From Porphyromonas sp. (GTDB lineage Bacteria; Bacteroidota; Bacteroidia; Bacteroidales; Porphyromonadaceae): 60,358 nt of DNA. Position numbers and translations under genes: made by a program. Below are positions 1 to 60,358 of this stretch, one piece after another; the stretch's first letter is position 1, and every line of letters begins with the position of its first letter. The notes under the pieces are model-generated. The model was not told the origin of the DNA and searched no databases. It saw nothing but the letters and a program-made list of their open reading frames with translations. Where the stretch lies: assembly GCA_030529525.1 (NCBI GenBank), contig JAUMWS010000001.1:1-60358 (forward strand), read 5' to 3'.

Positions 1-1829
1 CGGGCGTAAAGTATGATGCCGAGGGAGTAGGTGCTGTTCTGAACATTGTTACGGCACAGATATCCGGCGATGGGACTATGACTACCGTCAGCCTTAATGG
101 AGGGTATCCTACCACTTATGGAGGTTCACTCTATCTCTCATCCAAGATTAAAAAATTCGGAGCAACGGCAAACATTTCATCCTATAACAGTAATATGGAC
201 ATGACTGCCATCTTGGATCAGATACAAGATAACACGCTACTGCTACGGGAAGACAGCAGACAGAAAAGAACCGTGAATGGGTTACAAGGCAGTCTTCTGC
301 TCTCTTACGAGATCAACAACAAGAATCTGATAACATGGACAACCTCTCTATCAAACATCCATACGGAAGGAGATACGGGCTCCGATATCATTAAGCCTTC
401 TTCCGGGACATCCACAAAGAAGTACAATCAGGATAAGATTAAAATAGACGCGATAAATACCTCTTTGGATTACCAACTCTCGACCTCAAGAGCAGGCGAG
501 CTTTTAACCCTCTCTTACAGATACGCCATCACTCCGAACTTCCTCTACAATCTGCGTGAAGTACCGAGCACAAGTCAGGCCGAACGTATGAAGAGCAAAG
601 AAGCAATGAATGAGCACACGGGACAGATAGACTATACTCTCCCGATAGGCAAGCACAAAGCGGAAGTAGGTACAAAATATATCTATCGTAACAATGAAAC
701 ATCGCCACTGTATGAGATATACGATAGTAGAAAAGGGTGGATTCCGGGAAGCCACTATGCTACGGAATATGCCAAAAACGGCTTATTACACAAAAACATC
801 ATCTTGGCAGGATATGCTTCTTACAACTACTCGGATGGTCCTTTCTCCCTAACTGCCGGAGTACGTGCCGAGCAAAACAGGGTTGAGGCTCAGTATAAAA
901 ACCTTCTGACATCTCGTATAGACAGGAGCTTTACGGACGTTATCCCGCAAGTATCATTGGGTTATGTTCCCTCTCCGACCCTACAAACGCGTATAGGATA
1001 TAAGGAGATGGTTGTAAGACCTTCACTGAGACAGCTAAGCCCGTTCGAGACCAATATATCCGATATCCTGTATCATAAGGGGAACCCGAACCTTGAGACC
1101 TCTCGTGTACGCAACTTTAACTTTTCGATTACTCACTTCGGAGCAAAGTATATGATCAATGCAGGGCTGGACTATTCTCTGCAATACAACAACATCGAAA
1201 GCGTAATCTACCGCGCAAAAGAGTCGGACGTCCTGATCTCTACATTTGGCAACCTTAAGGATCCAAGCCATAATATACGAGCCAATATATATACTACTTA
1301 TAATCCGAAGAACTGGTTGAGGCTTTCTGCATTTGCCAATATATCACAGACGAAGCGAGGTGCAACCGAAAGCGTAGAGGTCAATGGCGTATCTCACTCA
1401 CTGAACTTACCGGAGTTTTCAAGCCTCGGTTTATCGGGGAATATCAACGGGACGTTCATCATGCCAAAGAACTTCATCTTCAATGCAAACCTCTATTACA
1501 TGGGCAGACAGAAGATGCTGCAAACCGAGATAAATGACTATCTCATCCACTCATTCTCTCTTTCTAAGAGATTCATGAACGATAAGCTGACTCTTACACT
1601 CTCTGCCGTCTCTCCGTTTACGAACAATCTGAATCTGGAAGTGGTATCCAAAGTGGGATCTTTGACCAATTTGAATAGGATCCAAGTACCTATCCGCCGT
1701 GTTACTCTCGGGCTTACATTCAAGTTCGGAAGCATGAAGGGACAAGTGAAGAAGACTTCGAAGACAATTGTCAACGACGACTTGTCGAAAGCGACCAGCA
1801 GTACGGAGCTTCCAAGTACCGGTATGTAG
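1..1829 (+). CDS. TonB-dependent receptor / outer-membrane beta-barrel protein, 5'-truncated by the window
   Basis: The frame is open from nt 3 (GVKYDAEGVGAVLNIVT, typical plug-domain end). It has a GNPNL motif, amphipathic beta strands and the C-terminal FGSMK...IVNDD typical of Bacteroidota barrels. Confidence 0.8.
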   Translation, partial: GVKYDAEGVGAVLNIVTAQISGDGTMTTVSLNGGYPTTYGGSLYLSSKIKKFGATANISSYNSNMDMTAILDQIQDNTLLLREDSRQKRTVNGLQGSLLLSYEINNKNLITWTTSLSNIHTEGDTGSDIIKPSSGTSTKKYNQDKIKIDAINTSLDYQLSTSRAGELLTLSYRYAITPNFLYNLREVPSTSQAERMKSKEAMNEHTGQIDYTLPIGKHKAEVGTKYIYRNNETSPLYEIYDSRKGWIPGSHYATEYAKNGLLHKNIILAGYASYNYSDGPFSLTAGVRAEQNRVEAQYKNLLTSRIDRSFTDVIPQVSLGYVPSPTLQTRIGYKEMVVRPSLRQLSPFETNISDILYHKGNPNLETSRVRNFNFSITHFGAKYMINAGLDYSLQYNNIESVIYRAKESDVLISTFGNLKDPSHNIRANIYTTYNPKNWLRLSAFANISQTKRGATESVEVNGVSHSLNLPEFSSLGLSGNINGTFIMPKNFIFNANLYYMGRQKMLQTEINDYLIHSFSLSKRFMNDKLTLTLSAVSPFTNNLNLEVVSKVGSLTNLNRIQVPIRRVTLGLTFKFGSMKGQVKKTSKTIVNDDLSKATSSTELPSTGM

Positions 1830-1860
1830 TATACGACCGAGCGGATAACAAACTCCTCTA

Positions 1861-2062
1861 AAGCCGTTCATAAAAAGAGATAAACAGCTAAAGGAGTTTG
1901 TCTGAAGCTTGAAAATATTCCCAATCAAGGCTCTATTTATAGCAATCGAAGCTTGCGGTGCAGAAACCAAAGCTTGAAGCGTACAGATAGAGCCTTGACT
2001 TTTACCTCCAAACCGGTTTGCTCCTATTTTTAAACCCGTTTAGAGAAATCTTTATGGCGGTT
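1861..2062. repeat. ~202-bp dyad-symmetric intergenic element, copy E1
   Basis: 17-bp units resembling AAATCAAGnCTTGATTT at 1922, 1943, 1964, 1985. 8-bp boxes at 1861/1883/1905 and 2011/2033/2055. Confidence 0.75.
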
Positions 2063-2133
2063 GAAACAGATTGAAGAAAAGAGAAAGGGAAAGAGAGCGA
2101 CACGCAACCGAAACTCTCTTCCCCTTTTCATGC

Positions 2134-2181
2134 AGAAAGCCCACCCGGACAGGAGACACTCCTTATCCGGATGGGCTTTCT
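2134..2181. terminator. Bidirectional intrinsic terminator between convergent genes
   Basis: Inverted repeat agaaagcccacccgga...tccggatgggctttct. Confidence 0.7.
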
Positions 2182-2203
2182 CTATATGCGATTAAAGTCT
2201 ATA

Positions 2204-2737
2204 TCAGAACCTGTAACCGATACCCACATCCAACATAGCTCCGTAGCTGAGAGTAAGGTAATCTCTTTTCAGCATCTCGGAATATCCCGTATGGGCAGCA
2301 CCTATATAAACTCCTATCTTGGTTTTGAAATAAAAATTATCTGAGATACGGAGATTGTATCCCCACGCAGGCATTGCCCCATAGGCGTGCAAGAAGAGTT
2401 TTTTGTCCTTTTCCGGAAGGGCAAAGCCTCCCAGATGAGTTATTCCGTAAAGGTCCAAAGCAAGATACCCTGCCTTGTCTGCTCCGTAATACCAGCGAGG
2501 AGAGAGCCTGATAGCCGGGTTTAATCCATTGAACCCAACCTTGTCCGTCATGAAAAGATAAGCGACATCGTAGCCGAAACTTGTCCTGAAAGCAAGAGAG
2601 TTAGATAGATCGTGTTCGTAATAGACATTGTTCTGCATTCCCAATTCTATACCCCACCGACCTTGGGTCTCTCTGTTTTGAGCAAACAGAATGGAGGGAA
2701 AAAGGATTGCACACAGAAAGAATAATGTTTTTTTCAT
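2204..2737 (-). CDS. Small outer-membrane beta-barrel protein
   Basis: Signal peptide, alternating aromatic strands, C-terminal GYRF. Confidence 0.65.
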   Translation of the reverse strand: MKKTLFFLCAILFPSILFAQNRETQGRWGIELGMQNNVYYEHDLSNSLAFRTSFGYDVAYLFMTDKVGFNGLNPAIRLSPRWYYGADKAGYLALDLYGITHLGGFALPEKDKKLFLHAYGAMPAWGYNLRISDNFYFKTKIGVYIGAAHTGYSEMLKRDYLTLSYGAMLDVGIGYRF

Positions 2738-2775
2738 AGCTGATTATTATTGGGTTTATGTATTCACCGTTTCCA

Positions 2776-2783
2776 CAAATGTA
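2776..2783 (-). promoter_or_regulatory. Bacteroidota sigma70 -7 element
   Basis: TACATTTG (TAnnTTTG) on the minus strand about 40 nt upstream of the start. Confidence 0.6.
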
Positions 2784-2819
2784 GATAAATTTTTGATAAA
2801 CATAGAACAAATCGGATCT

Positions 2820-3482
2820 TTACAGCATCATTCTTATCCGATCGTACCTCAAAATTCGCCCTTTTCCTCGATTGAACTCTATGATATCCTCTTTCACCAT
2901 ATCCGAAATGGCTCTCGAAAGAGAAGGGCGTTCCACCCCGAAGTACTCTGCCAACGAGGATATGCTGCGTCCAAGCTCAAAAGAGCCGTTCTTTGATCGC
3001 TTGGAGATGTAAAAGGCAAACTTGGACTTTATGCTTTTGATCGAGAATATCTTGAGCCTTTCGGACAGAAACTGCATCCGATCTGCGGTAAACGCCATAA
3101 ATCCTCTAAGGAAATGAGGACACTTGGCCATCTGTTTCTCTATGGTTTCTTTTGAGAAAAGCATAATCTCGGACTCTTCCAATGCAATAACATCGACCGG
3201 GAAACAGTTCTCTTTGGCAAAGAGAAAGACTGCCGCCAAAGGGTATGGAGCGCGAATCTCATCTATATGCAGCGTAAGGCCGGGATCGGATACAATCTCC
3301 GTCTTTACCCGTCCTTTCGTAAGCATATAGAGATCTTCCACTTTATCTCCCTGATAGGCAATGTATTCTCCCTTCTTGTATCGCTTTACCACATGAGGGA
3401 TGTCGCAGACCGTTTCATCCATTTCCTTTTCAGAAGCAGTGCCGCATTGTGTGCAAAAAAAACGTATATCGGGCGTTTCCAT
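2820..3482 (-). CDS. Crp/Fnr-family transcriptional regulator (HcpR-like)
   Basis: cNMP-binding-like domain plus C-terminal HTH (LAEYFGVERPSLSRAISDM). Start moved to ATG 3482 because the TACCTTTG promoter lies at 3499-3506. Confidence 0.85.
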   Translation of the reverse strand: METPDIRFFCTQCGTASEKEMDETVCDIPHVVKRYKKGEYIAYQGDKVEDLYMLTKGRVKTEIVSDPGLTLHIDEIRAPYPLAAVFLFAKENCFPVDVIALEESEIMLFSKETIEKQMAKCPHFLRGFMAFTADRMQFLSERLKIFSIKSIKSKFAFYISKRSKNGSFELGRSISSLAEYFGVERPSLSRAISDMVKEDIIEFNRGKGRILRYDRIRMML

Positions 3483-3567
3483 AGCTTTTTTCTTTTCGCA
3501 AAGGTACACAATCCCCTCTTTTTCAAGGAAGAAAAATCGAATCGTTTTCAAGAAATAAGATACAACG

Positions 3568-3609
3568 AAAACGGGCTATATCGGGAACATTCCCGATATA
3601 GCCCGTTTT
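3568..3609 (-). terminator. Intrinsic terminator (20-bp perfect arms)
   Basis: aaaacgggctatatcgggaa-ca-ttcccgatatagcccgtttt just after the hydrolase stop. Confidence 0.75.
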
Positions 3610-3634
3610 TATTTCAAGCAAAATAGACAGCAGA

Positions 3635-5017
3635 TTAGAGCTGCACCTCCACCTTACTTGGATATATTCTTTTAGGATCTCCGAAGAGCGCCATTGTTTC
3701 TGCCATTACTCCTCGTGATGGTTTGAGTTTGCCCTCTTTCACCAACGCCCCGTTAAGATAAACCTGAACGGGAGAAGAGAAGTCTATACCTTCCAAATAA
3801 ATGGAAACTTTACCACTTACTTTTCCGGCAATCTCTTTCGTTGTGAGCTCCACCCGATTTCCTTGACGAACAAGATCGAATAACATCCTATCATTATCCG
3901 AAGAGCGTTTCAGAGCACGGAAGTCAAGATTATACACAGCATTGGAATAACCTCCCGTCCCAACCTTGCCATTCGGAAATATGTTATAGTATTCGTAAGT
4001 AACATGCCGAGGGTTGGTCCGACGTTTCTGGCGGATAAACCAGGGTGCCATATCCAAATAGCGTGTTCCTAAATGGTCTCTATTCGGTTGGATTATGACC
4101 ATTCCCTCATAATCGGAAGCATTTTGGCGTTGAAGCTCTTCATGCTTATCTTTCCACCTGTAAGCGTAAAGGTTTCTGCTATAACCGAAATCGTTGGCTC
4201 CAACTTCCATACGAAATGCCAGATTTCTGAGATTTACTGCTTCAGTGGAAGGGTTTTCTGCAGCAGCAAGAACACCTGCAGCGGCAAAATAGTCCGGCAT
4301 GAACAGAGCAAGTCGGAGTGTTCCGTATCCTCCCTCAGAGATACCCGTAAGATAGACTCTATCGGGATTAGCAATACCACTTAACACGCCAAGCTGATAA
4401 GCTCTAAGGAATGCCGCACATTGCGGTTGGTAGTACCAGCGTCCTTTACGATCGTCCGACATACGGGGCACAAAGTAAAAAGAGGGAGAGTCTTCATAGA
4501 TACGACTCAAAGAAATAGCCGCTTTCCATTCGCTCTCATTAATAGTAGAGCCCCACTCTGTAGGCGTATTGGGATAAGAACCACCACCATGAAGATTGAT
4601 GACCATAGGGTATCCTCCGGCAGGCATATCTCCTTTGGGGAAGCATCTTATCCGCATCCTCTCTTGCTGAGGTATATTCCAGATCATATCTTCTCCGGCA
4701 GGACGGAGAGCAAATCCCGACTTTTCGAGTCGCTCTTTATTGGCTTCCTTCCAAAGTTGCCAGATTAGATCCTGTTCAACTCTCACTTCATCCGGAGAGA
4801 TGTACTCTCTGTACATCTCTACCGGAGCAAGTGCAATATTTTCTTTATCGAGCTGCTGCTTGAGAAAAGAGACAATACGATCGTTTGAGATAAACTCCGA
4901 TCTTTTGACTCCTTCGTCTTCTATCTCCGGCTTATCGTCTTTACACGATGGAAGCAGAGATAGTACTCCAAACAGCAAAAATGTAAAGCTTATCCTTGAA
5001 ATCTTTTTACTTGTCAT
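3635..5017 (-). CDS. Lipoprotein alpha/beta-hydrolase (esterase/peptidase)
   Basis: Lipobox LPSC followed by KDD, oxyanion LHGGG, nucleophile GISEGG, downstream D and H. Confidence 0.75.
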   Translation of the reverse strand: MTSKKISRISFTFLLFGVLSLLPSCKDDKPEIEDEGVKRSEFISNDRIVSFLKQQLDKENIALAPVEMYREYISPDEVRVEQDLIWQLWKEANKERLEKSGFALRPAGEDMIWNIPQQERMRIRCFPKGDMPAGGYPMVINLHGGGSYPNTPTEWGSTINESEWKAAISLSRIYEDSPSFYFVPRMSDDRKGRWYYQPQCAAFLRAYQLGVLSGIANPDRVYLTGISEGGYGTLRLALFMPDYFAAAGVLAAAENPSTEAVNLRNLAFRMEVGANDFGYSRNLYAYRWKDKHEELQRQNASDYEGMVIIQPNRDHLGTRYLDMAPWFIRQKRRTNPRHVTYEYYNIFPNGKVGTGGYSNAVYNLDFRALKRSSDNDRMLFDLVRQGNRVELTTKEIAGKVSGKVSIYLEGIDFSSPVQVYLNGALVKEGKLKPSRGVMAETMALFGDPKRIYPSKVEVQL

Positions 5018-6413
5018 CTTCTTGGAAGTAAACTATATACTCATCCTTTTTGAAGCCATTGAATGACTTAAGATAAGTCTGAGCAGTTCCCTTAGGCACA
5101 TAGAAGCGGAAATATGGCTTGCCATCCTTTTTAAACGGAATCTTTGAGAATGGGAACCCTTCGTAAGCAGGAGGTGTAGGTGTTACAAATCTGATGGATC
5201 TAAGACTTGTACAGTTATCAAAAGCTTGAGCACCGATGCTTCTCACCTTGCCAAGGAAAGTAACACTCTTCAAATTCTTGCAGTAAAGGAACATTCTTTC
5301 CGGAATAAGCTCTACTCCTGCAGGAATTACAATGTTTTCCAATTCGTAGTCCGCCCAGAAAGTGTCGTTCTCAATACTTTCAACAGAAGCAGGAAGCTTG
5401 AGATTCTTCAACTTTGGAGAGAAACAGAAAGCTCCGCTACCGATTCTTTTAAGAGAGTTACCCGGGAATATGATAGTCTCAAGTTGGCAATAGCCGAACC
5501 ATCCTCTACCGATCTCTTCCAAGTTGCGAGGGGCAATAAACTTCTTTACGCTCTTATTGTTCTTGAAGCAAGTATCATCATAGTCGAGATCAAACGTAGC
5601 ATCGGCCATATCTACCTCTACCAAAGCCTTCATTTTATCTCTTATGAAAGAGAAGTCCACCTGTCTTATCGACATGTTCTTAACGACAAGATATTTGATT
5701 TTAGCGGCTTCTTCTTCGGTAATTTTCTCTGAAAGTCTTCCTTCGCCCATTACTATCTTTTCGTTTTCACGAGGAACAACTTTCAGTTTACCGTTTTCAC
5801 CCTTATCGCTAACGAAGTCGTATCTGAAGCGAACACTCTCTATCGCTCCCTCTGTGCTCTTAACATCCAAAAGCTGTAGCTTAACATAGCGGTTCTCTTT
5901 AGCGATACGGATGATAAATACTCTGTCCGAAACCTTCAATGCTCCGCTTTCGGCATCTCTGGTATACCATGCTCCTTCTGCAAGAAGCGGGTTGGAAGAA
6001 AAGACTACAGATGGTGCAACCTCCCGACGAATATCTGTCTCCCAAAGGTTCAACTCCTTCAAAAATGGTTCTGCACTCTCAATACCGTCGAAGTCGTTAG
6101 TGTTTGTCATATAGACGGAACCTTTTCCTGCTCCGCTCTCACCGCTGTTGGTACGGCCTTCAAGACCGAGAAATGCAATATCCCAATCGCTGTTTCCGGC
6201 AGCATTGGCACTGTTTACTTCCACTTTTTTATTATTCACAAAAGAAAAGTAAACAAATTCTCCTACGGCTCCTTCCCTGATAGAACTATTCGGAGTCTTT
6301 AACTCTACAGTAAAAGGGCCTTTTGCAGGTCCGTCAGGACCATTACTTTTGTCGCATGATTGCAATCCTACAAAGAGGAGCAACATGAAAAATAATTTGA
6401 GATTGGTTTTCAT
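5007..6413 (-). CDS. Lipoprotein with HmuY-like N-terminal domain and BspA-type leucine-rich repeats
   Basis: Lipobox LQSC. YFSF...DWDIAF...RTNSG.SG.GKG and YVKLQ motifs are HmuY-like. Repeats such as IG..AF..C.L..I.LP..V..I are LRR_5 type. Confidence 0.75.
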   Translation of the reverse strand: MKTNLKLFFMLLLFVGLQSCDKSNGPDGPAKGPFTVELKTPNSSIREGAVGEFVYFSFVNNKKVEVNSANAAGNSDWDIAFLGLEGRTNSGESGAGKGSVYMTNTNDFDGIESAEPFLKELNLWETDIRREVAPSVVFSSNPLLAEGAWYTRDAESGALKVSDRVFIIRIAKENRYVKLQLLDVKSTEGAIESVRFRYDFVSDKGENGKLKVVPRENEKIVMGEGRLSEKITEEEAAKIKYLVVKNMSIRQVDFSFIRDKMKALVEVDMADATFDLDYDDTCFKNNKSVKKFIAPRNLEEIGRGWFGYCQLETIIFPGNSLKRIGSGAFCFSPKLKNLKLPASVESIENDTFWADYELENIVIPAGVELIPERMFLYCKNLKSVTFLGKVRSIGAQAFDNCTSLRSIRFVTPTPPAYEGFPFSKIPFKKDGKPYFRFYVPKGTAQTYLKSFNGFKKDEYIVYFQEDDK

Positions 6414-6447
6414 AAAGATTATGTTTTAGTGTCTTGTTTACGAGGTG

Positions 6448-6455
6448 CAAACTTA
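6448..6455 (-). promoter_or_regulatory. -7 promoter element
   Basis: TAAGTTTG upstream of the HmuY-LRR gene. Confidence 0.6.
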
Positions 6456-6548
6456 AACATTTACCATAGACCCAACTCTCCCAATCTTTAGGTATTTTAA
6501 ACAGATAGATTGCTACCTATTTCTTGGGAATTTGCCCTTTTTACATAA

Positions 6549-6587
6549 AATAAGGGCCGGCATCCTGTCTGGAAACCGGCCCTTATT
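6549..6587 (-). terminator. pta-ackA terminator
   Basis: aataagggccgg...ccggcccttatt with a U-tract on the minus strand. Confidence 0.7.
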
Positions 6588-6618
6588 GCTATTCTATTTG
6601 ACCTGTACAAAAGAGGAT

Positions 6619-7812
6619 TTATACCAATGCTTGAACGTCTTTTGCTATCATAAACTCTTCGTCCGTAGGCACGACCATGATAGTGGCTTTGGCTCCGGCT
6701 TTGGAGATAACCATCTCTTTGCCTCTCATGTTTGTATTGAGGTCTTTGTCTATCTCCATTCCCAAGAAACCGAGACCCTCGCAAACTGCTTCACGTGTAG
6801 TCCATTGGTTCTCTCCTACACCGCCTGTAAAGATAAGAAGATCCACGCCTCCCATTGCTGCTGCATAGGCTCCGATATACTTCTTAATACGGTAGTCGTA
6901 CATCTTCATGGCAAGGATAGCTTTTTCATCGTTCTTTTCAATAGCAGCCTCTATCTCTCTCATATCGGAAGAGATTTCCGTGATACCGAGGACTCCGGAC
7001 TTCTTATTGATAAGATTGCTAAGCCCTTCACCATCGAGTCCAAGCTTCTCTACAAGGAACGCAAGAGCGCCCGGATCCACGTCTCCACTACGAGTACCCA
7101 TGATAAGACCTTCGGTCGGAGTAAGACCCATAGAGGTATCCATCACCTTACCATCCTTTATTGCTGCTATGGAAGCTCCGTTTCCGATGTGCGCAGTGAT
7201 GATTTTTGTCTTATTGATATCCAGACCAAGCACCTCGCAAGCACGTTGGCTTACATATCTATGGCTTGTTCCATGGAAACCGTAACGGCGAATGCCATAC
7301 TTCTTGTAAAGCTCATACGGTAGAGCATACATATATGCAAAAGGCTCCATTGTCTGATGGAATGCTGTATCGAACACACCTACTTGAGGCACGTTAGGCA
7401 GAAGAGCCTTTATCGCATCCACACCTTTGATATTGGGTGGATTGTGTAGCGGTGCAAGCTCGATGCACTCTTCCACTTGCTTGATCACTTCATCTGTGAT
7501 GAGCACGCTCTTAGAGAACTTCTCTCCACCATGTACAAGGCGGTGTCCTACTGCTTCTATCTCATCATAAGAAGAGATACAGCCATGCTCTTTATCTTTA
7601 AGAACAGAGAGAATGAACTCTACTGCGGCTGTGTGTTCGGGCAGATCTTTTTCCAAGATAACCTTCTTGCCATCTTTGCCGACGAACTTAAGGAAAGATC
7701 CGGAAAGGCCAAGCTTTTCCACTCCACCCTCTGCCAATACTTCCTTAGAGGTCATGTTGAACAGCTTGTACTTTACAGACGAGCTGCCACAATTTAATAC
7801 GAGGATTTTCAT
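6619..7812 (-). CDS. ackA: Acetate kinase
   Basis: NCGSSSVK, GHRLVHGG, FDTAFH, YGFHGTSH motifs. Confidence 0.98.
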   Translation of the reverse strand: MKILVLNCGSSSVKYKLFNMTSKEVLAEGGVEKLGLSGSFLKFVGKDGKKVILEKDLPEHTAAVEFILSVLKDKEHGCISSYDEIEAVGHRLVHGGEKFSKSVLITDEVIKQVEECIELAPLHNPPNIKGVDAIKALLPNVPQVGVFDTAFHQTMEPFAYMYALPYELYKKYGIRRYGFHGTSHRYVSQRACEVLGLDINKTKIITAHIGNGASIAAIKDGKVMDTSMGLTPTEGLIMGTRSGDVDPGALAFLVEKLGLDGEGLSNLINKKSGVLGITEISSDMREIEAAIEKNDEKAILAMKMYDYRIKKYIGAYAAAMGGVDLLIFTGGVGENQWTTREAVCEGLGFLGMEIDKDLNTNMRGKEMVISKAGAKATIMVVPTDEEFMIAKDVQALV

Positions 7813-7854
7813 ATCGCTATTATTGTAATATATTTTCTTCCTTGATAAGTCCGT

Positions 7855-8868
7855 TTACTTCGCTCCCTTAAGACCGATAGCTTGTAGAGCTGTTATCGCC
7901 ACCATGTAGTAGATATCTTCCACAGAGCATCCACGGCTCAGGTCGTTCACCGGAGCGGCGATACCTTGAAGCACAGGACCTACAGCCTCTGCTCCTGCAA
8001 GACGTTGCACCAACTTGTATGCAATATTTCCTACCTCAAGAGATGGGAACACCAATACGTTTGCATGGCCTGCGATAGGGCTGTTCGGAGCTTTCAGCTC
8101 GCCCACTTTAGGCACAAGGGCAGCATCTGCCTGCAACTCTCCGTCTATGCTTAGTTCGGGAGCAGCTTCATTGGCTATTTTCGTTGCCTCTATTACCTTA
8201 TCCACCAATTCGTTCTTTGCACTTCCTTTAGTAGAGAAGCTGAGGATTGCCACCTTGGCTTCCATATCCAACAGATCCTTGGCAGTGTGCGCGGAAGATA
8301 TGGCTATCTGAGCCAACTGCTGTGCATCCGGATTGGGAGTAACCGCACAGTCGGCAAAAAGAAGCGTACCTTCTTTTCCATACTCCTTAGCAGGAGTGAT
8401 CATGATGAATGCTCCGGATACGGTACTTACACCCGGAACGGTCTTGATGATTTGAAGTGCAGGACGAAGGACATCTCCGGTAAAGTTTTTTGCTCCGGCC
8501 ACTTCCCCATCGGCATCTCCGGCTTTAATCATCAGACAAGCGAGATAGAGAGGATCTTTAGACTTCTTCTCTGCCTCTTCGATAGTCATTCCTTTGCTCT
8601 TTCTAAGCTCAAAAAGGAGATTGGCATACTTACTCATCCGGCTGTCTGTAGCAGGATTTACTATTTCTGCCTGAGCAATATGAGTGAGGGAAAGTTCTGC
8701 TGCCTTATTGGCTATTTCTCTTTCGTCTCCGATAAGAATAATGTTTGCTACTCCATCTTTTATTAGTCGGTCTGCCGCTTTAAGCGTTCTTTCTTCAACC
8801 CCTTCGGGTAGCACAATACGTCGCCTGTCAGCGCTCGCACGCTTCACAAATGATTCTAAAAGTTCCAT
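7855..8868 (-). CDS. pta: Phosphate acetyltransferase
   Basis: IVLPEG, FADCAV, SFSTKGS, DGELQADAA, NDLSRG motifs; adjacent to ackA. Confidence 0.98.
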   Translation of the reverse strand: MELLESFVKRASADRRRIVLPEGVEERTLKAADRLIKDGVANIILIGDEREIANKAAELSLTHIAQAEIVNPATDSRMSKYANLLFELRKSKGMTIEEAEKKSKDPLYLACLMIKAGDADGEVAGAKNFTGDVLRPALQIIKTVPGVSTVSGAFIMITPAKEYGKEGTLLFADCAVTPNPDAQQLAQIAISSAHTAKDLLDMEAKVAILSFSTKGSAKNELVDKVIEATKIANEAAPELSIDGELQADAALVPKVGELKAPNSPIAGHANVLVFPSLEVGNIAYKLVQRLAGAEAVGPVLQGIAAPVNDLSRGCSVEDIYYMVAITALQAIGLKGAK

Positions 8869-8898
8869 GATATGGTTTGTTTTCTTTAGTATTTACTG

Positions 8899-8906
8899 CA
8901 AATGTA
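8899..8906 (-). promoter_or_regulatory. -7 promoter element of pta-ackA
   Basis: TACATTTG about 30 nt upstream of pta. Confidence 0.6.
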
Positions 8907-9254
8907 CAAAACCTTTCGGACTCATCCTATATAATTTTATAGCTTTATTCTCTAATCGGATTGCTTTTCTTTCCGAAGAAAAACAGAGGAAGAGCGGTGT
9001 CCCAACGGATGAGAAACAAGCTCTCTACCTGCGATAAAAAAGCGAAAGCCTTTTTCCGGTAAGGGTTTGCTATCCAACACGATAAAAATCCCCATTCTTA
9101 GCGATTGTGGAAGAGCTCTCATTTCGATATTTTTGCCTGTAACAAAGTGATATGATTAGTTTTCTTTTTATGAATTTCGGGGCAGTCTCTTTACCGAACT
9201 GCCCCTTCTGCTTAATCTTAAATAATTTAGTTGCTAAGAAAAACGAGTACAAAA

Positions 9255-10253
9255 ATGAAAATACTGATTTACGGCCCGGGTGTTGTCGGTAGTACCTACG
9301 GATGGCAACTCCACCGGCAAGGACACGAAATATCCGTACTTGTCCGAAAGGAGAAGTATGAGTTGTACACCAAAGAGGGAATACACATCAGCTGTCAGGA
9401 CTTTCGGGAAGGGAGGAAGAACGTTTCCAAAATTATTTTCAGACCTCATGTCATAGATGAGCTGCGAGCGGATAACGACTTCGACTATATTATCGTCTCC
9501 ACCACCAAGCTTCAAATATCGGAGGTACTTCCTGTCTTGAAAGAGAGTGCAGGCAAAGCAAACATCGTCTTCTTCCAAAATATTTGGGACTATTTCGATG
9601 AGATTGCCGGCTATCTCCGTCCCGAGCAATATTTTTTCAGTTTCCCGTTTATGCTCGGAGGTGGTCGGAAAGAAAATAAAGTACAAGCAACCATCTCCGG
9701 ACTCAGATTTTCTCACACTCCCATAGGGGAAGCGGACGGAACGGTAACCGATAGAGTTCGCGCTTTTGCCGACATTTTGGAGAAAGCCAATCTGAAACCT
9801 CGCATCTGCGGAAGGATATTGGATTGGCTTATTTCTCACTATGCCGTGGCTGCCGGACTCTCCGCCGGAGTCCTCTGTGCAGGAAGCGCAGAACGGTTTG
9901 TGCAGGATGCGGAGAGCATGAAAAAGGCTGTTTATTGCATTAGAGAAGGATTCAAGGTTTGTCTGAAAAGGGGTGTAGACCTCAGCATAGAGCCCACGAA
10001 CAGGCTGCAAGGACTTCCCTTGTGGCTTCTTGTGCCGCTCGCAAAAAAAGTTTACTCCAATGAGGGTTTGCAATCAATATTCAATGGTCATATAGAACAC
10101 GCCCCCGACGAAATTCGTCAAATGCTTGACGACATGATAGAGAGCGGCAAAAAGTATGGTGTAGAGATGCCCCACTTCATTGAAATAAGGGAAACCATAC
10201 GCCGCAGAGATAGCCAAGCTATTCATGAAAAACAGATGGAGCAATCCTCTTAA
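9255..10253 (+). CDS. Ketopantoate reductase (ApbA/PanE)-family oxidoreductase
   Basis: Rossmann MKILIYGPGVVG, DYIIVSTT, FFQN. Start set at ATG 9255. Confidence 0.75.
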   Translation: MKILIYGPGVVGSTYGWQLHRQGHEISVLVRKEKYELYTKEGIHISCQDFREGRKNVSKIIFRPHVIDELRADNDFDYIIVSTTKLQISEVLPVLKESAGKANIVFFQNIWDYFDEIAGYLRPEQYFFSFPFMLGGGRKENKVQATISGLRFSHTPIGEADGTVTDRVRAFADILEKANLKPRICGRILDWLISHYAVAAGLSAGVLCAGSAERFVQDAESMKKAVYCIREGFKVCLKRGVDLSIEPTNRLQGLPLWLLVPLAKKVYSNEGLQSIFNGHIEHAPDEIRQMLDDMIESGKKYGVEMPHFIEIRETIRRRDSQAIHEKQMEQSS

Positions 10254-10454
10254 TCACGTTCAGAAATAAAAAAGATCGGGATAAAAAGCTTCTCCGAACC
10301 TGATAAAAAGAGAAAATCACGCCTTGACCGGAAGAAATCAAGATGCAATTTCTACGGAGCAAGGCGTGATTTGTAAAAGTAGGGCTTTGATTTGGACTTC
10401 CAAACGGCTCTAACAAAAGATCTGTACAGCTATATTACAACAATGCAATGCGTT
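10253..10454. repeat. ~202-bp dyad-symmetric intergenic element, copy E2
   Basis: 17-bp units at 10314, 10335, 10356, 10377. Boxes at 10253/10275/10297 and 10403/10425/10447. Confidence 0.75.
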
Positions 10455-10531
10455 AAAATGAAAACATTCGGGAGAGTTTGGCCCAAAAGAAAAGGAAGAA
10501 GAGAGGCACCCTGCCTCTATACCTTAATGGG

Positions 10532-12748
10532 TCAAGAGAGTGTGCAGAGCCATTTCAGGCTGCTTTGCACAGGATGTTTACCCCCCGGACCCTCCAGACG
10601 GATATGAAGAATATATATTCCGGTTGGGAGCTGCTGCTTGTTCTTACCACTTTTTATCTGCTCGACAAAAAGATGAAGAGCTTCTTTTTCTATATTTAAG
10701 ACCGGAACGCCTCTAAGGTTGAATACCACACCGGAAGCTTTCTCCGGATAGGCTTTGGAGAGTCGCAAAATATCTTCAAAAGGGATCACTTCTTCATCTG
10801 GCCATGCCTGCTCCGGCTCATCGGTGGGGATGTCGGACTTTCCCAATACCGAGTTTGGAAGTCCCGGAGTGGCTTTCCCTACGGAGAGTAAAGCTGCACG
10901 CCACGACTCCGACTCCATTCCCGGAGCCTCCGGACTCACACGCTCCAAAGATGTTCCTGTCGGAGACTTTGGAGAGATTCCCAAAAACTGATGTCGGTAG
11001 AGCATCTCATCCACCACTTGCCATGTCGCCTGAGAAAGAAGATGCAGAGAGAAAACGTTATTGGGCAGAGGAGGAAGATTCATCTTCTCATACAACGCTT
11101 TCGGATCTGTCTGCGGATAAAGAGCGGAGATAGATTTCTTGTAACGGGTTAGCACCACAAAGCCCGCCGGAGGGATAATATAAGAGGTATCGGAGAGCAT
11201 GATGGTCTTAACACTATTCAGCTCTGTGCCGGTACGTATCTCAAGAGCAAGGTCTTTAAGATCCATCTCTTTGCCGGAGCGGTTGTACAGTTCGATAAAC
11301 TCTTCTCCGCCTGCGGACGGATTTGCCAATACCTCATTGATCACCACAGCTCCGGTTTCGACATCATCGAAAGGCGTCTGTATGGGAGGAAGACCGGGTG
11401 TTCCGCCTGTTGTGGATAGTGTCGGACGCCATTGGGGAGCGCCTTTGATAGGAGTGAGAAGGTCTAAACGCTCTACGCTTTGCCCCTCTTTTGCCGGAAT
11501 CCTGTTGCTATAAACCACCTTGTCTACCTCTTCGTCCAAAAACAGAGAGAGGACAAATCTGGTATTGGAGAGCTTGGGAAATCGTTTGAGAGGTATTGCC
11601 TCCGGTGATGGTGCAGGAAATCCTGCTTTGTAGAGAACGACAAAGCTACGAGGAGGCATACTTATCTCCGGGAGAGAGTATGCAGAGCCATTGTAATACA
11701 GTGTGTAGGGAAAAAGATCCAACTCGGCATGAGAGCCATTGTAAAGCTCTATATACTCGCTCCTGCCGGGTAGAGGCTTTGCAAGAAATTCGGAAATAAG
11801 GAGAGAGGAAGATGTCTCGGTATCCTCCAATGAGAATGTAAAATTGACGCTGAACCGCTTTGAACTCTTGGCTGAACGAAGATCTTCGATATTCAGAGTA
11901 TAGCTACGGCTAAGTGTTAGTGCGGGAGAAAAGAAGAGGAGCAACTCTTCGGGCTGCCCTCCTTCACGCAGAGATACTGCGATGGACTCATCGACAATCC
12001 GTGCCGATGCTTCCGAAATATCGAGAGGCTCGCTAAAAAGCAGACGGGCACTGCTATCTTCGGGATTGTATGCCAGTTCGATCACTTGGGGATCTTCGTT
12101 GAGGATATCCCCTCCTCCTGCCTCTATATTTTTCCAGACAAGCTGAGAGCGCTTTACTTTCGTGAAAAAGGCTTCCAATATCATGGTAGAGATCACTTCG
12201 GAAGAGGTGATGCTTGGCAGCTCTACCTCTCTCTCTTCCGACAAACGATCTCCCGAAAGCGAGACGGTAAGCCGAGCACCGGTGTAGCGAACAATGATAC
12301 TCATATCATTCCACGCCATTGAGGCTAATGAGATAGGTATTCGAGCCAAGTTTTGAACGTTTTCCGTACCATTGCTTCCGACCGACAACTGCCGGCTTCT
12401 CTCTTGAAGAAGAAGAACAGAACCATTCTCCTCGGATGTGATGACATAGGACAATACTTTTTCTTCTCGCTTAAGAGAGAAAAGCGTCCAACGAAATCCG
12501 TTTCGAGTGGTTGGGACTCCTGCAAATGCTGTTTGCATCATCCACGTCGTTCCATCGCCTTTCCAGTTGTAATCATGGGATATAGACGCTCGGCTTAGAG
12601 GAGTATCGGGACTTATCGCAAGCCCTGTTCCCTGCCATACAAATGCATCAATATCTCCTCTCCATTGAGACTGAGGAGGAGTGGCTCCATAGACAACTCC
12701 ACAAAGAGAGAAGATCAATAGAGCAAAGATCAATATGTGGTTTTTCAT
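10532..12748 (-). CDS. Secreted protein with two lamin-tail domains, probable T9SS cargo
   Basis: Signal peptide; LISEF...EYIELYN and VINEVL...EEFIELYN; TPGLPNS; C-terminal PTGIYILHI resembles a T9SS CTD. Confidence 0.8.
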   Translation of the reverse strand: MKNHILIFALLIFSLCGVVYGATPPQSQWRGDIDAFVWQGTGLAISPDTPLSRASISHDYNWKGDGTTWMMQTAFAGVPTTRNGFRWTLFSLKREEKVLSYVITSEENGSVLLLQERSRQLSVGSNGTENVQNLARIPISLASMAWNDMSIIVRYTGARLTVSLSGDRLSEEREVELPSITSSEVISTMILEAFFTKVKRSQLVWKNIEAGGGDILNEDPQVIELAYNPEDSSARLLFSEPLDISEASARIVDESIAVSLREGGQPEELLLFFSPALTLSRSYTLNIEDLRSAKSSKRFSVNFTFSLEDTETSSSLLISEFLAKPLPGRSEYIELYNGSHAELDLFPYTLYYNGSAYSLPEISMPPRSFVVLYKAGFPAPSPEAIPLKRFPKLSNTRFVLSLFLDEEVDKVVYSNRIPAKEGQSVERLDLLTPIKGAPQWRPTLSTTGGTPGLPPIQTPFDDVETGAVVINEVLANPSAGGEEFIELYNRSGKEMDLKDLALEIRTGTELNSVKTIMLSDTSYIIPPAGFVVLTRYKKSISALYPQTDPKALYEKMNLPPLPNNVFSLHLLSQATWQVVDEMLYRHQFLGISPKSPTGTSLERVSPEAPGMESESWRAALLSVGKATPGLPNSVLGKSDIPTDEPEQAWPDEEVIPFEDILRLSKAYPEKASGVVFNLRGVPVLNIEKEALHLFVEQIKSGKNKQQLPTGIYILHIRLEGPGGKHPVQSSLKWLCTLS

Positions 12749-12765
12749 TTATCCTATTTATCTGC

Positions 12766-14106
12766 TTATACAGCAGGCAAGCTCATTCCGGTTAGTGTCC
12801 TGTACAGATCCAAAGCATATATATCGGTCATGCCCGAAATATAGTCCAAAGCGGTCTGTATCTTGCCATAGAGGGTTGGACGTTTGAGGTCGTACTGCTC
12901 GGAAACTCGCCCAAACCAGAGTTGAGAATAGGCTCTGTCCGGATATTTTTGAGCGATGATAAGCCGCTCAAGAAGATCTCCGAAGATGGTGAAACCTGCC
13001 ATTTCTATATCTTTGACCTCTCCGGCACAGTAAACTTTCGCCTTTGCCGTCTCGGCACAATGCTTAAAAGCAGCCTGCACTTCTGTTGAGAGATTATCGG
13101 TAAGCGCGCCCTTGAACGTGCCACTAAGGATAGCGTCTTCATTTTCGGTAAATATCTGTGTGCACTCTTCTACCAAAGTGCCAATAACAACGGATCGGAT
13201 GTAAGCAATCTGTTCGTTCTTGTCCGTCACCCGATTCATTATTTTCTGCATCTTTTGCGTTCTTTCGGAAGTCAGAAAGCCGTACATGATATCTTTCACC
13301 TCTTTTTCATCTATCAGCTTTAGCTTGAAAGCATCTTCCATATCCATAAGCTGATAGCAGATATCATCCGCTGCCTCTACCAGATAAACCAGTGGATAGC
13401 GAGCGTGACGCAGAGTACCATTTTCCTCTTCAAGCACCGGAATGCCGAGCCTGTCGGCTATAGTGAGATAGGTATCCTCTTCTGTCTGGAAATATCCGTA
13501 CTTCTTTTTTTTCAAGGCAAGAGAACAATGCGAAGGACAAGGGTACTTCACAATAGATGCAAGTGTGCTGTAAGTGAGAGCAAAACCGCCGTCTCGACGC
13601 CCCTTAAAGCTGTGAGTAAGTAGCCGGAAAGCATTCGCATTACCTTCAAAATGCCCAAAATCTGCCCAACGACCGCCCTCACTTATCACTTCATCCCGAT
13701 ATTTTGCTCCATGTCCTTCGTTGAAATAGGCGGATATAGCCCTCTCTCCCGAATGTCCAAAGGGAGGATTGCCCATATCGTGAGCTAAACAAGCAGCCGC
13801 CACAATGCTTCCCATCTCCTCGAATGTGGCTTCACTCTTTGGGTTTTTCTCCCTCAGAATACGCCCTGCATTGTTTCCAAGAGAGCGTCCTACGCAGGCA
13901 ACCTCAAGACTGTGAGTGAGCCTGTTGTGTACGAACACCTTTCCCGGCAGGGGGAATACTTGCGTCTTGTTCTGTAAACGGCGAAAAGGAGCGGAAAAGA
14001 TCAGTCTGTCATAATCTCTTTGGAAGTCTGTCCGTCCGGGAGACTTCATGTGATAGTCCTCCATACCCAAACGTGTATCTTGGAGGAGCTGTTCCCACCT
14101 CATCAT
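12766..14106 (-). CDS. dgt: dGTP triphosphohydrolase (HD family)
   Basis: FRRLQNKTQVF, HNRLTHSLEV, LAHDMGNPPFGHSGE, EAADDICY, DYISGMTD. Confidence 0.95.
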   Translation of the reverse strand: MMRWEQLLQDTRLGMEDYHMKSPGRTDFQRDYDRLIFSAPFRRLQNKTQVFPLPGKVFVHNRLTHSLEVACVGRSLGNNAGRILREKNPKSEATFEEMGSIVAAACLAHDMGNPPFGHSGERAISAYFNEGHGAKYRDEVISEGGRWADFGHFEGNANAFRLLTHSFKGRRDGGFALTYSTLASIVKYPCPSHCSLALKKKKYGYFQTEEDTYLTIADRLGIPVLEEENGTLRHARYPLVYLVEAADDICYQLMDMEDAFKLKLIDEKEVKDIMYGFLTSERTQKMQKIMNRVTDKNEQIAYIRSVVIGTLVEECTQIFTENEDAILSGTFKGALTDNLSTEVQAAFKHCAETAKAKVYCAGEVKDIEMAGFTIFGDLLERLIIAQKYPDRAYSQLWFGRVSEQYDLKRPTLYGKIQTALDYISGMTDIYALDLYRTLTGMSLPAV

Positions 14107-14107
14107 A

Positions 14108-14815
14108 TCAGGAGTGCTGTTTTAATTGTTCCAGTTTAGCGACCAACAGTTGCATACCTTCGCTACTGCCGCAACGGAAATGGGTAAATTCCAATCCACC
14201 CATAACGACCTCTTTGGGGTCTATCAGAAAAATCGGTGTCCCCGGTTTGGCATAATGAACAAGCCCTGCAGCCGGATAGACATTCAGGCTCGTACCGACA
14301 ACTACGAATATATCCGCCTCCAAGACATGCTGGATACCTTCATCCAACTTAGGCACAGACTCCCCAAAGAAAACCACAAAAGGTCTGAGAGGAATACCGT
14401 TGGCATCGACATCTTCCTTAGTCAAAGCCAATCGGCCATCGGGCAGAGGAAGAGGTTTATAAGGATTCGAGACAGAGGCGCACTTCATTGCTTCTCCGTG
14501 CAGATGCACTATGTTTGAAGAGCCTGCCCGCTCGTGCAGATCATCTATATTCTGTGTAACGACAACCACATCGTACTCCTTTTCGAGTTCGGCTATGGCA
14601 AGATGACCATTGTTAGGCTTTACTTTGGCAATCTCTTCCCTCCTCATGTTGTAAAATTCCCGTACAAGGTCAGGATTTGCACGTAAAGCTTCCGGAGTAC
14701 ATACATTTTCTATTCTGTATTTAGCCCATAGTCCGTCTGCGTCTCTGAATGTTTCGAGACCGCTTTCGACGCTCATCCCGGCTCCGGTTAGGAATACTAT
14801 TTTTTTCTTACTCAT
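14108..14815 (-). CDS. cobB: NAD-dependent deacylase, sirtuin (CobB-like)
   Basis: GAGMSVESG, TQNIDDLHERAG, HLHG, VVFFGE, GTSL; class III YxxR (FYNMR). Confidence 0.9.
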   Translation of the reverse strand: MSKKKIVFLTGAGMSVESGLETFRDADGLWAKYRIENVCTPEALRANPDLVREFYNMRREEIAKVKPNNGHLAIAELEKEYDVVVVTQNIDDLHERAGSSNIVHLHGEAMKCASVSNPYKPLPLPDGRLALTKEDVDANGIPLRPFVVFFGESVPKLDEGIQHVLEADIFVVVGTSLNVYPAAGLVHYAKPGTPIFLIDPKEVVMGGLEFTHFRCGSSEGMQLLVAKLEQLKQHS

Positions 14816-14832
14816 ACTGCATTCGTTTGGTA

Positions 14833-16155
14833 TTACGGTTTAGAAATCTTTTTCAAACTGTGTCTCAAAGATCCTTGAAGGAATAGCATCTCTCCCTTCT
14901 CGGGATAAAAAACAATCCTTATCGCTGCCGGGACAAAAACATACACGCCCTCTCCTGTTCCTTTAAGTGGAAAAGCTTGTTGTCCGAGGGCTTGCGCCAT
15001 AAGCTTACCCTCCTGTACCCCTACAAATAAGGGGAAAGGAAACTCTTTTGAAGCGTATACCCCCGTATAACGATCGTACATATCGGGGCTGTCTGCCTTG
15101 GATTTCTGCCACGGCTGATTGTGTATGGCAGAAAGAAGTCCTGCTACTACGGTGGCAAGATCCTCTTTCACACCATTAAATGTGTAAGCATAAGAGTAAC
15201 CGGTATCGGGAAAATAAAACACGGCAGAAGCATAACCATCTATCCCGCCCGTGTGTCCGAAAGCCTTTTTATCTTGAAATCTCAAAGGGAGTATCCCCAT
15301 ACCATAATTATCTTTCAGCTCCAGCATTTTTTCGAGGCTCTTCGGAGAGAGAAGAGAACCGTTCATAAGAGCAAAAATAAATCTGTTCAGATCTTTTGGT
15401 GTAGAGATAATATCTCCCGTACCTAAGAGTACAGAACTATCGGTATAACCGGCAGAACTCCATCCTGAAAGGTTTCGATAGGAAGGAGCTTCATTCTTTT
15501 TGCGATCAATATTCCTCTCCACACGTGTAGAAGAGAGCTTCAAAGGTTCAATGATATACTCTCCCAACAGCTCAGAATAGCTCTTTCCGGAAACCTGCTC
15601 GGCTATCATTGCCAAAAGGACATAGTTGCTGTTGGAATACTCCGCCTTACTATCGGGTGTCTCAAACGATAATCCTGCCGTCTTGATGCGTTCTAACAGT
15701 TGCTCTTTTGTGTGTTGCTCCTGCTTCCAAGAGATATAGCCCGACGTTTCAAGATAGTTTCTCAGTCCGCTTCTATGCCTAAGCAGCTGCTCTATGGTAA
15801 TTCGGGAGGCACCTTGAAGGTTAGGGAAATATCGGCTCAATGTGTCTTGCAAAGAGAGCTTACCCTCTTCTGCCAAGCGCAAAACAGCCACGGCACAAAA
15901 TGTTTTGCTTATGGAAGCTATTCTGTAACGGGTATCGACATCAGCTTTAATCTGATGTTCGACATCTCTAAACCCTATCGCCCTCGAACAAATTTCCTCT
16001 CCGGAGCGATACACGGATATGGATCCCATAACCATTTCATCCTGCTCCACCATATCCAAAAACCTGTTCAGGCGGAGGAAAGACTCGTCCTGCGCCCGAA
16101 CGGCAAGCGAATAAAAGGCGACAATAATGGCTGTAAGACTTATGACTCGTTTCAT
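14833..16155 (-). CDS. Serine hydrolase, beta-lactamase/AmpC-like family, with C-terminal DUF3471-like domain
   Basis: SxxK (SISK), LLRHRSGL, YSN and HTG motifs; signal peptide. Confidence 0.9.
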   Translation of the reverse strand: MKRVISLTAIIVAFYSLAVRAQDESFLRLNRFLDMVEQDEMVMGSISVYRSGEEICSRAIGFRDVEHQIKADVDTRYRIASISKTFCAVAVLRLAEEGKLSLQDTLSRYFPNLQGASRITIEQLLRHRSGLRNYLETSGYISWKQEQHTKEQLLERIKTAGLSFETPDSKAEYSNSNYVLLAMIAEQVSGKSYSELLGEYIIEPLKLSSTRVERNIDRKKNEAPSYRNLSGWSSAGYTDSSVLLGTGDIISTPKDLNRFIFALMNGSLLSPKSLEKMLELKDNYGMGILPLRFQDKKAFGHTGGIDGYASAVFYFPDTGYSYAYTFNGVKEDLATVVAGLLSAIHNQPWQKSKADSPDMYDRYTGVYASKEFPFPLFVGVQEGKLMAQALGQQAFPLKGTGEGVYVFVPAAIRIVFYPEKGEMLFLQGSLRHSLKKISKP

Positions 16156-16168
16156 CTTTCCAATCGGG

Positions 16169-16762
16169 TTACTCCTCTTTCTTCATTTCCAGAGTCTGTC
16201 CCATCTGTTTTAATACCAGCTTTTTCTCTTTCGGAAAGAACTCTATCTCAAGACCCAGTGCTTTGTTTTCAAAGACTCGTTCGCTCTTGCAGTCGAGAGG
16301 GAAAGCAGGTTGCATGCTCAGCTGAGCCGTAAGTTCGCTCTTTTCACGCTTTATGGTGAGTTTCATTGGAAGATTCGCGGAGCTATATACCCCCGCATAA
16401 GTATCCAACACAGCCGGGTTAACTTTCACTTTAGACTCTGCTCTGTGGGCAGATCTGGTCATCTCTATTCTCATACCTGCCTGTTCAAAAACCAGCTTGT
16501 TCTCTTTCGGGAAAAACTCTATCGTGATTCCGACTTGCAGATTTTCGTACCGAGCGGGCGACTTGTAGGTCAATTCAAAAGCGGGTTGTCCCGAACCTTG
16601 TGCCGTGAGAACATCTCCACGCAAAGAAATATGCAAATGTATAGGAAGTTGAGGTGACGAATAAATCCCCTCATAACTCTTCATAACTTCCCGGCTCTCC
16701 TGTGCGGACAATCCGACAACAGAGAATAGTGCCACCAATAATGTTAAAAATAGTTTTTTCAT
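16169..16762 (-). CDS. Secreted protein of two tandem DUF3471-like domains
   Basis: Signal peptide and two internal repeats Y.G.YSS..LP....I......LTAQ...QPAF.L...IEFFPKE.KLV. Confidence 0.7.
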   Translation of the reverse strand: MKKLFLTLLVALFSVVGLSAQESREVMKSYEGIYSSPQLPIHLHISLRGDVLTAQGSGQPAFELTYKSPARYENLQVGITIEFFPKENKLVFEQAGMRIEMTRSAHRAESKVKVNPAVLDTYAGVYSSANLPMKLTIKREKSELTAQLSMQPAFPLDCKSERVFENKALGLEIEFFPKEKKLVLKQMGQTLEMKKEE

Positions 16763-16787
16763 GTCCGGTTCTCCTCTATTTTTTAGA

Positions 16788-17906
16788 TTATAAGTACTCT
16801 TTTCCTTTGGATGCAGCAGAGAGATGCAACTGCTTTACTTTCTGTTCTTCTCCTCGTTTGCAGATGAGCAGAACCTTATCTTTCTCCACAACAAAGAGAT
16901 CTTCCACCCCCTGCATCACCACCAGTCGCCCCGGAGTATCGCTTACCACAAGGTTTCGGTGGCTGTCATTTTCCAGCACGGTAGTGTGCAATATCATGTT
17001 TTCTCTCTCATCCTTCTCTCCTATTTCGTACACAGAACGCCATGTTCCGAGGTCTGCCCATCCGAAGTCTGCTATTAGGACATAGACGTTAGAGGCTTTT
17101 TCCAGCACGGTATAGTCTATGGATATACTGGGACAATAGGGGAAGGCTTCTGCAACGTGTGCTTTCTCGTTCGGAGTTCCATAGGGAGCCAAACTCTCTT
17201 TGTCCGGTCCTTCCAAACGTTCCATCAGTTCGGGAGCGTACTCTCGAAGGGCTTTCAGTAGCACGGCACCCGAAGCAAAAAGCATCCCGGAGTTCCAAAA
17301 GAACTCTCCGCTCTCTATGAATATTCTCGCGATTTCCATTTTGGGCTTTTCCGTAAATGTCTTTGCTTTAAGAACATGCCCTAATGGATCTTCAGGCATT
17401 CCCTTGCCATCTACTTGGATATAGCCGTATCCGATATCGGGACGAGAGGGTGCAATACCTATCGTAAGTAGTGCTTCGTCGTTTTCCTCAATATAGGATG
17501 CTGCCTGCTTCATAGACTTTATGAAGAGATCGTGATCCAGCACCAAATGGTCCGATGGAGCAAAACAGATCTTCGCATCTCTGTCTCTACTCAATAGGTG
17601 AAGTGTAGCCAATGCACAGCTGGCAGTGGTATTTCTACGACAAGGTTCCGATATTATATTATCCTTGGGGAGATCCGGAAGCTGCTCCTGTACTATCTCT
17701 ACATAATTGATATTCGTGGATACAAGGATTCGATCCGGTGAAAAAGATTTTGAGAGACGGCGGTAAGTCATCTGAAGAAGTGTCTCTCCCAAGCCAAAGA
17801 AGTCTAAAAACTGTTTAGGCATACTCTTGCGACTATAGGGCCAGAATCGGTTTCCTTCCCCGCCCGCAAGAATGACGCAATAAGTTTGTGTAGTGTACAT
17901 AGCCAT
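16788..17906 (-). CDS. manC: Mannose-1-phosphate guanylyltransferase
   Basis: ILAGGEGNRFWPYSR..PKQFL, PSDH, EKP, FFWNSG, SIDY, WADLG. Confidence 0.92.
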   Translation of the reverse strand: MAMYTTQTYCVILAGGEGNRFWPYSRKSMPKQFLDFFGLGETLLQMTYRRLSKSFSPDRILVSTNINYVEIVQEQLPDLPKDNIISEPCRRNTTASCALATLHLLSRDRDAKICFAPSDHLVLDHDLFIKSMKQAASYIEENDEALLTIGIAPSRPDIGYGYIQVDGKGMPEDPLGHVLKAKTFTEKPKMEIARIFIESGEFFWNSGMLFASGAVLLKALREYAPELMERLEGPDKESLAPYGTPNEKAHVAEAFPYCPSISIDYTVLEKASNVYVLIADFGWADLGTWRSVYEIGEKDERENMILHTTVLENDSHRNLVVSDTPGRLVVMQGVEDLFVVEKDKVLLICKRGEEQKVKQLHLSAASKGKEYL

Positions 17907-17977
17907 CAATATTAGAATGCAGGAAGCAACATCACTCCCGCACAGGTCTATGCAAATTTAACCATAACGTAAGAAAG

Positions 17978-18013
17978 AAACAAGCCTGAAACGAGATTGT
18001 TTCAGGCTTGTTT
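17978..18013 (-). terminator. Intrinsic terminator
   Basis: aaacaagcctgaaac...gtttcaggcttgttt. Confidence 0.7.
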
Positions 18014-18082
18014 TTTATATCCATTCCTCCACGATAAAGAGAATTAAACAGCTAAAAACAAGGTAGTTGAATCCGCTCTTTA

Positions 18083-19285
18083 TTATGTTGCATCGCTGCA
18101 ATCCGGCTCTATCCGTTCGCCATCTTTATAGAGATACTCCTCACAAGATCCATCTTCGTTATAAATCCGAGATATGCCATGACGCTTCCCGTTTCTGAAC
18201 TCCGTCTCTTCCGTAAGCGTACCATCTTCCTCGTACCAACGTGCCGTACCATTCCTTTTACCCTTACTATAAGTGCAGATGTAATCTATCCGACCATGTG
18301 GCAAAGTATCGGACGGATCTTGATAGTAATAGACCAACTCTCCTTCCAACAGCCCGTCGCGGTAGTATCCTACCATTTCCAGCTGTCCGTTGAGATAGAA
18401 TTGTCTGACGCATCCGTCTCGCTCTCCATCTTTGAAGCTACCCTCAAAAACCGGAACAAAACCCTTTTCGGTGTTGCAATATATCCGAATATCACCATTC
18501 AGCATGCCGTTTATCACACACCCTTTATAACGTCTCGGAAAGAGCACACCGCTCTCTACGACAGCCTCCATATCCATCTCTCCGGAGAATGGATCATCGC
18601 TTCCTATCCGGCGTATCAGGCCGGCAGAGTCTCTGTACAGCTTATACGATTCGGATCTTTGGGGAACACCTTCCCGGGAATAGCTCCGAACATCGTCCTG
18701 TTCGCCATTCTCTCTGTAATACCGCCACTTACCCACCTCTATACAGTCCCAGTGAGTCCCTTTATCCACCGGTATTTTATCTCCCTCTGCCCACGGCTGA
18801 CCATTGGGATGATAGTATCGACACGCTCCATCCACCGCTCCCTCTCTGTATGTCTCCACAGCTTCCAAAGAGCCGTCCGGTCTATACTGCTTCACCTTTC
18901 CGAGCCTGCCCCCATAAAGAGTTGCTTTCCTGCCCTCTTCTTTCAGCACTCCGCTCTCATAATACTCCACATAAGGAACGCCCCTACTCTTTATTGCATC
19001 TCGGACAATCCCGATAAGCCAAAATGCGAGAAATAGAACAAGAGGAGCAATGAGGGCGGGGAGATAGCTGTCAAACCAGCGTTTGGAAAGCAGCAGACTC
19101 ACCACCAACAGCAAGACAGAGAAGAATATCGCCAAAGATATCTGCACAAAGCCCCGAAACATACCCGAACTCGGAGTGTCCGCACCGCCCTCAGGCGCCA
19201 GTGCAGCTAAGAGATAAGCCAACCCTCCTGCAAGTATGGGATAGAGAATGGCTGTAACGAGAATAAATATAAGCTTGGACTTCAT
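18083..19285 (-). CDS. Membrane-anchored MORN-variant repeat protein (YwqK-like)
   Basis: Three N-terminal hydrophobic segments, then repeats of YY.NG.L...G.Y..G...G. Confidence 0.75.
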   Translation of the reverse strand: MKSKLIFILVTAILYPILAGGLAYLLAALAPEGGADTPSSGMFRGFVQISLAIFFSVLLLVVSLLLSKRWFDSYLPALIAPLVLFLAFWLIGIVRDAIKSRGVPYVEYYESGVLKEEGRKATLYGGRLGKVKQYRPDGSLEAVETYREGAVDGACRYYHPNGQPWAEGDKIPVDKGTHWDCIEVGKWRYYRENGEQDDVRSYSREGVPQRSESYKLYRDSAGLIRRIGSDDPFSGEMDMEAVVESGVLFPRRYKGCVINGMLNGDIRIYCNTEKGFVPVFEGSFKDGERDGCVRQFYLNGQLEMVGYYRDGLLEGELVYYYQDPSDTLPHGRIDYICTYSKGKRNGTARWYEEDGTLTEETEFRNGKRHGISRIYNEDGSCEEYLYKDGERIEPDCSDAT

Positions 19286-19434
19286 GGGAAACAGTCTTGT
19301 GAGGGTGGGTATCTAAAGGCATCGGAGAGCACTTTTCCGCTCTTTGCCCCAACATGATGCCAAGATAAGAAAAAAGGTAAAAGCGGAGAGCTGTTTTTGG
19401 AAACAAAGTGAAGAAAAAAATCGCACTTTTTACA

Positions 19435-20025
19435 CTCCGTAAGGAGAGTGATTTTTATATATTCCATACCGAAAAATGCTCTCTTTTCTACCCTCTCTCT
19501 ATTTGCTCCGAGGAGGTCGTTTTCAGAGCACTGCCGAATTGTTAAATCAGGGCTATTCTATTAACACTAATTTCGATAGCTGTTCAGCAAAAATGATAAA
19601 CGAGCATATTTTATCGGCTTAACGGGTTTAATTTTTCAGTGAACCCGTTTACTGATTTCATTTAACAGGTTTATCGAAAACGTTTAACCTGTTTAGCTTT
19701 TTGAGTGATAGCATTGATTATTAGGCTTTTATAGAATTTTCTTCTCAAAAGAGCATTTTGGGACGGATTCTTGGATTAGCAAATATTTAGATCTTAGCCC
19801 TTAAATATTCACAACTATTAACTCGAAAAAGCTTCATGAAACGGACTGGAAAAATTTTTTCTCCGAATTTTTAATTTTACGTAACCAATTCGATTTAAGA
19901 GACTTATCCTTTCATCTTAAAAACAGGAAGCAATTCCCAAACTTTTTTGCGAGAATTTTCGGCAAAATTTTCGGCTTCCATTTTTATATAAAAGCTCCCG
20001 CCGAAAAGGCTTTTTACTTCCTCCC
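19435..20025 (-). repeat. ~590-bp non-coding dispersed element, copy A (inverted relative to 33803-34396)
   Basis: Its reverse complement aligns collinearly with 33803-34396, including a 37-nt exact block 19675-19711 = rc 34119-34155. Confidence 0.9.
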
Positions 20026-20040
20026 AAAAGAGCAAAAGAA

Positions 20041-20076
20041 AAGAGATTGCCCGAAGTGCATTTCGGACAATCTCTT
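20041..20076 (-). terminator. sufS terminator
   Basis: aagagattgcccgaa...ttcggacaatctctt with a U-tract on the minus strand. Confidence 0.7.
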
Positions 20077-20102
20077 CCTCTATTTTAATCCTTTTTTCTT
20101 CC

Positions 20103-21329
20103 CTACCTCAGCATATCCACCGCACGCTTGAGAGCAGTAACAAAAATATCTATCTCCTCTTTGGTATTGTAGAATGAGAAGCTTGCTCGCATCGTTCCCT
20201 CTATGCCGAGATGCTGCATCAGAGGTTGTGCGCAATGGTGTCCGGTGCGGATGGCAATACCTTGTCTGTCGAGAAGAGTGCCTACATCGAACGGATGAAG
20301 ATCCCCTATAAGGAATGAGAGTACCGCCTCTTTTTGAGGAGCCGTACCTATAAGACAGACGTCCGGAATCTCTCCTGTGAGTTGTGTTGTTGCATAGTCC
20401 AACAGCTCTTTTTCGTACGTTGCTATCTTCGCAAAACCTATCTCTTCGACATACCTGACAGCTTCGCTGAGAGCAACGCTGGAGATAAAGTCGGGCGTTC
20501 CAGCCTCATACTTGAAAGGGAGATCGTTGTAAGTGGTTCCAAGATCCAGAGAGACGGTGCGAATCATCTCGCCTCCACCCTGATACGGAGGCATACTATC
20601 CAACAGATGCGACCTGCCCCAAAGCACACCGATACCGGTAGGAGCATAAATCTTATGCCCGCTAAAAGCATAGAAGTCTGCACCCAAATCCTGCACATTG
20701 ACCGCAGTATGCGCCACGGCTTGAGCGCCATCCACAACAAGAATGGCACCTTTGGCATGAACCATTTCCGCTATTCGGGAGATGGGGTTAATGGTGCCCA
20801 GAACATTGGAAGCATGGCAAAAAGAGCCCACTTTGGTACGTTCACTGAGAAGAGAAGCAAGGTGCTCCAAATCGAGCAAACCTTCCGGAGTAACGTTCAC
20901 AGCCTTGACAACCGCACCCGTTTTCTCGGCTGCCATCTGCCATGGAACGATATTGGAGTGATGCTCCATACGGGAAACAAGGATCTCATCTCCCGGTTTA
21001 CAAAACTTCTCGCAATAGCAAGAGGCTACGAGATTGATCCCTTCGGTCGTTCCACGAGTAAAGAGCACTTCATCCTTTGAAGGTGCAGAGATGAAAGAGG
21101 CAATATGGGCGCGAGCCGCTTCGTGTGCCTCTGTGGCGTCCTGACTCAACCTGTGTACGCCACGATGGATATTGGCATTACGATGAGTGTAAGAGTCTGT
21201 AAGCGCATCCAGTACCACTTTCGGCTTATGAGTGGTAGCCGCATTATCGAAGTAGATAAGCGGTTTGTTGTAAACTTTGGTGCCGAGCGCAGGAAAGTCC
21301 GCCCGTATCTTTTCTATGTTTAGTGTCAT
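20103..21329 (-). CDS. sufS: SufS-type cysteine desulfurase
   Basis: YFDNAAT, MEHHSN, DGAQ, SGHK, RTGHHCAQP. Confidence 0.95.
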   Translation of the reverse strand: MTLNIEKIRADFPALGTKVYNKPLIYFDNAATTHKPKVVLDALTDSYTHRNANIHRGVHRLSQDATEAHEAARAHIASFISAPSKDEVLFTRGTTEGINLVASCYCEKFCKPGDEILVSRMEHHSNIVPWQMAAEKTGAVVKAVNVTPEGLLDLEHLASLLSERTKVGSFCHASNVLGTINPISRIAEMVHAKGAILVVDGAQAVAHTAVNVQDLGADFYAFSGHKIYAPTGIGVLWGRSHLLDSMPPYQGGGEMIRTVSLDLGTTYNDLPFKYEAGTPDFISSVALSEAVRYVEEIGFAKIATYEKELLDYATTQLTGEIPDVCLIGTAPQKEAVLSFLIGDLHPFDVGTLLDRQGIAIRTGHHCAQPLMQHLGIEGTMRASFSFYNTKEEIDIFVTALKRAVDMLR

Positions 21330-21347
21330 GATATGTTCTTTCTCTTA

Positions 21348-23084
21348 TTAGTCCGGTTCTTGCCAGTCTCCCGAATCTTTGATAAGCTGTACCAACTTCT
21401 CCACCGCCTCATCTTGTGGAATCCCTTTGGCTACACAGTTTTTCTCTTTGTATAAGTCTATCTTTCCGGGACCTGCACCCACATAACCATAGTCGGCATC
21501 CGCCATCTCTCCCGGTCCGTTTACGATACAGCCCATCACTCCTATCTTTAGACCTTTCAGATGTTCAGTGGCAGCTTTCACCCTCGCCACTGTCGATTGT
21601 AAGGCAAAAAGCGTCCGTCCACAGCCGGGACAGGAGATATATTCCGTCTTAGTGATGCGTCGGCGACTCGCTTGCAGGAGTGAGAATGCAAGGTGAGTAT
21701 GATCTTCTCCCTCAACATCTATCATCAACCCGGCTCCGTTACGCGATAGCAACCAGCCTCCAAGGTAGAATCCTGCTTGCGTATAGAGTATATCTTTGCT
21801 CTCCTTAGGCATCACAAGACGAGCGATAAGAGGAGTATTACGAGCCAATAAACTCAAACGAGACTCTACGGCTTTGAGTGCACGTGGAGCAGTGGGCGGG
21901 GAAAAGGAGACCAAAAGAATGTCTTCAGAAGATAGTTCGGATAGTGCTTCGTCCGGCAGGTTTAGCAGTTCGTCCCATCTCATCTCTCTGTATCCCTTTT
22001 TGAGATTCAGTATTCTATCTCTCCACTCTTCGGGAATAGTGGCTGTATCTTCTTCGGCTAAGATATAATCCGGCTGCTCCGATGCAGGAAGATTGGGCAG
22101 TTCAGCGTTCCAACGAGTTACTACCACAGGATACACCCGATCCTTTACAAGTGCGATGCGAGTGGTATCTTCTTCACCCTCTGTATATATCGGGGTCGTA
22201 TCCTGTTCCATAGCTTTTGCACACGCCACAAGCGTATTTGCCACGGGGATTTCATCTTCCGGTTCTTCGCTTAACGAGACCCGAATGGTATCGCCTATGC
22301 CATCGGCAAGCAACGAACCTATCCCGACGGCACTCTTTACACGACCATCCTCTCCATCGCCCGCTTCCGTAACACCGAGATGAAGCGGATAGTGCATATC
22401 TTCAGCATCCATCCTCTTAATCAGTAGACGTACCGTGGTGGTCATTTCGGCAGTGTTGGAAGATTTTATGGATATCACCACGTCATGAAAATCTTTCTTT
22501 CGGCAGACACGAAGATACTCCATACAGCTTTCGACCATTCCTTCCGGTGTATTCCCGAAACGGGTCATGATACGATCCGAAAGCGATCCGTGATTTACGC
22601 CTAAGCGAATAGCCGTTCCGTTGGCAATGCAGAGATCAAGAAATTTTCCGAATACCTCTTCTATCTTTTCCAGCTCCTGAGCATACTCTTCCTCAGTGTA
22701 CTCGACGGATATAAACTTACGGGCAGGATCTACAAAGTTTCCCGGATTGATGCGAACCTTTTGCACAGTGGCGGCAGCGGCATAAGCGGCAGCAGGATTA
22801 AAGTGAATATCAGCCACCAAAGGGATATCGCAGCCCTTCTCATGCAGTCCGGAGCGTATGGCTTTCAGGTTGTTCGACTCCCTTACGCCCTGTGCGGTAA
22901 AGCGAACAATCTGTCCGCCGGCCTCGGCAATACGTTGAGCCTGTGCTACGGATGCTTCCGTATCCATTGTGTTCACGTTTGCCATGGACTGTACTACTAT
23001 CTCCGCATCTCCTCCTATGGTAATATTTCCTACTCTTACAGGTGTAGAGATCCGCCTCCGGTATATAATCTGTTTACGACTCAT
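21348..23084 (-). CDS. ispG: HMBPP synthase (long form with insertion domain)
   Basis: VQSM, ADIHF, RINPGN, GVNHGSL, HLGVTEAG, SCPGCGRT, MGCIVNGPGE. Confidence 0.97.
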   Translation of the reverse strand: MSRKQIIYRRRISTPVRVGNITIGGDAEIVVQSMANVNTMDTEASVAQAQRIAEAGGQIVRFTAQGVRESNNLKAIRSGLHEKGCDIPLVADIHFNPAAAYAAAATVQKVRINPGNFVDPARKFISVEYTEEEYAQELEKIEEVFGKFLDLCIANGTAIRLGVNHGSLSDRIMTRFGNTPEGMVESCMEYLRVCRKKDFHDVVISIKSSNTAEMTTTVRLLIKRMDAEDMHYPLHLGVTEAGDGEDGRVKSAVGIGSLLADGIGDTIRVSLSEEPEDEIPVANTLVACAKAMEQDTTPIYTEGEEDTTRIALVKDRVYPVVVTRWNAELPNLPASEQPDYILAEEDTATIPEEWRDRILNLKKGYREMRWDELLNLPDEALSELSSEDILLVSFSPPTAPRALKAVESRLSLLARNTPLIARLVMPKESKDILYTQAGFYLGGWLLSRNGAGLMIDVEGEDHTHLAFSLLQASRRRITKTEYISCPGCGRTLFALQSTVARVKAATEHLKGLKIGVMGCIVNGPGEMADADYGYVGAGPGKIDLYKEKNCVAKGIPQDEAVEKLVQLIKDSGDWQEPD

Positions 23085-23103
23085 ATATTCAGTAAAATTG
23101 GAG

Positions 23104-24660
23104 TTAGAGTTTAACCTTTATCTTTAGACCCTTGCCTTCCACGTGCATACGTGATACAGCAGTAACGACATAGGTAAACTTCTCTTTACCGTCCTTATAC
23201 GGCAAAATATAGTAAGGATTTTGGCAGATGGCTACGATATGTTCGGGATTGGAAATATTGACTCTCTCTCCCGAGGCGAAAGCATAAACCACATAATAAT
23301 GAGGTGCAGAAGGAAGACCTTCGGAGCTTTCATCCGGCAACCAAGTCAGGGTATATCCCTGCTCTGTCCATAGTGCTTTTATGCCTTGAATACGCTTCGG
23401 AGCATCATCTGCAATGTTTGTATAAGGCGGAATAAGGGCATAGTTGCTATAGTATTCCCTTTTAAGCATATCTTGTACCCCTCCGGTGTTCCACAGAACC
23501 TCGTTTGCCGGCCACATTACGTTGCCTTTGGATACTTCGGCAGCCATAGAGAGTTTTGGGTGAAGCTGTTGTTTGTTCATCGTGCGCTTTACATCTTGTC
23601 CGACGTAATAGTGAGCATGCTTAATGTTTTTGCCCCACCAGTAGACCAATTCGGTATAGTCCGCTGCCGAATGACCCATTTCCCAATAAATCTGTGGAAC
23701 GATATAATCTACCCAACCTTCACGGTCCCAAAGCAGAATATCCGCATAAAGGTCATCGTAGTTTTGCAGTCCGTTGGTTTCGCTACCCGTCTTTACCGTG
23801 CGTTTGTTACGGAATATCCCGAAAGGACTTATACCGAGCCGAACCCAAGGCTTACGGGTACGAATGGTCGAGCTTAGCTCTTTAATGAGAATATTGACAT
23901 TATCCCGTCTCCAATCCCCTATATTATGAAAACCTCTCGGATCTGTCCGGAAGAAGTATTCATCATTCAGAGGGATACCGGGTTTCGGGTACGGATAAAA
24001 ATAGTCGTCCATATGAATGGCGTCCACATCGTATCGGGAGACAATATCATCCACCACCGCACAGATGTGTTGCCTGCACGAGGCAAGAGCCGGATTGTAC
24101 AAAAGCTGATTATCGTACCGCACAAACCACTCCGGATGACGGAAATAGGGATGTTCGGGACCAAGTGGAACGGAAGCGTTGGCTGCGGCTCTGTAAGGAT
24201 TGATCCACGCATGAAACTCCATTCCTCTCTTATGACACTCTGCTATAAGAAAGCGCATAGGATCCCACTGAGGTGTTGGAGCTACACCCTGTGTCCCCGT
24301 AAGAAAACGGCTCCAAGGCTCCAAACCGCTCTGATACCACGCATCGCTCTCCGGGCGTATCTGAAAAAATACGGCATTGAAACGCAACTCCTGCAACTTA
24401 TCCAGCTTCCGTAAGAAATCCTGCTGCATCTCTTCAACGCTCATGCGGGCATACTCTCCCTGATAAACCGTCTGAATCCACGCTGCACGCATCTCATGTT
24501 TGGGAGATACATACGCTTTTTTGTAGTGCAACTGCTCTTTACGCTCCAGAGCTTTCTTATGGCTTACGCAACCGGAAAGGAGTAAAGAGAAAAGGAGAAC
24601 AGAACCGAAAATCGCTTTGAGACCTACTCTTTTATGCTGTCTTTGGGTTATCATCTTCAT
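23104..24660 (-). CDS. Glycoside hydrolase GHL10 (YddW/DigH-like) lipoprotein
   Basis: Lipobox LSGC; EMRAAWI, FHAWINPYR, HMDDYFYPY, GISPFG, DYIVPQIYW. Confidence 0.9.
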   Translation of the reverse strand: MKMITQRQHKRVGLKAIFGSVLLFSLLLSGCVSHKKALERKEQLHYKKAYVSPKHEMRAAWIQTVYQGEYARMSVEEMQQDFLRKLDKLQELRFNAVFFQIRPESDAWYQSGLEPWSRFLTGTQGVAPTPQWDPMRFLIAECHKRGMEFHAWINPYRAAANASVPLGPEHPYFRHPEWFVRYDNQLLYNPALASCRQHICAVVDDIVSRYDVDAIHMDDYFYPYPKPGIPLNDEYFFRTDPRGFHNIGDWRRDNVNILIKELSSTIRTRKPWVRLGISPFGIFRNKRTVKTGSETNGLQNYDDLYADILLWDREGWVDYIVPQIYWEMGHSAADYTELVYWWGKNIKHAHYYVGQDVKRTMNKQQLHPKLSMAAEVSKGNVMWPANEVLWNTGGVQDMLKREYYSNYALIPPYTNIADDAPKRIQGIKALWTEQGYTLTWLPDESSEGLPSAPHYYVVYAFASGERVNISNPEHIVAICQNPYYILPYKDGKEKFTYVVTAVSRMHVEGKGLKIKVKL

Positions 24661-24674
24661 ATATAATTACTATA

Positions 24675-24682
24675 CAAAAGTA
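24675..24682 (-). promoter_or_regulatory. Internal -7 promoter for the GHL10-ispG-sufS genes
   Basis: TACTTTTG between the bioD stop and the GHL10 start. Confidence 0.5.
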
Positions 24683-24698
24683 GTCATAATATACCGTT

Positions 24699-25397
24699 TC
24701 ACAGAACGATGCTTTCCATCTCCAAAAGCAACGTATTCGGATAGTGACGGGTAAGATATTGAGAAAGCCACCTGAAACTCTCTTCTGTGATCTCGTCATC
24801 CGTTCGGACATGTCTGTTATAGATGAGCAGCGGAACAGATATGTCTCTATGCTTAAGAGCATCGAGGCTTAAAAGGGTGTGATTGATACTGCCCAACTTT
24901 GCGGTAGAAACCAGTATGACCGGCAGCTTCTGCACCTTGACATAATCCATCGTAAGCAGATCTTCCGTCAGAGGGACCATAAGTCCGCCTGCCCCTTCAA
25001 GCAGAAGAACATCCGAAAGAGCCTTTAGCCTCTCCGTCGCTTCCGTGATGAGAGCCGTATCTATGGGAGGTTTACCGTCTCGGGCAGCAGCCATGTGCGG
25101 AGAGCAGGGATAGCTATAAACGAGAGGACAAGTAGAGCCTTCCTTATCTTCATTCAGTAGCGAACGTCCCTCTATATGCCTGTGAGTCTGAATATCTTCC
25201 GCTACCGAAGCAGTAACGCCGGTCTGTACCATTTTTTGCGTCAGGCTCTTTGTGCCTTCGGAGAGAAGTTGCTTGGACAGCAGTCCGGTAGCTACGCTTT
25301 TACCTGCATCCGTATCTATTCCGGAAACGAAGTAGACTCTCTCTGTCAGCAGATCGGAGAGCCGTGCCGGAGTGTTACACTTAAAGTATTTCATCAT
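24699..25397 (-). CDS. bioD: Dethiobiotin synthase
   Basis: SGIDTDAGKS, EGAGGLMVP, LGSINHTLLS. Confidence 0.96.
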   Translation of the reverse strand: MMKYFKCNTPARLSDLLTERVYFVSGIDTDAGKSVATGLLSKQLLSEGTKSLTQKMVQTGVTASVAEDIQTHRHIEGRSLLNEDKEGSTCPLVYSYPCSPHMAAARDGKPPIDTALITEATERLKALSDVLLLEGAGGLMVPLTEDLLTMDYVKVQKLPVILVSTAKLGSINHTLLSLDALKHRDISVPLLIYNRHVRTDDEITEESFRWLSQYLTRHYPNTLLLEMESIVL

Positions 25398-25400
25398 CTG

Positions 25401-26165
25401 TTATATTTTTTCTGCTCTTCCCCATACGGCATGGTAGGTAAGGGGGAGGTTGAAGTTGTGTTCCTCGGAAGAAAATGTTTTTCGGTACAGCTGTTCTATT
25501 TCTTTAATCCTGCCGGGTGTGAGGCTATCCTCCTGCCTTATTCCATTCACACCGGTCTGTTTCAGATGCTTCAGGAGCATAAGAAAGGAGTCGAAAAAGA
25601 GTGTCGTGCGCTCCTGATAGATGCAGATGTTCTTAAATCCGGCATTCTCAAGAGACTCTTGCAGGGTAGAAAGCGAGTCATAAGAGAGTGTGGCAGATGG
25701 CAGCAGGGCTTTAAGCTCGTGCATCTGCTCCGGTCCGAATGTGGAAAAGAGCAGAATACCATTGCTCGTGAGAGAGTCGTACGCTTTGGGGAAAAAGCTC
25801 ATGGGACGATGCCACCACTGAATACAAGAGGAAGAAGCCACCATGGCAAGACCGTTATTCCAGCTAAGATGTTCGGCATCTCCCGGTATAAATTCACTGT
25901 AAAGCTCCAAACTCTCCTCCACTTCCGGGCAGAGATCGTTGAGCAATAGCGGATGAGACGGATAGTGCTTAGCCAAAATCCTGCTCAAAAAGCCTGTTCC
26001 GCATCCCACTTCGAAGATAGCACCGCTTGGTAGAGACGCAGGAAGAAGCTCCTCCATACGTGTTACGATCTGTTGCTGTACGGTAGCCTCTTTATCATAA
26101 GTGTGCAGAGCATTGGTAAAGCGTCTCTGTACAAGCTGTTTGTCTATACTGCCGGAAGAGTTCAT
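25401..26165 (-). CDS. bioC: Malonyl-ACP O-methyltransferase
   Basis: RF..A..TYD..A.VQ, EVGCGTG, QW, LKQTGV. ATG 26165 overlaps the bioG stop (TGATG). Confidence 0.93.
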   Translation of the reverse strand: MNSSGSIDKQLVQRRFTNALHTYDKEATVQQQIVTRMEELLPASLPSGAIFEVGCGTGFLSRILAKHYPSHPLLLNDLCPEVEESLELYSEFIPGDAEHLSWNNGLAMVASSSCIQWWHRPMSFFPKAYDSLTSNGILLFSTFGPEQMHELKALLPSATLSYDSLSTLQESLENAGFKNICIYQERTTLFFDSFLMLLKHLKQTGVNGIRQEDSLTPGRIKEIEQLYRKTFSSEEHNFNLPLTYHAVWGRAEKI

Positions 26166-26872
26166 CAGTCGTTCTCGGTGTGAGGGTTTATAAGTTCGTC
26201 CCAACTCTTAAATGAGAGAAAAGGATAGTGTCCGACCCCTTCGAGAAGCCTTGTAGGTACCTCCACATGTGTCCAGTAGCCCATCTGATTGGCAGTGGGA
26301 ACGATAAGATCTTTCTCTGCGACCCAAGCAAAATGAAAAGGAGAGGGCGCTCTGTCCGGAGCGTATTGCGGAGCAATGCGAGAGATACGGGCGGACTGTA
26401 CTTCAAATACGGAGGTCAACTCCTCTTTCAGATCTTCAGTAGATCGGGAAGCAAAGCTGTTGTAGAGTGCCGTCAGAGAGCGTCCGCCGCACATTCGTCT
26501 ATTGAATCGTTCTCTGTTCATCTCGTTCAGATTTGTCAGCGTAGCACGGAAAATCTCATCGGGAATGCCCCAATCGTCATGTGTCGGATAGGGAGTACCG
26601 CATACGGCTACCAGCTTTGAGTGTTGCGGCATATACTCTCGCAACAGTGAGATAGCCCACACACCCATACTCCAACCCACTACGGCGATTTCCGTGTACT
26701 CTTCCATGGGAGGCAACTCCTCGGGTGAAATCTCCCGATAGTCGTAAAATGCAAAATAGTCCGTCCCTTCCGGCAAAGAAAGATGCCCTACCGAATCGGG
26801 CGTAGAACCCCACCCTCCGAAGTAGAGAAGGGCTTTGGTGGATTTCGGACTCTTGATCTGCTTTATCTTCAT
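26165..26872 (-). CDS. bioG: Pimeloyl-ACP methyl ester esterase, BioG/DUF452 family
   Basis: YFGGWG, YDYR, GWSMG, GTPYP.HD.WGIP, HYPF; bio cluster context. Confidence 0.88.
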   Translation of the reverse strand: MKIKQIKSPKSTKALLYFGGWGSTPDSVGHLSLPEGTDYFAFYDYREISPEELPPMEEYTEIAVVGWSMGVWAISLLREYMPQHSKLVAVCGTPYPTHDDWGIPDEIFRATLTNLNEMNRERFNRRMCGGRSLTALYNSFASRSTEDLKEELTSVFEVQSARISRIAPQYAPDRAPSPFHFAWVAEKDLIVPTANQMGYWTHVEVPTRLLEGVGHYPFLSFKSWDELINPHTEND

Positions 26873-26914
26873 TTCTCTGATCTCTTATTTCTGTTCCTTT
26901 TATGACTTTCTGTA

Positions 26915-27116
26915 AAGCCGTTCGGAAAAAGTGCCGAACGGCTCTTTTTTCTCCACCAAACAGGTTAAAAACCCGACATCGAGCTTCGGGGAGTGGAAAT
27001 CAAGCTTTGGTTTGCTCTTTTCAAAGCGTGATTTCCACAAACCGGCTCTTGGTTTATAACTCTATTCGGCTTCATCGAAACTCTTTAAGGTGATTAAAGT
27101 ATTTTGTAATGCGGTC
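26915..27116. repeat. ~202-bp dyad-symmetric element, copy E3, between bioF and bioG
   Basis: 17-bp units at 26976, 26997, 27018, 27039. Boxes at 26915/26937/26959 and 27065/27087/27109. The left flank aligns ungapped with E1. Confidence 0.75.
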
Positions 27117-27144
27117 AAAAACATTTTCTCTCAGGCGATGTACA

Positions 27145-28284
27145 TCAAGCGGAGTGCATCAGCCTTAAAATGCTTTGCGCCAGACGCTCCACCTCCTGCT
27201 CGGTAAGAGCAGCCGAGAGAGAGAGTCGGACACGCTCGCCACCGGGAGGAACCGTAGGTTTGCGTATCGGCAACGCAAAAAAGCCATCGGCTCTCAACTC
27301 TTCTGCCATCCATATTGCACGCTCTTCGCTTCCTGCATGAACCGGCACGATATACGAAGAGAGAGGCAGAGCGGTACGCTCTTTCAGGAGGGCAACAAGG
27401 CTATTCAGATGCTCCCTCTGCGCTCTCATCCCGGACAAATGGTGCATCACGTGAAGCGACCATGCCGTACAAACCGGAGGAAGAGCCGTAGAAAATATAA
27501 GCGGTCGGCAGGTAGAGACCAGCAGCTCACGCACCTCAGCACTGCAAAGTGCAAACGCTCCCACACTGCACAAAGCTTTTCCCATGGTTCCGATGAGAAT
27601 ATCCACCTGCTCCAAAAATCCCAACTCCTCCACACAGCCAAGACCTTTTGCCCCTATCGTGCCTACGGCATGAGCCTCGTCCACATAGATGCAAATCTGC
27701 GGATAGTGCTGTTTGAGAGCCACAATATCGGGTAAAGGCGCAAAGTCTCCATCCATACTGTATAGGCTCTCAACCACAATCCATATCGTTTCATACTCGG
27801 TAGAAAAGCGGCATAGCTGTGCTTCAAGATCTTCAATACTATTGTGCTTGAACCTCCGAAACGGTCTCCCGGAGAGACGTATCCCGTCTATGATGCTGGC
27901 ATGTACGAGTCGGTCTGCAAGGATAAGCGTCTTATCGTCGGAAAGGGCAGGCAGAATACCCAGATTGGCATGGTATCCGCTATCGAACAGCAAAGCGGAT
28001 TTCCCCCCGTACAGATGAGACAACTCCTCTTCCAAAGCCTCATGTTCGGGAGAGTTGCCCGTAAGCAGACGAGAAGATGAGGAGGAGAAAGGCAGTTCCA
28101 ATGCCTGCTCTTTGAACTCATCTCTCAATCTTGTATCGGTGGAGATACCGAGATAGTCGTTACCTGCAAGGTTGATATACCTCTTTTCTTCCACCCATAC
28201 ATACTTTCCCTCTACTCTAAGCTTCGGGATGGTACGGTAAGCTCCTGCCTCTTTCAGGGTGTCTATTCTATCTCTGTACTGCAT
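27145..28284 (-). CDS. bioF: 8-amino-7-oxononanoate synthase
   Basis: NDYLG, SRLLTG, SGYHAN, HASIIDG, SMDGD, DEAH, GKA. Confidence 0.96.
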
Positions 28285-29581
28285 TCTCTTTTACTATTTT
28301 GGAGAGTCCGGACGTCAGTTTGAGCAGCTCCTCATCCGTGACAGCCATAAATGGAGGCATAAGGTAGACAAGCTTGCCGAACGGACGGACCCAAATCTTC
28401 TCTCTTATAAACTGCGGAATGAGTTGCTTCATATCCACCGGCTGCTTCATCTCCACCACTCCGATGGCTCCCAGACAGCGTACCTCTTGAACCGTAGAGA
28501 CGTCTGCAAGAGAAGAGAGTTCGGTTCGGAGAGTCTGTTCTATCTCTTTTACTCGATCTTTCCACGGCAGAGAGAGCAGCAACCGAAGCGATGCAAGGGC
28601 AACCGAACAGGCAAGCGGATTTCCCATAAAGGTAGGCCCGTGCATGAAGCATCCCGCTTCTCCCGAACAGATAATGTCCGCAATCTGCTTGGAAGTGGCA
28701 GTGGCCGAAAGCGTCATGCTCCCTCCCGTCAAGGCTTTACCGATGCAGATAATATCGGGCAAAACCTCTGCGTGATAAGCGGCAAGCATCTCCCCCGTCC
28801 GCCCAAAGCCTGTGGCTATCTCGTCGAATATCAACAGCACTCCAAAACGTGAGCAGAGCGCTCTCGCTTGTCTCAGATATTCGGGATGGTAGAAGTACAT
28901 CCCTCCCGCTCCCTGCACAATAGGCTCAACAATAAGAGCCGCTATCTCGTCTCCTTTTTCCTCCAAGAGATTTCGTAAAGGAAGCATCGCCTCCTCTTTC
29001 CACTCCCCTCCGAAAGGAACAGAAGGCCGTGGAAGAAAATATTGAGGAGTAAGCGCTCCGGCGAACAGACCGTGCATTCCGGTAATGGGATCGCATACAG
29101 ACATCGCATGCCACGTGTCTCCATGATAAGCGGACGAGAGTGCTGCAAATCGTGTACGTCTCTTTTCCCCTTTTGCATGCTGGTACTGCAAAGCCATCTT
29201 CATGGCAACCTCTACGGCTACGGAGCCTGAGTCTGCATAGAAAATAGTGTCTACCCCTTTCGGCAACACCTCTTGGCACAACAGTTTGCCCAGCTCCACT
29301 GCCGGTTCATGCGTAAATCCTCCGAACATGATGTGGCTCAAAGACTCTGCCTGCTCCCGAAGTGCCTTCACCAAAACAGGGTGAGAGTAACCATGTATAG
29401 CCGCCCACCAAGAGCTCATTCCGTCTGTAAGCTCCGTTCCGTCCGCAAGTGTTATGGTGCATCCTTTCGCTGACACTACGGGATAAACCTCCAAAGGGTC
29501 TATGGTAGAGGTATACGGATGCCAAAGATGACCCCTATCCCAGAGAAGTCTCTCCTGCCATAAATCGTTCACTGTCCCCAT
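28268..29581 (-). CDS. bioA: Adenosylmethionine-8-amino-7-oxononanoate transaminase
   Basis: [49 protein letters not shown]. Confidence 0.98.
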
Positions 29582-30588
29582 GTCGTCTCCACGTTTGTAT
29601 CGTATTTCATCTCTTTGAACAGTAGCATATCTTCATCAGTAACGGATGCAGTGGTTGTAAGCAAGTCGCCTGTGATGGCGGAGTTGATACCGATATAAAG
29701 CGCTTTTTTCTGGGTCTCTCTATCCATTTGAGCACGTCCGCCCGAAAAACGGAGAAAGGCTGTGGGATTGACCAAACGGAAGATAACGACCGAAAGTAAA
29801 AGCTCTTCGGCAGAAAGCAGAGCGGTATCTCCCAATGGCGTTCCGGGTATAGGCTGAAGCATATTGATAGGAATACTCTCCACTCCGAGGCTTTGAAGAT
29901 AAAGCGCAAACTCTATACGCTGCTTTCTATTCTCCCCCATACCGATGATTCCGCCCGAACAAACTTTCATCCCGACCTTTCGTGCTGCGGCGATCGTCTC
30001 CTCTTTTTGCTGTTGTGTATGTGTGGAACAGAGTGTAAGAAAGTGGGAGGGAGCACTCTCCATATTGCAATGATAGGTGGTAACACCGGCTTCGTAAAGC
30101 ACCTTTAACGTCTCTTCCGTAGCCAGTCCGAGCGATGCGCAAAGGTGCAGAGAGGGTTCTGTCTTTCGGATTTCCCGGTATATTGCGGCATATCTCAGTG
30201 TATCTATCATGCTGGGACGCCTACCGCTTGCCACGAGTGAATACCTTTTGATTCCCTTGCTTCTATTATGTACAGCCTGCTCCAAACACTCTTGGGAAGA
30301 GAGTATAGGGTAGGTTTTGCATCCGGTATTGTAGTGCGCACTTTGGGCACACCACTTACAATCTTCCGGACATTTACCACTCTTTACATTGATGATGCTG
30401 CAAGTGTCGAATCCGTCCCCGTGCAGCGTTCGGGTTATGGTATGACACGCCTCGTAAAGCTCCTCCACAGGATACTTTTCAAGCACTTTTTCTACCTCTT
30501 CTATACTTTGAAGACGCCTACCGCCAATAATCTCCAGAGCCAACTCCGATGCGGTCCCCGGCAACTCTTTATACTGTTGCTTTGTCAT
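29569..30588 (-). CDS. bioB: Biotin synthase
   Basis: Radical-SAM [27 protein letters not shown]. The likely start is ATG 30588 (MTKQQ); the longer ORF runs through a terminator. Confidence 0.96.
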
Positions 30589-30952
30589 TGTGAAACATAG
30601 GATAAGAAAATACCCACCCTTCGACACAAGAGCCGAAAGGTGGGTACATGTATGTAGAGATTGCGGCAATGCCACAACCTGTCTCGTTGGTAGAAGATGC
30701 AAAACAGAGTATTTCGACAGCTTTCTCCTGCTCCTCTTCGTCCGGAAGAGGCTCTCTCAAGAATGAAAGAAGCTCCTGAACAGCGACCGAAAGCCCTTTT
30801 CCGGACTTCATCAACAGTCTCTCTGCCACAGGAGAACGGAGTGTCCCTATCGTTACAACCCTGCCGACACTCATAAAAACGGCGTAAGCCTTACGGCTCC
30901 ACCTGCGGAACCGTAAGGCTTTACTGCCTCTGTTATGTGTCAAGATGTGCAT
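30569..30952 (-). CDS. Putative leader peptide of the biotin operon (127 aa)
   Basis: ATG 17 nt after the POT stop; basic/aromatic N-terminal motif [23 protein letters not shown]; overlaps the bioB start by 20 nt. Confidence 0.65.
30604..30646 (-). terminator. Intrinsic terminator/attenuator just upstream of bioB
   Basis: Minus strand UACCCACCUUUCGGC-UCUUGU-GUCGAAGGGUGGGUA-UUUUCUU: a 15-bp stem with two G-U pairs, then a U-rich tract. Confidence 0.8.
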
Positions 30953-30969
30953 CTATCTTTTTCCGATAG

Positions 30970-32529
30970 TTATTTTTTTTGTGCGGTAACTCTATTGAGC
31001 CATCCTACCATAGAGAACATAATCACCATGGAGATCAGACAGACAATAACGAATACCGACCATGTGAGCCATAGAGGTACGTTCTTGTAAAGGATTGCAC
31101 CGATAAACAAAAGTTGGTTACCAAGTCCTGTCGCAAGAAGCCACATACCTTGCATCAAACCTTGAAGCTTTGGAGGAGCCACCTGAGATACGAAAGACAA
31201 ACCAAGTGGAGAGATAAACAACTCTGCTACAGTAAGTACAAAGTATGTATCGATAAGCAACCAAGGAGTAACCTTAACCAAGTCTTGTTGTTCTGTAGTC
31301 ATCTCTTTCATTTCGGACAACAATGGAAGATCAAGAGATCCAGCCGCCATAAGAACGAAACCGATAGCAGCAAGTCCCATACCGATAGCAATCTTCATCG
31401 GAGTACTTACATTGTAACCCCTCTTTGCCAACAAGCCAAAGAATGCCAAAACCATAGGAGCAAGAGTAACCACAAAGAATGGATTTGCACTCTGGAACAT
31501 TTCAGGCTCTAAGGCAAACCCGAAGAGGTTCAGCTTCGTAAAGTCTCGAGCGAAGAATGTAAGCGTCAAACCATTTTGATGGAATGAGAACCAGAAGAAG
31601 ATAACAACCAACATCACGGCGCCGAGAGCCATTATACGCTGACGTACTTCTGCAGGATCCATATCTTGAACAGGCTCTGCAGGCCTTCCATCGTGCCTAA
31701 CCGCAGCAGTTCCCGGATCCGGAAATTTCTTCTTGTTAAGCATAAAGATGGCAAATGAGATAAGCATCGCCAAAATAGCTACACCAAAAGAGTAATGGAA
31801 TCCGGTGTTGAACACGTGCAAGTAATCCGCTGCAAAAGCACCAAGATCTGTAGGAGCGCCATTCAAAGATACCTCTCCCGCCAATTTTGTAAAGTTATCA
31901 GCTGCGGTCTCTGAAAGCGTTTCTCCATTGAGATACTTGTGGCAAAGCTCAGGAAGCTGACCGTTATAAGTAAATCCGTGAATCTTCAACCACCATGAGC
32001 GAATAGCAGGAGCCACCCAAGGAGCAAAGATAGAACCGATGTTGATAAACATATAGAATATGGTGTAACCGGCATCACGAGTTTTGCTGTCTACGCCGGA
32101 CTTATCATACATCTGCCCTACAAGAGCCTGCAAGTTACCTTTGAAGAAACCATTACCAAGGGCTATCACAAAAAGAGCCACGCAGGTAAGGATAAGCATA
32201 ATGGTCTTTGTGTCTTGCGTGATGGTTGTAGGGATAGAGAGCATTCCGTATCCCACAGTCATCAAGACAAGTCCCATGATAATCGTTCTCTTGTAATTAC
32301 GAGTACGATCTGCTACAAGTCCTCCGACTATAGCTAATGCATAGATTCCGAAATAGAAGAAAGAGTAGATAAGTCCTGCCTCATCTTCAGCCAAGCCAAA
32401 CTTTGCACTCAGGAAGAGTACGAGGATGGCCATCATCGTGTAGAAACCAAAGCGTTCCCCCATGTTCGCCAAAGCTGCCGCTATTAGCCCATTAGGGTGC
32501 TTCGTCTTTTGCTTTACGTTCTGTCCCAT
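30970..32529 (-). CDS. POT/PTR2 di-/tripeptide:H+ symporter (MFS)
   Basis: GERFGFYTM, GGLVADR, GNGFFKGN, FYMFINIG, AELFISPLGLS. Confidence 0.95.
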   Translation of the reverse strand: MGQNVKQKTKHPNGLIAAALANMGERFGFYTMMAILVLFLSAKFGLAEDEAGLIYSFFYFGIYALAIVGGLVADRTRNYKRTIIMGLVLMTVGYGMLSIPTTITQDTKTIMLILTCVALFVIALGNGFFKGNLQALVGQMYDKSGVDSKTRDAGYTIFYMFINIGSIFAPWVAPAIRSWWLKIHGFTYNGQLPELCHKYLNGETLSETAADNFTKLAGEVSLNGAPTDLGAFAADYLHVFNTGFHYSFGVAILAMLISFAIFMLNKKKFPDPGTAAVRHDGRPAEPVQDMDPAEVRQRIMALGAVMLVVIFFWFSFHQNGLTLTFFARDFTKLNLFGFALEPEMFQSANPFFVVTLAPMVLAFFGLLAKRGYNVSTPMKIAIGMGLAAIGFVLMAAGSLDLPLLSEMKEMTTEQQDLVKVTPWLLIDTYFVLTVAELFISPLGLSFVSQVAPPKLQGLMQGMWLLATGLGNQLLFIGAILYKNVPLWLTWSVFVIVCLISMVIMFSMVGWLNRVTAQKK

Positions 32530-32602
32530 TGAAATAAAATGATTGGATTATAAGTTTATAAATATTGATTTTTTCGCTTATTAGAAAAGAGGATACAGGG
32601 TC

Positions 32603-33694
32603 TTACTGTTCGTAGATCCTCTCCAATGCTCCTGTTGCTGGGAAGAAAGTGAGGCGAATAACGGCAGGAGCATTTTTTTTGTTATTGAAAAGAGCCGGTG
32701 CCAATGCCTCTTTCGTTCCAAGCTGAGCGATATAAACCTTCTCTTGCAGAAGTGTCTTACCATTTCGCTTGAGTGTTATTTCCACACGTCCCGGACGGTT
32801 ATAGACGATTCCTTTCAGAGCTTTTTCCGCTTTTTCAGCCTCTTTAGGTGTAAGAACGGGTGCTTCATCTTCTATCTTCACCTGCATATAGACAGGTTCT
32901 CCGGAAAGATCATCTTTATCCAGCACACCTTCCATTACGGAAAATCTGAATGCTACACTGTTCGACACAGAGTCTACAGAAAGATTGTCCACCGTGATAC
33001 GCTCAAGCGTGGAAGTGGTATAGCCGGTAAACAGCTCGGCAAGAGCTCTCTCTTGAGTGCTGATATTATCCAAAGCCAACTTCATTGCCTGCCCGTCGGG
33101 AAAAGACTGTTCTGCCTCTCCGCTCACTATCGACGTGCGTGCTTCTCGAAGCGAATGTATCTCTCTGGCAGCTATCTCCGCTCTTTTTTGTGGCGAAGTG
33201 GCTTGCAGATATTCGGGAGAGAAAGCAGGTTCTTTTCGGAAAACTTTCTGCTCTTCCTCTTTGCGAATCTGTTCGGCAAACGGTTCGGCTTTATTCGGAG
33301 TGTATTCGGTATTGATGGCACAAAGCAGCCCATCTTCCGTGAGCATCACAAAAGGGGCCGTGCTACCCTCTTTGAACTGGATGTGGTAGACTTTATTCTT
33401 ATCCGGAACACCGTATGCTTCGAGCTGTACTCCTCGAAGTTCATAAGCGGTACGGGCTACAGAAATAGCCTCCAATCCTAAATGTTGTCTGGAGAAACGT
33501 GCGTAGATTCCGGGAGTAGAGACCTTCTTTTCGACCAGCAGATGGAGGCGAACCTTAGTCTGAGGCAGTGAATAGACGACTCCCGGCGATTTTTTTCCGC
33601 CTACGTCTGTATGTTTTTCCACTTTTGTCTGCGCTTCCAAACCCTGAAAAGATAGGATAAGCACGAAGAAAAGAGTGTAAAATATCTTATGCAT
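32603..33694 (-). CDS. DUF4831-like secreted protein
   Basis: Signal peptide from MHKIFY; GVVYSLP.T, LTEDGLLCAIN, FRFS...G, GIVYN.PG, AQLG. The upstream ORF extension is spurious (promoter at 33725-33732). Confidence 0.75.
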   Translation of the reverse strand: MHKIFYTLFFVLILSFQGLEAQTKVEKHTDVGGKKSPGVVYSLPQTKVRLHLLVEKKVSTPGIYARFSRQHLGLEAISVARTAYELRGVQLEAYGVPDKNKVYHIQFKEGSTAPFVMLTEDGLLCAINTEYTPNKAEPFAEQIRKEEEQKVFRKEPAFSPEYLQATSPQKRAEIAAREIHSLREARTSIVSGEAEQSFPDGQAMKLALDNISTQERALAELFTGYTTSTLERITVDNLSVDSVSNSVAFRFSVMEGVLDKDDLSGEPVYMQVKIEDEAPVLTPKEAEKAEKALKGIVYNRPGRVEITLKRNGKTLLQEKVYIAQLGTKEALAPALFNNKKNAPAVIRLTFFPATGALERIYEQ

Positions 33695-33724
33695 ATAAAA
33701 TGGCATTTTTAGACGGTTTCTGTG

Positions 33725-33732
33725 CAAAGCTA
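33725..33732 (-). promoter_or_regulatory. -7 promoter element
   Basis: TAGCTTTG upstream of the DUF4831 gene. Confidence 0.55.
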
Positions 33733-33802
33733 ACAAAAATTCTTGTTTTTCATAGTCTTTAAGGAAGATAACGCAGAAAGCAAAAGTAAAATGAGAGAAA
33801 AA

Positions 33803-34396
33803 TGAGGGAAGAAAAAAGCTCTTCCAAGCGGGAGTTTTTATATAAAAACAGAGGTTGAAAATTTTGCCGAAAACTCTCACAGAAAAGTCCGGGAGTCGCT
33901 TCCCATTTTCAGAAGAGAAGATTAAACTACTCAAATCAAGACAATTACAGAAAATTCAAAATTCGGAGAAAAATTTTTCTCAGTCCGTTTCATGGGCCTT
34001 TTTCGAGTTAATAGTTGCAAATATTCGCACCCTAAAATCTAAATATTCACTAATTCAAAAATTGATACTAAAACGCTCCTCCAAGAAGGGAAATTCAATA
34101 AAACACTAAGAATCAACACTATCACTCAAAAAGCTAAACAGGTTAAACGTTTTCGGTAAACCTGTTAATTGAAATCACTAAACCTGTTCGTTGAAAAATT
34201 AAACAGGTTAAGCGGATAAAATATACTCATTCACCATTTTTTCTTGCCAAATATCTTAATAAACACAAATAGAATCGCCCGAATTTAACAGTTCCGCAAC
34301 CCTCTGAAAACAGCACTCATGAACAAAATAGAGAGAGAAGAAAAAGAGCCTCTCGCATCGGTATGGAATATATAAAAACGGCACTCCCACAAGGAG
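33803..34396 (+). repeat. ~590-bp non-coding dispersed element, copy B
   Basis: Collinear with the rc of 19435-20025. Shared blocks include cagtccgtttcatg, ctttttcgagttaatagttg and tcggtatggaatatataaaaa. Confidence 0.9.
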
Positions 34397-34520
34397 AAAT
34401 TTTCTCTTAAAATCTCCCCAAAACGTCATAACGCAAAATAATATTCGAAATATATGGAAACAGATGATGCAAAAAGATAAAATAATAACACTTATAGATG
34501 GTGGAGACCAAATATTTAGC

Positions 34521-34528
34521 TAAATTTG
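34521..34528 (+). promoter_or_regulatory. -7 promoter element of pnp
   Basis: TAAATTTG about 43 nt upstream of the ATG. Confidence 0.6.
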
Positions 34529-34571
34529 TACGATAATTCAGCGGATTAAAGCTTTAATAAACAAATCAAGT

Positions 34572-36782
34572 ATGATTCAACCTATTTCCAAAACCATCAA
34601 GCTGGCAGACGGTAGAGAGATTATTATCGAAACCGGTAAACTCGCCAAGCAGGCAGATGGTTCCGTAACGGTGCGCATGGGCAACACCGTATTGTTGGCC
34701 ACCGTAACAGCAGCAAAAGACGCCAATCCGGGCGTCGATTTTATGCCCCTATCTGTAGACTATAAAGAGAAGTTCTCTGCATTCGGTAGATTTCCGGGCG
34801 GTTTCACAAAACGTGAAGGTAAAGCCTCAGACTACGAGATCCTGACTTCCCGTCTCATCGACCGTGCTCTTCGTCCACTTTTCCCGGACGACTATCATGC
34901 AGAAGTCTTCGTAAACGTTATACTCTTCTCGGCTGACGGCGTAGATATGCCGGATGCCCTTGCAGGTTTGGCAGCTTCTGCCGCTCTTGCCGTTTCGGAT
35001 ATTCCGTTCAATGGTCCTATCTCAGAAGTGAGAGTGGCTCGTATAGACGGTAAGTTCGTAATAAACCCCACTTTTGAACAGCTCGAAAGCGCAGACATCG
35101 ATATGGTTGTAGCTGCAACGCTTGACAATATCATGATGGTCGAAGGAGAGATGAACGAAGTGTCGGAAGCAGAAATGCTCGAAGCCATCAAGGTAGCTCA
35201 TGAAGCCATTAAGGTGCAATGCCAAGCTCAAATAGAGCTTATGGAAGCTTGTGGCACTACCGAAAAAAGAACATACTGCCACGAAGAGCACGATGAAGAA
35301 CTCCGTGCAAAGGTTCGTGCAGACCTCTACGACAAAGTGTATGCCGTGGCTGTAAGCGGTTCATCAAAGCACGAACGTGCTGCCGCATTCGAGGCTGTCG
35401 TAGAAGAGTTCAAGGCTCAATACACAGAAGAAGAGCTTGAGACAAAAGCGGCACTCATAGCACGCTACTACCACGACGTGGAAAAAGAAGCGATGCGCCG
35501 TGCTATCCTTGACGAAGGTAAGCGTCTCGATGGTAGAGATACCCGTACAATCCGTCCGATTTGGTCGGAAGTGGATTGTCTTCCCGGGCCTCACGGAAGC
35601 TCTATCTTCACTCGTGGAGAGACACAATCCCTCACAACCGTAACGCTCGGCACGAAAAGCGACGAAAAGTTGGTGGACGATGTTCTCTTCCATGGTAAAG
35701 AGCGTTTCTTGTTGCACTACAACTTCCCTCCTTTCTCTACCGGTGAAGCTCGTCCTCAAAGAGGTGTAGGCCGTAGAGAGATCGGACACGGCAACCTTGC
35801 ACACCGTGCTCTTAAGCGCATGATACCTAAAGATTATCCTTACGTAGTGCGTGTAATGAGCGACATCCTTGAGAGTAACGGATCCAGCTCAATGGCTACC
35901 GTATGTGCCGGAACGCTTGCGCTTATGGATGCAGGGGTAAACATCACTCGTCCTGTGAGTGGTATCGCCATGGGATTGATCTCTGAAAACAAGGGACAAA
36001 ACTACGCTATCCTTTCCGACATTCTCGGAGACGAAGACCACTTGGGCGATATGGACTTCAAGGTAACAGGTACGGAGAAAGGTATCACAGCCACTCAGAT
36101 GGACATCAAAGTGGACGGACTCTCTTACGAGATCCTTGAAAACGCATTGGCTCAAGCGCGCGAGGGACGTATGCATATCTTGGGTAAGATTACGGAGACT
36201 ATATCCGAACCGAGAGAAGACCTCAAACCGCATGCTCCACGAATCGTTAATGTTCGCATACCGAAGGAGCTTATCGGTGCAGTGATCGGCCCTGGAGGAA
36301 AGATCATTCAAGGTATTCAGGAAAAGTCCGGCGCTTCTGTCAACATCGAAGAAGTGGACGGCATAGGATTGATAGAGGTAAGCGGTACGAACAAGGAGAG
36401 CATAGACAAGGCTTTGGCTATGATCAACTCTATCGCAGCCGTGCCTGAAGTAGACAAGGTATATACCGGAAAGATTAGCTCACTCATGCCATACGGTGCA
36501 TTTGTAGAGTTCCTACCGGGTAAGGATGGTCTTCTTCACATCTCCGAAATAGACTGGAAGCGTTTCGAGACCATAGAAGAAACAGGCTTGCAACAGGGTG
36601 CGGAGATTGAGGTTAAGCTCATCGAGATAGATCCGAAGACAGGTAAGTTCAAACTTTCAAGGAAAGCCCTTTTGGAAAAACCGGAAGGATACAAAGCTCC
36701 GGAAGGGGGCAATCGTCCTCCTCGTCAGGAAAGAGGCGAAAGATTTGTCCACAAACCTCGCAGAAATCACGGAGACGAATAA
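34572..36782 (+). CDS. pnp: Polyribonucleotide nucleotidyltransferase
   Basis: [36 protein letters not shown]; KH and S1 domains. Confidence 0.99.
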
Positions 36783-36803
36783 AAGTCCGGACATTCAGAC
36801 TAT

Positions 36804-36842
36804 AATAAAGGCACGTTATCGGAATGATAGCGTGCCTTTATT
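36804..36842. terminator. Bidirectional terminator after pnp
   Basis: aataaaggcacgttatc-ggaat-gatagcgtgcctttatt. Confidence 0.8.
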
Positions 36843-36876
36843 TATTTTCTCAAAAACTGCCTCTGCCGGACAGACG

Positions 36877-38067
36877 TCAGGCAGCAACCATTGTTTTATC
36901 CTCCGAATATTTGGAAGAAAAGAGCAGTGAAAACTGCAATCTCAGCCATATAAGCGTGGGGAAAAGTGCTTTAAGGGCATAAGGGAGCAGTATCTCCTCT
37001 TTCAGCACCTTGGGCATAAGATCGCTTGTCGTAAAGCTAAAAATCACCGCTCCCACCAGCAAAAATATATCGAAACAGCGATACCAGCTATTCGGATCAC
37101 GACCGAGCCACCACAAAGCGATACCAAGATAAGCTATTATATAGGTATTGGACTCTGTTCCGGAGCTGAACAGCACAATGAAAAGAAGCATGGAAGCCAA
37201 TATGGAGCGTCTGAAAAGAGCACTTGAATAGGCTTGCCTCCGCAACAGCGGCAGCAGAAATAGCACTATTCCGGGAATAACAACAAGCATATCGCTGTAC
37301 AGCTCCGATCCCGAAAGCTTCCGAGCCATACCCACAAGCCCCATATTCTGCATCAGAGCAAACATATTTTCGGTATTCTTTCCGCCTAAAGCATCGAACC
37401 AGTTACGGTACTGCTCCACGCCATACTCCCATCCTCCGATCATCGGAAGCAGTCCCAACAATAACGTCCAGCATACAAAAGAGAAGATAAAGCTCTTTTT
37501 CTGCTTGGAGAAAAGCCAGAAGCAAAGCCCTGCTATACCATATATCTTGGTGAGAAAGCCCAATGCAATGAAAAATGTAGCCACCCAAGGCTTCTCCTTT
37601 TCCGTAAACAGATAGGAAAGAACAAGGAATGCTGCTATAAGGATATTGTACTGCTCCATCAACAGAGCCAGCAGGAGCTCATTTGCCGTAAGCCAAAAGA
37701 GGACTGCCTGATGGGACGAAGATAGTCCCGGAATCTTCTTCACGGCATAAAGCAACATAGCCGTACTCACCACAAGCCACAGCACCACACCCACCACAGG
37801 AGGCATCATGGAAAAAGGAGCTATAAACAGAGAAAACAGAGGACCGTACAGAAAACGGTCGTGATACTCCGCAGGGTAATAGGCATACAGGTCTTGGTGT
37901 TGGACAAAATGGTCCCAACTTCTCTCAAAGATATCGTAGTTGTTAAACTTCCCCCTCGTTATCTTCTTGAAGCAAGCAAATACCAAAATCATTCCCCACA
38001 CGATCAGAGGAGCACGTGAGTTATTATTCAAAACAGCAGAAAAAGGTCTAACATTTTTTCTTTTCAT
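36877..38067 (-). CDS. GT87/DUF2029-family membrane glycosyltransferase
   Basis: NNYDIF, DLYAYYP.EY.D..LYGP.F, KIYG, ESNTYII; polytopic membrane protein. Confidence 0.8.
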   Translation of the reverse strand: MKRKNVRPFSAVLNNNSRAPLIVWGMILVFACFKKITRGKFNNYDIFERSWDHFVQHQDLYAYYPAEYHDRFLYGPLFSLFIAPFSMMPPVVGVVLWLVVSTAMLLYAVKKIPGLSSSHQAVLFWLTANELLLALLMEQYNILIAAFLVLSYLFTEKEKPWVATFFIALGFLTKIYGIAGLCFWLFSKQKKSFIFSFVCWTLLLGLLPMIGGWEYGVEQYRNWFDALGGKNTENMFALMQNMGLVGMARKLSGSELYSDMLVVIPGIVLFLLPLLRRQAYSSALFRRSILASMLLFIVLFSSGTESNTYIIAYLGIALWWLGRDPNSWYRCFDIFLLVGAVIFSFTTSDLMPKVLKEEILLPYALKALFPTLIWLRLQFSLLFSSKYSEDKTMVAA

Positions 38068-38121
38068 CTCTCAAAAAGGTCAATAAGGCTCACTAACAGC
38101 AGCACAAAGATAAGAAAAGAC

Positions 38122-38241
38122 GGTGTGTCATAATTCGCAAACTGCTGTGTTACTTGTGACATTCGGCTTTGGTCACATACTTCAGTATGCTCCCATCAGC
38201 CTCAGTCTTAGCGCCTTGCATTTTACGTATTCTGACGCACC
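38122..38241. mobile_element. ~120-bp REP/MITE-like element with imperfect terminal inverted repeats
   Basis: Ends ggtgtgtcataat / attctgacgcacc; internal hairpins gtgac...gtcac and catac-ttca-gtatg. Confidence 0.5.
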
Positions 38242-38245
38242 TTAA

Positions 38246-38282
38246 AGGGGCTGCGCCAAAAATGAATTTTGACACAGCCCCT
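38246..38282 (-). terminator. REP-like hairpin / gpmA terminator
   Basis: aggggctgcgccaaaa...ttttgacacagcccct. Confidence 0.6.
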
Positions 38283-38307
38283 ATGGGTATGTCGGATAGA
38301 TATTCCG

Positions 38308-39054
38308 TTACTTCTTTTTGCCTTGGTTCGCTACGGCATCCATCAACTTCTTGATCTCTTCCGGATCGCCGATGAAATAATCTTTCACCAGATTGTAGTT
38401 GTCGTCGAACTCGAATACGTAAGGCACAGCCGTTGGCAGGTTAAGGCTTACGATATCTTCGTCTGAAATATTCTTCAACACCTTGATGATACCACGAAGG
38501 CTATTGCCATGCGCAGCCACAAGAACATCGTCATGCTCCTTAAGGGTTGGGAAGATAGTGCCCTCCCAGTATGGCAATATACGAGCCACAGTATCCTTGA
38601 GCGACTCTGTAAGCGGAAGCAGACTTCTGTCTACTGCTGCATAGCGAGGGTCGTTATGCGGTGCACGCTCATCTCTTTCGTCAAGAGGAGTAGGAGGGAT
38701 ATCGTAGCTACGACGCCAGATATGTACTTGCTCATCGCCGTACTTCTCTGCAGTCTCTGCCTTATTAAGCCCTTGCAACATACCGTAGTGCTTTTCGTTC
38801 AACACCCAATGCTTCTCTACCGGGATCCAGTCCAGATCCATCTGATCCAATACATTGTTTAGGGTCTTTACCGCTCTCTTCAAGTATGAAGTGTAAGCCT
38901 TACCGAAACGGAATCCGGCAGCCTTCATCTCCTTACCTGCTTTGATTGCTTCTTCTATACCTTTCTCGGAAAGATCAACGTCTGTCCAGCCTGTAAATCT
39001 GTTCTCTTTGTTCCACTGGCTTTCTCCGTGGCGAATAAGGACAAGTCTTTTCAT
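38308..39054 (-). CDS. gpmA: 2,3-bisphosphoglycerate-dependent phosphoglycerate mutase
   Basis: [31 protein letters not shown]. Confidence 0.98.
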
Positions 39055-39226
39055 GTCTGATATCTTCTATGGATTATGTATGTGAATTAAATTCTATCCC
39101 GTAAGGCTTTAGCTCTTCTGCCATTGCCTTTTACAAAGATAACGAATATTTATCACAAGCAAAGAGCCTCTCTCATACACTTTCTCCGTCCTTCTTTTCG
39201 CCTCTATACCTGTATAAAAAGAGACA

Positions 39227-39428
39227 AACGGGTACAAAAGTTTTCCTTATCGTATTTATTTTCTCTGCTTAACGCATTCGCATCTCAAAATCAAAGCACA
39301 ATTGCTGTCATTCAAGCCTTGCTTTTCACCATTCAAGCCCCGACGTCCACAAACCAAGCCCTGAAACAAAACTTCCAATAGCTTTAGAGAAAGCTCTATA
39401 TACTTATAAGTAAAGATATTAACAGGTT
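39227..39428. repeat. ~202-bp dyad-symmetric intergenic element, copy E4
   Basis: 17-bp units at 39288, 39309, 39330, 39351. Boxes at 39227/39249/39271 and 39377/39399/39421. Confidence 0.75.
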
Positions 39429-39535
39429 TACGATGACCGAATAGAGGGTTGGCTTTTCTCCACAATCATATTCCTTCTTCTAAAGTGCAAGCATTTGTAT
39501 GTAAAATAAATCTGTATCATTACGACAATTCGTAA

Positions 39536-39543
39536 TACCTTTG
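39536..39543 (+). promoter_or_regulatory. -7 promoter element
   Basis: TACCTTTG upstream of the ICMT-family gene. Confidence 0.6.
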
Positions 39544-39596
39544 CAGCAAAGACAAATGATAACCAATATCTTTAGCAACCGAAAAAGAAGAGTGAT

Positions 39597-40040
39597 ATGA
39601 AACTAAAAATCCCACCGGTAGGGGTATTTATGCTGTTTGCCTTGTTAATGTGGATAGTGGCACGCAGTGTATCGGTTATAAGCTTTAGGTCGCTCCTGCT
39701 GGCAGGGGTATTTATTGTTGTTGGAGGGTGCGTAGCTCTCGCGGGAGTGATTGCTTTTAGAAAAGCTCAAACAACGGTTAATCCCTACAAGATTGAAGAG
39801 AGCAGTGCGCTTGTAGCCTCAGGGATTTATGCTTTGAGTCGTAATCCGATGTACTTAGGTATGGCCATAATGCTCGTGGGTTGGGCTTTTGGGCTGGGCG
39901 AAATGCTTACTCTGCTCGGCGTCTTGGGCTTTATGGTGTATATGACCTACTTTCAAATCCGTCCCGAAGAACGGGCGTTAAAAGCCAAATTCGGGAAATC
40001 GTTTGAAGAGTATTGCCAAAAGACCGGGCGATGGATCTAA
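39597..40040 (+). CDS. Isoprenylcysteine carboxyl methyltransferase (ICMT/PEMT)-family membrane protein
   Basis: TTVNP, GIYALSRNPMYLG, PEERAL..KFG..FEEY...RW. Confidence 0.9.
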   Translation: MKLKIPPVGVFMLFALLMWIVARSVSVISFRSLLLAGVFIVVGGCVALAGVIAFRKAQTTVNPYKIEESSALVASGIYALSRNPMYLGMAIMLVGWAFGLGEMLTLLGVLGFMVYMTYFQIRPEERALKAKFGKSFEEYCQKTGRWI

Positions 40041-40177
40041 ATAGAAGGTCCTCGCCTAATTTTCAAGCTCTCCATAATTGACAAATCCTTGTTTAAAAGA
40101 AGCTTTCAACTTAAAATCTCCATAGGTATATCTCATACTCTTGAAAAACTCAAAACATTCGGGGGAGGGCATAAAAA

Positions 40178-40212
40178 AGAATCGGGATTGTACTTCTTAC
40201 AATCCCGATTCT
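40178..40212. terminator. Bidirectional terminator
   Basis: agaatcgggattgta-cttct-tacaatcccgattct. Confidence 0.8.
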
Positions 40213-40240
40213 CTATTTTATTTTCTCGGAAAATATCTGC

Positions 40241-40657
40241 TTATGATTTCTTCTTATGCGCAACATAAGCGGTATAGCCTCCGTTCAGATTATAGACAGT
40301 AAAACCTCGGCTCACAAGTATCCTGGCAGCAGTAAGAGAACGCCCTCCGGATCTACAGTAGACAAGAACGGGGTTCTCCGGATTGAGAAGCTTGAGAGCT
40401 TTTTCCGTAAAATCACTCAAAGTAACATCTATCAACACTGCTCCGGGAATAAAGCCGGCATCGTACTCTTCCTGTGTACGAACATCCACAAGCTGCATTG
40501 CCGGATTGCCCAATAGCTCTTCCAATTGTTCTATCTCAATGTTTATCAGCTTTTTGCTTACCTCTTTCTGAGACGAACTCTTGCATCCGGTAAAAGAAAG
40601 AAGTGCCACAAGAGCTGCCAATGAAAGTAGTGCAACGATGATTTTCTTAGAGTCCAT
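40241..40657 (-). CDS. Rhodanese-domain lipoprotein
   Basis: Lipobox FTGC; LVDVRT.EEY..G.IPGA, YCRSGGRS, NLNGG. Confidence 0.9.
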   Translation of the reverse strand: MDSKKIIVALLSLAALVALLSFTGCKSSSQKEVSKKLINIEIEQLEELLGNPAMQLVDVRTQEEYDAGFIPGAVLIDVTLSDFTEKALKLLNPENPVLVYCRSGGRSLTAARILVSRGFTVYNLNGGYTAYVAHKKKS

Positions 40658-40679
40658 GACTGTTTTACACTTTTAAACT

Positions 40680-41978
40680 TTAAGCAAAGGTAATAAGAAA
40701 GTAGTTTTTCTTACCCTTTTGTGCAAGAATATATTTACCTGCCAAAAGATCCGAAGAAGTGAGCATCAAACTCTCTCCCTCTGCTTTCTTTTTGTTGATA
40801 CTCACCCCTCCACTCTTCAGAAGCTTGCGAAGTTCTCCACGAGAAGGGAACATGGCTGTCTCATCTGCCAACAGATCCAATATATTGATGCCTTCTCCGG
40901 TTATCTTATCCATGGATACGGTAGCGGAAGGAACACCCTCGAAGACTGCAAGAAGAGTCTCTTCGTCCAATTTCGCAAGTGCTTCCTTTGTTGCGTTACC
41001 GAAAAGAATAGCAGAAGCTTCCACAGCTGCATCATACGCTTCTCGAGAGTGAACCATGCAAGTAACCTCCTCTGCGAGTTTCTTTTGCAAAGGACGGAGA
41101 TGCGGTGCCGCTGCCTGTTCCTCTTCCAATGCAGCTATCTCCTCTCTGCTGAGAGATGTGAATATCTTTATGTACTTGGCTGCATCTGCATCGGAAACAT
41201 TGAGCCAGAACTGGTAGAACTTATAAGGCGATGTGTATTTCGGATCCAACCAGATGTTTCCACTCTCTGTCTTACCGAACTTTCCACCATCGGCTTTCGT
41301 AATAAGCGGGCAGGTAAGAGCAAAAGCTTCGCCTCCCAGGGTGCGGCGAATAAGTTCCGTTCCGGTGGTAATATTACCCCACTGATCCGAACCTCCCATC
41401 TGCAAGCGACATCCTTCGTGCTCGTAAAGGTATGCAAAGTCGTATCCTTGAATCAGCTGGTATGAAAACTCGGTAAAAGAAAGCCCCTCTCCACTCTCGC
41501 CGGAGATTCTTTTCTTTACAGAGTCCTTAGCCATCATGTAGTTTACGGTGATATGCTTTCCGATATCGCGGATAAAGTCCAAAAAGCTGAAGCCTTTCAT
41601 CCAGTCGTAGTTGTTGACCAACTTCGCTGCATTTGGCGCATCACTTTCAAAGTCGAGAAACTTTGCCAACTGTTTGCGTATGGCTTCCTGGTTATGACGA
41701 AGCGTATTCTCATCTATCAGCTTTCTCTCTGCACTCTTCATGGAAGGGTCTCCAATCATTCCGGTAGCCCCTCCAACCAAAGCTATTGGGCGGTGTCCGG
41801 CTCTCTGAAAATGACGGAGCATCATCACCCCTACAAGGTGTCCGATGTGTAGTGAATCCGCTGTAGGGTCTATGCCAACATACGCAGAAGTCATCTCCTT
41901 CATCAGGAGCTCTTCCGTTCCGGGCATCATGTCATGAATCATTCCCCGCCAGCGAAGTTCTTCAACAAAGTTTATCAT
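40680..41978 (-). CDS. tyrS: Tyrosine--tRNA ligase
   Basis: [24 protein letters not shown]; C-terminal S4 domain. Confidence 0.99.
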
Positions 41979-42011
41979 TGGGTTTGTATCGCTTAAAATA
42001 TATGTCTGTAC

Positions 42012-42485
42012 TTAAATTTCAATCTTCATGATCTCGAATGTAACAGTACCACTCGGCACTTTAATCTCGACCACATCGCCAACTTTCTTACCGACAAGCC
42101 CTTGAGCAATCGGAGTAGAGATGGATATTTTGCCGGCACGCAAGTCACTTTCTGTGTCGGAAACAAGAGTATAAGCCATAACAGCGTTATTGGCTTTATT
42201 CTTTATGGTTACTTTGTTGAGCATGTGCACAACATCGGTACCTATCTTAGAGGTATCCACAATGCGTGCATTCATAAGCTTGGAGCGCAACTGAGCAATA
42301 CGAGCTTCCAGTAGTCCCTGAGCCTCTTTGGCAGCAGAATACTCTGCATTCTCGGATAGGTCGCCTTTGTCTCTCGCCTCAGCTATTTGGTTAATCACAT
42401 CGAGTCGGTCTACAGACTCCAGCTTTTTTATCTCTTCCACAAGCTTGTTGTATCCCTCTTCTGTAAGGAGTGTATATCCTGCCAT
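42012..42485 (-). CDS. greA: Transcription elongation factor GreA
   Basis: GDLSENAEY, ISISTPIAQGL. Confidence 0.97.
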   Translation of the reverse strand: MAGYTLLTEEGYNKLVEEIKKLESVDRLDVINQIAEARDKGDLSENAEYSAAKEAQGLLEARIAQLRSKLMNARIVDTSKIGTDVVHMLNKVTIKNKANNAVMAYTLVSDTESDLRAGKISISTPIAQGLVGKKVGDVVEIKVPSGTVTFEIMKIEI

Positions 42486-42502
42486 AATATAAAGTTTATT
42501 TC

Positions 42503-42624
42503 AAAAAATATTGAGACCTCATACCATACAGATGAGGTATAAAAAATATTTAGACCAAGGCACTCGCCTCGATCTAAAAGACATAAAAACGTTCACAATA
42601 AGGTGTTAACCTTGGGCAAAGGTA
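42503..42624 (-). promoter_or_regulatory. greA promoter and leader with two hairpins
   Basis: TACCTTTG at 42617-42624; hairpins at 42549-42578 and 42516-42538, each followed by AUAUUUUUU. Confidence 0.55.
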
Positions 42625-42627
42625 AGG

Positions 42628-43305
42628 TTAAATATGGATATTAGCAAGGAATGTCCTATAAATATGCGCTTTCAGCTCCTCCTCGGAAATATCCAAGGCT
42701 TCTGCAAATTGTCTGTAAACAAACTCTATCTCCTGCCCACTGTCATCGCTCTCCAAGAAGAAAGGTTTTTGTCTGAGCGATGATAAAAAATCGGGATCAC
42801 AGGGAAGATGCCGAAGAGAGACAAGGATCTTTGCGCGATAAAGCTGCTCCAGCAACGTTTGCGTCCCTCTAAAACCATGCACTACCCAAGCAGGAGAGTG
42901 TTGCAAATGCTTTCTTGCGGAGGATAAAGCAAATAGCCGGTCCCATCCTCCAACCATGTGAAAAAAGCATGGCAGATCAAACTCCGATGCTATCCGCAAC
43001 TGCATCTCCACCCATGCTGTCTGTTCGTCAAGGGGGAGAGATGAACGTTTGTCCCAACCGATCTCTCCGATTGCTACAATTCTGTTTCCCTCTCTATTCT
43101 TTAAACATTCCCTCAGGATGGATTCTCCTTTCTCTACTTCCATACCCTGCTTAAGGCTCATAGGATGTATGCCTATAGTCGTAAGAAAATCACCCGAAGG
43201 AAACTCTTCATGCGTAGGATCGACAACAAAAAGAGCCATACAATCCGATCGGTCTGCATATCGTCGCAGATGCGATAGATGTGTATGACTGTCTATGTAT
43301 AGCAT
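42628..43305 (-). CDS. TatD-family hydrolase
   Basis: IDSHTH, GIHP, AIGEIG.D, HGF, LESD. Confidence 0.85.
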   Translation of the reverse strand: MLYIDSHTHLSHLRRYADRSDCMALFVVDPTHEEFPSGDFLTTIGIHPMSLKQGMEVEKGESILRECLKNREGNRIVAIGEIGWDKRSSLPLDEQTAWVEMQLRIASEFDLPCFFHMVGGWDRLFALSSARKHLQHSPAWVVHGFRGTQTLLEQLYRAKILVSLRHLPCDPDFLSSLRQKPFFLESDDSGQEIEFVYRQFAEALDISEEELKAHIYRTFLANIHI

Positions 43306-43325
43306 AAAACGTTTTGCCTAAAGAT

Positions 43326-43550
43326 TTATGGTACGGGATCGTATCCGCTTCCTCCCCACGGATGACACCTCAAAATGCGTCGGACTGCAAGATAGAGCCC
43401 CTTAAAAGGGCCATGCTTCCGCAAAGCTTGAACAGCGTAAGTGCTACACGTAGGAGAAAAACGACAACTGGGAGGCGTGTAGGGAGAGATACATTTACGA
43501 TAAAAATGTATGGGTAAAAGCAACAGCTGCACCAATAGTTTCTTTATCAT
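43326..43550 (-). CDS. yidD: Membrane protein insertion efficiency factor
   Basis: ISP...[25 protein letters not shown]. Confidence 0.95.
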
Positions 43551-43957
43551 TCTTGCTCCTCCTTTCTTTCCTGAGTATTACAAATATCCACTAACTTTCT
43601 GATAGCCTTCTTCACGCCGTGCTCTATAGCAGGATAGGTGGATATTCCATCCCCTATATACAAAAAAGCGACAAGCAAACCTCCGCAAAATCCAGCCTCG
43701 GACAGAAGCGTCTCCTTGTGGAGACGATAAGCTTCTTTTGCTCTTCTTTTTATAAGATTTCTATCTACGGCATGCTTCAGGCGCTTCTTAGGAACACTTA
43801 TCAGCAGCTCCACAGGAGCAAGCATATCTACTCCTCTTCCGAAAGTATAGACCACCTTGAAAGGATAAGCTACAAAGCCTGTACGAGAAGAGAAAACCCT
43901 CTCTTTATGCGAATTGAGATAAAGACGCTGCGACTTCGGGAATGTAGCTTTAGACAC
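43547..43957 (-). CDS. rnpA: Ribonuclease P protein component
   Basis: [31 protein letters not shown]. Confidence 0.93.
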
Positions 43958-43965
43958 GCCTATAC

Positions 43966-44715
43966 TTACTTATGCTTCTTTATGTAGTGCTCCAAAGCGG
44001 CAGTCATCGAAGGGAAATCAGGAGAGGGAGCCTCAATGTTTACTTCAAATCCATTCTCCCTAAGAGCAGAGGCAGTGGCCTCTCCGAAGCAGGCAAGAAG
44101 CTGTTTGTTTTGCTTATAATCGGGATAATTGCTTTTCAAAGACTCCACTCCATTAGGGCTGAAAAAGATAAGCAGATCATATCCATCTATCTCCTCTTTT
44201 GCAAATCCGTTAGGAATAGAACGATATATGGCACTGGTGGAATGAGGAATCTTTTTACTGTCCAAAACCGCAACAATATCCTCTTTTTGACCTTCTATAC
44301 CCGGAATAAAATAGGTCTCCTTATTATGCTTGAGCAAAAGAGCATGAAACTGAGCGACCTGTCCGCTTTCATGATAGAATACTTTCCTTTTGCGATACAC
44401 AATGTACTTTTGCAAGTAAGAAGCTACAGCCGCACTGTTGCAGAAGTACTTCATATCCTCCGGCATGGTAATGCGAAGCTCTTGCGTAAGTTTAAAAAAG
44501 TGATCTATGGCTGTTCTGGAAGTGAAGATGATTGCGGTGTGATCCAAAATATTTACTTTCTGATCACGAAACTCTCTTGCAGTAAGTGTTTGTATAGAGA
44601 AAAACGGCTTAAAGTCTACCTCGAAACCATACTGCTCCGATAGTGCTATGTATGGGGACTTACCTGTTGTCGGTGCCGGTTGAGACACCAAGATTCTTTT
44701 TATTTTTGTGCTCAT
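43966..44715 (-). CDS. hemD: Uroporphyrinogen-III synthase
   Basis: MSTKIKRILVSQP, FTSRTAIDHFF, FFSPNG; Bacteroidota hemD-rnpA-yidD synteny. Confidence 0.85.
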   Translation of the reverse strand: MSTKIKRILVSQPAPTTGKSPYIALSEQYGFEVDFKPFFSIQTLTAREFRDQKVNILDHTAIIFTSRTAIDHFFKLTQELRITMPEDMKYFCNSAAVASYLQKYIVYRKRKVFYHESGQVAQFHALLLKHNKETYFIPGIEGQKEDIVAVLDSKKIPHSTSAIYRSIPNGFAKEEIDGYDLLIFFSPNGVESLKSNYPDYKQNKQLLACFGEATASALRENGFEVNIEAPSPDFPSMTAALEHYIKKHK

Positions 44716-44752
44716 CAATAGTTGTATCCGGGTTCTCCTATGATTAGGATTA

Positions 44753-45499
44753 TCACACACTCATACTACCAATAAATTGCCTTACAGCAAGAAAAGGTAG
44801 TATTTCTAGGGCGCAAAGGTACAAAATTAGATGCAATGAATAACGGGGATTAAACTCTATTAACTTCCAAGACTTGTAAAAAGAGGCCACTCTATAGACA
44901 AGAAACAGCCCTAAAGAGAGCCATATAGCAACACTTTTATTCTCACTCCAGCTTAAAAACAAGGCGAAAGGAAGATAAAGTAGCATTCCCCATATGGTAA
45001 ACAAAATAAACTCCTGAAATTGCCAAAGTCTCTTGGCTTCCGGAGTCATAAATATAGAGCCTATCACTGTTCTAAAGACCCAATGAACGGCAATAAAAAT
45101 AGAAACAGCTGCGGCTGAGATAAGAAGATACTGGGAGTTTGAAAATAACTGCTTGGGCAGCCCCGACTCGACCAGCAAAAACAGAATAAAACTTGCAAGC
45201 AAAAACCCTTGCAATCCCAAAAAGAACTTCATCCCGAAAGAAAAACCATACATGTTTTCTCCTAAAGCATCTATCGGCTTAAGTCTCAAAGCTGCTTTGA
45301 GCCCTCCGGGTGAATAATTGGGATGAATAGCGTACATTACAGCAAAGAGAAGTAGCAAGAAAACGAGCGAAAGCACAAAAAATGTACTGTCGTATCCGGG
45401 AGGAGCCGGGTACTCTCCTTTAAACTGCAAAGGGAAAACAGGGAAATCCACAGAGGTAGACAACAGCGTATTAGATGATGTCAAGATTGTTTTGTCCAA
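44753..45499 (-). CDS. DUF4271-like membrane protein
   Basis: Polytopic with C-terminal ILYLCALEILP; usual position upstream of hemD. Confidence 0.7.
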   Translation of the reverse strand: MDKTILTSSNTLLSTSVDFPVFPLQFKGEYPAPPGYDSTFFVLSLVFLLLLFAVMYAIHPNYSPGGLKAALRLKPIDALGENMYGFSFGMKFFLGLQGFLLASFILFLLVESGLPKQLFSNSQYLLISAAAVSIFIAVHWVFRTVIGSIFMTPEAKRLWQFQEFILFTIWGMLLYLPFALFLSWSENKSVAIWLSLGLFLVYRVASFYKSWKLIEFNPRYSLHLILYLCALEILPFLAVRQFIGSMSV

Positions 45500-45948
45500 A
45501 TCTGCTCATACTCATCGGGCAGAAGGGCCAAAGCTGCATCTTCTTCTCTTCTCATTGCACCTTGTTCTTCCTCTGTCAGATCGTCATAACCACAAAGATG
45601 AAGGACTCCATGAATCATCACTCTGAGGAGTTCTCTAAAATATGGCTCTCCATATATCTCAGCATTACTTCTAACAGTATCGATACTGATAACAATATCG
45701 GCGAATAGGAGATCATCAACACAATTGTCAAATGTCAGGATGTCCGTTTCGTAGTCGTGATTAAGGCTCTTCTTATTAAGTCTTCTTATAAATCTGTCAT
45801 CACAGAAAATATAAGTAATCTCTCCCAACCGCTTACCTTTAAGATCCGCAATCTCTCTTATCCAGTTTGTAATGACACGACGCCTAAAACCGGGCACTTT
45901 TATACCATCATTTTCTGTTGTGAATATAATATCCGCAGATCTACTCAT
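45481..45948 (-). CDS. ybeY: rRNA maturation endoribonuclease
   Basis: LNHDYETDILTFD, HGVLHLCGYDD. Start at MSRSAD, downstream of TACCTTTG. Confidence 0.93.
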   Translation of the reverse strand: MSRSADIIFTTENDGIKVPGFRRRVITNWIREIADLKGKRLGEITYIFCDDRFIRRLNKKSLNHDYETDILTFDNCVDDLLFADIVISIDTVRSNAEIYGEPYFRELLRVMIHGVLHLCGYDDLTEEEQGAMRREEDAALALLPDEYEQIWTKQS

Positions 45949-46031
45949 AGCTAAATAGGGATTATAACATAATAACACGAACCTCTGCAAAGGTACTAAA
46001 TCTATCTTAAATCTTTAAATTTCAAACACAA

Positions 46032-46059
46032 AACCCGATCTTGAAGAAAAGATCGGGTT
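46032..46059 (-). terminator. Intrinsic terminator
   Basis: aacccgatctt-gaagaa-aagatcgggtt. Confidence 0.65.
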
Positions 46060-46121
46060 CCTATTTTTGATATAACGATAATCAGCACCTTTATATCTGA
46101 AAGAAGCAAAAAGATTTGAGT

Positions 46122-46457
46122 TTAAGATCTGAAGATATACCAAGCATGAAGAACAGATCCAATACAAAACAGAAGCAACCACAAATTTGAAGCCGTATAG
46201 ACAAAATATGCAGCCACAGCCATCAGAACAACTCCTATAAAGCCAATACGATGAAGACGTCTTCTTGCGACCGATTTCTCAGCAGACTCTTTCGGAACAG
46301 AAAAGAGATAGTATAGCAATAGTATGAGTACTCCGATGGAGTAAACAAAAAAGCCTGCTTGAGATCTTGTAAAGACAAGGAATGTTCCCCCCATGGTAAT
46401 GAAGGTTCCAAGGAGTATAGCTATATAGCTTTTCAAATTTACTTTTTCTGAAGACAT
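46122..46457 (-). CDS. Hypothetical 4-TM membrane protein
   Basis: Four hydrophobic segments; operonic with the FtsB-like gene. Confidence 0.6.
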   Translation of the reverse strand: MSSEKVNLKSYIAILLGTFITMGGTFLVFTRSQAGFFVYSIGVLILLLYYLFSVPKESAEKSVARRRLHRIGFIGVVLMAVAAYFVYTASNLWLLLFCIGSVLHAWYIFRS

Positions 46458-46480
46458 ATATTTCTGTTTTTACGTTACGT

Positions 46481-46825
46481 TTATGACCCGGACAAATTCT
46501 TCACTTTTTCTCTATCTATGATATAGAGATCTTCATCAGGAGCTTTCATCAGAAATGTTTCACGAGCGAAACGCTCCAATTCCGATTTATCAAACTGCAG
46601 CTCTTCCAACATCTTTTTTTCCGTAGCGATCTGCTTTTGCAGCTCAGCTTTTTCTCTTTCCAATTCGTTGATTTGGTCATAGTAGTTCATCTGATTGTAT
46701 ATATTATCATCGCTAGGCCATAGGAGAAACAAAGCAATCAGTATGATAAAAAGCCGTCCGGGCGTGATTTTACCCGAAGCCTTTTGGAGAATTTTAGTTA
46801 CTCGTTGAATGTCTATTGCGGGCAT
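46481..46825 (-). CDS. Septum formation initiator (FtsB/DivIC) family
   Basis: Single TM, coiled coil, LERFARE.FLMK.PDEDLYII. Confidence 0.85.
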   Translation of the reverse strand: MPAIDIQRVTKILQKASGKITPGRLFIILIALFLLWPSDDNIYNQMNYYDQINELEREKAELQKQIATEKKMLEELQFDKSELERFARETFLMKAPDEDLYIIDREKVKNLSGS

Positions 46826-47418
46826 ATAAGTTTGCTGTTTCTAAAATTTTCAATCTCCGGAATCACAAAGTCTTCCATCTCTTTATAAGAAAGTTGATGA
46901 GTTGCCTCTATGTAGATTTTCTTCTTGTAATACTTATCAAAAAGAGCGTCTTCTCTTATCACCTCATCCTGTAAGGAAAATATCCCAACAGTGGCATCAG
47001 CATCTTTAGACTTGATAGCGTTCCACTGTTCGGACTCCACCTCCGTATAGGAACGTAATAACTCGTCTGTAACTTCAAAATCCTTTTCATCGGGATTAAA
47101 CCGCTCATGATAAAACCTCAGGCGAAGCCCCTTATAACGAGCCATTACAGAGGAGGTTGTGAAAGCCGGATTGATAAGAATTTTCTTTGAAGCAGGAAGT
47201 TGGTGAGCAAAAAGACCTCCCATTGAGCTACCCACTATAATATCCGGTTCCTCTCGTGAGACAAGATCCAAAAGGAACTTTAGAGCAACATGAGCGTTCA
47301 AAGGGATATCCGGAGTTAGAATATTATTCTTAGGAAGTAGTTCTCTCAAGAATTTTCCTCGCGAACTCATGTAAGAAGAAGTAAGACCGTGCAAATAAAG
47401 TATAGTAAGAGAGCTCAT
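46813..47418 (-). CDS. YqiA/YcfP-family alpha/beta hydrolase
   Basis: ILYLHGL.S, GSSMGG, ILINPA, DEV, H. Confidence 0.85.
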   Translation of the reverse strand: MSSLTILYLHGLTSSYMSSRGKFLRELLPKNNILTPDIPLNAHVALKFLLDLVSREEPDIIVGSSMGGLFAHQLPASKKILINPAFTTSSVMARYKGLRLRFYHERFNPDEKDFEVTDELLRSYTEVESEQWNAIKSKDADATVGIFSLQDEVIREDALFDKYYKKKIYIEATHQLSYKEMEDFVIPEIENFRNSKLICPQ

Positions 47419-47425
47419 ACACAAA

Positions 47426-49168
47426 CTACCTTGTCGGAACTAACTTCCACATCTCTTCAATTCCCCAGAAACGAGAATCCTTTTTTCTAAAATACTCAAG
47501 CTTATCCTCTACTTTGGTTGGCAAAACCTCCTTAGAACCGTCCAACATCAAAGTAGAAAGGGTAATATAGTCATTAGAAAGTTCCTTTCTTAGAAATGTC
47601 AAGAGTTCATCCTTTATCCTTTCGATCTCTATCTGATTTTGAAGATTATAGACCGGGACACAAATATCTCGTGTCGTTGCACCAAAGTCGGGCTTGCAGT
47701 CTATAAGTGTTCGTTTAAGAATAATACGTTCATCCTGAACCGATGCAAATTTTTGCCAAGCTTTAGTCAGCTGCTCCGCCGTAAAAGCATTATCTCTTAA
47801 ACTCCCCTCCGGCTCATCTTCCGACTCCTTCTCTTCTTCGTTATTGGCTGTGGAAATGGAGAAACTAAACTTATTCTTGTAGATCTCCTTCTGAGGTCTA
47901 TGAGAAGAAGCGGTCTGTATAGGAGCTTGAATAAAATTACGTTGAGACGCAGGCTCTTCTTGAGCGGGGGCGGGAGCAGGATTAGAAGAGGGCGCCGTAT
48001 GCACTCTAACCGAATGTGAGAGGGAGGAGCTTTCTTCTGTAGAAGAAGTCCGATTATCCGGAAGATTCAAGTCCGAACTATTCTGCTCACACATGCTGAT
48101 AAGAGCAACCTCTGCGGAGAGCCTTTTGCTGGATAACTGCCGATATTTCTCCTCGTAACCGGAAGAGATTTTCAAGCAATTCCAAATCATCGCTTTAGAA
48201 CAAGTTTGTGCTGCTTTTATGTATCGTCCTCTTACGCTGTCTGTAACCTCCAGCATGGAAGCCGTTCTCGGATCTTGTGCAAGTAAGACATTACGGAAGA
48301 AAGCAGAAAGCCCGGTGATAACCTGCAACGGCTCAAAACCTTTTACAAGAACTTCCTCCAAAAGCAATAGACACTGATGATAATCTCCTCTCAGGATATA
48401 AGCAAGAAATCGAAAATAGAGGGCTTCATCCAGTTTCTTTAAGCTTTCTAAAACAGATTGATATGTGATATTCCCTTGAGTAAATCCTGAGAGTTGGTCA
48501 AATATGCTAAGCGCATCTCTCATTCCTCCATCTGCATAAACGGCAATGGATTGTAGAGCATCGGGCTCTGCGACTATGCCTTCTTGAGAAGCGACATAAG
48601 CAAGATGATTTGCAATATCTGAAACAGAGATCCTATTAAAATCAAAAACCTGACAACGAGAAAGAATCGTAGGGAGGACTTTATACTTCTCCGTAGTGGC
48701 AAGTACAAATATAGCGTGAGCAGGTGGCTCTTCCAGAGTCTTCAGAAATGCATTGAAAGCAGAAGAAGAGAGCATGTGTACCTCGTCAATGATATAGACC
48801 TTATACTTTCCGGTCATCGGACGTACTTGTACCTGATCTATGAGATTTCGCATCTCATCCACAGAATTATTGGAGGCGGCATCAAGTTCTATTACATTAT
48901 ATGAACTTTGCTCATTAAACATCTTGCAACTCTCGCAAGCGTTACAAGCCTCCCCTTCGGAAGTCCTATTGGTACAATTTATCGTTTTGGCAAATATCCG
49001 AGCACAAGAGGTCTTCCCTACTCCACGAGGACCACAAAAGAGATAAGCATGAGCAAGCTTATCCTCTATAATGGCATTCTTTAGAGTGGTTGAAAGAGCG
49101 GACTGTCCTACAACACTCCTAAATGTAGAGGGCCTGTATTTTCTGGCCGATACGAGGTACTGACTCAT
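47426..49168 (-). CDS. dnaX: DNA polymerase III subunit gamma/tau
   Basis: SARKYRP, GPRGVGKT, Zn cysteines, DAASN, DEVHML, SRC. Start at MSQYLV. Confidence 0.97.
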   Translation of the reverse strand: MSQYLVSARKYRPSTFRSVVGQSALSTTLKNAIIEDKLAHAYLFCGPRGVGKTSCARIFAKTINCTNRTSEGEACNACESCKMFNEQSSYNVIELDAASNNSVDEMRNLIDQVQVRPMTGKYKVYIIDEVHMLSSSAFNAFLKTLEEPPAHAIFVLATTEKYKVLPTILSRCQVFDFNRISVSDIANHLAYVASQEGIVAEPDALQSIAVYADGGMRDALSIFDQLSGFTQGNITYQSVLESLKKLDEALYFRFLAYILRGDYHQCLLLLEEVLVKGFEPLQVITGLSAFFRNVLLAQDPRTASMLEVTDSVRGRYIKAAQTCSKAMIWNCLKISSGYEEKYRQLSSKRLSAEVALISMCEQNSSDLNLPDNRTSSTEESSSLSHSVRVHTAPSSNPAPAPAQEEPASQRNFIQAPIQTASSHRPQKEIYKNKFSFSISTANNEEEKESEDEPEGSLRDNAFTAEQLTKAWQKFASVQDERIILKRTLIDCKPDFGATTRDICVPVYNLQNQIEIERIKDELLTFLRKELSNDYITLSTLMLDGSKEVLPTKVEDKLEYFRKKDSRFWGIEEMWKLVPTR

Positions 49169-49208
49169 TCTATTATAATATGAATATAGAAAGAAGAAAA
49201 GGTTCTTC

Positions 49209-50444
49209 TTATTTATCCTCTTTTCTTTCTGTAAAGATCTTATGCCGTGCAAGCATACAAGCACCAACAACTCCTGCCATATCTCCAAGCTGAGAGTTCC
49301 GGAGTGTCGTATCTTGATTGACCATATTAAGAGAGTACTTCCGAATAGCAGTTCTAAGAGGCTGTATGATATAATCACCCGTTTTGCAAAGAAGCCCTCC
49401 AAGCACTACAACGTTCGGGTTGAACAGATTTATAAGTCCTGAAATATGTTTTCCCAATTCTTGCCCAATCTCCTCAAGTATCTCTATACACAGAATATCT
49501 TCTTTTATGGTCGCTTCAAGAATCTCTTCAAGCGATACATTTTCTATCGTTTCGGAGTTGTAGTTCTTTTCTGCAAGAAGAATCGAACTGCTGCCATTTT
49601 GAATTCTGTTTATAAACTTGCGGTGTATGGCACTTCCGGATGCCTCTGTTTCAAGACAGCCTTTCTTCCCACAGCGACAGATTATCTCGTTATCATAAGC
49701 ATGTATATGACCGAACTCTCCGGCAAATCCACTCTTCCCATTATAAGGCTTTCCATTAACGATAACTCCCAATCCAAGTCCCCATGCTGCATTCACGAAA
49801 AGCATATTAGATTCCGTTGGAGCATAGTGGGTAATGTATTCACCATAAGCACACGCTCTGGAGTCGTTATCAATATACGTTTCTATTCCTATTTGCTCTT
49901 TGAAATAGTTGGTCAGAGGCTCGTTAAAGAAGTTAAAGTAGCTATAACTATATCCGGTTTCCGGATTAACCCGCCCGAACATATTTATCTCAACACTGAA
50001 TATCTTATCGCGATCTACAGTGGGTCTATTCAAAAAGGTCTTTATCTCCGCTACTATATTTTGGAGACACTCCATGGTATTCTCAAACCGGAAAGGAACT
50101 TCTAAGGATGTCTCTATAAGTTCCCCGGCAAAGTTCATCAAAGCTATATTGATGGTGTTCACCCCAAAGTCTACTCCAAGAAAGTGAGCAGAATCTGCAT
50201 TAACACCGTACAAAAAAGGATGTCTTCCCCCTCCGGTAGCCTCCAACTTACCACAATCCTCTATCCAACCGCTTTTATAAAGTTCTAGAACAATCTTGTT
50301 AGTTGTGGGCAGACTCAGCCCAAGACTTTTGGCTATGCTATTTAGAGTTGAATTGCCCGCACGTAAGAGGTAAGCCAAAATCTCTCTCTTCTGTAAAAGA
50401 TTTTTTCCGCTGGCTTGAAGGGCATGTTCTAGTTTTTTATTCAT
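49209..50444 (-). CDS. ROK-family transcriptional regulator
   Basis: N-terminal HTH, GGRHP, GFAGEFGH, CRCGKKGCLETEASG. Confidence 0.93.
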   Translation of the reverse strand: MNKKLEHALQASGKNLLQKREILAYLLRAGNSTLNSIAKSLGLSLPTTNKIVLELYKSGWIEDCGKLEATGGGRHPFLYGVNADSAHFLGVDFGVNTINIALMNFAGELIETSLEVPFRFENTMECLQNIVAEIKTFLNRPTVDRDKIFSVEINMFGRVNPETGYSYSYFNFFNEPLTNYFKEQIGIETYIDNDSRACAYGEYITHYAPTESNMLFVNAAWGLGLGVIVNGKPYNGKSGFAGEFGHIHAYDNEIICRCGKKGCLETEASGSAIHRKFINRIQNGSSSILLAEKNYNSETIENVSLEEILEATIKEDILCIEILEEIGQELGKHISGLINLFNPNVVVLGGLLCKTGDYIIQPLRTAIRKYSLNMVNQDTTLRNSQLGDMAGVVGACMLARHKIFTERKEDK

Positions 50445-50656
50445 GTCTACTCTTAGAGGATTTACCTGTTGATGATGCTCACCTGCAAATATAATAAAAT
50501 GCCTCTAAAAGTTTCTATCAAAAGTTCTTTAAAGAGCGTTCAAGCTCACAAGAGAAGAAGAATTTCTCTCATTTTTCATAATAACTCAATACCGAGAACC
50601 GCTTGGCAGACAGAATGCTATAAAACCATCCCAAAGCTGTAAAAGAGTTTGACGGA

Positions 50657-51571
50657 TTAAGAGTTCTCTGTCTTACAATATCCCATTCTTGACAAAAACT
50701 GTCGGATGCGAGAGTAAGTAACCGGAGTACAAGGGACTAAAGGCAAACGAAGTACATTTTCCACAAGATCCATACAGTGTAAAGTACTCTTTATCCCAGT
50801 GGGATTCCCCTCCACAAATAGAAGTTCATAAAGCTCTACCAAAGAGCGTTGCACATGAGCTGCTTCGGCAAATTTACCCTGTTTACAAAGAGAGACTAAG
50901 CGTCCGAACTCTTTAGGCAAAGCATTACCAATAACAGATATTACACCGTCTGCCCCCATAGAGATATAGCTTAGAGTCGAACTATCATCTCCACTGAATA
51001 ACATAAAGTTTGATGGCCGCTGTTTAAGTATACGCTCTATCTGAGTAATGGAACCGGATGCCTCTTTTATCCCAATAATCTTTTTCGGAAATGCATGAGC
51101 AAGTCTCAAAACTGTTTCGACCTGCATATCCACTCCCGTACGTCCGGGTATATTGTATAGAAGAACAGGCTTAGGAGATGCTTGTGCAACTTCCGAAAAA
51201 TGCGCATACAATCCTTCTTGAGAGGGTTTGTTATAGTAAGGAGCCACGGAGAGTATTGCAGAGACTCCATCCAATGGGAAGCGTTGTATTTTCTTACAAA
51301 GCTCTCCGGTGGCGTTTCCTCCTAAACCTACAACGATAGGGACTCGTCCATTCACGATCTTTTGGACAAAGGCAACGATCTCAACCTGCTCTTTTTCCGT
51401 AAGAGTAGGCGTTTCAGCCGTCGTCCCTAAGACAACAAGGAAATCTACCCCTCCTGCAATTTGAAACTCTATCAACTTTTCAAGAGATATATAGTCCACC
51501 TCATAATCGGAGGTGAACGGGGTAACAAGTGCTACGCCAAAACTACCCAAAGTGTTCGTCTTGCAGGTCAT
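50657..51571 (-). CDS. dapA: 4-hydroxy-tetrahydrodipicolinate synthase
   Basis: ALVTPF, GTTAE, PYYNKP, YNIPGRTG, IKEASG, SGDD. Confidence 0.96.
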   Translation of the reverse strand: MTCKTNTLGSFGVALVTPFTSDYEVDYISLEKLIEFQIAGGVDFLVVLGTTAETPTLTEKEQVEIVAFVQKIVNGRVPIVVGLGGNATGELCKKIQRFPLDGVSAILSVAPYYNKPSQEGLYAHFSEVAQASPKPVLLYNIPGRTGVDMQVETVLRLAHAFPKKIIGIKEASGSITQIERILKQRPSNFMLFSGDDSSTLSYISMGADGVISVIGNALPKEFGRLVSLCKQGKFAEAAHVQRSLVELYELLFVEGNPTGIKSTLHCMDLVENVLRLPLVPCTPVTYSRIRQFLSRMGYCKTENS

Positions 51572-51623
51572 AGTAGAAAGGCCCCTATGTAATTTATATG
51601 ATGATCAAATAATATGATATGAG

Positions 51624-52007
51624 TTATGCTTTAACAACAATCACCTCAATTTCAACAAGTCCATTCTTGGGAAGTGTCTTTACGGCTACAGCAGAACGTG
51701 CAGGGTATGGTGCTTGAAAATATTTGCCGTACACCTCATTCATCTCTGCAAAGTAAGCCATATCTGCAAGAAATACAGTTGTCTTAACCACATCGGCAAA
51801 AGTACAACCCACTTCTGTTAGAAGAGCTTGGATATTCTTGAATATCTGTTCACACTGTGCAGTAACATCTGTATCAGAAACAAATGTTCCCGTTGAAGGA
51901 TCAAGTCCGAGTTGTCCTGAAAAATAGAATGTTTGACCTGCCTGAATTCCTTGGCTATAAGGACCAATTGCTGCAGGAGCATTGGTTGTGTTAATTACTT
52001 TTTTCAT
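51624..52007 (-). CDS. ridA: RidA/YjgF enamine deaminase
   Basis: APAAIGPYSQ, SGQ, PARSAV, VEIE. Confidence 0.93.
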   Translation of the reverse strand: MKKVINTTNAPAAIGPYSQGIQAGQTFYFSGQLGLDPSTGTFVSDTDVTAQCEQIFKNIQALLTEVGCTFADVVKTTVFLADMAYFAEMNEVYGKYFQAPYPARSAVAVKTLPKNGLVEIEVIVVKA

Positions 52008-52050
52008 CTTACTAAATGTTTAAGTATTAGGTTACATTATAAGTCTTCTG

Positions 52051-52794
52051 TTATTTGCTTCTCTGTCTTACGGCTTCATACATAACGATACCTCCCGCAA
52101 CGGAGACATTAAGAGAACCGATATCCCCTAATAGAGGAATAGAGACAAGTTCGTCTGCAAGTTCCATTGTCAAAGGAGAAAGCCCGGTGTCTTCTGCCCC
52201 CAAAACAATCGCAAGAGGTCCTTTATAGTCTCCCTTAGTATAAGACAGATTGCTCTTTTCTGTGGCTCCTACGATGCGCACACCACTGTCTTTGAGGTAG
52301 TGGAGAATATCTCCAATGGTACGTTCCCTGCAAACAGCTATACGGCTGAGTGCCCCTGCAGATGTTTTGATGGCATCTCCATTTACAGAGACCGCATTCT
52401 GTTCAGCTATAACTATTGCATCCACGGCAGCACACTCACAAGTACGAGCAATAGCTCCAAAGTTCCGAACATCCGTAACACCATCCAAAACCACAATAAA
52501 GGGATCCAGCCCCTCTTCGTACAAAACGGGTACCACCTCATGGAGACGATAATAGGTTGTAGCAGCCTTGAATGCGATGACTCCTTGGTGATTTTTACGA
52601 GTAAGGCGATCAAGTTTCTCCACCGGAACCTTTCGGATAGGAATGCTACGCTCCCCCACTGCCGCGAGAAGTGTCTGCATCAAATCGCTTCTACTCTCTC
52701 TACGTACAAATATCTTATCCAGTTCCTGCCCTGCTTCAAGAGCCTCGATCACGGCACGAAGCCCAAATATCATTTCACTATCTTTTGTTGCCAT
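52051..52794 (-). CDS. rlmB: 23S rRNA G2251 2'-O-methyltransferase
   Basis: NHQGV, LDGVTDVRNFGAIART, GAEDTG, SLNVSVA. Confidence 0.93.
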   Translation of the reverse strand: MATKDSEMIFGLRAVIEALEAGQELDKIFVRRESRSDLMQTLLAAVGERSIPIRKVPVEKLDRLTRKNHQGVIAFKAATTYYRLHEVVPVLYEEGLDPFIVVLDGVTDVRNFGAIARTCECAAVDAIVIAEQNAVSVNGDAIKTSAGALSRIAVCRERTIGDILHYLKDSGVRIVGATEKSNLSYTKGDYKGPLAIVLGAEDTGLSPLTMELADELVSIPLLGDIGSLNVSVAGGIVMYEAVRQRSK

Positions 52795-52805
52795 ACGCAC
52801 ATACT

Positions 52806-54485
52806 TTATTGTTTATACTGCTTAAGGAGGACTTGAGCATTATGAATAGCCTCCTCTGTAAGAACGCTTCCGCTCAGCATTGATGCTATCTCCTTTACTC
52901 TCTCTTCCGGCATAAGCCTTTCTATATAGGTGTTATACTCCCCTCCGTCATCCTCTCTTTTATAGACCCGAAGTTGTTCCTGTGCCAATGCGGCGATTTG
53001 AGGCAAGTGAGTGATGGTAATAACCTGTACACGTTGTCCCAGTTCCCTCATCATCAAACCCATTCTTTCTGCAATCTGCCCGCTGACTCCCGTATCTATT
53101 TCATCGAAAATTATCGTAGGGAGAGTGGAGTGCATCGCAATTATGGCTTTTAGAGCAAGCATAAACCGGGAAATCTCTCCTCCTGAAGCGATCTCATTGA
53201 TAGGGCGAAGCTCCGATCGGTTATTGGCAGAAAACAGAAATCTCACCTGATCCATTCCATTTTCCGTAAGCATTGTCTCATCTAAAGAGACCTCTATACG
53301 GAAAAGAGCACCGGCGACACCGAGTTGCTTCAGCTCCTTTTCGAGTGGATCGGAAAGCGCTTTAGCAGCCTCTATTCTATACCGATGAAGTTCTTTTGCA
53401 GCCGTGAGGACATCGGCATAAGCCGTATTCACTGCCACTTCTAACTCTTCCAACTCGGACGAGCCGTTCTCTATCGCTTTAAGAGACGTCTCATAACTCT
53501 GTTGTAGCTCAAGCAACTCCGCAGTGTTCTCCTTTTTATGCTTGTGCAAGAGTGTCTGTATAAGATCCATACGCAGGGTCAGCTCCTCTATCTGAGCCGG
53601 ATTAGCTCCAAAAGAGTCTATCCTTTGACCGCACTCCCGTGCCAACTCCCGCAGTTCAATCTTCACACTCTCCAGCCTGCCTGCATACTCTTCTGCTTCC
53701 GACCAGTACGACTCCACACTTTGCATCGCCTTTACTGCCTCCTCTACCTGAAAGAGAACAGATGGAACATTTTCTGCTTCCGTAAAAGCAACAACCTTGG
53801 CTACTGCCTCCGTGATCTCTTGGGAGTGTTGAGCCTGCGATAGGATTGCCTGAATATCTTCCTCCTCCAAAGGCTTAAGATGAGCCTCAGCGAGCTGTTT
53901 ATACTGATACTCTATATACTCACGCTCACTGCTTTGTCGTTGTAGCTCCTCCTCTCTTTTTTGAAGAGCCTTTCTGAGAGATTTATATCGCTGTAGCCTC
54001 TCCCTGTACCCGGCAAGCCTATCCTTGTTTTGTCCTACAACATCAAGCATGGCTATCTGAAAGGAAGACTCTCCTATAAGCATATTATTATGCTGAGAGT
54101 GTATATCCACCAAACGCTCTCCCAGAGTTCGCATCTGTTGAGCCGTTACCGGGGTATCGTTGATGAATGCTCGACTTTTGCCCGAAGCCAAAATCTCTCT
54201 ACGCAAAGTACAAGTATTGTCTTCGGCATCCAAGTCTTCTCTATTCAGTATCTCTTTAACATCGGACAGAGAAGATATATCGAATGTTGCTTCGACCACA
54301 CTCTTCGTTTCTCCTTCTCGAATAGTCTTAATATCTGCTCTTCCACCAAGGATTAGTGCGATAGCACCCAGGAGAACGGATTTTCCGGCCCCGGTTTCCC
54401 CCGTAATAGAGGTCATACCGGAAGCAAAATCAATCCTTGTTTCCTTGATAAGAATAAAGTTTTTAATGTAGAGAGATGTTATCAT
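52806..54485 (-). CDS. recN: DNA repair protein RecN
   Basis: TGETGAGKS, SGGEISR, FDEIDTGVSG, THLPQIAA. Confidence 0.98.
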   Translation of the reverse strand: MITSLYIKNFILIKETRIDFASGMTSITGETGAGKSVLLGAIALILGGRADIKTIREGETKSVVEATFDISSLSDVKEILNREDLDAEDNTCTLRREILASGKSRAFINDTPVTAQQMRTLGERLVDIHSQHNNMLIGESSFQIAMLDVVGQNKDRLAGYRERLQRYKSLRKALQKREEELQRQSSEREYIEYQYKQLAEAHLKPLEEEDIQAILSQAQHSQEITEAVAKVVAFTEAENVPSVLFQVEEAVKAMQSVESYWSEAEEYAGRLESVKIELRELARECGQRIDSFGANPAQIEELTLRMDLIQTLLHKHKKENTAELLELQQSYETSLKAIENGSSELEELEVAVNTAYADVLTAAKELHRYRIEAAKALSDPLEKELKQLGVAGALFRIEVSLDETMLTENGMDQVRFLFSANNRSELRPINEIASGGEISRFMLALKAIIAMHSTLPTIIFDEIDTGVSGQIAERMGLMMRELGQRVQVITITHLPQIAALAQEQLRVYKREDDGGEYNTYIERLMPEERVKEIASMLSGSVLTEEAIHNAQVLLKQYKQ

Positions 54486-54491
54486 ACCTGT

Positions 54492-55343
54492 CTACAAATG
54501 TAGCGTTTTTGTCGGGAACAATCTCTTTATGGAAGCCACAACTTTAGGGTCTTTTCCTGCAAGGCGGACTATTTCATCCACCTTGGCATCCTCCCATATC
54601 CAAAGCCACGAGCCCCTTTCTGTAGAAGCTTCCAATGCCTCCAAGCTCCGCTTTATCTCCTCTTTCGCCTGCTCCGGATCGTCTACAAACCTATCCAATC
54701 CCTTGCGATGATAGAGATACCAAGGGATAAGAAGCTGTTCGGAAAGTTCTGTTGCCAATGCAAATCTGTTCTTAGAGAGAATTTGTACCTCCCATCCATT
54801 CCAATCGCTATGAGAAGAAGCATATTTTGCAATTGCGGCTGCTCTCTGTAGATGAGCGACTCCCCCCTTCTCCTCAAAACCGGAAAGCCACAATCCCAAT
54901 GCCATCTCCTTGTAAAAAGAGAGCAGCGCTTCAAGCTGGGATGTTGGTTCCTGTCCATAGGCAATAAGTGTTCGAGAAGGCTGATAATCGAAAAGAACAT
55001 CTTTGTCGTACCACTTAAAGAGGGTGGTATATGCAGAAGAATGATAGACCGGGCGTCTCACTTCCAAGGTAATATCGGCAGTAAATCGAGAAGAGCTCAC
55101 TTGTCGAGGATAGATAGTAAGTACTGCCATTGGAATCGGCACCTCTATCTTCTGCTCCTCTCTATTGAGATAATTCAGACTCTCCCTCTCCAAGCTACTC
55201 ACCGCCTGTTTTTGATGAGCAGGCAGAGCCGAAGCATCCACACGCACAGAAAAGAATTGTGCCTGAGATTGGGCGCTTACCTCTTTTACGACAAAAGAGA
55301 AAAGCAGAAAGAAAAAGAGCAAAAGTCTGAACGCTGTCATCAA
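54492..55343 (-). CDS. DUF4835-like periplasmic protein (divergent)
   Basis: Signal peptide; RPVYHS...TT, YHRKGLD, DAKVDEIV; coaBC-X-recN synteny. Confidence 0.7.
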   Translation of the reverse strand: MMTAFRLLLFFFLLFSFVVKEVSAQSQAQFFSVRVDASALPAHQKQAVSSLERESLNYLNREEQKIEVPIPMAVLTIYPRQVSSSRFTADITLEVRRPVYHSSAYTTLFKWYDKDVLFDYQPSRTLIAYGQEPTSQLEALLSFYKEMALGLWLSGFEEKGGVAHLQRAAAIAKYASSHSDWNGWEVQILSKNRFALATELSEQLLIPWYLYHRKGLDRFVDDPEQAKEEIKRSLEALEASTERGSWLWIWEDAKVDEIVRLAGKDPKVVASIKRLFPTKTLHL

Positions 55344-56533
55344 AACAAGATTCGTACTATTTCTTTCGCCACATCGGATTTAGACATAAGAGGAAGATCG
55401 TGTCTCTTTCCGTCTGCTTCTATTACGGATACTTTGTTGGTGTCTACCCCGAATCCTGCTCCCTCATTAGCCATGGAGTTGAGGATGATGGCATCAAGAT
55501 TTTTACGCTTCATCTTATCTAGAGCATACGATGTTCCCTCTTCCGTTTCCAGAGCAAACCCGATCAGCTTTTGATGCGGCTGCTTTGTGGCTCCTACTCC
55601 TGCCGCAATATCCGGATTGGCAATAAGCTCCAAGTTCCAGATCTCTTTCTTCTCTCTTTTGACCTTATCCCCTTCAGGAGACGCCACTCTGTAGTCTGCA
55701 ACCGCAGCACAAAATATGGCCGCATCGGTTTCCGAGTCAAAATTGGAACGCACCTCAGCCTCCATCTCCAGAGCGGAAGTTACCTTTATCAGTTTAGCTA
55801 CCTCTGCTTCGGATGGCATCACGGTCGCAGGTCCGGTTACGAATATCACCTCTGCTCCAAGACGATGAAGAGCTTGAGCAAGAGCCGTTCCCATCTTTCC
55901 GCTGGAATAGTTACCGATAAAGCGCACGGGGTCTATCTTTTCGTGAGTAGGACCGGATGTAATGAGGATTTTCTTGCCGGAGAGTCTTTTCTTTTCGGAA
56001 AGATCTTCCGACACTTGGCGGAAAATCTCTTCCGGCTCTTCCATCCGCCCCTTTCCTATGAGTTTGGAAGCAAGAAAGCCCTCTTGAGGAGAGATAATAA
56101 CGCATCCTCGCTCTTGAAGTCTGCGGAGGTTTTCCTGAGTGGTGGGATGGGCGAACATATCCAAGTCCATTGCCGGAGCGATATAAACCTTAGCTCTTGT
56201 AGAGAGATAGGAGGTGATAAGCATGTTGTCTGCCACTCCGTAAGAGCATTTGGCAATAGTGGAAGCGGATGCAGGTGCTATGATAAAAGCATCTGCCCAC
56301 AAGCCAAGGTCTACGTGGCTATGCCACTGACCGTCCGCCTTGTCGAAAAACTCGGATATAACCGGTGCTTGAGATAGCGTAGCTAGCGTAAGAGGAGAGA
56401 TAAACTCCTTGGCTGCAGGCGTCATGATTACCCGCACTTCCGCTCCGGCTTTTACAAAGAGCCTTACAAGAGAAGCCGCTTTGTAGGCGGCAATGCTTCC
56501 GGTTATGCCTATGACAATGTGTTTTCCCTCCAT
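55340..56533 (-). CDS. coaBC: Phosphopantothenoylcysteine decarboxylase/ligase
   Basis: GSIAAYKA, APAM, IDPVRFIGNYSSGKMG, AAVADY, GFALET. Confidence 0.98.
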   Translation of the reverse strand: MEGKHIVIGITGSIAAYKAASLVRLFVKAGAEVRVIMTPAAKEFISPLTLATLSQAPVISEFFDKADGQWHSHVDLGLWADAFIIAPASASTIAKCSYGVADNMLITSYLSTRAKVYIAPAMDLDMFAHPTTQENLRRLQERGCVIISPQEGFLASKLIGKGRMEEPEEIFRQVSEDLSEKKRLSGKKILITSGPTHEKIDPVRFIGNYSSGKMGTALAQALHRLGAEVIFVTGPATVMPSEAEVAKLIKVTSALEMEAEVRSNFDSETDAAIFCAAVADYRVASPEGDKVKREKKEIWNLELIANPDIAAGVGATKQPHQKLIGFALETEEGTSYALDKMKRKNLDAIILNSMANEGAGFGVDTNKVSVIEADGKRHDLPLMSKSDVAKEIVRILF

Positions 56534-56539
56534 GCTGTT

Positions 56540-57316
56540 CTATTTCTCTTTAGGTGCGTGTATCTCTGCATACACTTTCATAAACTCCAACTTGGTATTG
56601 CGTGGAAAGTCCGAAGAGAGAATCCAGTCGTAATAGCTCGGATCTCTTCTTAGCACCTCTGCGACGGGCTGATTGCGATATTTGCCAAAAGCGATAATTT
56701 TCTCATCCTTATCGTTCCACTGCAAGCGTCCTGCATAGTCCACCACACGGCGTTGTTTGGTGTACTCATCAAGAAAATCCACATCTCCTTGCAGATCATC
56801 ATATCTTTCAAGCTGTCCCAAAAGCACCTCGTATGTTGCCATAGTATCCGCTTCGGCAGAGTGTGCATCCGTCAGTTCCTTGTTGCAATAAAACTCGTAT
56901 GCCGCAGCAAGGGTGCGCTGTTCTTTCTTATGGAATATCACCTGTACATCTATCACCTTCCTGTCCGAAAAGTCTACAGGAACCTCTGCTCGAAGAAACT
57001 CTTCCACCAGCATGGGCATATCGAATCTGTTGCAGTTGTATCCACCGAAGTCACAGTTCTCCAAGATGCGAGCCAGATCCTTAGAAATTGCTTTGAAGGG
57101 GGGCTGATCTTTGACATCTTCGTCCGATATACCATGCACCGCAGTAGCTTCTGCAGGAATGGGTATTTCGGGGTTAATCCGTCGGGTCTTTGTTTCTGTA
57201 TCTCCGTTGGGATAGACTTTAAGCAGGGAGATCTCAACGATTCGATCTTTTGTAATATCCGTACCTGTAGTTTCAAGATCGAAAAAAACTATCGGTCTTT
57301 GCAGTTGGAGTTTCAT
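56540..57316 (-). CDS. dnaQ: DEDDh 3'-5' exonuclease (Pol III epsilon-like)
   Basis: FFDLETTG, YN..RFD, AHSAEAD; adjacent to dnaN. Confidence 0.88.
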   Translation of the reverse strand: MKLQLQRPIVFFDLETTGTDITKDRIVEISLLKVYPNGDTETKTRRINPEIPIPAEATAVHGISDEDVKDQPPFKAISKDLARILENCDFGGYNCNRFDMPMLVEEFLRAEVPVDFSDRKVIDVQVIFHKKEQRTLAAAYEFYCNKELTDAHSAEADTMATYEVLLGQLERYDDLQGDVDFLDEYTKQRRVVDYAGRLQWNDKDEKIIAFGKYRNQPVAEVLRRDPSYYDWILSSDFPRNTKLEFMKVYAEIHAPKEK

Positions 57317-57341
57317 TGATTATCCTGTATATACATCAAAA

Positions 57342-57386
57342 AAAGCAGACACGGAAAGCTTATAGAAAGCGTTCCGCATCTGCTTT
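57342..57386 (-). terminator. Terminator between dnaN and dnaQ
   Basis: aaagcagacacggaa...ttccgcatctgcttt with a U-tract on the minus strand. Confidence 0.6.
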
Positions 57387-57401
57387 CTATTGTTCTATCT
57401 T

Positions 57402-58532
57402 TTACCTCATCAGAGGCATTACCATAGCTTTCAGCTCTACATTTTCGGGAAGAGATGCAGGCATCACCAGCCCCGGAGCCGTCTTGTCTCCAAGTTTGAA
57501 CTGAAGCGTATCCGAAAGATCGAATGTAGAGAATATGTCAAGAAGGTGATTGATCTTGAAGCTGATAATCATCTCTTCTCCCGCATAGGAAACATCCATA
57601 TACTCATCGGCAGAAGTAGAGTAGTCTATATCCCTACAACACATCCGGAGTGCATTCGGCTTAAGATCGAGCTCTACCATTCCCAATGTCTTGTCCGAGA
57701 ACATCGAAACGCGTCTGAGGGCAGCCACGGTCTTCTGACGATCTACTTCCAAAAGATTTGCCTGCTCCTTCGGGAAGACACTGCGATAGTTGGGATACTT
57801 TCCGGCAATCAGACTGCAACGCAAAGTAAATTCATCACAACTCATAATCGTATGTTTGTCCCCCACATGAATGTTGATAAGACTTTCCGGATCCAGCTTT
57901 TGCAACAGCAGACGAATAAGCAATGACGGCTTTCGAGAAAGAATAAACTCTACCGGAGCAGCCACTTTTACCTCTTTATTGGAATACAGGGCAAGCAAAA
58001 AACCGTCCGTACCGACGAAAGAGAGGCTGTCTTCTCTCGCATCCACACAGATACCGGTGGTGATCGGACGAGCTTTGTCTTGGCTTGTAGCAAATAACGT
58101 ATAAGCTATACCCTCATCCAATACTTTTGCCGGTATGGTATAGCTCGGAGCATCCTCTCTCAGAGGATCCATTACAGGATATTGGTCTGCCGCTTCGGCT
58201 CTGTAAACGAACTGCCCGTTAAGGTAAGAGACTACCGTATTAAGGTCGGCTTCGTTTATCTCGAACGTAATACTCTGTTCCGGTATCTCTCTTAGCGGTT
58301 CCAGCAAGAATGCACTCTTGACGGCAAACGAAAGGTCCGGCCCCTCTTGTTCGTCCAGTTCCATCCATGTTTCGAGTCTGTTTTCCCCATCGGAGGAGGC
58401 AAGAAAGAGTTTTCCGCCACGCACTTCAAACAGAACACTCTCTAAGATTGGAACACTATTCCTTGTCGTAATCAAGCGACTGAGTATCTGAAGCTGTGCA
58501 TGAAGCTTCGTATTTAAGACCTTAAATTTCAT
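57402..58532 (-). CDS. dnaN: DNA polymerase III beta clamp
   Basis: PILESVLF, RPITTG, GTDG, GKYPNY, C-terminal VMPLM; 376 aa. Confidence 0.95.
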   Translation of the reverse strand: MKFKVLNTKLHAQLQILSRLITTRNSVPILESVLFEVRGGKLFLASSDGENRLETWMELDEQEGPDLSFAVKSAFLLEPLREIPEQSITFEINEADLNTVVSYLNGQFVYRAEAADQYPVMDPLREDAPSYTIPAKVLDEGIAYTLFATSQDKARPITTGICVDAREDSLSFVGTDGFLLALYSNKEVKVAAPVEFILSRKPSLLIRLLLQKLDPESLINIHVGDKHTIMSCDEFTLRCSLIAGKYPNYRSVFPKEQANLLEVDRQKTVAALRRVSMFSDKTLGMVELDLKPNALRMCCRDIDYSTSADEYMDVSYAGEEMIISFKINHLLDIFSTFDLSDTLQFKLGDKTAPGLVMPASLPENVELKAMVMPLMR

Positions 58533-58965
58533 ATATGTAGATATTTAGTTTAATCTTTCACAACTATTTTCCTGTCTGTTTTTCAGGAGTTTTTTCATAG
58601 AGATCTTTTGAATATTTCCCGCTGTTTACCCCTCCAAAACAAGGAGATAGCGAGCAAAAACGAATGGTGCAGAGCACACTTTTTCGCACAAATATCTCAA
58701 AGAACAAATATACATAAATTGGTCGGATAGGCAATGAAAAATTCGGCACAGCACTCTCCGAAACAAGGGAGGGAAATAATGTTCGGATCTCCCCGCTTCC
58801 GCCAAAAACTTTCAGATGAATACACACCCCGAACTAAGCTTTAAGCGTAGCAAGAAACGGTATATGAGCAAGGGGTTACACTGCTTTTCTTTTAGGTGGT
58901 ATTGGTAGAAGATATTGGTGTCCGATGAGTGTTTTTTCGTTTTTAAATTGTATCAGCAGATTATC

Positions 58966-60228
58966 CTATCTCAGGATGCTATCCAACTCCCAAGCTGAAA
59001 CGTGTTCTATTCCTTCATTAGTTGGAATCTTATAATCTTCCATGCTTACCACATATTTTGAGAAGTTGTCATCAATGAACTTTAATGACCGGTACTCTCG
59101 TTCTATTGTCTCTTTTTCTGAAAGTTGAAAGGATACTTGCAGATATAATCTTTCATCGCCCTTTATAGCGACAAAATCCACTTCTGTATCCTTAATCGTC
59201 CCAACATACACTTGATATCCGGCACGCCTCAGACTCAAGTAAACGGCATTCTCCAAGAGATAGCCCATACCGTATCCATACCCCGAATAAAGATAGTTGT
59301 GATAGCACAAATCATTCGGGTAATACTTGCAGTTACCTGAGATGGTGTCTTTCCCCTTGATGTTGTACCGTTCCACTCGATGGATTAGAAACGAATTTTC
59401 CAAATATGAGATATAAGAAGATAAGGTTTCGTAGTTGGTTTTCCGTTTTTTGGACTTGAAGAAATTAATGATATTGGTAATAGAAATAATGTTTTCCGCA
59501 TTGTTTACCAAATAGACGAAAAGGTCATCCAATAGTTTCACATCTTTTACCCTGTACCTCGCTACAATATCTCGAAGCATTACCGTATCCTTGATGGATG
59601 ATACATAGTTTTGTTTCATTTCATCACTTGGAAGATTGAAGAGTTCAGGCAGAGCGCCCGATTGGAGGTATCTTATATAACTCTCTCTGTTTACTTCTTG
59701 ATTGGAGATTCCACAGTACTCTGCATAACTAAAAGGAAATACCTCAAACTCTACATACCTTCCGGATAGAAGCGTAGCAAGTTCGCCGGATAGTAAATTG
59801 GAGTTAGAGCCACTGATAAACAACTCGCATGGCTCTGCGAAGTCCTGTGAATGAGAGTTTACAAAGCGCTCCCATCCTTCAATGTATTGGATCTCATCAA
59901 TGAAAAGGTATACTTTACCGTGTGGCTTTAGGCTATTCCGATAGATTTGATACAAGTCTTCAAGGTCTTGATAGGAACAAATTGTTGATAACTCTAAATA
60001 CTCTTTGTTGATGTAGAGAATATTGTTTGGATGGATGCCGTCAGAAATGAGCTTGGAAGCTATTTGACGTAAAATATAACTTTTACCCGAACGGCGCTGT
60101 CCCACCAATACTTTCACAAGCTTATTGCCGATGTATTGCCCTATCTTGTCGGTATAAGATGTGCGTAAGAACCCCGGAGCTACCTGATGACCTTCCCAGA
60201 AGTTGTATTTTCTTATCGAATCAATCAT
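58966..60228 (-). CDS. AAA_14 ATPase with DUF4143 domain
   Basis: GQRRSGKS, FIDEIQ, SGSN, GRY..FEVFPFS, LENAVY, EVDF. Confidence 0.9.
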   Translation of the reverse strand: MIDSIRKYNFWEGHQVAPGFLRTSYTDKIGQYIGNKLVKVLVGQRRSGKSYILRQIASKLISDGIHPNNILYINKEYLELSTICSYQDLEDLYQIYRNSLKPHGKVYLFIDEIQYIEGWERFVNSHSQDFAEPCELFISGSNSNLLSGELATLLSGRYVEFEVFPFSYAEYCGISNQEVNRESYIRYLQSGALPELFNLPSDEMKQNYVSSIKDTVMLRDIVARYRVKDVKLLDDLFVYLVNNAENIISITNIINFFKSKKRKTNYETLSSYISYLENSFLIHRVERYNIKGKDTISGNCKYYPNDLCYHNYLYSGYGYGMGYLLENAVYLSLRRAGYQVYVGTIKDTEVDFVAIKGDERLYLQVSFQLSEKETIEREYRSLKFIDDNFSKYVVSMEDYKIPTNEGIEHVSAWELDSILR

Positions 60229-60358
60229 TCCAAGTCTATTTGAATATTTTCCTCAAATGTAATTATTTTCAATCACATTTGAAAGTTTTGTTTGTTTTCC
60301 GAATTACAATCTATCGAACTTACTCTTTTCGTCTGCTTCAATACCATTATCGGAGTCT

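Follow-up and report, generated by a model that had tools for sequence, protein, structure and literature searches.

A ten-site palindromic repeat evenly spaced along a Porphyromonas genome, and a HU-HIG winged-helix protein as its candidate binder

The genome of a Porphyromonas sp. carries, between its genes, many copies of an element built as a lattice of ten palindromic sites. Positions within the lattice are under selection, copies are placed more evenly than chance, and the element is linked to a gene encoding a HU-HIG protein with a winged helix. We regard this element as a candidate site-specific chromosome organizer, set apart by an unexpectedly even spacing that extends over several repeat families and by a strong candidate for its binding protein. 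On balance, and with only a modest lean in its favor, we read the element as ten sites likely bound by dimers of this protein, which would wrap the DNA and, together with related repeats, would form chromosome boundaries about 10 kb apart.

Anatomy of the lattice

The first-pass annotation of the window, the whole 60,358-nucleotide stretch of DNA analyzed here, described a 202-bp element with a core of four units and three flanking boxes on each side. All four copies (at 1861, 10253, 26915, and 39227) were recovered, with core units and boxes at the described offsets. Each 8-bp box proved to be part of a palindrome that extends two bases further in both directions, to 12 bp, which brings the element to about 206 bp. 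We call this element family A, and three other repeat families described below B, C, and D. Sites of families A and B in the window are as follows, with no strand assigned to family A.

1859 to 2064, no strand: element copy 1, with three arm sites at 22-bp spacing (1859 to 1914), four core sites at 21-bp spacing (1922 to 2001), and three further arm sites (2009 to 2064)
10251 to 10456, no strand: element copy 2, core at 10314 to 10393
19443 to 20001, plus strand: family B copy (about 525 to 560 bp), filling the gap between element copies 2 and 3
26913 to 27118, no strand: element copy 3, core at 26976 to 27055
33828 to 34387, minus strand: family B copy, between element copies 3 and 4
39225 to 39430, no strand: element copy 4, core at 39288 to 39367

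A profile of 102 copies resolved the element into ten palindromic sites, arranged as three arm, four core, and three arm sites. Each core site is built on an inner palindrome of 11 bp around a single central base pair, and each arm site on a 12-bp palindrome whose center is 2 bp; the arm half-site is related to that of the core. The spacer between adjacent sites is 10 bp throughout, and these uniform gaps produce the successive periods read from the profile, 22, 22, 21.5, 21, 21, 21, 21.5, 22, and 22 bp.

Low identity combined with exact spacing, as described by the annotation, was confirmed for the four window copies, which are 46 to 51% identical in ungapped pairs at offset 0. Comparison with reverse complements gave 41 to 52% identity, and next-best offsets gave 36 to 43%. 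In a leave-one-out matrix, held-out copies scored 66 to 101 bits, compared to a window mean of about −105 (standard deviation, 18). Across copies, mean identity (0.50; standard deviation, 0.034; maximum, 0.78) equaled that of independent draws from the matrix (0.50; standard deviation, 0.030), and by this measure there are no recent copies among the elements of the source genome.

The mirror symmetry proposed for the element is a property of the consensus, made imperfect by a weak but reproducible polarity in the inner arms. This polarity had no relation to gene direction or to position along contig C5 of the sister genome, and the orientation bias that the annotation suggested looking for was absent in both respects. 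Self-complementarity within a copy (0.467) was not above complementarity between copies (0.472), the same was true for each of the ten units, and terminal inverted repeats matching within a copy were absent in the sense that single copies were no more self-complementary than copy pairs. This suggests that the symmetry serves recognition of double-stranded DNA rather than folding. There is also no Rfam match in the window at the gathering score, and on these two grounds a hairpin or structured RNA was rejected.

Each window copy occupies a different setting. Copy 1 lies in a gap between convergent genes, where separate terminator-like hairpins adjoin it, and has an orthologous core in the sister genome (C5:188180). 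Copy 2, also in a convergent context, begins where a PanE-like gene ends, at its stop codon, and the orthologous sister site lacks the element. Copy 3 fills the space separating a bioF-like gene from bioG, which runs in the same direction (orthologous core at C1:88059), and copy 4 lies between divergent gpmA and methyltransferase genes. The gap at 26872 to 27145, filled by copy 3, falls in an apparent biotin operon, so this copy is probably transcribed through. Successive A and B sites, six in all, are separated by 8.4, 9.2, 7.4, 7.2, and 5.1 kb, and the last 21 kb of the window (39430 to 60358), made up mostly of same-strand genes, has no A or B site.

Copy number, selection, and spacing

Scanning the source genome (G000; 1.87-Mb assembly, 89% complete) with a matrix from the four window copies, a check proposed by the annotation, yielded 103 copies, compared to 0 in the locally shuffled genome. 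A model with two to seven core units found 104 copies, 101 of them with four units. The sister genome (G015; 1.94 of about 2.2 Mb examined) has a median protein identity of 89.5% to the source genome, and four-fold synonymous sites differ at 0.495. It carries 78 copies, found on all six contigs examined and at one to four per 50 kb on C5 (the assembly is not closed); 60 of these have four units, 17 have five, and 1 has six. The annotation's rule of exactly four core units thus describes nearly all copies in the source genome but not those in its sister, and unit number across copies spans 3 to 6.

Genes flank 93 source copies on both sides, and 58 of these could be mapped to syntenic sites in the sister genome, 46 with the element and 12 without. 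All 45 mappable sister copies have an element at the source counterpart. The 12 missing sites, together with near-identical (young) copies in two other Bacteroidales genomes (G426 and G427), show that the element turns over, and the near-identical copies show that it does spread. Among 36 orthologous pairs, 9 were less than 60% identical, which points to replacement or conversion. Copies specific to the source genome were no nearer to other copies than shared ones were (P = 0.56), giving no sign of recent duplication. The comparison with empty orthologous loci recommended by the annotation revealed differences of about 130 to 420 bp with ragged limits, and no target-site duplication was detected among 180 copies (k = 2 to 9; no excess over shuffled pairing). 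With no target-site duplication and no recent copies in the source genome, the miniature transposon or minisatellite that the annotation had offered as an option is not supported for these copies. Few solo arms occur outside families A and B, at 8 places in the source genome and 2 in the sister.

Selection was evident in the 36 orthologous four-unit pairs, where divergence was 0.16 at the most informative positions and 0.38 at the least informative, compared to the 0.495 of four-fold synonymous sites. Because change between species is smallest at the informative positions, selection acts on them; this conservation and the constant lattice support the annotation's view that helical phasing is selected. 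An indel count from global alignments (8 versus 23 per kb) was set aside, since many of the gaps are alignment noise.

With genes called by a simple in-house caller, no copy was centered within a called gene in either genome. Convergent gene pairs flank 34 of the 93 placed source copies (compared to 108 of 1,190 intergenic regions) and 22 of 78 sister copies (compared to 133 of 1,299), and another 26 of the 93 source copies lie between divergent genes. Start codons lie at a median distance of about 190 bp, and adjoining genes are unrelated housekeeping genes. The canonical HU gene is closely followed by an element in both genomes (C109:20008-20209 in the source genome and C8:276037 in the sister).

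Family A is spaced more evenly than chance in both genomes. In the sister genome, only 2 of 72 gaps are under 5 kb, compared to 12.4 expected from a null with matching transcription-unit boundaries and gene orientation. Adding family B gives a coefficient of variation (CV) of 0.52, compared to 0.93 in the null, and all four families together form 192 sites at a mean spacing of 10.2 kb, with a CV of 0.50 versus 0.84 to 0.91 at random. Twelve gaps of more than 20 kb persist in this four-family lattice.

Family B has the arm-type boxes of family A at 21- to 22-bp spacing, four of them strongly conserved, in copies about 75% identical with short inverted ends. There are 76 copies in the sister genome and 101 hits in the source genome, 60 of which are at contig ends, many breaking the assembly. 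Families A and B do not occur together in any of 498 intergenic regions, and in only 2 of 77 cases was an A element within 4 kb of a B copy, compared to 16.8 expected. Many of the remaining A/B gaps in the sister genome are occupied by family C (22-bp tandem arrays containing A/T tracts, at 21 loci; for example, C5:195826, C5:918299, and C8:64551) or family D (16 loci with common flanks and several kinds of 21- to 22-bp tandem unit; for example, C5:123179, C5:327879, and C5:640489). A long family C array lies upstream of a HU-HIG gene at C5:919069. At mappable sister sites of family B or C where the source genome lacks that family, the source genome has the A element in 3 of 5 cases. In the source genome, the positions of families C and D coincide with contig ends.

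Among 25 genomes of the genus, the core pattern was found only in the source and sister genomes; a Porphyromonas canoris record (L094) also carries the element. A scan of GTDB (11 of 64 parts; 121 loci) showed that other Bacteroidales also have cores of four units built on the inner palindrome of the element. Five such genomes had 10 to 61 core matches each, with 22-bp arms that are clear in three (G425 to G427), weak in G428, and absent in G429. In a separate Bacteroidales sample, 13 of 401 genomes matched, and among the matches listed, true four-unit arrays occurred only in the source genome and in G043 and G179, which have three core matches each. Hits outside Bacteroidales were, among the matches listed, heptamer or other tandem repeats and not the element. 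Intergenic heptamer repeats in Halomonadaceae, Planctomycetota, and others (L040 to L160) fit a degenerate form of the pattern by chance, since 3 × 7 = 21. The literature searched, with subscription journals outside its coverage, held no description of the element or of HU-HIG binding sites.

A HU-HIG winged-helix protein as candidate binder

A multisite nucleoprotein scaffold was among the annotation's suggestions, and genome comparison both favors it and supplies a specific candidate binder. In the source genome and its sister, an element copy lies directly upstream of a homologue gene (C26:3934 in the source genome) whose product matches PF18291, or HU-HIG, at 77.4 bits (cutoff, 26.2). The copy at this promoter is the most degenerate in the source genome, with six units under the variable-unit model and a period score reached by 4 of 200 shuffles. 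In a predicted model, the protein has a C-terminal winged helix at residues 137 to 204 (Z score, 9.4; root mean square deviation, 2.1; 64 aligned residues). A homodimer through the HU domain was predicted with a score of 0.76 (best control, 0.00), a level that 20 of 30 solved pairs and 1 of 23 single chains also attained, and the runs had at least 94% of contacts in common and a pLDDT of at least 77; this score is likely owed to the likeness of the protein to solved HU dimers. A Foldseek search returned nothing at E values up to 0.001, the best hit being 4FMR.

Similar linkage recurs in other lineages. In G043 and G179, all three arrays examined lie about 60 bp upstream of a HU-like homologue gene, and in G425 to G428, the motif found genome-wide is that of the array upstream of one of the genome's own homologues. 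For a broader sample, 99 full-length homologue genes were grouped into 31 clusters at 85% identity, 3 of which lacked upstream sequence, and 400 bp upstream was analyzed in the remaining 28. A 21-bp upstream period exceeded all 200 shuffles in 26 of the 28 clusters, and a four-unit 21-bp array upstream beat the best downstream control (0.54) in 24 of the 28. Seven of these 28 clusters came from genomes chosen for having arrays; among metagenome clusters chosen by protein only (the best 80 of 549 hits), 15 of 16 exceeded the downstream control. Array motifs vary by lineage, and among 27 related proteins their similarity tracked one domain no better than the other (Mantel rho of 0.32 for both the HU domain and the winged helix), a result that does not single out the winged helix as the reader. 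The full-length protein is present in 5 of the 25 genus genomes, compared to 2 of 25 for the core pattern, indicating that the protein can occur where no genome-wide lattice of the source motif exists. No full-length homologue was found in viral contigs.

Other HU-HIG proteins show related arrangements. A second winged-helix paralogue in the source genome (C100:46-675), about 40% identical to the first, lies upstream of a topoisomerase I-like gene; it was rejected as a common binder, having no counterpart in the sister genome, and its upstream region is cut by a contig end. Arrays of 22 to 24 bp are often upstream in other HU-HIG subclades, and many paralogues have an array of their own (L462, L471, L476, L480, L484, L488, and L490 in G749; L252, L255, and L259 in G427). 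Such arrays may possibly represent a code of one site per paralogue.

Taken as sequence evidence, these associations make it probable that the HU-HIG winged-helix protein binds the element. If it does, an architectural role is likely. In the mechanism proposed here, dimers would bind palindromic sites two helical turns apart, with the winged helices reading core half-sites and the HU fold bending the DNA. Neighboring dimers would lie on one face of the DNA, bind cooperatively, and wrap it; filament-forming winged-helix centromere proteins and HU-type bending provide analogies. The element at its own promoter would repress the HU-HIG gene, matching protein level to site number. Wrapped complexes could then act between transcription units, as obstacles to the diffusion of supercoils or as loop anchors, so that the element and related repeats, about every 10 kb, would act as fixed structural boundaries. 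The least certain parts are the identity of the factor at the arm sites and on family B, which may be the HU-HIG protein itself, HU/IHF, or something else, and the route by which new element copies form.

Alternative explanations and relation to known systems

The main rival for the spacing pattern is a non-autonomous mobile element, whose target immunity could also yield even spacing. Mu and Tn7 combine target immunity with 22-bp end sites, and the three 22-bp sites at each element end could likewise be transposase sites, with an immunity shared by families A and B, which have arm boxes in common and avoid each other. Young copies in G426 and G427, the 12 sites missing in the sister genome, and the inverted ends of family B would also fit. 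We nonetheless judge mobility an unlikely explanation, given 180 copies without a target-site duplication, empty sites with ragged limits, few solo arms, and cores in G428 and G429 with weak or no arms. Copies are as divergent as independent draws from the matrix yet keep their informative positions, and families C and D fit the spacing lattice despite their different sequences. Nor was evidence found for the recombinase arm-and-core site that the annotation considered. Similarly improbable is binding by the HU-HIG protein for gene control, whether as a large regulon, as roadblocks between transcription units, or at decoy sites that titrate the protein. The arrays upstream of the HU-HIG gene resemble operators, some copies do lie between divergent genes, and one is inside the biotin operon. 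However, convergent sites, the most enriched class, have no promoter to control, the distance to start codons and the unrelated housekeeping neighbors do not favor regulation, and neither even spacing nor families that avoid one another would be expected of a regulon.

Strong sites for gyrase or another topoisomerase, where transcription accumulates supercoils, could act alongside the wrapped HU-HIG lattice that we prefer, although as an explanation of the element they seem distinctly improbable. The symmetry of the element, the A/T periodicity of its flanks, and its excess in convergent gene gaps are all consistent with such sites, as is the preference of gyrase for phased DNA downstream of transcription units, described in passages of PMC6379681. 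The gyrase motif given there is 130 bp long and degenerate with a 36-bp center, whereas the element has a sequence-specific core of 80 to 101 bp, whose length shifts in steps of one 21-bp unit and which differs from one HU-HIG homologue to the next. Palindromic units and variable unit number might also suggest a structured RNA, a cruciform, or a neutral minisatellite. These are largely refuted, and we give them very little weight, because complementarity is not raised within copies and conservation is position specific across the 36 orthologous pairs.

According to passages of PMC6907758, the barriers that split bacterial chromosomes into topological domains have not been identified and are usually called randomly placed. 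For this reason, an element with fixed sequence, even spacing, and a named candidate protein matters as a candidate domain barrier, one that can be tested in a cultured species. The proposal also predicts, for HU-HIG proteins, one binding site for each paralogue, and it suggests how PINSR and other orphan repeats might be read. A wider and more doubtful idea is that some Bacteroidales have nucleosome-sized particles, in which a HU-HIG protein would polymerize along a two-turn lattice of 200 bp; several repeat families, interchangeable and each paired with a HU-HIG paralogue of its own, would be maintained by selection at intervals of about 10 kb as sequence-encoded topological-domain boundaries, and PINSR and the rapid radiation of HU-HIG proteins would belong to the same system.

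Several described repeats resemble the element in part. BrickBuilt, a miniature transposon of Porphyromonas gingivalis, is likewise intergenic, occurs in the same genus, and gains or loses internal repeats as whole units. As described in passages of PMC4596501, its 19 copies have 23-nucleotide direct repeats (1 to 22.8 copies), a leader, a tail, and IS5-like ends, none of which the element has, and the annotation was right to separate the two by period and unit number. PINSR of Prevotella intermedia (PMC4755523) is closer in form, an intergenic repeat of about 190 bp with some 180 copies, no coding capacity, and no assigned function; section 3.4, other passages, and rows of Tables S2 and S6 of that paper mention no lattice or binder. 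PINSR primers matched 1 of 401 genomes (G749) and no viral contig. The nine primer-matching copies (L452 to L460) contain four imperfect palindromes in a fixed lattice with a 22-bp period, and they have short dyad ends. PINSR is thus like the element in being a fixed-length intergenic repeat with a four-palindrome core, but it differs in its 22-bp core period, in its motif and flanks (by inspection), and in having copies that are far more alike. None of the 9 HU-HIG loci examined in G749, out of 17 in all, had PINSR upstream.

The BIMEs of Escherichia coli, according to passages of PMC6907758 and PMC6379681, are intergenic palindromic repeats with about 600 copies, considered candidate supercoil barriers and gyrase sites. 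REP and BIME sequences are intergenic and numerous, as the element is. Unlike palindromes kept as stem-loops, the element has no excess complementarity within copies and shows no selection for hairpins, and it adds a ten-site two-turn lattice, a dedicated candidate protein, and underdispersed spacing. MatP, also covered in passages of PMC6907758, is a sequence-specific protein that organizes DNA through dispersed palindromes, the 23 matS sites, at one per 35 kb. A matS site is a single 13-bp sequence confined to the terminus domain, whereas the element forms 206-bp arrays on every sister contig examined. The candidate binder has the architecture of the winged-helix subclade of HU-HIG proteins (PF18291) in PMC5499826, passages of which call these proteins enigmatic, propose anti-element roles, and consider sequence specificity unlikely. 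In contrast to that view, the HU-HIG genes described here have lineage-specific upstream arrays that are amplified genome-wide.
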